Part shown: one piece after another, positions 1-11,476 of the stretch
How the letters are laid out: the number at the start of each line of letters is the position of its first letter
Numbering within the stretch: position 1 is the first letter of the stretch
Source of the DNA: a virus
Lineage: Duplodnaviria; Heunggongvirae; Uroviricota; Caudoviricetes
DNA length: 11,476 nt
IMG/VR virus record: IMGVR_UViG_2713897055_000005
Reading direction: 5' to 3' (one strand)
Translations under genes and position numbers: made by a program
The notes under the pieces: model-generated
The model's input: only the letters and a program-made list of their open reading frames with translations
Database searches by the model: none
What the model was told of the DNA's origin: nothing

Positions 1-2
1 CG

Positions 3-290
3 ACGAACCTGAACGCGATGCATCACAGGAAGCCGAATGCGAAGCTGGATACATTCGGGGTCTTTGATAACGGATGGCACACGCTGGCTTTTGAGTTTGC
101 CGGAAACAACAGCATTCAGGTGACACCAGTACTGGATGAGAAACGGGGAGCGGCGTTCACACTGGTGAAGTCACCGGCATCGGGGGCGGTGGACAAACTG
201 CAACTGACCGATATATCAAAATCGGCGACGTATACGCTGCTGATTGACAGCATTGCGGTGGAAGTGAACAGCACAGACACTGCGGCATGA
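3..290 (+). CDS. 3' end of an unidentified late-region protein; 5' end lies outside the window
   Basis: The frame is open from the window edge to TAA at 288-290; the ORF track reports only the part from M18. I recognise no motif. It sits directly upstream of the lysis cassette. Confidence 0.4.
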   Translation, partial: TNLNAMHHRKPNAKLDTFGVFDNGWHTLAFEFAGNNSIQVTPVLDEKRGAAFTLVKSPASGAVDKLQLTDISKSATYTLLIDSIAVEVNSTDTAA

Positions 291-298
291 TAAAAAAA

Positions 299-335
299 GC
301 CGCCAGTTACCGGAATGGACTGGCGGTGGTAATAC
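299..335 (-). terminator. Hairpin with flanking A-run; would act as an intrinsic terminator for minus-strand transcripts
   Basis: 8-bp stem CCGCCAGT (300-307) / ACTGGCGG (319-326) with an 11-nt loop. A7 lies on the + strand upstream (292-298), which is a U-tract after the hairpin on the minus strand. There is no T-run after it on the + strand. Confidence 0.3.
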
Positions 336-424
336 CCATGGAGAAATATAAAGGAACGATACTTTCGTGCTCTGTTTTTTTAAATGAAAACAGTTCTTAT
401 TGTCAACAATAACGGTAAGAAATT

Positions 425-604
425 ATGACTTTTATTCATCAGGTGATGCTGTACTTCTGTACGGCAGTCTGTGTGCTGTATCTCCTTTCGGGTGGATACC
501 GGGCCATGCGTGACTTCTGGCGCAGACAGATTGACAAAAGGGCCGCTGAGAAAATCAGCGCCAGTCAGTCAGCCGGAAGCAAACCCGAAGAGCCGCTCAT
601 TTAG
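425..604 (+). CDS. Possible small membrane protein (59 aa, below the ORF-track cutoff)
   Basis: ATG 425 to TAG 602-604. Translation MTFIHQVMLYFCTAVCVLYLLSGGYRAMRDFWRRQIDKRAAEKISASQSAGSKPEEPLI has one hydrophobic helix followed by a basic tail. The ribosome-binding site is weak. Confidence 0.25.
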   Translation: MTFIHQVMLYFCTAVCVLYLLSGGYRAMRDFWRRQIDKRAAEKISASQSAGSKPEEPLI

Positions 605-644
605 CGGCAACTTTCTTAATCACACCTTTCGACGAGAAAATCCC

Positions 645-917
645 ATGTCAGAAATTACATCCCTGGTCACTGCTGAAGCAGTGAAGGACGTCCTGCGCTC
701 TGAAGAAGTCCTGAGCGCACTGAAACAGAAACTCCGCCATAAGCTGGAAGCACGTCTTGATGCAGAAGTGGATGCCATTCTGGATGAGCTGCTTGGTGTA
801 CAGGCAGAGCCAGCGACTGAAGCGGGAGATACCACCGCAGAGAGCGGTGAAGTTCAGCCTGAATCACCGGTCGCCGATGCGACTGAACCGCAACCCGAAT
901 CGGTCATGATGCTGTAA
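645..917 (+). CDS. Small acidic, helix-rich hypothetical protein (90 aa)
   Basis: ATG 645 preceded by GAGAAAA; same frame as track ORF 471..917, whose upstream part has no ribosome-binding site. C-terminal half is very acidic (DAEVDAILDELL...EAGDTTAESGEVQPESPVADATEPQPE). No recognisable domain. Confidence 0.4.
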   Translation: MSEITSLVTAEAVKDVLRSEEVLSALKQKLRHKLEARLDAEVDAILDELLGVQAEPATEAGDTTAESGEVQPESPVADATEPQPESVMML

Positions 918-992
918 CGGGGGTCAGGGCCATCAGTAAACTGCTGCTGGCCTTTTTCATGTTGTGAGCTTCCGGATTGCGGGAGACGGGGT

Positions 993-1208
993 ATGTACCA
1001 GATGGAAAAAATCACAACAGGTGTGTCATACACCACGTCAGCGGTGGGAACGGGCTACTGGTTCCTGCAGTTGCTGGACAGGGTTTCCCCGTCTCAGTGG
1101 GCGGCAATAGGCGTGCTGGGGAGTCTGCTGTTTGGTCTGCTGACATATCTGACGAACCTGTATTTCAAAATTAAAGAAGACCGGCGTAAGGCGGCGCGGG
1201 GAGAGTAG
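993..1208 (+). CDS. Class II holin, phage 21 S21-like pinholin, with dual-start motif (Met1 and Met4)
   Basis: 71 aa. [51 protein letters not shown] matches the S21 holin family that I recall. Start MYQM gives two candidate initiation codons, as in holin/antiholin pairs. Ribosome-binding site GGGAGACGGGG upstream. Confidence 0.9.
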
Positions 1209-1211
1209 ACG

Positions 1212-1550
1212 ATGAATAAACAATACGAACTGGTTGTTAAAGGGATAAATAATTACCCGGATAAGATTACTGTTACTGTGGCGCTGAAAACGGGTGGGTA
1301 TACGTCACTGTTGTTGCCAAATGTGGTGATTGATCTTGATCGTGTTGAAGGTGCCCCGCTGGAGTTTTACGAAGCTGAGGCGAAAAAGAAGGCGAAGCAG
1401 TTTTTCATGGATATTGCTGCCGGGTTATGTGAAGGGAACGAACCGTTGCTGGAAAAGCGCCCCATAATTTTAGAGGCGCAAAATGTGTTGATAACCTACA
1501 AAGGAAAGCTACCGGGAAGAATTACTGATTCTCTGAAAGTGCGTATTTAG
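1212..1550 (+). CDS. Hypothetical protein inserted between holin and endolysin
   Basis: 112 aa. Start ATG 1212 is 3 nt after the holin stop, with GGGGAGAG ribosome-binding site. No recognisable motif. It occupies the slot that, as I recall, ydfR (DUF1327) occupies between essQ and rrrQ in the E. coli K-12 Qin prophage; homology not verified. Confidence 0.6.
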   Translation: MNKQYELVVKGINNYPDKITVTVALKTGGYTSLLLPNVVIDLDRVEGAPLEFYEAEAKKKAKQFFMDIAAGLCEGNEPLLEKRPIILEAQNVLITYKGKLPGRITDSLKVRI

Positions 1551-1586
1551 TGGGCCTGGGACAGCGGCTGAATATTTAATATATCC

Positions 1587-2120
1587 ATGAACACAAAAAT
1601 AAAATACGGCCTGTCGGCTGCCGTTCTGGCGTTGATTGCCGCAGGGGCTTCTGCGCCTGAAATCCTCGACCAGTTTCTTGACGAAAAAGAAGGTAACCAC
1701 ACTACGGCATACCGTGATGGTGCGGGGATCTGGACCATCTGCCGTGGAGCCACCCGGGTGGATGGTAAGCCTGTTATTCCTGGCATGAAGCTGTCGAAGG
1801 GGAAATGCGACCGGGTTAACGCCATTGAGCGTGATAAGGCGCTGGCATGGGTGGAGAAAAACATCAAAGTGCCACTGACTGAACCCCAGAAAGCGGGTAT
1901 TGCGTCATTCTGTCCTTACAACATTGGCCCGGGTAAGTGTTTCCCGTCGACGTTTTATAAACGAATTAATGCAGGAGATCGCAGGGGAGCGTGTGAGGCG
2001 CTTCGCTGGTGGATTAAGGACGGTGGCAGAGACTGCCGTATCCGCTCAAATAACTGTTATGGTCAGGTATCCCGTCGTGACCAGGAGAGCGCGCTGGCGT
2101 GCTGGGGAATCGACAGATAA
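1587..2120 (+). CDS. SAR-type endolysin, T4-lysozyme-like muramidase (GH24 family)
   Basis: 177 aa. N-terminal weakly hydrophobic Gly/Ala/Ser-rich segment (GLSAAVLALIAAGASAPE) is typical of signal-anchor-release domains. Catalytic spacing E-x8-D-x5-T is present in EGNHTTAYRDGAGIWT. Pairing with a pinholin is the usual arrangement. Confidence 0.9.
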   Translation: MNTKIKYGLSAAVLALIAAGASAPEILDQFLDEKEGNHTTAYRDGAGIWTICRGATRVDGKPVIPGMKLSKGKCDRVNAIERDKALAWVEKNIKVPLTEPQKAGIASFCPYNIGPGKCFPSTFYKRINAGDRRGACEALRWWIKDGGRDCRIRSNNCYGQVSRRDQESALACWGIDR

Positions 2121-2210
2121 GCCGAATATTTTGCTGAAAAATGACGTTGGCCAACGCGGACGGATAACACGAAATCCTGCGAACTGGCAAAACCTAAGTG
2201 AATAAAAGTA

Positions 2211-2250
2211 AAAACCCCGTTTGTTGGCAGCAAGCGGGGTTTTGTGTTTC
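2211..2250 (+). terminator. Rho-independent terminator, possibly bidirectional
   Basis: 13-bp stem AAAACCCCGTTTG / CAAGCGGGGTTTT (one G-U pair) with a 7-nt loop, followed by TTTTGTGTTT; an A-run precedes it. It lies between the endolysin stop and the next ORF. Confidence 0.6.
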
Positions 2251-2276
2251 TGACCTTGGATAAGGCAAGGGAGAAC

Positions 2277-2459
2277 ATGGAAAAGTATAAACGAATTCTG
2301 TTGAGGTTGACTATGAAAAACGGCCTTGAACTGAAAGCGCCAGTAACTGATGACATCAGCAGAGCACAGGCTTTTGCTATTAAGTGGGTGGCGGTCGGTA
2401 TCGCTGTGTCTCCGATGCTGTATGGGCTGGCAAAACTGGTCATTGCGTTGAAAGCGTGA
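2277..2459 (+). CDS. Small protein with C-terminal transmembrane helix (60 aa)
   Basis: ATG 2277 with GGGAGA upstream. The track ORF 2244..2459 begins at a GTG inside the terminator T-tract, so the internal ATG is preferred. C-terminus [29 protein letters not shown] is hydrophobic. Confidence 0.4.
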
Positions 2460-2473
2460 AGGGAGGATTAAAC

Positions 2474-2605
2474 ATGTCAGACAAACTCATAATGCTGGCG
2501 AAGATCCTCTGTGTAATCGTCGGCATTTCATTTTCACTAATGCTGGTTGCTCTTTTTCTTTCCATGGGCTGGATGATGTTATCTTCGTCGGGGATGCTGG
2601 GGTGA
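2474..2605 (+). CDS. Small hydrophobic membrane peptide (43 aa), translationally coupled to Rz
   Basis: Strong ribosome-binding site GGGAGGA at 2461-2467, ATG 2474. Translation [43 protein letters not shown]. Its stop TGA 2603-2605 overlaps the Rz GTG start at 2602 (GTGA). Confidence 0.4.
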
Positions 2606-3075
2606 GCATAAACCGAATGCTTTCCGCGTTTACCGTTATTCTGCTGGTGGTCTGTGGTGCGCTTAGTCTGGGGCTGAATCATTACCGCGATAACGCCATC
2701 ATCTACAAAGCGCAGCGTGATAAAAAAGCCAGAGAGCTGGAGCTGGCAAACGCAACCATTACTGATATGCAGGTGCGCCAGCGCGATGTTGCTGCGCTCG
2801 ATGCAAAATACTCGAGGGAATTAGCCGATGCGAGAGCTGAAAATGAAACTCTGCATGCTGATATTGCCGCTGGTCGTAAGCGCCTGCGGATCAACGCCAC
2901 CTGCTCCGGTACCGTGCGTGACGCCACCGGCACCTCCGGCGTGGATAATGCAACCGGCCCCCGACTGGCAGACACCGCTGAACGGGATTATTTCATCCTC
3001 AGAGAACGGTTGATGACAATGCAGAAGCAGCTGGAAGGGGCACAGGACTATATCCGCACTCAGTGCCTGAACTAA
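2602..3075 (+). CDS. Rz: Rz-like i-spanin (inner-membrane spanin subunit)
   Basis: [52 protein letters not shown]...[28 protein letters not shown] closely parallels lambda Rz as I recall it. N-terminal transmembrane segment present. Start is GTG 2602, or alternatively ATG 2617. Confidence 0.9.
2828..3013 (+). CDS. Rz1: Rz1-like o-spanin lipoprotein, embedded in the +1 frame of Rz
   Basis: 61 aa. Signal peptide with lipobox LVVSAC; proline-rich mature part [24 protein letters not shown] matches lambda Rz1. Lies entirely inside Rz in a different frame. Confidence 0.85.
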
Positions 3076-3413
3076 GTTTTGCGGATGCGCCGTATCGTCG
3101 CTGTATTCCCTCATTAACAGAGACCGCAGCCCGACAGGGAGACTCCTCTGCGCGAGTGTGCGGGGATAATCAAAAACGATACACACCGGGGTTTACCGCG
3201 TTAACGGAGCGCGGCGTTGTCCCCTCATGGTCGCTGGTCCGGTGCGATGGTGGAAGAAACCGGACGATGTGTTACCTCGCATGACCTGTTATGTCATGTG
3301 TCTGATTTGTGATTTAAGTCGGATAATTGTCGTTGCCATTAAGCAGAGGATTGATGGCCGACAGGGTGGCATTGTTAGAATAAGACTTATTCTTATCTGT
3401 GCCGGGAATGAAA

Positions 3414-3740
3414 ATGAAAAGAAATCTTCCGTTAATTATTTTGTTGTCTTCTCTGGTTATGGGCTGTACGCAACATAAAACAGATATGCCCCGACAGTTG
3501 GTTAAGGCATTACCACAATATCCGGCCTATGCAGCGGCAAATTATATAAAGGGACGGGTTGATGTGAAGTTTGATATTGGTGCTGATGGTACTGTCACCC
3601 GAATTGAGTTTATCCGTTCAGAGCCGCACCATCTGTTTGATGAGCAGGTTGTAAAGGCGATGGCAAAATGGCGATTTGAGAAGGACAGGCCGCGTAAAGG
3701 CGTGAAGAAAACGTTTATCTTTAGTCCTTCTGCACCCTGA
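3414..3740 (+). CDS. Lipoprotein with a TonB C-terminal-domain-like fold; moron-like accessory gene
   Basis: GGGA ribosome-binding site then ATG 3414 (alternative ATG 3408). Signal peptide MKRNLPLIILLSSLVMGC with a lipobox Cys. Mature part PQYPAYAAANYIKGRVDVKFDIGADGTVTRIEFIRSEP...FDEQVVKAMAKWRFE resembles the TonB/TolA C-terminal domain signature. From memory only; no profile search run. Confidence 0.65.
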   Translation: MKRNLPLIILLSSLVMGCTQHKTDMPRQLVKALPQYPAYAAANYIKGRVDVKFDIGADGTVTRIEFIRSEPHHLFDEQVVKAMAKWRFEKDRPRKGVKKTFIFSPSAP

Positions 3741-3871
3741 TTATTTCATCAGAAATTAATTATCACTCTGTTGTTATTCTGTACATCCCGGCTGGGTAAG
3801 TCTTGTTCCGCCGGGTATGAAGATGAAATATTGTTGGAGGACAGTGGGTACCTGCTCCTGTAACCGAACGT

Positions 3872-4072
3872 TCATTTCTCGTTATTTGTCATGCTGGCCG
3901 GACGCAGATGCGTTGCATCTGTTGCCAGCCTTCTCCTGCAGGCTTCAATAACCCACGCTGAAAAGTTACCGGACCCTTTATGCTCAAGGGCGATGTTGAT
4001 CTGTTCAATCATGTGATTGGGGAAACGGATATTGCGGGTTGTGGTTCTGCGGGTCCGGTTTTTCGATGACAT
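3872..4072 (-). CDS. Ribbon-helix-helix DNA-binding protein (recalled as YlcI/YnfO-like, DUF3950)
   Basis: ATG at 4072 (minus strand) preceded by AAGGA. 66 aa: strand RNIRFP, helix NHMIEQINIALEH, turn KGSGNFS, helix AWVIEACRRRL is an Arc/CopG-type pattern. The track ORF starts further upstream at 4132 without a ribosome-binding site. Divergent from the HNH gene. Confidence 0.6.
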   Translation of the reverse strand: MSSKNRTRRTTTRNIRFPNHMIEQINIALEHKGSGNFSAWVIEACRRRLATDATHLRPASMTNNEK

Positions 4073-4113
4073 ATTTATTTCCTTTACTGATTGCCATATG
4101 ACGGGGATTTTAC

Positions 4114-4479
4114 ATGGCTGAGCTTCGTACACTCCAGAGCAGAATCAAAACACTGAATACCCGACGGGTGAATATTCTGAAGGGTGAACAGCGTCGTGTC
4201 AGTGGCAGTGCACGTGTTTCCCTCAAGCGTCATATCTGGCTCAGGGATGCCGGGCAGTGCTGTCTCTGTGGTCGTGTGGTTGACCTCTGTGACAGTGAAC
4301 TCGATCACCGAATTGCACTTCAGTTCGGTGGTGGTAATGAGGAGACGAATCTCTGGACGCTCTGTACCGAATGCCATCGACAAAAGTCTGCTCGTGAAGC
4401 GGCGGGTGGTATGCCGGACCCGACGCTGCCGGAGGTGTCCGGAGGTAGTGGCAGAGCGGACGACATCATCGGACTGTAA
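4114..4479 (+). CDS. HNH endonuclease, the type associated with terminase in cos phages
   Basis: 121 aa with CCLCGRVVD...DHRIALQFGGGNEETNLWTLCTECHRQK (Cys pairs plus His-Asn-His core). GGGGA ribosome-binding site before ATG 4114. Position immediately upstream of the cos region and terminase small subunit. Confidence 0.85.
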   Translation: MAELRTLQSRIKTLNTRRVNILKGEQRRVSGSARVSLKRHIWLRDAGQCCLCGRVVDLCDSELDHRIALQFGGGNEETNLWTLCTECHRQKSAREAAGGMPDPTLPEVSGGSGRADDIIGL

Positions 4480-4570
4480 CCCGACCGGGGGGGGTATCAT
4501 TCGGCGTAAAAAACGATCGCTCCGGACACCGCGCCCCCTCTCACGCAGAGAAAAAATTCCCGTTTCAGGG

Positions 4571-4695
4571 CAGTTAACATGTTAACTGGCTGTCCGGGCA
4601 TTTTGCGGTTTTTATCTTTATTATTCAGTTTGTTGCGTGGAAAAAATGTTAACAGGCTTTTTCAGCAAATGTTAACCAGGCAGCAGTTAACATTT
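4571..4695. promoter_or_regulatory. Cluster of ATGTTAAC / GTTAACAT motifs; candidate terminase small-subunit binding sites (cosB-like) or operator
   Basis: Perfect 18-bp palindrome CAGTTAACATGTTAACTG at 4571-4588. Direct copies of AAATGTTAAC at 4644-4653 and 4667-4676. Inverted copy GTTAACATTT at 4686-4695, forming a 10-bp inverted repeat with 9-bp spacer together with 4667-4676. All lie in the HNH to terminase intergenic region. Confidence 0.4.
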
Positions 4696-4767
4696 GCGGC
4701 ATGAGACGCCGGGAAAAATGGGCTGAACCATACCCGGCTGAGTGCGTTCTGGACCCGGGAGGAGGCT

Positions 4768-5331
4768 GTGCTGACAACGCAAAAACGAAAATTTGCGCTG
4801 GCGCTCATGTCCGGGAAAAACAAAACAGCGTCAGCCATTGCCGCCGGTTATTCGGCGAAGACAGCCAGGGTTAAAGGCTCGCAGCTGGCAAAAGATCCGG
4901 AGGTGCTTGCGTTTATAGCCCGTAAACAGTGCGAGACGGTGGAGGTGGATGAGGTTCCTGTTTACCGGCAGAAAAAATCAGAGCAGGAGGATAAACCCCG
5001 TCGCCGTGAGGCGGCTGCAATACCACAGCCGGACGAAACAAATCCGGAGATGCCACCGCCCGTGGTGATATCTCCTGGTATTGAGTATATGGAGGACGGT
5101 CTTCCCGATCCGGTGAAAGCGATGGGGCGTCTTCTGGTGGAGAACATTAATACCGACCCCAGGCTGGCGCTGGATGCGGCTTATAAGCTGGCGCAGTTCA
5201 CGCACCACAAAAAAGGGGATGCCGGTAAAAAATCGGCAAAAGGTGACGCGGCGAAAAAAGCGGCTAACCGTTTTGCGGTGCCACCACCACCCCGACTGGT
5301 GGTGAATAATGATAATGAGGGCAACGGATGA
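4768..5331 (+). CDS. Terminase small subunit
   Basis: GTG 4768 preceded by GGAGGAGG. N-terminal helix-turn-helix-like segment KNKTASAIAAGYSAKTARVKGSQLAKDPEV is typical of Terminase_2-type small subunits. Stop overlaps the large-subunit start (ATGA at 5328-5331). Confidence 0.85.
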   Translation: MLTTQKRKFALALMSGKNKTASAIAAGYSAKTARVKGSQLAKDPEVLAFIARKQCETVEVDEVPVYRQKKSEQEDKPRRREAAAIPQPDETNPEMPPPVVISPGIEYMEDGLPDPVKAMGRLLVENINTDPRLALDAAYKLAQFTHHKKGDAGKKSAKGDAAKKAANRFAVPPPPRLVVNNDNEGNG

Positions 5332-6989
5332 TACCTGTGTGGAGCACGGCCTGCCCGGACTGGGCAGAGCGCCTGAAAAAGGGGCTGTCGATTATTCCGG
5401 CCCCGATTTATCCGGATCAGGCTGCACATGCACTGGCGATTTTTAAACAACTGCGGATTGTGGATGCACCGGGCAGCCCGACGTTCGGGGAGTCCTGCGC
5501 ACAGTGGGTGTTTGACCTGGTGGCGGCCCTGTTTGGCTCCTACGATGCGCAGACTGGTGTACGCCATATCAAGGAAGTTTTTATCCTTATCCCCAAGAAA
5601 AACAGCAAGTCCACGCTGGCTGCCGGGATCATGATGACGGCGCTGTTACTGAACTGGCGGCAGGCGGCGGGCTACACCATTCTGGCCCCGACCGTGGAGG
5701 TGGCGGCTAACGCCTTCAACCCTGCCAGGGATATGGTACGACGGGACGATGATCTGGATGACCTCTGTCAGGTGCAGACACATATCCGGACCATCACCCA
5801 CAGGGTGACGGACACCACCCTTAAGGTGGTGGCTGCCGATCCGAATACGGTATCCGGTATCAAGTCCGTGGGGACACTGATTGATGAACTGTGGCTGTTT
5901 GGCAAGCAGTACAAAGCGGAAGACATGTTACGTGAAGCCATCGGCGGGCTTGCCTCCCGTCCGGAAGGATTTGTGGTGTACACAACCACCCAGTCGAATG
6001 AGCCGCCAGCCGGGGTGTTCAGACAGAAACTGCAGTACGCCCGGGATGTCCGTGACGGCAAAATTCATGATCCGCACTTTCTGCCGGTGATATTTGAACA
6101 CCCTCCTGAAATGGTGGAAAGCGGGGCTCACCTGCTGATGGAAAACCTCGCCATGGTCAATCCGAATCTCGGTTATTCGGTGGATGAGGCTTTTCTGTAC
6201 CGGGAGTACCGTAAAGCCCGGGAGGCTGGTGAGGAAGCATTTCGTGGCTTCATGTCAAAACATGCCAATGTGGAAATTGGTCTTGCCCTGCGTTCTGACC
6301 GCTGGGCGGGTGCGGATTTCTGGGAGCAGCAGGGCAGGCGCGTCAGCCTGGACGATATCCTGCAGCGCGCTGATGTGGTGACGGTGGGGATTGACGGCGG
6401 GGGCCTGGATGATCTGCTGGGAATGTACGTGATTGGCCGTGACAGGGAAACCCGCGAATGGCTGGGCTGGGGCCATGCCTGGGCGCATGAAACCGCGGTG
6501 GTCAGACGGAAGAGTGAGGCATCCCGGTTTCAGGATTTTGTGGCCTGTGGAGACATGACGATTGTCCGTCGGGTCGGGGATGACACGGCGGAAGTGGCGG
6601 AGTATGTGCGTCGTATTCATGAGGCTGAGTTACTGGAGCATATCGGTATTGACCCGTCAGGTGTGGGGCAGATTCTGGATTCACTGGCGGAAGCCGGGAT
6701 CCCCGACGGAATTGTTGTGGGGATAAGCCAGGGCTGGAAGCTGGGCGGGGCCATAAAAACCACCGAGCGCAAACTGGCTGAGGGAGTGCTGGTGCATGGT
6801 GGTCAGCCACTGATGGCCTGGTGCGTTGGCAATGCCCGGGTGGAGCCGAAAGGTAACGCCATCCTTATTACCAAACAGGCCAGCGGACGGGGGAAAATTG
6901 ACCCGCTGATGGCGCTCTTCAATGCGGTATCCCTGATGTCCCTGAATCCGGAGCCGAAAAAGAAAGAATATGCGGTTTATTTCATATAA
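5328..6989 (+). CDS. Terminase large subunit (ATPase plus nuclease)
   Basis: 553 aa. N-terminus WSTACPDWAERLKKG...IPAPIYPDQAAHALAIFKQLRIVD and overall layout are typical of HK97/lambda-like large terminases. Position after the small subunit. Confidence 0.9.
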   Translation: MIPVWSTACPDWAERLKKGLSIIPAPIYPDQAAHALAIFKQLRIVDAPGSPTFGESCAQWVFDLVAALFGSYDAQTGVRHIKEVFILIPKKNSKSTLAAGIMMTALLLNWRQAAGYTILAPTVEVAANAFNPARDMVRRDDDLDDLCQVQTHIRTITHRVTDTTLKVVAADPNTVSGIKSVGTLIDELWLFGKQYKAEDMLREAIGGLASRPEGFVVYTTTQSNEPPAGVFRQKLQYARDVRDGKIHDPHFLPVIFEHPPEMVESGAHLLMENLAMVNPNLGYSVDEAFLYREYRKAREAGEEAFRGFMSKHANVEIGLALRSDRWAGADFWEQQGRRVSLDDILQRADVVTVGIDGGGLDDLLGMYVIGRDRETREWLGWGHAWAHETAVVRRKSEASRFQDFVACGDMTIVRRVGDDTAEVAEYVRRIHEAELLEHIGIDPSGVGQILDSLAEAGIPDGIVVGISQGWKLGGAIKTTERKLAEGVLVHGGQPLMAWCVGNARVEPKGNAILITKQASGRGKIDPLMALFNAVSLMSLNPEPKKKEYAVYFI

Positions 6990-7053
6990 CCCTGTTCACC
7001 CTGTAACCATCATGGACCGCTGCGGCGGTTTTTTTTATTTTCAGGAGGCTGAT

Positions 7054-8991
7054 GTGACTCTTAAACGGGCCTGCTCCCTGCTGACGGTGAAATCCTTCAG
7101 TGAGGATGAGCGGGTGATCACCGGGATTGCGTCAACGCCTTCTCCGGATCGGGATGGTGACATCCTGGAGCCGGAGGGCGCGGAGTTTGGCAGTGCGATC
7201 CCGTTTCTCTGGCAGCATGACCATTCCCGCCCGGTGGGGCAGTGTACGGTGCGCCGGGTCAGCGAAGGGCTGGAAATCACGGCAACACTGGCGAAGCCCG
7301 TGCCGGATATGCCATCGCAACTGGCTGCCAGGCTGGATGAGGCCTGGGCGGCCATTAAGACCGGGCTGGTCAGGGGGCTGTCCGTGGGCTTCCGTCCTCA
7401 TGAATACACCTTTCTGGACGGAGGCGGACTGCATTTTCTGCGCTGGGAGCTGATGGAGGTGTCTGCCGTCACCGTGCCCGCGAATGCGGAATGCACCATC
7501 CGGACCATTAAATCTTACGACCGCCAGTTTTCTGCCGCGTCCGGCAACCGGAAACCGGTGGTGAAAATCGCATCTTCTGCCGGCGCTGCGGCACAGTCAA
7601 CAACCGTTTTTCATAAGGAAAAGACCATAATGAATATTGGCGAACAGATTAAAAGTTTTGAAAACAAGCGTGCAGCACTGGCAGCCTCCCTTGAGGAGGT
7701 CATGACCAAAGCCGCAGAGGAAGGGCGCACGCTGGATGTGGAGGAGGAAGAGCATTACGACAACACCGCAGCGGAAATACGTCAGGTGGATGCGCACCTG
7801 AAGCGCCTGCGTGAACTGGAAGCCGGTAAGGCCGCCACGGCGCAGCCGGTGAAACAGGCCGGTAACGGGAATGTGGCCGCGGTGGCTTCTGCGCCGGTGA
7901 TCCGTGTGGAGCAGAAACTGGATAAGGGGATTGGTTTCGCACGTTTTGCCAAATCGCTGGCTGCGGCTAAAGGTGTCCGCTCTGAAGCCCTGGAAGTGGC
8001 CCGTCGTCAGTATCCGGATGACAGTCGTCTGCATCATGTCCTGAAATCGGCAGTGGGCGCGGGGACCACCACGGATCCGCAGTGGGCAGGCAGCCTGTCT
8101 GAATATCAGGAATACGCACAGGACTTTATTGATTACCTGCGTCCTCAGACCATTATCGGGCGATTTGGTCAGGGCGGGATCCCTGCACTTCGTCAGGTGC
8201 CGTTCAATATCCGTGTGCACGCCCAGGTGTCGGGCGGTGCTGCCGGCTGGGTGGGGGAGGGTAAGGCAAAACCCCTGACGAAGTTTGATTTTGAATCCAT
8301 CACCTTCAGTCATGCGAAGGTGTCGGCCATTGCGGTACTGACGGAAGAATTGATCCGTTTTTCCAGTCCGGCTGCTGATGCACTGGTCCGTAATGCGCTG
8401 GCGGAAGCGGTGGTGGCGCGTCTGGATACAGACTTTGTGGACCCGAAAAAAGCGGCGGTGGCAGATGTCTCCCCGGCGTCCATCACCCATGATGTGAAGG
8501 GCACGGCCTCAAGCGGTAACCCGGATGCGGATGCAGAGGCGGCGTTTGGACAGTTTGTTGCAGCAAACCTGCAGCCCACCGGTGCGGTCTGGCTGATGTC
8601 CAGCACCAATGCTCTGGCGCTGTCCATGCGTAAAAATGCGCTGGGTCAGAAAGAATACCCGGACATGACCCTGCTGGGTGGCTCCTTCCAGGGGCTGCCG
8701 GTGATTGTCTCCCAGTACGTGGGTGACCAGCTGGTGCTGGTGAATGCCCCGGATATTTATCTGGCGGATGACGGCGGCGTGGCAGTGGATATGTCCCGCG
8801 AGGCATCACTGGAAATGCAGTCTGAGCCGACCGGCGACAGTACCACGCCGTCGCCGGTGGAGCTGGTTTCCATGTTCCAGACAGGCAGCGTGGCCATCCG
8901 TGCGGAGCGCTGGATCAACTGGCGTCGTCGCCGTACCGCGGCGGTGGCGGTGATTACCGGAGTGAACTATGGCAGTGCGTCCGGCGGCTGA
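7054..8991 (+). CDS. In-frame fusion of HK97-family prohead protease, coiled-coil delta (scaffold) domain and major capsid protein
   Basis: AGGAGG at 7043-7048 then GTG 7054; the track starts at an upstream ATG 6970 that lacks a ribosome-binding site. N-terminal part ITGIASTPSPDRDGDILEPEGAEF...FLWQHD is protease-like. Middle part (MNIGEQIKSFENKRAALAASLEEV...) is helical and delta-like. C-terminal part has the HK97 capsid fold pattern. Internal start ATG 7630 has its own ribosome-binding site AAGGAAAAG. Confidence 0.85.
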   Translation: MTLKRACSLLTVKSFSEDERVITGIASTPSPDRDGDILEPEGAEFGSAIPFLWQHDHSRPVGQCTVRRVSEGLEITATLAKPVPDMPSQLAARLDEAWAAIKTGLVRGLSVGFRPHEYTFLDGGGLHFLRWELMEVSAVTVPANAECTIRTIKSYDRQFSAASGNRKPVVKIASSAGAAAQSTTVFHKEKTIMNIGEQIKSFENKRAALAASLEEVMTKAAEEGRTLDVEEEEHYDNTAAEIRQVDAHLKRLRELEAGKAATAQPVKQAGNGNVAAVASAPVIRVEQKLDKGIGFARFAKSLAAAKGVRSEALEVARRQYPDDSRLHHVLKSAVGAGTTTDPQWAGSLSEYQEYAQDFIDYLRPQTIIGRFGQGGIPALRQVPFNIRVHAQVSGGAAGWVGEGKAKPLTKFDFESITFSHAKVSAIAVLTEELIRFSSPAADALVRNALAEAVVARLDTDFVDPKKAAVADVSPASITHDVKGTASSGNPDADAEAAFGQFVAANLQPTGAVWLMSSTNALALSMRKNALGQKEYPDMTLLGGSFQGLPVIVSQYVGDQLVLVNAPDIYLADDGGVAVDMSREASLEMQSEPTGDSTTPSPVELVSMFQTGSVAIRAERWINWRRRRTAAVAVITGVNYGSASGG

Positions 8992-9035
8992 GTCTGATAA
9001 GGAGGACGGGAGGCGTGTGCCTCCCGTAACAGGTT

Positions 9036-9257
9036 ATGGCAAAGATCCGATATCTGCAGGGCACGCATGATGCCCGGGCCGGGGATATCCGTGATGTGGC
9101 ACAGCCGTGTGCGGAGGTGCTGGTTCGCCTGGGAAAGGCGGAGTACATCACGGTGCGACGTCCGGCAGGTCAGAAAAAGAAACGTGATGCGGAGCATGGC
9201 GAATGTGGAACCTTTTACGGCGAACCCGAAAAAACCAGAAATCAGGACGTGACGTAA
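9036..9257 (+). CDS. Hypothetical small protein (73 aa); doubtful
   Basis: ORF between capsid and portal genes with a weak ribosome-binding site; overlaps the predicted portal start by 55 nt in another frame. No motif recognised. Confidence 0.25.
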   Translation: MAKIRYLQGTHDARAGDIRDVAQPCAEVLVRLGKAEYITVRRPAGQKKKRDAEHGECGTFYGEPEKTRNQDVT

Positions 9258-10567
9258 GAGAGGCGGGCTGGACCAGCCTGTTTCAGGCGGTGGCTGAGCC
9301 CTTTTCCGGCGCCTGGCAGCAGGGCGTGAAAGCCGATCCTGAAGCCGTCCTCTCCTTTCATGCGGTGTTTGCATGTATTTCGCTGATATCCCAGGATATC
9401 GCCAAAATGCGGCTGCGTCTTATGCAGACGGATGCGCAGGGGATACGCAGGGAAACGCGCCGGGGGGATATTGCCCGCCTCTGTCGTCGTCCCAACGCCC
9501 AGCAGAACCGCATTCAGTTTTTTGAACTGTGGCTGAACGCCAAACTGCGTCACGGCAATACGGTGGTGCTGAAAATCCGTAATGCCCGGGGGCAGATCAA
9601 AGAACTGCGTATTCTGGACTGGAACCGGGTTGAACCTCTGGTGGCGGATGACGGCGAGGTGTTCTACCGCATCACGCCGGACCGGAACTGCGGGATCACT
9701 GAGGCGGTGACGGTGCCTGCCCGGGAAGTGATCCACGACCGGTTTAACTGTTTTTTTCATCCGCTTATAGGGTTGCCGCCGGTGTATGCCGCCGGGCTGG
9801 CGGCCACGCAGGGGCATCATATTCAGGAAAATTCGACGTCTTTTTTCAGAAATGGCGGCAGGCCGTCCGGGGTGATTGAGATCCCCGGCAGTATTACGGA
9901 AGAAAATGCGAAAAAACTGAAGAGCAACTGGGACAGCGGGTATACAGGCGAAAATGCGGGGAAAACGGCCATTCTGAGCAACGGGGCAAAATACAACCCC
10001 ACGACGTTTTCACCGGTGGATTCGCAGACGGTGGAACAACTGAAGATGACCGCTGAAATTGTCTGTTCGGTGTTCCGTGTCCCGGCCTACAAGATTGGCG
10101 TGGGACAACCGCCTTCCAGTGACAACGTGGAGGCGCTGGAGCAGCAGTATTATTCCCAGTGCCTGCAGACGCTGATTGAGTCCATTGAACTGTTACTGGA
10201 TGAGGCGCTGGAAACGGGGGAAAACGAGAGTACGGAATTTGATGTCACCACGCTGCTGAGAATGGACAGTGAGCGGCGCATGAAAACGCTGGGGGATGCG
10301 GTGAAAAATACGCTTCTCACGCCCAATGAGGCCCGTAAACGGGAGAACCTGCCGCCCCTGGCCGGCGGTGATGCACTGTATCTTCAGCAGCAGAACTACA
10401 GTCTGGAAGCGTTGTCCCGCCGTGATGCCCGTGAAGATCCGTTCGCGTCGTCCGGTAAAACAGCTTCCGTGCCTCAGGCGGTCGCTGCCTCTGACGGTAA
10501 TAAGGCAATCACTGAAACAGAGCATGATGCGGTGAAGGCGATGTTCAGGGGGATTCTGAAAAAATGA
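9203..10567 (+). CDS. Portal protein (HK97-family-like)
   Basis: 454 aa. The conserved N-proximal region FHAVFACISLISQDIAKMRLRLMQ and overall size are typical of portals. GGAG ribosome-binding site before ATG 9203. Confidence 0.85.
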   Translation: MWNLLRRTRKNQKSGRDVREAGWTSLFQAVAEPFSGAWQQGVKADPEAVLSFHAVFACISLISQDIAKMRLRLMQTDAQGIRRETRRGDIARLCRRPNAQQNRIQFFELWLNAKLRHGNTVVLKIRNARGQIKELRILDWNRVEPLVADDGEVFYRITPDRNCGITEAVTVPAREVIHDRFNCFFHPLIGLPPVYAAGLAATQGHHIQENSTSFFRNGGRPSGVIEIPGSITEENAKKLKSNWDSGYTGENAGKTAILSNGAKYNPTTFSPVDSQTVEQLKMTAEIVCSVFRVPAYKIGVGQPPSSDNVEALEQQYYSQCLQTLIESIELLLDEALETGENESTEFDVTTLLRMDSERRMKTLGDAVKNTLLTPNEARKRENLPPLAGGDALYLQQQNYSLEALSRRDAREDPFASSGKTASVPQAVAASDGNKAITETEHDAVKAMFRGILKK

Positions 10568-11273
10568 ATGAACGTGAACTGTCCATTATCCGTGCGCTGG
10601 GTGAAGAATTTTCCGCAGTGCTGGCGGATTTACAGCGCACATTTGAGGGGAAAATAGCCGCGCAGGCACAAACGTTTGAAGAAAAACTGGCTTCCCTGTC
10701 TGTGGTATTACAGAAGTGCGTGACGGGCGATGATGTGCGTCCGATGCTTGAGCAGATGGTGAAGGAGGCGGTAAGCCATATCCCTGTTCCGCGTGACGGT
10801 CGTGACTACGATCCGGAAGTACTGCAGAAGGCGGTGAATGACGCGGTCGCAAATATTCCACAGCCAGCGGACGGTAAAAGTCTCACCCCGGATGATGTGC
10901 GTCCGATGCTTGAACAGATGGTGAAGGAGGCGGTAAGCCATATCCCTGTTCCGCGAGATGGTCGTGACTATGATCCCGATGTTCTGCAGAAGGCGGTGAA
11001 TGATGCGGTCGCAAATATTCCTGTACCGGCGAACGGTAAAAGTATCACTCCCGATGATGTGCGTCCGATGCTTGAGCAGATGGTGAAGGAGGCGGTAAGC
11101 CATATTCCTGTTCCGCGCGACGGTCGTGACTATGATCCAGATGTTCTGCAGAAGGCGGTGAATGATGCGGTCGCAAATATTCCGCAGCCGGCAGACGGTA
11201 AAAGTATCACCCCGGATGATGTGCGTCCGATGCTTGAACAGATGGTGAAGGAGGCGGTAAGCCATATTCCTGT
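10564..11273 (+). CDS. Protein built from tandem 54-aa helical repeats; 3' end lost in the N patch; absent from the ORF track
   Basis: ATG 10564 overlaps the portal stop (ATGA). 55-aa unique N-terminus, then repeats of DDVRPMLEQMVKEAVSHIPVPRDGRDYDP(D/E)VLQKAVNDAVANIP(Q/V)PA(D/N)GKS(I/L)TP. Copies differ mostly at synonymous positions (CGT/CGA/CGC for Arg), which supports a coding role. Function unknown. Confidence 0.6.
10729..11273 (+). repeat. 162-bp tandem repeat, 3 full copies plus a partial fourth, truncated by Ns
   Basis: Units begin at 10729, 10891, 11053 and 11215 (period exactly 162 bp), with about 90 percent or higher identity between copies, in frame with the CDS above. Confidence 0.85.
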
Positions 11274-11293
11274 NNNNCNTGATGNNCGTNNCN
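11274..11293. other. Ambiguous-base patch marking a probable contig join or assembly artefact
   Basis: Ns at 11274-11277, 11279, 11285-11286, 11290-11291 and 11293. Within 11285-11293 the Ns fall exactly where the repeat unit and the dnaA sequence differ, while shared bases (CGT, C, A) are called. Confidence 0.8.
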
Positions 11294-11442
11294 AATCGAG
11301 GACAAAACGGTTTGGCGCGTACAGGGCCAGCGTGTTATCGCTCAGTTCCGCCTGCAATGGGCGTATCCACATACTGAATTCTGTGGCTGGTAACTCATCC
11401 TGCAATCGGGCAAGACACTGCTGCCAAAGCGAAAGTGACACG
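11294..11442 (-). CDS. dnaA: dnaA 5' fragment (first ~50 codons, GTG start), truncated at the N patch
   Basis: Minus-strand translation [48 protein letters not shown] matches the E. coli DnaA N-terminus as I recall it. The displayed bases carry one extra C near 11400 relative to the frame the ORF track implies, so coordinates here are +/-1. Confidence 0.85.
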
Positions 11443-11476
11443 GCGGACTCCACTCGAACAAAAGTCGATAATGACT

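Follow-up and report, generated by a model that had tools for sequence, protein, structure and literature searches.

The window, an 11,476-nucleotide stretch of caudoviricete DNA (IMG/VR record IMGVR_UViG_2713897055_000005), contains a lysis cassette in which a strong hairpin and two small open reading frames, ORF1 and ORF2, lie between the endolysin gene and Rz (Table 1). The flanking genes, for a P21-type lysozyme and Rz/Rz1, place both ORFs within the cassette, as originally predicted. PHROG and Pfam comparisons indicate that the cassette is already full, with a P21-type holin, lysozyme, Rz, and Rz1. A TonB-family gene lies 3' of Rz and looks like a further inserted accessory gene.

Table 1. 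Coordinates of genes, putative RNA elements, and the spacer in the lysis cassette, and the evidence for each.
Feature	Coordinates	Strand	Basis
P21-type holin	993-1208	+	Phage_holin_2_1 match
YdfR/DUF1327 gene	1212-1550	+	
P21-type lysozyme, hydrophobic N-terminus	1587-2120	+	
Conserved post-endolysin spacer	2121..2206	+	Stx-phage homology stops here
Putative cis-antisense RNA, ~75 nt	2200..2277	-	Promoter candidate, two-way terminator look, and fold
Hairpin stem	2211-2243 (2211..2253 with flanking runs)	.	Fold, covariation
ORF1 (60 aa)	2277..2459	+	dN/dS, phrog_1115 match, AlphaFold2
Candidate sigma-70-like promoter, inside the ORF1 5' end	2284..2313	-	Consensus scoring
ORF2 (43 aa)	2474..2605	+	phrog_4906 match, E. 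marmotae dN/dS
Rz (inner-membrane spanin)	2617..3075	+	Pfam Phage_lysis, E 1.5e-48; PGAP start
Rz1 (outer-membrane spanin), embedded in Rz	2828-3013	+	Pfam Rz1, E 1.8e-20

The junction between R and Rz is a variable slot. Canonical cassettes had been said to run without gaps, which is true of lambda but not in general, as Stx phages carry ant at this junction. Only query positions 1-107 are matched in phage P13374, and Stx-phage homology stops within the post-endolysin spacer, which marks the left edge of the slot. The G+C content of the slot is 44-48%, versus 52-58% in R and Rz. The insert differs in base composition and is present or absent at an otherwise collinear junction, both features of morons. 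Variants of the slot are found in several prophages of O157:H7 Sakai.

The stretch is present in about 1,000 of 5,426 complete E. coli genomes, or about a fifth. Both ORFs had been expected to fall below annotation thresholds, but RefSeq has them as hypothetical proteins (WP_051694738.1 for ORF1 and WP_024213850.1 for ORF2), and the ORF2 homologue in the Sakai genome record is annotated as ECs_1966. Homologous loci, obtained by exact protein sequence look-up, reveal that ORF1 and ORF2 are inherited independently rather than as a pair. In Salmonella, Klebsiella, and Serratia, ORF1 is found with no ORF2; Stx phages show the converse, with Ant and a 49-aa ORF2 homologue ahead of Rz and no ORF1. 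The order in Salmonella is endolysin, hairpin, ORF1, and, after 10-19 nt, Rz. This order is found behind three holin types (four cassettes with the holin read) and is the same at locus L210. Upstream in the Salmonella locus there is a gene for a Q-type antiterminator.

The surroundings of ORF1 vary more widely than the lysis cassettes alone. Its Klebsiella and Serratia homologues lie among baseplate genes, other prophages have homologues in tail-fibre regions, and 64-aa paralogues either lie at the ends of prophages or follow ORF1 in tandem. In every locus with neighbours listed, the ORF1-family gene is in the phage late region and has the orientation of its neighbours. The ORF1 unit, hairpin first, thus moves between sites. 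The separate occurrence of the two genes argues against both an exclusion pair and a toxin with a protein partner. The suggested membrane-acting exclusion pair is not supported on these grounds; the suggested toxic peptide with a partner loses ORF2 as that partner, and the idea is kept in a form in which the putative cis-antisense RNA would be the likely partner. The homologues away from lysis genes weaken the proposal of a dedicated lysis-timing role for ORF1, a role that is still possible.

ORF1 is a real, selected gene for a small membrane protein. The 60-aa frame with a C-terminal helix is confirmed, with its start corrected from 2278 to the ATG at 2277. The N-terminus is basic and the transmembrane helix is C-terminal. 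The best 19-residue Kyte-Doolittle window (1.9) spans residues 38-56, and AlphaFold2 predicts a helix at residues 29-59 with low confidence (pLDDT 68). In size and helix the protein resembles small hydrophobic toxins (≤ about 60 aa). Its dN/dS over 29 nucleotide alleles is 0.16, and estimates lie at 0.12-0.16 in frame versus 0.9-3.0 in the other frames; variable sites are distributed 9/3/17 over the codon positions, and the frame is intact in 81 of 81 IMG/VR loci. Codons 33-60, the transmembrane helix part, have a dN/dS of 0.07, and conservation this strong implies a specific action in the membrane. The best PHROG match is phrog_1115 (E 2.5e-41, full length), with further matches to phrog_4493 and phrog_3246. 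Synonymous change is low in codons 2-18 (dS 0.19 versus 0.66-0.84 elsewhere). An internal ATG at 2313 (Met13) is conserved and has its own GAGG ribosome-binding site, which is kept in the ORF1 paralogues despite differing encoded residues; use of this ATG as a start is only predicted.

ORF2 is also a real, selected gene for a small membrane protein. As originally described, its 43-aa product is very hydrophobic (Kyte-Doolittle 2.89) and a ribosome-binding site, AGGGAGGA, can be read from the sequence at 6-nt spacing. The product is predicted to be single-pass and matches phrog_4906 over its full length (E 9.4e-21). ORF2 and its E. marmotae homologue differ at 41 of 129 nt (11/8/22 by codon position), with dN/dS 0.26 in frame against 2.27 and 2.98 in the two alternative frames. 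Random mutation of ORF2 at the same density introduced a stop codon in 71% of trials, and 17 or fewer amino-acid changes were obtained in only 0.14% of random trials. Constraint within E. coli is weak (dN/dS 0.6-0.75, no third-position excess), and 10 of 70 loci have frame-breaking variants. The bona fide membrane anchor of Rz, used as a control in the same data set, has a dN/dS of 0.92, so the within-species test is without power and the E. coli signal says little about ORF2. ORF2 retains its start codon and ribosome-binding site whichever of at least four different contexts lies upstream, and it is immediately 5' of Rz in 114 of 157 IMG/VR places. It is a narrow Escherichia family, attached to the 5' side of Rz.

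The ORF2 stop had been reported to overlap the Rz start. At 2603-2605, the stop touches no Rz start other than an alternative GTG at 2602, which was rejected as the Rz start because alignment places it out of frame in other Rz alleles, with an immediate stop. Rz most likely begins at the PGAP start, ATG 2617, which is 11 nt past the ORF2 stop, so the two genes do not overlap. Since the GTG is not conserved in frame, the layout that is conserved has ORF2 ending within the ribosome-binding site of Rz, with its stop 7-11 nt before the Rz ATG. What stands of the tight coupling to Rz is a spacing compatible with translational coupling. Translation of ORF2 would probably feed ribosomes to Rz, and the peptide itself may cooperate with the membrane anchor of Rz; a functional link of either kind is possible, at best evenly poised.

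The hairpin upstream of ORF1 is as strong as predicted, but its stem ends at 2243 instead of 2250. It is G+C-rich, is followed by UUUUGUGUUU, and has 15 pairs, with a dG of -21.7 kcal/mol on the + strand (z -3.2; no shuffled sequence folds as well) and -14.6 kcal/mol on the - strand. The A-run on its 5' side and the T-run on its 3' side give it the look of a two-way intrinsic terminator, for which it is a candidate. The better fold of the E. coli hairpin on the + strand (about -21 versus -14 kcal/mol) favours a function on that strand. The hairpin is conserved with covariation: pair 12-26 appears as UG, AU, GC, and UA and pair 14-24 as UA, CG, and UG, 94.9% of the cells in the alignment are paired, and the observed score is reached by 0 of 500 shuffles. 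Whatever genes adjoin, the ORF1 unit begins with it. All ORF1-family genes with upstream DNA read have it 5' of them except Serratia L220, where no hairpin was seen in the 34-nt gap upstream of the ORF1 homologue. A strong terminator within a baseplate operon is a poor fit with + strand termination, unless that phage antiterminates too. A small hairpin (CCTTG...CAAGG) that would hide the ORF1 ribosome-binding site is inconsistently kept and lacks covariation, and was dropped.

Consensus scans, which are crude, detected no promoter on the + strand in the interval from the hairpin to ORF1, and no terminator lies 3' of ORF1 and ORF2 to match the strong hairpin 5' of them. The terminator 5' of ORF1 and the lack of a detected + strand promoter make expression in the lysogen unlikely. 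On the - strand there is a promoter candidate with a -35 of TAGTCA (2313-2308), an 18-nt spacer, and a -10 of TATACT (2289-2284). It is moderate, with four of six matches in the -35 and a spacer of that length. The candidate is present at the homologous position in all seven loci scanned, separate scoring recovered it in 11 of 11 ORF1-family members (8-10 of 12 matches), and its -10 is TATAAT in Klebsiella and Serratia. The -10 coincides with conserved Lys-Tyr codons, so selection on the protein could account for its conservation. Variants in which a 31- or 37-aa ORF follows the same hairpin are without the promoter candidate.

A transcript from this candidate would run antisense to the leader and ribosome-binding site of ORF1, with its 3' end at the hairpin and a U-run; its predicted fold has a dG of -20.3 kcal/mol (z -3.5). 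These sequence features, together with the low synonymous divergence of ORF1 codons 2-18, hint at an antisense RNA of about 75 nt, which is possible but less likely than not to exist. No Rfam family was found at the site at gathering or permissive thresholds, and a sub-threshold rimP-leader match on the - strand (2201-2275) is probably a generic terminator match. A table of Hfq-bound RNAs has nothing at the sole R-Rz slot that could be placed in Sakai, in prophage Sp4, which carries the 37-aa variant. HnrS (EcOnc10-12) was considered as an RNA at this site and rejected, as it is located 3' of Rz.

Searches of Pfam, NCBIfam, and PDB sequences gave no match to ORF1 or ORF2. Neither matches a holin or spanin profile in Pfam or PHROGs, a PADLOC defence model, or a known type I toxin family (Pfam, NCBIfam), no Rfam antitoxin family was matched, and Pfam gave no match to DUF2730 (Mu releasin). 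Full-text searches, both with the peptide sequences and on accessory genes of lysis cassettes, turned up no paper about either ORF. The four PHROGs (phrog_1115, phrog_4493, phrog_3246, and phrog_4906) have no functional annotation, so membership in them explains nothing.

P2 LysA and P1 LydB are accessory lysis-timing proteins encoded beside the endolysin. Mu releasin, gp25, is another such protein (PMC9239132). All three resemble ORF1 and ORF2 in being small membrane proteins of the lysis cassette with genes beside that of the endolysin, but none has a sequence relationship with either ORF. The anchor of Mu releasin is N-terminal and that of ORF1 C-terminal, and ORF1 homologues also occur outside lysis cassettes. 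The two products, at 60 and 43 aa without a spanin profile match, differ from spanins, and Rz and Rz1 are separately present. There is also a likeness to lambdoid-phage morons (Juhala et al. 2000, cited in PMC4104026). As with morons, of which the ant gene that Stx phages carry between R and Rz is an example, extra DNA occupies a junction without a gap in lambda, the inserts differ between phages, and their G+C content is below that of the flanks. A classic moron, however, lies between an upstream promoter of its own and a downstream terminator, and its expression takes place in the lysogen. ORF1 and ORF2 have the terminator upstream, no promoter was found, and nothing separates them from the next late gene, which follows an ORF1-type gene after 10-19 nt.

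On balance, these results point to two separate accessory genes of late operons, a terminator-led mobile ORF1 unit and an Rz-attached ORF2, that do not form a functional pair. Each product would be a single-pass inner-membrane protein. The mobile unit would consist of the two-way terminator hairpin, a ribosome-binding site, and, as its cargo, the C-terminally anchored ORF1 protein, and would have inserted into late operons between endolysin and Rz, inside the baseplate cluster, and after tail-fibre genes. With no + strand promoter found after the hairpin, lambdoid ORF1 would be expressed only from Q-antiterminated read-through in the lytic phase, and confinement of expression to the late phase is quite probable. 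In a lysogen the hairpin would block stray transcription, and it probably also ends the putative antisense RNA that would begin at the promoter-like site in the 5' end of ORF1, a layout that resembles a type I toxin-antitoxin system. A guess at function is that ORF1 disturbs membrane energisation in a toxin-like manner and so adjusts the lysis brought about by the pinholin and the membrane-tethered endolysin; such a membrane-toxic or lysis-tuning role is tentative and somewhat unlikely.

Both genes might instead be lysis regulators, with ORF1 as an antiholin-like or holin-like timer or a modulator of the tethered endolysin, made from two starts, and ORF2 as a spanin accessory. In Escherichia and Salmonella, every lysis cassette read has ORF1 immediately after the endolysin, and most have Rz immediately after ORF1, across at least four holin and endolysin types; its internal Met with a ribosome-binding site of its own recalls the dual starts of holins, and ORF2 is found almost exclusively before Rz. 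These positions are offset by the ORF1 homologues that carry the same hairpin at a distance from lysis genes, in regions for the baseplate and tail fibres, by the complete set of lysis genes already in the cassette, and by the lack of holin or spanin profile matches in Pfam and PHROGs. Lambda and many of its relatives lyse without either gene, and frame-shifted ORF2 variants persist, which leaves joint regulation of lysis rather unlikely. A true type I toxin-antitoxin system made up of ORF1 and the antisense RNA, serving addiction or abortive infection and unrelated to the phage's own lysis, is less likely again. Such systems are known on prophages, for example in C. difficile (PMC7699646). 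ORF1 shares with hok/sok, ldr/rdl, ibs/sib, and zor/orz a hydrophobic protein of at most 60 aa, a mobile and sometimes tandem unit, and a candidate cis-antisense RNA over the leader and ribosome-binding site that would end at an intrinsic terminator, and the antisense promoter candidate recurs in 11 of 11 family members. Unlike in these systems, no promoter was found for the toxin gene, which lies within late operons in the orientation of its neighbours; the antisense promoter candidate is weak, no known toxin (Pfam) or antitoxin (Rfam) family is matched, and the helix is C-terminal and preceded by a conserved basic N-terminal segment.

Small membrane proteins that occupy a known variable slot, with G+C below the flanks and what looks like another inserted accessory gene of the TonB family past Rz, would also suit proteins made from the prophage for lysogenic conversion or superinfection exclusion. 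This is very unlikely given the lack of a detected + strand promoter, the strong terminator upstream with none after the genes, the lack of a PADLOC match, and the separate inheritance of ORF1 and ORF2. Least likely of all is that ORF2 is a non-functional leftover, such as the anchor-encoding 5' end of an earlier Rz allele that recombination left stranded. Its weak constraint and frame-shifted variants within E. coli would fit, and ORF2 resembles the lambda Rz membrane anchor (score 36 versus 21.5 +/- 4.2 for shuffled sequences, p about 0.007). Against this, purifying selection is clear relative to E. marmotae, the genuine Rz anchor shows even less constraint than ORF2 in the within-species control, and the ORF2 start and ribosome-binding site are kept in their several contexts. 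A profile of ORF2 found 27 matches among 1.84 billion proteins, all short and none of Rz length. On this search and the E. marmotae comparison, a non-coding ORF2 and a fossil of the Rz 5' end were both rejected.

A bolder and unlikely reading makes the hairpin and ORF1 a new family of antisense-guarded small membrane toxins in late operons, with two starts that give long and short forms, and hence a portable device for lysis timing or depolarisation. The terminator would then both silence sense read-through and end the antisense RNA, and the long and short forms would act as in holin/antiholin pairs. If true, about one in five complete E. coli genomes would carry the device, as would prophages of Salmonella, Klebsiella, and Serratia. 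A membrane-active ORF1 under the control of a terminator and an antisense RNA would be a new family among small phage membrane effectors, and would offer a testable handle on the tuning of lysis timing, and hence of Shiga-toxin release, in lambdoid prophages. Even if both genes are dispensable, the picture of the R-Rz junction is corrected to that of a recombination slot for interchangeable genes encoding small transmembrane proteins. The pair is also carried by isolated phages with a recorded K-12 or E. coli C host (PhiR12_1 and its relatives).

ORF1 and ORF2, the two small ORFs between the endolysin gene (R) and the spanin gene Rz, are not a pair. The original prediction had treated them as a coupled pair, which is wrong: ORF1 occurs without ORF2 in Salmonella, and the contents ahead of ORF2 are varied. 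At the 157 IMG/VR places found to hold the ORF2 core, a variable slot lies between a conserved post-R spacer (ending near 2206) and ORF2. The slot contains the hairpin (a terminator-like stem-loop) plus ORF1 at 98 of the 157 places, as in the window. Another 31 have a chain of hairpin, 31-aa transmembrane ORF, ORF2, 40-aa truncated ORF1 (starting via a GTGA overlap), 28-aa ORF1-like peptide and Rz, and at 2 further places this chain follows another insert. A Rha/Ant-like gene with a 37-aa transmembrane ORF fills the slot at 6 places, and Ant at 6 or more, which are of Stx-phage type; in the latter the ORF2 homolog has 49 aa and its ATG overlaps the ant stop. The Salmonella order is endolysin, hairpin, ORF1 and, 10-19 nt on, Rz, and it is kept whichever of three holin families precedes it and with two or more types of endolysin. 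In E. marmotae a GH108 endolysin is followed by ORF1 and ORF2. Frame-shift fusions of members of the four-ORF chain are predicted in some genomes (P0196, P0201, P0222). In IMG/VR variant s6 (9 places), a gene resembling a DNA methyltransferase gene, in place of Rz, begins 7 nt after ORF2.

Both ORFs and the hairpin are real, with the ORF1 start one base away from that first proposed, yet the ORFs are already in databases. They had been thought to fall below annotation thresholds, but RefSeq annotates both as hypothetical proteins and the Sakai genome record lists an ORF2 homolog as ECs_1966. Each falls into a PHROG family of unknown function; Pfam, NCBIfam, PADLOC, PDB and Rfam returned no match for the ORFs or their region, and full-text literature searches found no paper on either. 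Of 5,426 complete E. coli genomes searched, 1,008 match 80% or more of the stretch 2200-2625, which is also present in isolated phages with K-12 or E. coli C as recorded host (PhiR12 series). What is new is that ORF1 moves between sites, that the hairpin leads it (none was seen in the 34-nt gap upstream of the Serratia gene) and that control by an antisense RNA is possible.

Positions of the features in the window and in homologous loci (L labels)
Feature	Sequence	Coordinates	Strand	Remarks
P21-type class II holin	window	993-1208
YdfR/DUF1327 gene	window	1212-1550	+	112 aa
Lysozyme	window	1587-2120		hydrophobic N-terminus
Smaller stem-loop	window	2156-2181
Smaller stem-loop	L206	2857-2878
Hairpin	window	2211-2243
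ORF1	window	2277-2459		60 aa
Internal ATG of ORF1	window	2313		Met13
Paralogs compared for internal ATG	L216; L221	499-693; 2501-2695		Met18
Candidate antisense RNA	window	2277 to ~2200	-	~75 nt
ORF2	window	2474-2605		43 aa
Rz	window	2617-3075
Rz1	window	2828-3013		embedded in Rz
Probable hnrS core	window	~3149-3200	-
TonB-family ORF	window	3399-3740	+	113 aa
R-Rz chain of four small transmembrane ORFs	L085	1799-2420		example
Tandem hairpin units	L216	159-192; 405-431
STnc100 matches	L206	1653-1860
STnc100 matches	L210	1596-1804; 1012-1140

ORF1 is clearly a gene. Its product has a basic N-terminus and a hydrophobic C-terminal helix, and its reading frame is intact in all 81 IMG/VR loci. Variable sites are distributed 9/3/17 by codon position, and the in-frame dN/dS is 0.12, compared with 0.9 and 3.0 in the other two frames. 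When the Salmonella and E. marmotae alleles are included (29 alleles), the whole ORF has a dN/dS of 0.16 and transmembrane codons 33-60 one of 0.07. A profile search extends the family to Klebsiella and Serratia members (54-58% identity) and to 64-aa paralogs (35-40% identity), all annotated as hypothetical. The Klebsiella and Serratia homologs are inside a myovirus baseplate cluster, directly before the sheath-initiator and Baseplate_J genes, and the Salmonella paralogs are at a prophage end after tail-fibre genes. An E. coli contig (L216) carries ORF1 and a 64-aa paralog in tandem, that is, two units of hairpin plus small tail-anchored protein. ORF1 is thus part of a movable unit. The tandem units adjoin host hydrogenase genes.

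All ORF1 family members have GAGG or GGAGG before the internal Met, although the residues it encodes differ (Arg-Leu versus Glu-Val), so translation may also start here and yield a 48-aa form, which several gene callers already predict.

In all these contexts except Serratia the same hairpin, AAAACCCCG...CGGGGTTTT, lies 33 to ~70 nt upstream of ORF1-family genes. In the window it is strong (15 pairs, dG -21.7 kcal/mol, z -3.2) and is followed by UUUUGUGUUU; in the Salmonella paralog it is present in compensated form as AAACGCCCG...CGGGCGTTT. There is covariation in the inner stem (pair 12-26 is UG, AU, GC or UA; pair 14-24 is UA, CG or UG), 94.9% of alignment cells are paired, and none of 500 shuffles reached the observed score. 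With an A-run before and a T-run after, it looks like a typical two-way terminator, and in one locus a terminator scan called it on both strands. The plus-strand fold is the stabler in E. coli (-21 versus -14 kcal/mol) because of G-U pairs. The smaller stem-loop, which lies just 3' of the endolysin gene and upstream of the main hairpin, is also conserved, being GGCGGATAACACAAAATCCGCC in Salmonella and imperfect in the window.

Promoter scans found no plus-strand promoter between hairpin and ORF1, and no terminator lies downstream of ORF1, so that in lambdoid cassettes the Q-antiterminated late transcript would be expected to be the sole source of ORF1 expression, and of ORF2 and Rz after it. 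The Salmonella locus has a Q-type antiterminator gene upstream. In a lysogen, stray transcription would be halted at the hairpin. Rfam STnc100 small-RNA matches (63-77 bits) upstream of Salmonella lysis genes, in L206 between the Q-type antiterminator and holin genes, are probably late-promoter leader RNA.

A sigma-70-like site on the minus strand is found inside the first ORF1 codons in all 11 family members examined. Its -10 is TATACT (TATAAT in Klebsiella and Serratia) and its -35 is TAGTCA, TTGTCA or TGGTCA at 18 nt, or TTTACC or TTGGCC at 16 nt in the paralogs. Transcription from it is predicted to begin at the ORF1 ATG or close by, so a putative antisense RNA of ~75 nt would span the ribosome-binding site and stop at the hairpin. 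Synonymous divergence in codons 2-18 is 3-4 times below that elsewhere, which fits an overlapping element. The candidate -10 coincides with conserved Lys-Tyr codons, the candidate -35 is weak, and the site is absent from the 31-aa variant. The layout of ORF1 and the putative antisense RNA is similar to that of a type I toxin-antitoxin locus. On this indirect evidence an antisense RNA at ORF1 is proposed tentatively, and ORF1 may be controlled by it.

The transmembrane helix of ORF1 is under very strong constraint (Lys36-Trp37, Ser45-Pro46, Tyr49-Gly50, Ala52-Lys53), which speaks for a specific membrane interaction or activity, and the tight silencing speaks for a protein that does harm when produced too soon. 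Our guess, a doubtful one, is that ORF1 acts on the membrane in a toxin-like way, is made late in infection and tunes lysis in this cassette. That it is a dedicated lysis regulator is rather unlikely. A true type I module, serving addiction or abortive infection, is improbable; an exclusion protein is very improbable.

ORF2 encodes a very hydrophobic peptide behind AGGGAGGA. Within E. coli its standing as a gene looked doubtful: third-position changes are not in excess (dN/dS 0.6-0.75), the 5' 78 nt are nearly invariant and the 3' 50 nt highly variable. The bona fide Rz membrane anchor gives 0.92 in the same data, so this test is without power. The diverged E. marmotae homolog settles the question at the sequence level in favor of coding: 41 of 129 nt differ, 11/8/22 by codon position, with dN/dS 0.26 in the ORF2 frame and 2.3 and 3.0 in the other two. 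When mutations were placed at random at equal density, 71% of trials acquired a stop codon, and only 0.14% of the remaining trials had 17 or fewer amino-acid changes. The frame is broken in 10 of 70 loci, by an 11-nt deletion (8 loci, L011 among them) or a 1-nt insertion (2 loci), so some prophages at least, which may be defective, can do without ORF2. When 1.84 billion proteins were searched with a profile, only 27 relatives were recovered, all short and none of Rz length, so ORF2 is a young, narrow family rather than part of an Rz.

The ORF2 stop had been described as overlapping the Rz start. It overlaps only an alternative GTG, out of frame in the other common Rz allele; PGAP and comparative data place the start at ATG 2617. 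The conserved layout has the ORF2 stop within the Rz ribosome-binding site, 7-11 nt ahead of the ATG. Because ORF2 is constantly before Rz with its stop so placed, translational coupling of the two would fit. In lambda, R and Rz overlap, and the insertion of genes between the two breaks that link.

The window covers the late region of a lambdoid prophage of E. coli (100% identity to strain S19-141). Ahead of the holin come the 3'-terminal part of a sialate esterase gene and then DUF1378 and DUF826 genes; Rz is followed by TonB-family, YlcI/YnfO, HNH endonuclease and terminase genes. The YdfR/DUF1327 gene, between holin and endolysin and lower in G+C (42-47%), is a second break in the supposedly gap-free cassette. 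The 189 nt directly downstream of Rz (3076-3264) share 94.7% identity with the Sakai Sp10 region encoding EcOnc11 (HnrS), a 66-nt Hfq-dependent small RNA repressing hha (PMC13502914), so the window probably has a copy of hnrS, which runs antisense to the late genes. The TonB-family ORF, so named by PGAP, lies in a low-G+C stretch (~40%), has an N-terminus resembling a lipoprotein signal and is likely an inserted accessory gene.

Follow-up and report, generated by a model that had tools for sequence, protein, structure and literature searches.

What a small lipoprotein gene does behind the lysis genes of a lambdoid prophage is the question raised by this locus, which lies in a viral sequence of 11,476 nucleotides (IMG/VR record IMGVR_UViG_2713897055_000005; this whole stretch is referred to as the window). 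The open reading frame spans positions 3399–3740 on the plus strand, and the ORF list offers three candidate starts, GTG at 3399, ATG at 3408 and ATG at 3414. RefSeq places the start of the corresponding protein, WP_000828070.1, at ATG 3414, giving a coding sequence of 108 amino acids (3414–3740, plus strand), designated here the TonB_C lipoprotein (type A allele) from this entry and from profile and structure-sequence matches. A Shine–Dalgarno-like GGGA motif (3404–3407) is located 6 nt 5′ of this ATG, which in the allele comparison corresponds to the sole start of the phage 21 allele. The initial annotation had recognized a signal peptide with a lipobox cysteine, and the peptide it quoted was found within the translated ORF. 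The signal peptide and lipobox LVMG/C (3414–3467, plus strand) consist of an n-region with K2 and R3, an h-region from L5 to M16 and the lipobox L14-V15-M16-G17-C18, the codon of Cys18 being at 3465–3467. Cys18 was invariant in the 13 family members compared, in which the lipobox takes the forms VMGC, AVGC, SVGC, LMGC, LLGC, ISAC, and LSAC, and the classification of the product as a lipoprotein-type precursor is thus supported. According to the Lol +2 rule, lipoproteins without Asp at position +2 are sorted to the outer membrane. As Cys18 is followed by T19-Q20, with Thr instead of Asp at +2, the TonB_C lipoprotein is expected to be sorted to the outer membrane. The tether between Cys18 and the folded domain is only 7–8 residues long (7 in this protein, TQHKTDM), so that the overall architecture is a signal peptide and lipobox, a short tether, and a TonB C-terminal domain.

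The body of the protein is a genuine TonB C-terminal domain, as had been proposed from the sequence by the initial annotation and as profile searches, matches to the sequences of solved structures and the predicted fold all showed. The domain comprises residues 26–104 (3489–3725, plus strand) and aligns with residues 153–231 of E. coli TonB at ∼39–40% identity over 79 residues. It scored 56 bits against Pfam TonB_C (PF03544; cut-off 24.6, E = 5.5e-15) and 56.5 bits against NCBIfam TIGR01352 tonB_Cterm (cut-off 27.1), and the sequences of E. coli and Salmonella TonB C-terminal domain structures in the PDB were matched at E = 3e-16 to 2e-15. The best full-length models in NCBIfam were those of enterobacterial TonB, matched only over their C-terminal 80 residues. 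Structure prediction with AlphaFold2 gave a pLDDT of 62 with close homologues alone and of 87 with a more diverse alignment, the latter model exceeding 96 in the core. The predicted secondary structure (helix 38–42, strands 47–55 and 61–70, helix 76–83, strand 94–103) follows the TonB_C order of helix, β1, β2, helix 2, and β3. The top Foldseek matches were all TonB C-terminal domains (rmsd 1.0–1.4 Å, probability 1.00), among them 2gsk_B (rmsd 1.0 Å, TM 0.92) and 1u07 (E = 5e-8), and superposition onto TonB from the BtuB:TonB (1.0 Å) and FhuA:TonB complexes gave 1.0–1.1 Å with a target-normalised TM of 0.92. The last strand, β3, is present, and the protein stops right after it. The equivalents of TonB Y163 and P164 (the YP motif), F180, G186, F202, W213, and F230 are kept in both alleles of the gene, and surface residues that in TonB have been implicated in contact with transporters are replaced (R158 by K or T, Q160 by L or Y, R166 by Y, R171 by Y). 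The family also has a signature of its own, YAxAN, SEPxHLFD, and KWRFE..KPxxGM. The identity of the domain is already annotated in databases and hence is not new: GenBank and RefSeq entries carry the names "TonB family protein", "TonB C-terminal domain protein", and "partial tonB-like membrane protein".

The gene was also described in the initial annotation as occupying an accessory slot after Rz/Rz1, and the genomic organization is in agreement with this. Rz (i-spanin; 2602–3075, plus strand), identified from the ORF list and from the corresponding position in RM10466, which RefSeq annotates as "lysis protein", lies just 5′ and contains the embedded Rz1 (o-spanin; 2828–3013, plus strand) with a VSAC lipobox and a proline-rich body; the lysis cassette is complete without the TonB_C gene. 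Downstream of Rz is a conserved, unannotated, non-coding element of the lambdoid backbone (3086–3270, plus strand), which extends up to the left junction of the TonB_C cassette without forming part of it. This element was found in 4145 of 5426 E. coli genomes and in 398 phage records, and it is 83% identical to the one in phage 434B/DLP12, which has no TonB_C gene. It contains a hairpin, CCGCG (3196–3200) with CGCGG (3210–3214), whose stem shows compensatory changes in 434B. A mosaic breakpoint at 3085 was seen in 54 of 84 loci; the IMG/VR scan, with 80 near-identical type-A loci, served for breakpoint mapping only.

Homology to 434B ends at 3270 and restarts at 3938, delimiting an insert of 667 bp (3271–3937, plus strand); between the backbone element and ylcI, phage 434B/DLP12 has 60 bp in its place. 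The right junction falls inside the 3′ end of the YlcI/YnfO (DUF3950) gene (3872–4072, minus strand; RefSeq; Pfam DUF3950 E = 6e-20; 434B homology 3938–4072), which is convergent with the TonB_C gene. At 43.3%, the GC content of 3271–3870 is below that of the window (54.3%) and of the neighboring backbone element (58.9%). Position between genes that adjoin each other in 434B/DLP12 and deviating base composition identify the TonB_C gene as a prophage moron. At the left edge of the insert, a terminator-like hairpin (3278–3300) with the tail TCTGATTTGT (together 3278–3310, plus strand) was picked up by a consensus scan, which returned this one site against 1.5 expected, making it weak evidence. 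A GC-rich hairpin, CCCGGC...GCCGGG (3787–3815), lies between the TonB_C gene and ylcI (RNA fold of 3741–3871, z = −1.8); it lacks a T-run, was not reported by the terminator scan and is uncertain as a terminator. The same slot is used elsewhere. All mobile-element copies sit directly 3′ of lysis genes, homologues with 40–50% identity from Klebsiella and Salmonella elements and from metagenomic contigs lie between lysis genes and HNH/terminase genes, and in phage 21 and UTI89 the homologue adjoins bor/iss.

Two alleles with 71% identity were distinguished, type A in the window and type B in phage 21, and they were present in 417 and 1225, respectively, of 5426 complete E. coli genomes; ∼23–30% of sequenced E. 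coli carry the gene. The carriers include Stx1a phages, the classic phage 21, STEC, and ExPEC strains such as UTI89. Elements of E. coli, Klebsiella, and Salmonella harbor members of the family, whose size is constant (108–133 aa); the contig survey for taxonomy covered six loci with one narrow pattern. Related single-domain lipoproteins were also found in chromosomes beside ahpC/GST or an acetyltransferase gene with no phage link, and the architecture is therefore not exclusively a defense device of mobile elements. The C-terminus of gpJ of the window's prophage matched only other uncharacterised Stx-phage fibres. No functional study of the TonB_C lipoprotein was found in a literature search; the phage 21 genome announcement is silent on the gene, and two EDL933 papers name CP-933N and not the gene. 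The older, EDL933-derived wording "partial tonB-like membrane protein" and database variants with altered C-termini could suggest a decaying, functionless fragment of a captured tonB. However, the dN/dS between type A and type B is 0.12 at saturated synonymous divergence, which indicates purifying selection on the gene, and relatives with as little as 34% identity still have the acquired signal peptide and lipobox, in a widespread family of constant size. Judged from these selection and conservation data, decay is effectively refuted.

A selected gene with a TonB docking domain on a predicted lipid anchor has to be compared with TonB itself. The likeness to TonB (PDB 1u07, 2gsk, 2grx; PF03544) extends to domain family, fold, YP motif, aromatic core, and the β3 strand that pairs with the TonB box. 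The TonB_C lipoprotein differs in having a lipoprotein signal peptide in place of the N-terminal transmembrane helix and proline-rich spacer, and is consequently unable to couple to ExbB/ExbD or to span the periplasm. Its best score against the NCBIfam TonB equivalogs (PRK10819) was 73 bits, far below cut-offs of 265–448. With no anchor, no spacer and a score below every equivalog cut-off, a role as an energy transducer was rejected.

The leading hypothesis, on circumstantial evidence and with a probability of about 0.5, is that this putative outer-membrane lipoprotein copies the TonB docking domain and blocks TonB-dependent entry as an unproductive competitor. The short tether would hold the protein under the outer membrane, facing the periplasm, where it would occupy the TonB boxes of TonB-dependent transporters, and perhaps those of incoming group B colicins too, in competition with genuine TonB. 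Docking would use the β-strand augmentation of TonB, on the last strand, and the docked protein could not transmit energy and would be unproductive. The phenotype we infer is a damped entry of T1/phi80-type phages, colicins B, D, Ia, and M, microcins, and albomycin, at the price of slower siderophore and B12 uptake. The TonB box is known to pair with β3 in TonB's C-terminal domain through β augmentation (PMC11658791). Periplasmic TonB fragments inhibit transport through FecA and FhuA, as the title of Howard et al. (2001), cited in PMC6042079, states, and the lipoproteins Llp and Cor of phages exert their effect at the periplasmic face of a TonB-dependent transporter (PMC9586334); these two precedents make the competitor mechanism plausible. 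The engineered fragments (Howard, Herrmann, Stratilo and Braun, 2001, J Bacteriol 183:5885) resemble the TonB_C lipoprotein in being the periplasmic C-terminal part of TonB without the energy-coupling part. They were, however, soluble and overexpressed laboratory constructs, whereas the TonB_C lipoprotein is natural, encoded by a mobile element and predicted to be lipid-anchored, with a diverged surface, and its inhibitory effect is predicted.

Several observations count against this competitor mechanism. The TonB contact residues R158, Q160, R166, and R171 are not conserved, and the family's own signature could point to a partner other than that of TonB. A tether of 7–8 residues is short. A general block of TonB would also come at the expense of iron and B12 for the lysogen, and the gene is nevertheless very common. 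Phage 21 carries a TonB-independent SitABCD metal importer, which, were the TonB_C lipoprotein such a competitor, would fit a compensation for the iron cost. A search of PADLOC-DB v2 matched no defense-system family at E ≤ 0.01.

The replaced surface residues would be irrelevant if the target were host TonB itself, held at the outer membrane in mixed C-terminal-domain dimers or with its ExbD contacts disturbed, which would give the same phenotype. In crystals, C-terminal fragments of TonB form strand-exchanged dimers, and one of these, 1u07, is the best match of the model; mixed dimers were reportedly one of the explanations offered for the inhibition by periplasmic TonB fragments. The last ∼8 residues of TonB contribute to strand exchange in longer fragments. 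These residues are present in the TonB fragments, whereas the TonB_C lipoprotein ends after β3 without them, and trapping of TonB is considered distinctly unlikely.

Unproductive competition for TonB boxes also has to be set beside the receptor-specific exclusion lipoproteins Llp (T5) and Cor (phi80, T1, N15, HK022), which are small phage outer-membrane lipoproteins, likewise encoded by accessory genes. FhuA, whose plug they bind, is the specific target of Llp and Cor; the TonB_C lipoprotein would instead be generic, its target being either TonB or the TonB box that transporters have in common. Searches of Pfam and NCBIfam gave TonB_C-type families only and no relation to Cor or Llp, the fold being that of TonB's C-terminal domain, and no TonB_C lipoprotein was found in phi80, N15, or HK022. 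A specific or positive modulator docking on one TonB-dependent transporter could still be envisaged, for example through an Llp-like loop change of the phage's receptor or FecA-type signalling: Llp, acting from the periplasm, jams FhuA and also alters the extracellular loops of this transporter (PMC9586334), and the altered contact residues could give specificity. Nothing, however, ties the carrier phages to a TonB-dependent receptor, and in phage 21 the central fibre resembles lambda J and cor is absent, so that such a modulator seems very improbable.

The position of the gene draws attention to another group of phage lipoproteins. Bor/Iss proteins of lambda and its relatives are linked to serum resistance, not to TonB. 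They are small outer-membrane lipoproteins of the same slot, from the spanin genes to cos/terminase, and their genes are adjacent to the TonB_C gene in phage 21, 434B-type regions, and UTI89; they have no sequence or fold relation to the TonB_C lipoprotein, and bor lies on the opposite strand. It is conceivable that the TonB_C lipoprotein is likewise an envelope or virulence lipoprotein that employs its fold for another ligand (peptidoglycan, or an outer-membrane or periplasmic protein), either as a Bor/Iss-like conversion factor or as a tuner of envelope stability or lysis timing, leaving TonB import unaffected. The neighborhood of bor/iss in phage 21 and UTI89, the location of the mobile-element copies directly after lysis genes, the departure of the family signature from TonB on the helix-1 surface and the chromosomal relatives near ahpC/GST or acetyltransferase are all in favor of this. 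So is the PHROGs search, in which the protein fell first into its own family, 1267 (E = 2e-42), labelled "Rz-like spanin", followed by phrog_34172 (E = 7e-16) and by weak further matches. With Rz and its embedded proline-rich Rz1 already complete in the window, a spanin role is unnecessary, and it was rejected for a protein that is a folded TonB_C domain; the label is probably a positional mis-annotation. The closest relatives by sequence and by structure are, moreover, the transporter-docking domains of enterobacterial TonB, and TolA counterparts on the same plasmids point to import machineries. On balance, an envelope function that leaves TonB import untouched is regarded as unlikely.

Colicins and many phages enter by two import routes, TonB and TolA. 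Lipoprotein-tethered TolA C-terminal domains were found in 739 plasmids and in one lambdoid phage, annotated as "tolA" on Klebsiella plasmids and as "TolA protein" in phage mEp460_ev081, and the lipobox-fused proteins matched Pfam TolA at E = 5e-24. On at least eight Klebsiella/Pantoea plasmids, the TolA-type lipoprotein gene lies 3–5 kb from one for a TonB_C lipoprotein. Both kinds share the same design, a lipobox and the C-terminal domain of a transducer, on mobile elements; the TolA type differs in its domain, which is structurally related, and in being mainly plasmid-borne. It is a parallel and not an explanation, being itself uncharacterised as far as was found. A wider generalization, which we hold tentatively and at a little short of even odds, is that mobile elements of Enterobacteriaceae have repeatedly captured TonB and TolA docking domains as outer-membrane-tethered decoys, the TonB_C lipoprotein being a broad-spectrum exclusion or immunity factor that mimics a host protein instead of masking one receptor. 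On this view, all TonB-dependent invaders would be weakened together, among them T1/phi80-like and many other phages, group B colicins, microcins, and sideromycins.

The initial annotation had pointed to TTGATG (3351–3356) and TAGAAT (3376–3381) as a promoter pair, and both hexamers are at these positions. The first, −35-like on the plus strand, is separated from the −10 by 19 nt, a poor spacing that accounts for the pair going unreported in the standard promoter scan; the scan returned no sigma-70 promoter for the TonB_C gene, nor was any intrinsic terminator reported except the upstream hairpin. TGTTAGAAT (3373–3381, plus strand) is an extended −10 candidate (TGn + TAGAAT); neither strand of the window has another TGnTAnAAT, and the type B allele keeps this one as TGTCAGAAT. 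The block ATTGTYAGAATAAGAC is kept in phage 21 within an otherwise diverged leader. A promoter of its own is plausible for the gene from consensus and conservation, with the extended −10 in its favor and the proposed −35 against it. The near-palindrome placed at 3379–3393 was also present; it proved to be perfect and off by one, with a core GAATAAGaCTTATTC at 3378–3392 that extends to the perfect 8-1-8 palindrome AGAATAAGaCTTATTCT (3377–3393) found by an inverted-repeat search and overlapping the candidate −10. Counting perfect inverted repeats whose arms are 7 or longer, the window has 8 hits (∼6 distinct sites) compared with 2.8 ± 2 in shuffled sequences, which is just mildly over chance. 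Since its right arm is missing from the type-B allele of phage 21 and this excess is mild, the palindrome is probably not a conserved operator, and the suggestion of an operator was dropped. Fur/iron control through it was likewise rejected, as the best Fur-box (3379–3397) matched at 13 of 19 positions and was equalled at three other sites in the window. An Rfam scan of the window found no known RNA family, and the folds of the leader and trailer RNAs were not significant (z = −1.6 and −1.8). A weak promoter of its own would probably drive the gene in the lysogen, and Q-antiterminated late transcription would also express it after induction, as it lies on the same strand as the late genes.

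Even if the competitor mechanism is wrong, few uncharacterised lysogenic-conversion lipoproteins of E. coli are as common as the TonB_C lipoprotein. If it is true, ∼23–30% of sequenced E. coli would carry a gene giving generic protection from TonB-dependent phages, colicins, microcins, and siderophore–antibiotic conjugates. This would bear on host range in phage therapy, on colicin/microcin competition in the gut, and on susceptibility to "Trojan horse" drugs of the sideromycin or cefiderocol type. A further consequence would be a new principle of prophage exclusion, namely, mimicry of a host energy-transducer domain, with a TolA counterpart on plasmids.

The window forms part of an E. coli lambdoid prophage, as judged from the ORF list and the RefSeq annotation. 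In window order, it encodes a class II holin (993-1208), a lysozyme (1587-2120), Rz (2602-3075, containing Rz1 at 2828-3013), the TonB_C lipoprotein, ylcI/ynfO on the minus strand (3872-4072), an HNH endonuclease, the small and large terminase subunits, a capsid-protease fusion, and the portal. The portal ORF (9203-10567, 454 aa) is cut short at 10567 by a G-run at ~10547 that counts 5 G as against 6 G in strain RM10466, whose portal is 861 aa long; the C-terminal part of the window's portal carries on in another frame. Either sequencing miscounted the homopolymer or the frameshift is real. In 10729-11476, a 162-bp tandem repeat (3.4 copies, 91% matches) within the C-terminal extension of the portal abuts a stretch with scattered Ns (11274-11293), after which comes the 5' end of dnaA, on the minus strand and assigned by reading the translation. 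The match of 10450-11476 to the portal region of the prophage covers its first 80% only (to about 11273), and the repeat/N/dnaA region looks like an assembly or scaffold junction rather than biology.

The ORF at 3399-3740 has three candidate starts, GTG 3399, ATG 3408, and ATG 3414. The last, chosen by RefSeq (108 aa, WP_000828070.1), is preceded by GGGA 6 nt upstream and equals the sole start of the phage 21 allele. The protein begins with MKRNLPLIILLSSLVMG/C: a pair of basic residues precedes a hydrophobic core, and the lipobox contains Cys18, with Thr-Gln behind it. The lipoprotein signal recognized in the initial annotation was thus present, and the lipobox Cys is invariant in 13 family members. 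Under the Lol rule, lipoproteins without Asp at +2 are sorted to the outer membrane, and outer-membrane sorting is predicted here because Asp is absent at +2.

Residues 26-104 constitute a TonB C-terminal domain (CTD) by every available test. A Pfam TonB_C score of 56 bits clears the cut-off of 24.6 (E=5.5e-15), and the TIGR01352 score likewise exceeded its cut-off. The best full-length models were enterobacterial TonB proteins, aligned over their last ~80 residues only, and the E. coli and Salmonella TonB CTD structures matched with E=3e-16 to 2e-15, in alignment to TonB residues 153-231. AlphaFold modeling gave a pLDDT of 62 with close homologues only and of 87 (core >96) with a diverse alignment. 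The top Foldseek matches of the model were exclusively TonB CTDs, including TonB from the BtuB:TonB complex (rmsd 1.0 Å, TM 0.92) and from the FhuA:TonB complex (rmsd 1.1 Å). Profile and predicted fold are both in agreement with the TonB-like domain initially read from the sequence. The lipoprotein shares 39-40% identity over 79 residues with E. coli TonB and retains the YP motif, the equivalents of F180, G186, F202, W213, and F230, and the β3 strand, whereas the equivalents of R158, Q160, R166, and R171 are substituted and the protein ends directly past β3. Unlike TonB, it lacks a membrane anchor and a proline-rich spacer, its tether being only 7 residues long. TonB identity was rejected on the missing anchor and spacer and on scores far under the TonB equivalog cut-offs.

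The gene lies in a moron-type insert. The insert was mapped against phage 434B, which lacks the gene and whose lysis region derives from DLP12. Window 3271-3937 (667 bp) stands in place of 60 bp in 434B, since the preceding segment (3086-3270) is common to gene-less phages and homology picks up again at 3938, within ylcI. The GC content of the insert (over 3271-3870) is 43%, lower than in the window (54%) and in the adjacent element (59%), and a terminator-like hairpin (3278-3310) lies at its left edge. Among related loci, the left mosaic breakpoint falls at 3085, directly past Rz, in 54 of 84. The gene adjoins bor/iss in phage 21 and UTI89, and in all mobile-element copies it is flanked by the lysis genes and by HNH/terminase or cos; hence, its assignment to the bor slot was correct.

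The segment at 3086-3270 is an unannotated non-coding backbone element directly after Rz, without a match in Rfam. It is 83% identical to that of 434B/DLP12 and better conserved between alleles than the TonB_C gene. Independently of this gene, the element is found with ylcI or cos on one side and the lysis/bor genes on the other, in 4145/5426 E. coli genomes (up to 11 copies), in plasmids, and in 398 phage records. It contains a hairpin, CCGCG (3196-3200)/CGCGG (3210-3214), which reads CTGTG/CGCAG in 434B, a change that looks compensatory.

Two alleles were distinguished: type A, carried by the window, Stx1a-converting phages, Lys8385Vzw, and JLK-2012, and the 71%-identical type B, carried by the classic phage 21, ev017, Perceval, PhiR phages, and UTI89. 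Their dS is saturated (1.5); dN/dS comes to 0.12 overall and, within the domain, to 0.10. The gene is real and under selection, and its being a dead fragment is highly improbable. Among 5426 complete E. coli genomes, type A was found in 417 and type B in 1225, and the union of both therefore amounts to 23% to 30%. Relatives of 40-50% identity occur in a phage of Klebsiella, a Salmonella plasmid region resembling a prophage, phage contigs from metagenomes, and Klebsiella IncF plasmids. TonB_C proteins ran into the thousands in an exhaustive HMMER search and included a distinct group of single-domain lipoproteins, 107-133 aa long, with the common signature YAxAN, SEPxHLFD, and KWRFE..KPxxGM. Some of these are chromosomal, adjoining ahpC/GST or an acetyltransferase. 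Another, the 129-aa P0062 (35% identical), is located on a plasmid-like contig (L014 5348-5737), flanked by StbA/ParM partition genes on one side and a QatABCD-type defence locus (KAP NTPase, QatB, TatD; L014 7213-11737) on the other.

In lambdoid phages, late genes are transcribed under Q antitermination, and because the TonB_C gene lies on the late-gene strand, we infer that late transcription reads through it. A separate promoter or operator had been proposed from two hexamers and a near-palindrome. TTGATG and TAGAAT are indeed present where placed, but they are spaced by 19 nt, and a standard promoter scan reported no promoter for the gene. TGT before TAGAAT creates an extended -10 candidate, TGTTAGAAT (3373-3381), the sole TGnTAnAAT in the window; the ATTGTYAGAATAAGAC block is retained in the phage 21 leader, the rest of which has diverged as much as the gene. 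An own promoter is plausible. The palindrome exists, one base away from its initial placement, as a perfect 8-1-8 repeat at 3377-3393; its right arm is absent in type B, and the proposed operator finds no support. Its resemblance to a Fur box was no better than chance. On the minus strand, TTCACA-16-TATAAT (3541-3568; 11/12) is the best σ70 consensus match within 2900-4300, antisense within the TonB_C coding region, and could be an antisense promoter or a random match in AT-rich sequence.

The periplasmic part of TonB made in vivo was reportedly found by Howard and colleagues in 2001 to inhibit FecA and FhuA transport. The TonB CTD docks on TonB-dependent transporters, its β3 strand pairing with the TonB box (PMC11658791), and the phage lipoproteins Llp and Cor act at the periplasmic face of FhuA to inactivate it, such lipoproteins being thought common (PMC9586334). 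From this docking, inhibition, and precedent, decoy action would be expected: a TonB CTD under the outer membrane, unable to receive energy, would occupy TonB boxes competitively and unproductively. This TonB-box decoy, already suggested in the initial annotation, is the leading hypothesis, with a probability of about 0.5. Alternatively, the lipoprotein might trap TonB itself, which is rather unlikely. Either route would make the host less sensitive to TonB-dependent phages, colicins, microcins, and sideromycins, with some loss of iron and B12 uptake. Against the decoy reading stand the short tether, the chromosomal relatives, and the lack of a PADLOC match. Moreover, the partner could differ, given the substituted contact residues and the family's own signature; an envelope role through a different ligand is the less unlikely of the alternatives, though still doubtful, and a role as a specific modulator is improbable.

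Two further observations bear on the decoy reading. Phage 21 holds the type B lipoprotein and bor together with the TonB-independent SitABCD, a complete Fe/Mn ABC importer downstream of the tail-fibre genes (L015 8968-12417; OL657228 21967-25416), which suggests a possible iron theme and would fit a decoy. On Klebsiella IncFIB plasmids, a gene annotated 'tolA' lies 3-5 kb from a TonB_C lipoprotein, a spacing seen on at least 8 plasmids. One copy is L016 2583-3089, from Klebsiella plasmid pPM48TC_140 (NZ_MN543582.1). The product of this gene is a short lipoprotein (LITA/C) fused to the TolA CTD (Pfam TolA E=5e-24; E. coli TolA III E=1e-17), found on 739 plasmids, 669 of them from Klebsiella. 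The lambdoid phage mEp460_ev081 encodes another TolA-CTD lipoprotein (L107 4989-5417; lipobox IIIG/C) between Q and the lysis genes. With TolA-CTD lipoproteins beside the TonB_C ones, both transducer domains exploited by colicins and phages have been captured in one format, which would again fit a decoy, and the TolA-CTD lipoprotein may be a second 'transducer-domain decoy'.

The domain assignment itself is not new, being already in public annotation as 'TonB family protein' (RefSeq), 'TonB C-terminal domain protein' (phage 21 copy, Center for Phage Technology), and 'partial tonB-like membrane protein encoded within prophage CP-933N'. PHROG 1267 matches the protein end to end (E=2e-42) under the label 'Rz-like spanin'; its members are TonB_C lipoproteins, and the label, likely a positional mis-annotation, will spread to phage annotations. 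Full-text literature searches found no functional work on the gene, and the phage 21 genome note does not mention it. The protein is a TonB_C family member and not TonB, a Cor/Llp relative, or a spanin. Functionally, it would represent a novel version of the phage exclusion or conversion lipoproteins, one that acts via host-domain mimicry. The gene is extremely common, is present in a textbook phage, and offers a clear and cheap test; a positive decoy test would mean a new exclusion principle.

Follow-up and report, generated by a model that had tools for sequence, protein, structure and literature searches.

Among described phage systems, the MuF proteins, SPP1 gp7 and Mu gpF, are encoded immediately downstream of the portal gene. 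A few copies of SPP1 gp7 are bound to the portal within the head; some MuF domains are joined to a portal, and some have variable domains at their C-terminus. T4 fibritin (Wac), one of the segmented coiled-coil phage fibres, whose gene lies near the neck genes, consists of an N-terminal anchor helix, a loop-broken helical stalk and a small C-terminal folding or trimerisation domain. Collagen-like G-X-Y stalks occur in the tail fibres of Agrobacterium phages 7-7-1 and Milano and in the head decoration protein SPP1 gp12. Such fibres sit at tail or decoration gene positions and vary with the host, and CBM5/12-type modules form the tips of some of them and also occur as chitinase binding domains. 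The C-terminal barrel of the portal of P22, a podovirus, is a 12-helix tube, and T7 has an internal core.

The gene described here, called X below, follows an HK97-type portal gene in a window of 11,476 nucleotides, the whole stretch of DNA that was analysed. Like the MuF genes, X lies directly after the portal gene and is sporadically fused to it, but its product has no MuF hit in Pfam or PHROG and appears to be a fibre of repeats or collagen-like runs that ends in a beta knob, rather than a globular MuF domain. The layout of X resembles that of fibritin; homology between the two was not found, X has no foldon, its knob measures 140 aa and ends in a CBM5/12-like module, and X is found fused to the portal C-terminus whereas fibritin attaches outside the neck. 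Many X relatives share the G-X-Y stalk of the collagen-like fibres, and the fold of the last ~50 residues of X matches the CBM5/12-type tips and chitinase binding domains; unlike those fibres, X keeps to its place beside the portal gene and has a knob conserved from one phylum to another. If docked on the portal crown, X would lengthen the portal into the head as an elongated oligomer, in the manner of the P22 barrel and the T7 internal core, and in one of the two E. coli junction states (G6, see below) it is literally a C-terminal extension of the portal. In contrast to the P22 barrel, X is predicted to be trimeric, varies in length, belongs to long-tailed phages and has no sequence similarity to the barrel.

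A repeat-encoding gene overlapping the portal stop codon

The features of the locus are collected in Table 1. The portal codons end AAA AAA TGA, with the stop at 10565–10567, and the ATG of X overlaps this stop in an ATGA, as the preliminary description had reported. The encoded protein begins MNERELSIIR. An ORF at 6970–8991, the portal ORF and then the ATGA follow one another as in other members of the X family, a synteny that covers the genes up to X, the head-tail adaptor gene lying beyond the contig end. Lying 11 nt ahead of the X start codon, the G5 tract probably serves X as Shine-Dalgarno (SD) sequence; AGAGGA or AAGGAG is found at the homologous position in other genera.

Table 1. Features at the portal–X junction and the contig end.
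Feature	Position	Strand	Basis or remark
HK97-family portal gene (454 aa, ends ...AMFRGILKK-stop)	9203..10567	+	Pfam Phage_portal 1.8e-81, residues 54-382
AGGGGG, containing the G5 tract (10548-10552)	10547..10552	+	encodes portal-tail Arg-Gly; likely Shine-Dalgarno of X
ATGA start/stop overlap, translational coupling site	10564..10567	+	sequence; kept in all 21 E. coli junction haplotypes
Gene X, 5' ~60% (first ~243 of ~407 codons)	10564..11293	+	translation; contig end cuts gene short
N-terminal long alpha-helix of X (~residues 3-51)	10570..10716	+	AF2; proposed anchor/oligomerisation helix
162-bp (54-aa) tandem array, 3.4 copies, forming the stalk	10729..11273	+	TRF, unit comparison, AF2
Ambiguous-base stretch, still repeat sequence	11274..11293	+	CCT GTN NNN CNT GAT GNN CGT = P-V-x-R-D-G-R
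dnaA 5' end and upstream DNA, abutted to phage contig, outside the gene	11294..11476	-	GTG at 11439-11441

Tandem Repeats Finder (TRF) delimited the array at period 162 with 3.4 copies, 91% matches and a score of 922, and the frame from the ATG has no stop anywhere within it; both agree with the earlier count of at least 3.4 copies of a 54-aa coding unit. The three full units in the window differ from one another at 11–17 of 162 nt but at only 2–4 of 54 aa, so most of the differences are synonymous. This comparison, together with the dN/dS of prophage copies given below, bears out the proposal that the repeats are selected at the protein level. Each unit is made of two 27-aa half-units, each a helix followed by a P-x-P-x-D/N-G-K/R loop, and AlphaFold2 (AF2) likewise predicts the two short helices joined by Pro/Gly/Asp loops that had been read from the letters. 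A PDB sequence search with the in-window part returned designed helical repeat proteins only. The statement that no domain can be recognised thus holds for this part and fails for the full protein, which carries the beta knob with its CBM5/12-like module. Two minus-strand ORFs over the repeats (10708–11265 and 10586–10861) were set aside as by-products of the repetition, the homologues and the selection being in the plus-strand frame.

Gene X continues through the N-strewn stretch, where the next repeat motif P-x-R-D-G-R is read and the ambiguous bases occupy sites at which repeat copies or paralogous prophages differ. The 183 nt that follow are 100% identical in 5423 of 5426 E. coli genomes and annotated as dnaA. 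The frame therefore lacks a stop because the phage sequence ends at an assembly junction; coding readthrough past 11293 was rejected, the DNA there being dnaA on the other strand, and translation beyond this point is meaningless. The want of a stop had been offered as the probable reason why the ORF is missing from the supplied gene track. There is indeed none in the window, and a second probable reason is that the NCBI pipeline merges portal and ORF into one frameshifted pseudogene.

The closest closed genome, that of strain OkiPb01685, is 99.8% identical and encodes an X of 407 aa with four units and the C-terminal knob, the part that follows the window break. The first 236 aa of the window protein differ from it at 2 positions. 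A probable collapse of the copy number by the assembly, as suggested before, is not borne out: the window agrees with the four-unit genome up to the break, and its assembly is broken, not shown to be collapsed.

Gene X follows the portal gene across proteobacterial classes

X belongs to a very large family, with 2048 cluster representatives at E<=1e-10 and lengths from 214 to >1200 aa. Direct homologues include ORF59 of phage BP-4795 and SP016_00155 of FSL SP-016. ORF59 of phage BP-4795, ~96% identical in nucleotides to the window ORF over the shared part, matches phrog_2271 (a fused 859-aa profile) and phrog_1289 (a 331-aa stand-alone profile) at E<=1e-218, the latter at 1.6e-218, and phrog_8767 spans its residues 1–181. 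Distant stand-alone members match phrog_1289 end to end, and the window ORF belongs by homology to this family (PHROG 1289), with its N-terminal helix and repeat linker included. PF28083 is listed for many X homologues.

In Entero-, Beta- and Alphaproteobacteria X is a separate ORF, lying between the head-tail adaptor gene and an HK97-type portal gene whose stop the X start overlaps. We compared 62 species genomes (Enterobacterales, Pseudomonas, Burkholderiales, Rhizobiales and others), and in the 49 analysable loci X is an ORF of its own directly after the portal. In these 49 distant loci the X start overlaps or abuts the portal stop, by ATGA in 19 and, in most of the rest, by TGATG (8), at -8 nt (7) or at -16 nt (4), with both frame offsets represented, and several lineages provide X with a good SD of its own (AAGGAG 5 nt upstream). 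A head module with a protease–major capsid protein (MCP) fusion accompanies X in 52 of the 62 species loci, and the order protease–MCP fusion, portal, X, head-tail adaptor is found in 52–55 of them. This order recurs in BP-4795, Salmonella phage FSL SP-016 and Rhizobium phage RHph_X2_26, the last two with portal and X as two ORFs. Only 2 of the 150 best representatives of the family contain a portal domain, and independent in-frame portal–X fusions were found in three lineages, namely E. coli G6, P0158 and the acidobacterial L242.

Names attached to X in databases do not follow this pattern. ORF59 of BP-4795, a full-length X homologue, has no match to Phage_portal (PF04860) or TIGR01537; judged by its homologies, the name 'portal protein' is wrong for X, and PHROG 1289 and 2271 bear the 'portal' label because it was inherited from fusion proteins. 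Other sources name members 'gp6-like head-tail connector' (NCBI, a Hafnia member) or hypothetical. An identity with the HK97 gp6-like connector was rejected, as neither P0124 nor the E. coli protein has such a Pfam hit and the real adaptor is the next gene.

Two junction states in E. coli prophages

Of 5426 complete E. coli genomes, 1246 contain the pair of portal and X, with a median of six such loci each. Among 103 distinct junction contexts, 73 (~71%) have five G (G5), 29 (~28%) have six (G6) and one reads GGGGA; neither a G4 nor a G7 tract was seen among these contexts. In the G5 state, which the window shares, portal and X are two genes, and the 1-nt insertion of a G in G6 fuses them in frame. 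The portal C-terminus ...M(L/F)RG(L/I)L(T/K)K-stop is common to portals of other Enterobacterales. Because the window tail MFRGILKK-stop agrees with the M(L)RG(L)L(T)K-stop of other genera, G5 retains the ancestral frame. The comparison across proteobacterial classes shows the two-gene arrangement to be ancestral and conserved, and the 859-aa 'portal proteins' of some Stx phages to arise, on the same grounds, from a single inserted G that joins two genes.

BP-4795, which we take to be inducible, has the split G5 form. Phage 2851 has an intact fused portal–X ORF of 859 aa, and phi330, which forms plaques on K-12, has the G6 junction and is otherwise identical to 2851 apart from indels. We did not count phi330 as separate evidence on the fused state, as it belongs to the same lineage as 2851 and the indels are probably sequencing errors.

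The ORF of X is intact in 55 of 62 complete G5 copies and in 20 of 25 complete G6 copies. Stops or frameshifts in related genomes, which the preliminary description had proposed as evidence against the gene, are thus not the rule (75 of 87 copies intact), and the conserved C-terminal knob is present in 75 of the 87. The dN/dS is 0.19 in the knob and 0.28 in the N-terminus for G5, and 0.15 and 0.30, respectively, for G6, which indicates purifying selection on X in both states (dN/dS 0.15–0.3). From ORF intactness, dN/dS and the distant loci, the claim of a genuine separate gene after the portal, neither noise nor a dead portal fragment, stands. This comparative evidence shows X to be a real gene, to be translated as a polypeptide of its own from the ATG that overlaps the portal stop.

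The annotation pipeline PGAP and several GenBank records treat the ORF as the dead 3' half of a portal gene, split by a 1-nt deletion in a decaying prophage. RefSeq calls the pair one 'frameshifted' portal pseudogene in the closest genome (one record inspected), several Stx2 phage records read 'portal protein (pseudogene)', and the intact fused ORF of phage 2851 fits the same view. Yet the split form is the majority, is carried by BP-4795, by distant genera and by the isolated phages FSL SP-016 and RHph_X2_26, keeps the ancestral portal C-terminus, and is no different from the fused form in intactness and dN/dS. We consider decay very improbable: the comparative data already contradict it, and, judged from them, the 'frameshifted portal pseudogene' label is shown to be an annotation artefact.

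A functional G5 product might instead be the portal–X fusion, made by -1 slippage (of tRNA-Gly on G GGG before the rare AUA, or of tRNA-Lys on A AAA AAA before TGA), or the G tract might act as a contingency locus and let the virion alternate between two forms; we hold either to be improbable. Read-through of this kind in a G5 phage such as BP-4795 would give the junction peptide ...AMFRGDSEKMNER.... The frame of X is indeed -1 relative to the portal, and 10548–10567 holds the slippery-looking GGGGG and AAAAAA TGA, but the portal frame reads AGG GGG AUU CUG AAA AAA UGA, with no canonical in-phase X XXY YYZ heptamer. The rare AUA directly follows the G run in most G5 haplotypes, whereas the window has AUU. 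Other genera have no G run (AGAGGA), use either frame offset and always give X its own overlapping start codon, so frameshifting is not conserved in the module. As for switching, G5 and G6 recur on near-identical flanks, with two haplotypes found in both states, the NJ tree of E. coli junctions contains at least 6 state changes (~6–8 inferred in total), and the lack of G4 and G7 would also suit it. Against this, 5–6 G are short for a contingency tract, and most G5 lineages are deep, separated from every G6 by 16 or more differences in 565 nt, so the exchange appears to be rare, unlike phase variation.

Architecture of the X protein

In the AF2 model of P0049, residues 27–75 (X residues 3–51, 49 aa) form a helix with pLDDT of ~90. 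The stalk, modelled as a monomer and with low confidence, consists of helices of 13–17 residues separated by low-confidence loops of 12 residues. In E. coli it ranges from 1 to 7 units in exact 54-aa steps, in keeping with the repeat number variation expected earlier, and the idea of a length-variable structural protein of the head module fits. In 60 of 150 relatives the corresponding part of the stalk holds a run of at least 6 G-X-Y triplets (up to 49). Three or more such triplets in a row do not occur in E. coli X, which is not itself collagen-like, while the family, by its sequences, is so in part.

The C-terminal knob is a strongly conserved beta domain of 140 aa with pLDDT of 94–97, conserved W/Y residues and the motif GRDA..EILP..KSYPRGTYA.H.GGLWR...GW.C...GDTVTWGGSLWHC...W.LA.KRGRD. 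Its identity is 45–65% across phyla, whereas the N-terminus varies, and its conservation equals that of portal and capsid in hosts from Enterobacteria to Rhizobiales and Acidobacteria. With CBM_5_12 of Pfam, E. coli X scores 20.3 bits (cut-off 26.2); P0135 passes with 31.1, and other relatives score 18–25. The predicted structure of the last ~50 residues has the CBM5/12 (chitin-binding-type) fold, a PDB search with the X family profile gave weak CBM hits, and a fold search with the whole knob matched nothing outside this end. Structural comparison places the knob near distal parts of tail fibres, tailspikes and CIS baseplate proteins, and near chitinase binding modules. On the predicted fold the knob appears to be of a sugar-binding type, with putative glycan binding. 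Pfam matches of X to DUF4244 (32 bits, above cut-off), TetR_C_35, FliG_N and Glycos_trans_3N are short helical half-profile matches with repeat-inflated scores; we treated them as spurious since they are absent or different in X relatives.

We infer from these models that three X chains assemble into a fibre, in which the N-terminal helix of 49 residues is followed by a stalk of variable length and then by the conserved beta knob; the trimer is deduced from the collagen-like GXY stalk of many relatives.

A possible fibre at the portal vertex

Taken as a whole, the data seem to us best explained, if tentatively, by a separate gene X for a trimeric fibre that docks at the portal vertex. We infer that docking is probably at the internal C-terminus of the portal, with an external neck or capsid fibre nearly as likely. 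Coupled translation would produce X together with the portal, although the good SD that precedes X in several lineages means that a portal-like stoichiometry should not be assumed. In portal structures the C-terminal tail is on the crown side, inside the head. The N-terminal helix of X may dock on this tail, and X would therefore be a portal-vertex accessory protein that tolerates a covalent tie to the portal. The conserved knob would bind a partner that does not change with the host. A candidate is the capsid protein, for tethering or for nucleation of assembly in a head module that has no free scaffold gene; alternatively, the knob might bind cell-wall glycan after ejection.

In favour of a portal association we counted the invariant adjacency and start/stop coupling of the two genes, the co-occurrence with the head module, the three fusion lineages, the restriction of the tract to G5 and G6, the conserved knob, and the fused form in the propagating phages 2851 and phi330, which count as one lineage. 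The fusions may be accidents that mutation readily produces, given the 4-nt overlap of the genes beside a G run. They could also be tolerated, either as free X still starts at the retained SD and ATG or as X is dispensable.

A surface-exposed trimeric fibre, such as a neck whisker, a collar or a capsid decoration, is somewhat unlikely in our estimate but accounts for much of the same evidence. The anchor would then be the N-terminal coiled coil or the knob, the CBM5/12-like knob would bind polysaccharide, the adjacency to the portal would reflect gene order only, and the fusions would be tolerated accidents in which the trapped copy is inert and free X comes from the internal start. External fibres are classically built in this way, with a collagen-like or segmented shaft and a knob of carbohydrate-binding type, and we know of no such fibre described inside a phage head. 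The fibre architecture with its very variable stalk, the true collagen-like runs of relatives, the structural neighbours of the knob, the place of X directly before the head-tail adaptor gene and the retention of its SD and ATG in G6 genomes all suit this location. However, the knob is as conserved across hosts as portal and capsid, which a host-binding tip seldom is. All truncated X alleles together (12 of 87) are also fewer than the in-frame fusions, which make up 28% of copies and involve at least 6 state changes; this argues against fusion being simply a loss of function. The phi330 micrographs have no reported whiskers, which negative stain could easily miss. Our literature search found no study of X and none placing it in virions or on the portal; the phi330 paper has virion mass spectrometry data, and its text and supplement contain no result for X.

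Returning to the portal-vertex fibre, its most far-reaching form is speculative and, we think, unlikely. X would define a class of virion protein not described before: long-tailed HK97-type phages would carry, anchored on the inner (crown) face of their portal, a trimeric fibre of collagen-like or segmented-helix type, made in step with the portal by overlapping translation. It would tether or nucleate the scaffold-less protease–capsid fusion protein on the portal, or leave with the DNA to grip cell-wall glycan, and a single-G change would turn it into a covalent portal extension with infectivity kept.

Consequences for annotation and assembly

Because of the pseudogene label, intact Shiga-toxin and other lambdoid prophages appear to be defective, although the split form is their normal state. 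Stx1- and Stx2-converting long-tailed phages, like thousands of other prophages, carry X in their head module as a conserved component under selection. With 162-bp repeats in several paralogous prophages per genome, short-read assemblies break, as in the window. Since phi330 and 2851 differ by zero substitutions and one extra repeat unit, the repeat copy number, as judged from this pair, changes faster than point mutations accumulate.

The repeat array and its reading frame

A preliminary description had placed an unannotated gene of tandem coding repeats directly after the portal gene, and both the array and the open frame were found there. Tandem Repeats Finder reported 3.4 copies of a 162-bp period with 91% matches (score 922), and the frame of this gene, here called X, is open across the whole array. 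The start of X and the portal stop share ATGA. Compared with one another, the three full-length units show 11-17 differences in 162 nucleotides against only 2-4 in 54 residues, so the repeat is, as had been proposed, under protein-level selection and not a fresh duplication.

Features of the 3' half of the window
Feature	Position	Strand	Remarks
Prohead protease-major capsid protein fusion ORF	6970-8991		673 aa
73-aa ORF	9036-9257		Overlaps portal start by 55 nt; hypothetical ORF57 in phage BP-4795
Portal ORF	9203-10567	+	Ends AAA AAA TGA
X, 5' part	10564-11293	+	ATG at 10564
162-bp repeat array	10729-11273		
Ambiguous end of the prophage contig	11274-11293		11 N
Chromosomal dnaA 5' end and upstream DNA	11294-11476	-	Last 183 bases; GTG at 11439-11441

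No stop closes the X frame, as the phage contig breaks off within the repeat and is abutted by an unrelated one. The determined bases of the ambiguous stretch continue the next repeat motif (CCT GTN NNN CNT GAT GNN CGT, P-V-x-R-D-G-R), and the N sit where the repeat copies differ. The dnaA piece, 100% identical to the dnaA 5' end in 5423 of 5426 complete E. coli genomes, follows this ambiguous contig end without a spacer; at this junction the source record is a draft that was concatenated or wrongly joined. In the closest closed genome, E. coli OkiPb01685 (99.8% identity over 8800-11273), X is a 407-aa protein of four units, from which the 236 residues in the window differ at 2 positions. We saw no sign of the suspected collapse of repeat copies by the assembly; the array is simply cut.

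Hundreds of public "partial" E. coli portal proteins (P0002-P0120 among the relatives collected here) come from contigs of 1.6-4 kb and begin or end within the array, and short-read STEC assemblies therefore often break at the repeat. Many of them carry the Pfam accession PF28083.

X is normally a separate gene

The C-terminal 163 residues of full-length X were searched against 1.84 billion cluster representatives, giving 5532 matches at E<=1e-3, 2048 at <=1e-10 and 377 at <=1e-30. Among the best 150 relatives, 139 have a Met start, the median length is 310 aa, and only 2 contain a portal domain. A genome scan limited to one genome per species yielded 62 loci, spanning Enterobacterales, Pseudomonas, Burkholderiales, Rhizobiales, Acidobacteria and others. 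In nearly all, X directly follows an HK97-type portal gene and directly precedes a head-tail adaptor gene; the protease-capsid fusion gene lies upstream of the portal gene in 52. At the 49 loci with readable junctions X is its own ORF, its start overlapping or abutting the portal stop (ATGA, 19; TGATG, 8; 8-nt, 7; 16-nt, 4), and both frame offsets relative to the portal occur (34 and 15). Enterobacterial portal proteins end in M-(L/I)-R-G-(L/F)-L-(T/K)-K-stop, as does the window (MFRGILKK-stop), and AGAGGA in other genera is the counterpart of the E. coli G run. The two-ORF order recurs in Salmonella phage FSL SP-016 and Rhizobium phage RHph_X2_26. The core reading of a separate repeat-bearing gene is right, and the overlapping ORFs, portal ends and phage gene orders show, by sequence comparison, that the two-gene form of the window is the ancestral, normal state.

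The X ATG lies 11 nt downstream of AGGGGG, and equivalent SD-like motifs and overlaps are found throughout the family. X would be translated by termination-reinitiation and/or direct initiation, since this is the usual meaning of such start/stop overlaps. The arrangement probably does not include a programmed -1 shift: no slippery heptamer lies in phase at the junction, the G run is missing from relatives, and these use either frame offset. Slippage at a low level, on G GGG or A AAA AAA, is possible.

A single base separates split and fused forms

The region matches head modules of long-tailed Stx phages, of which BP-4795 has two ORFs (ORF58, 454 aa; ORF59, 461 aa) and 2851 a single 859-aa "portal protein". 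The sole junction difference between split and fused forms is five (G5) versus six (G6) G in TTCAGGGGG(G)AT, and G6 is a derived 1-nt insertion by which the portal is read through into X. The 103 distinct junction contexts in IMG/VR comprise 73 G5, 29 G6 and one GGGGA, with no G4 or G7 among them. G5 lineages are diverse and lie 16 or more differences per 565 nt away from every G6, and one haplotype is common to most G6 copies. Two flank haplotypes are present in both states. Parsimony on an NJ tree requires 6-8 state changes, a count that recombination may inflate; even allowing for recombination, there has been more than one change of state.

Complete copies keep X intact in 55 of 62 G5 and 20 of 25 G6 loci. 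Pairwise dN/dS is 0.19 for the C-terminal knob and 0.28 for the N-terminus among G5 copies, and 0.15 and 0.30, respectively, among G6 copies. The comparison of repeat counts that had been suggested gave lengths of 245, 299, 353, 407, 461, 515 or 569 aa, i.e. one to seven units in exact 54-aa steps. Phage phi330 (PV189401.1), also G6, shows zero substitutions relative to 2851 over 2.6 kb and one whole extra 162-bp unit, and therefore units are gained or lost faster than point mutations accumulate. One 2-nt and three 1-nt indels, which break up the phi330 ORFs, are further differences; in this manually Sanger-sequenced record they are probably sequencing errors. phi330 plaques on K-12, with >1e9 PFU/ml. 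A one-base split/fused polymorphism with a portal gene is an unusual natural experiment.

Architecture and site of action

AF2 models of a full-length X homologue show a 49-residue N-terminal helix (pLDDT about 90), a stalk without compact packing in which 17- and 13-residue helices alternate, joined by 12-residue Pro/Gly/Asp loops (pLDDT 45-60), and a knob (pLDDT 97). Modelled alone from 145 sequences, the knob is all-beta (pLDDT 94.3). Its neighbours in BFVD are phage proteins with collagen repeats and CBM5/12; the CBM_5_12 score of E. coli X is 20.3 bits, below the Pfam threshold of 26.2, and one relative reaches 31.1. Stalks of 60 of the 150 best relatives contain at least six and up to 49 consecutive G-X-Y triplets (about 33 in an acidobacterial member), which continue straight into the knob. 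As the collagen triple helix is an obligate trimer, we infer that X is probably a homotrimer, the E. coli helical units presumably forming a segmented three-stranded stalk.

Whether X acts inside or outside the head is the least certain step. Tentatively, we place it inside, docked at the portal. The coupling of X to the portal gene is invariant, in-frame fusions have three independent origins (E. coli G6; the 1237-aa protein P0158; the acidobacterial locus L242), and the fused form occurs in the propagating phages 2851 and phi330. Portal-X fusions are also twice as numerous as all truncated alleles combined. Portal structures and T4 gp20 C-terminal fusions put the C-terminus of the portal within the head, on its crown side, and X that is covalently fused to it must therefore begin there. 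Conservation of the knob across phyla fits binding of a phage component or a universal structure, and the variability of the N-terminus fits co-evolution of its helix with the portal. The reading of X as an external fibre is nearly as likely. Anchor helix, very length-variable stalk, collagen-like runs and carbohydrate-binding-type tip are the design of exposed phage fibres, the structural neighbours are all such fibres, and the gene adjoins neck genes; on this reading the fusions could be accidents that arise cheaply where a 4-nt overlap adjoins a G run, their effect hidden because free X is still initiated internally. If X is internal, the P22 portal barrel is a functional analogue. Fibritin and collagen-like phage fibres are architectural analogues; SPP1 gp7/MuF shares the gene position without homology. 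X would be a phage fibrous accessory protein, distinctive for its obligate coupling to the portal gene.

Annotation and neighbouring genes

The family is already in databases as PHROG 1289/2271, and X is neither new to them nor exotic in sequence; a literature search found no paper studying it. It is systematically mislabelled and very widespread. RefSeq treats the G5 form as one "frameshifted" portal pseudogene ("phage portal protein, frameshifted" in OkiPb01685, L263, 2904-5488), and several GenBank records read "portal protein (pseudogene)". "Portal protein" appears twice in BP-4795, FSL SP-016 has a hypothetical protein, and the Hafnia alvei member P0124 (WP_279078520.1) is a "gp6-like head-tail connector protein". 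Domain searches showed the portal and gp6-like connector labels to be wrong.

No separate scaffold gene is visible with the protease-capsid fusion in the window; a few loci (L229, L236-L238, L252) encode protease and capsid in two ORFs. Homologues of the 73-aa ORF were detectable in only 4 of 62 distant loci, and it is therefore specific to the enterobacterial branch. In Mesorhizobium yinganensis (L262, 2473-4183), the prohead-protease-like N-terminus of a 570-aa ORF matches residues 32-191 of the window's capsid fusion, and the similarity of this ORF to the knob is weak and confined to the CBM5/12-like end; rather than an X homologue, it may encode a capsid protein that has gained a CBM-like insertion. 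Besides X, RHph_X2_26 carries an SGNH-hydrolase-type gene between its capsid and portal genes (L200, 2169-3383), whose product may be another accessory head protein.
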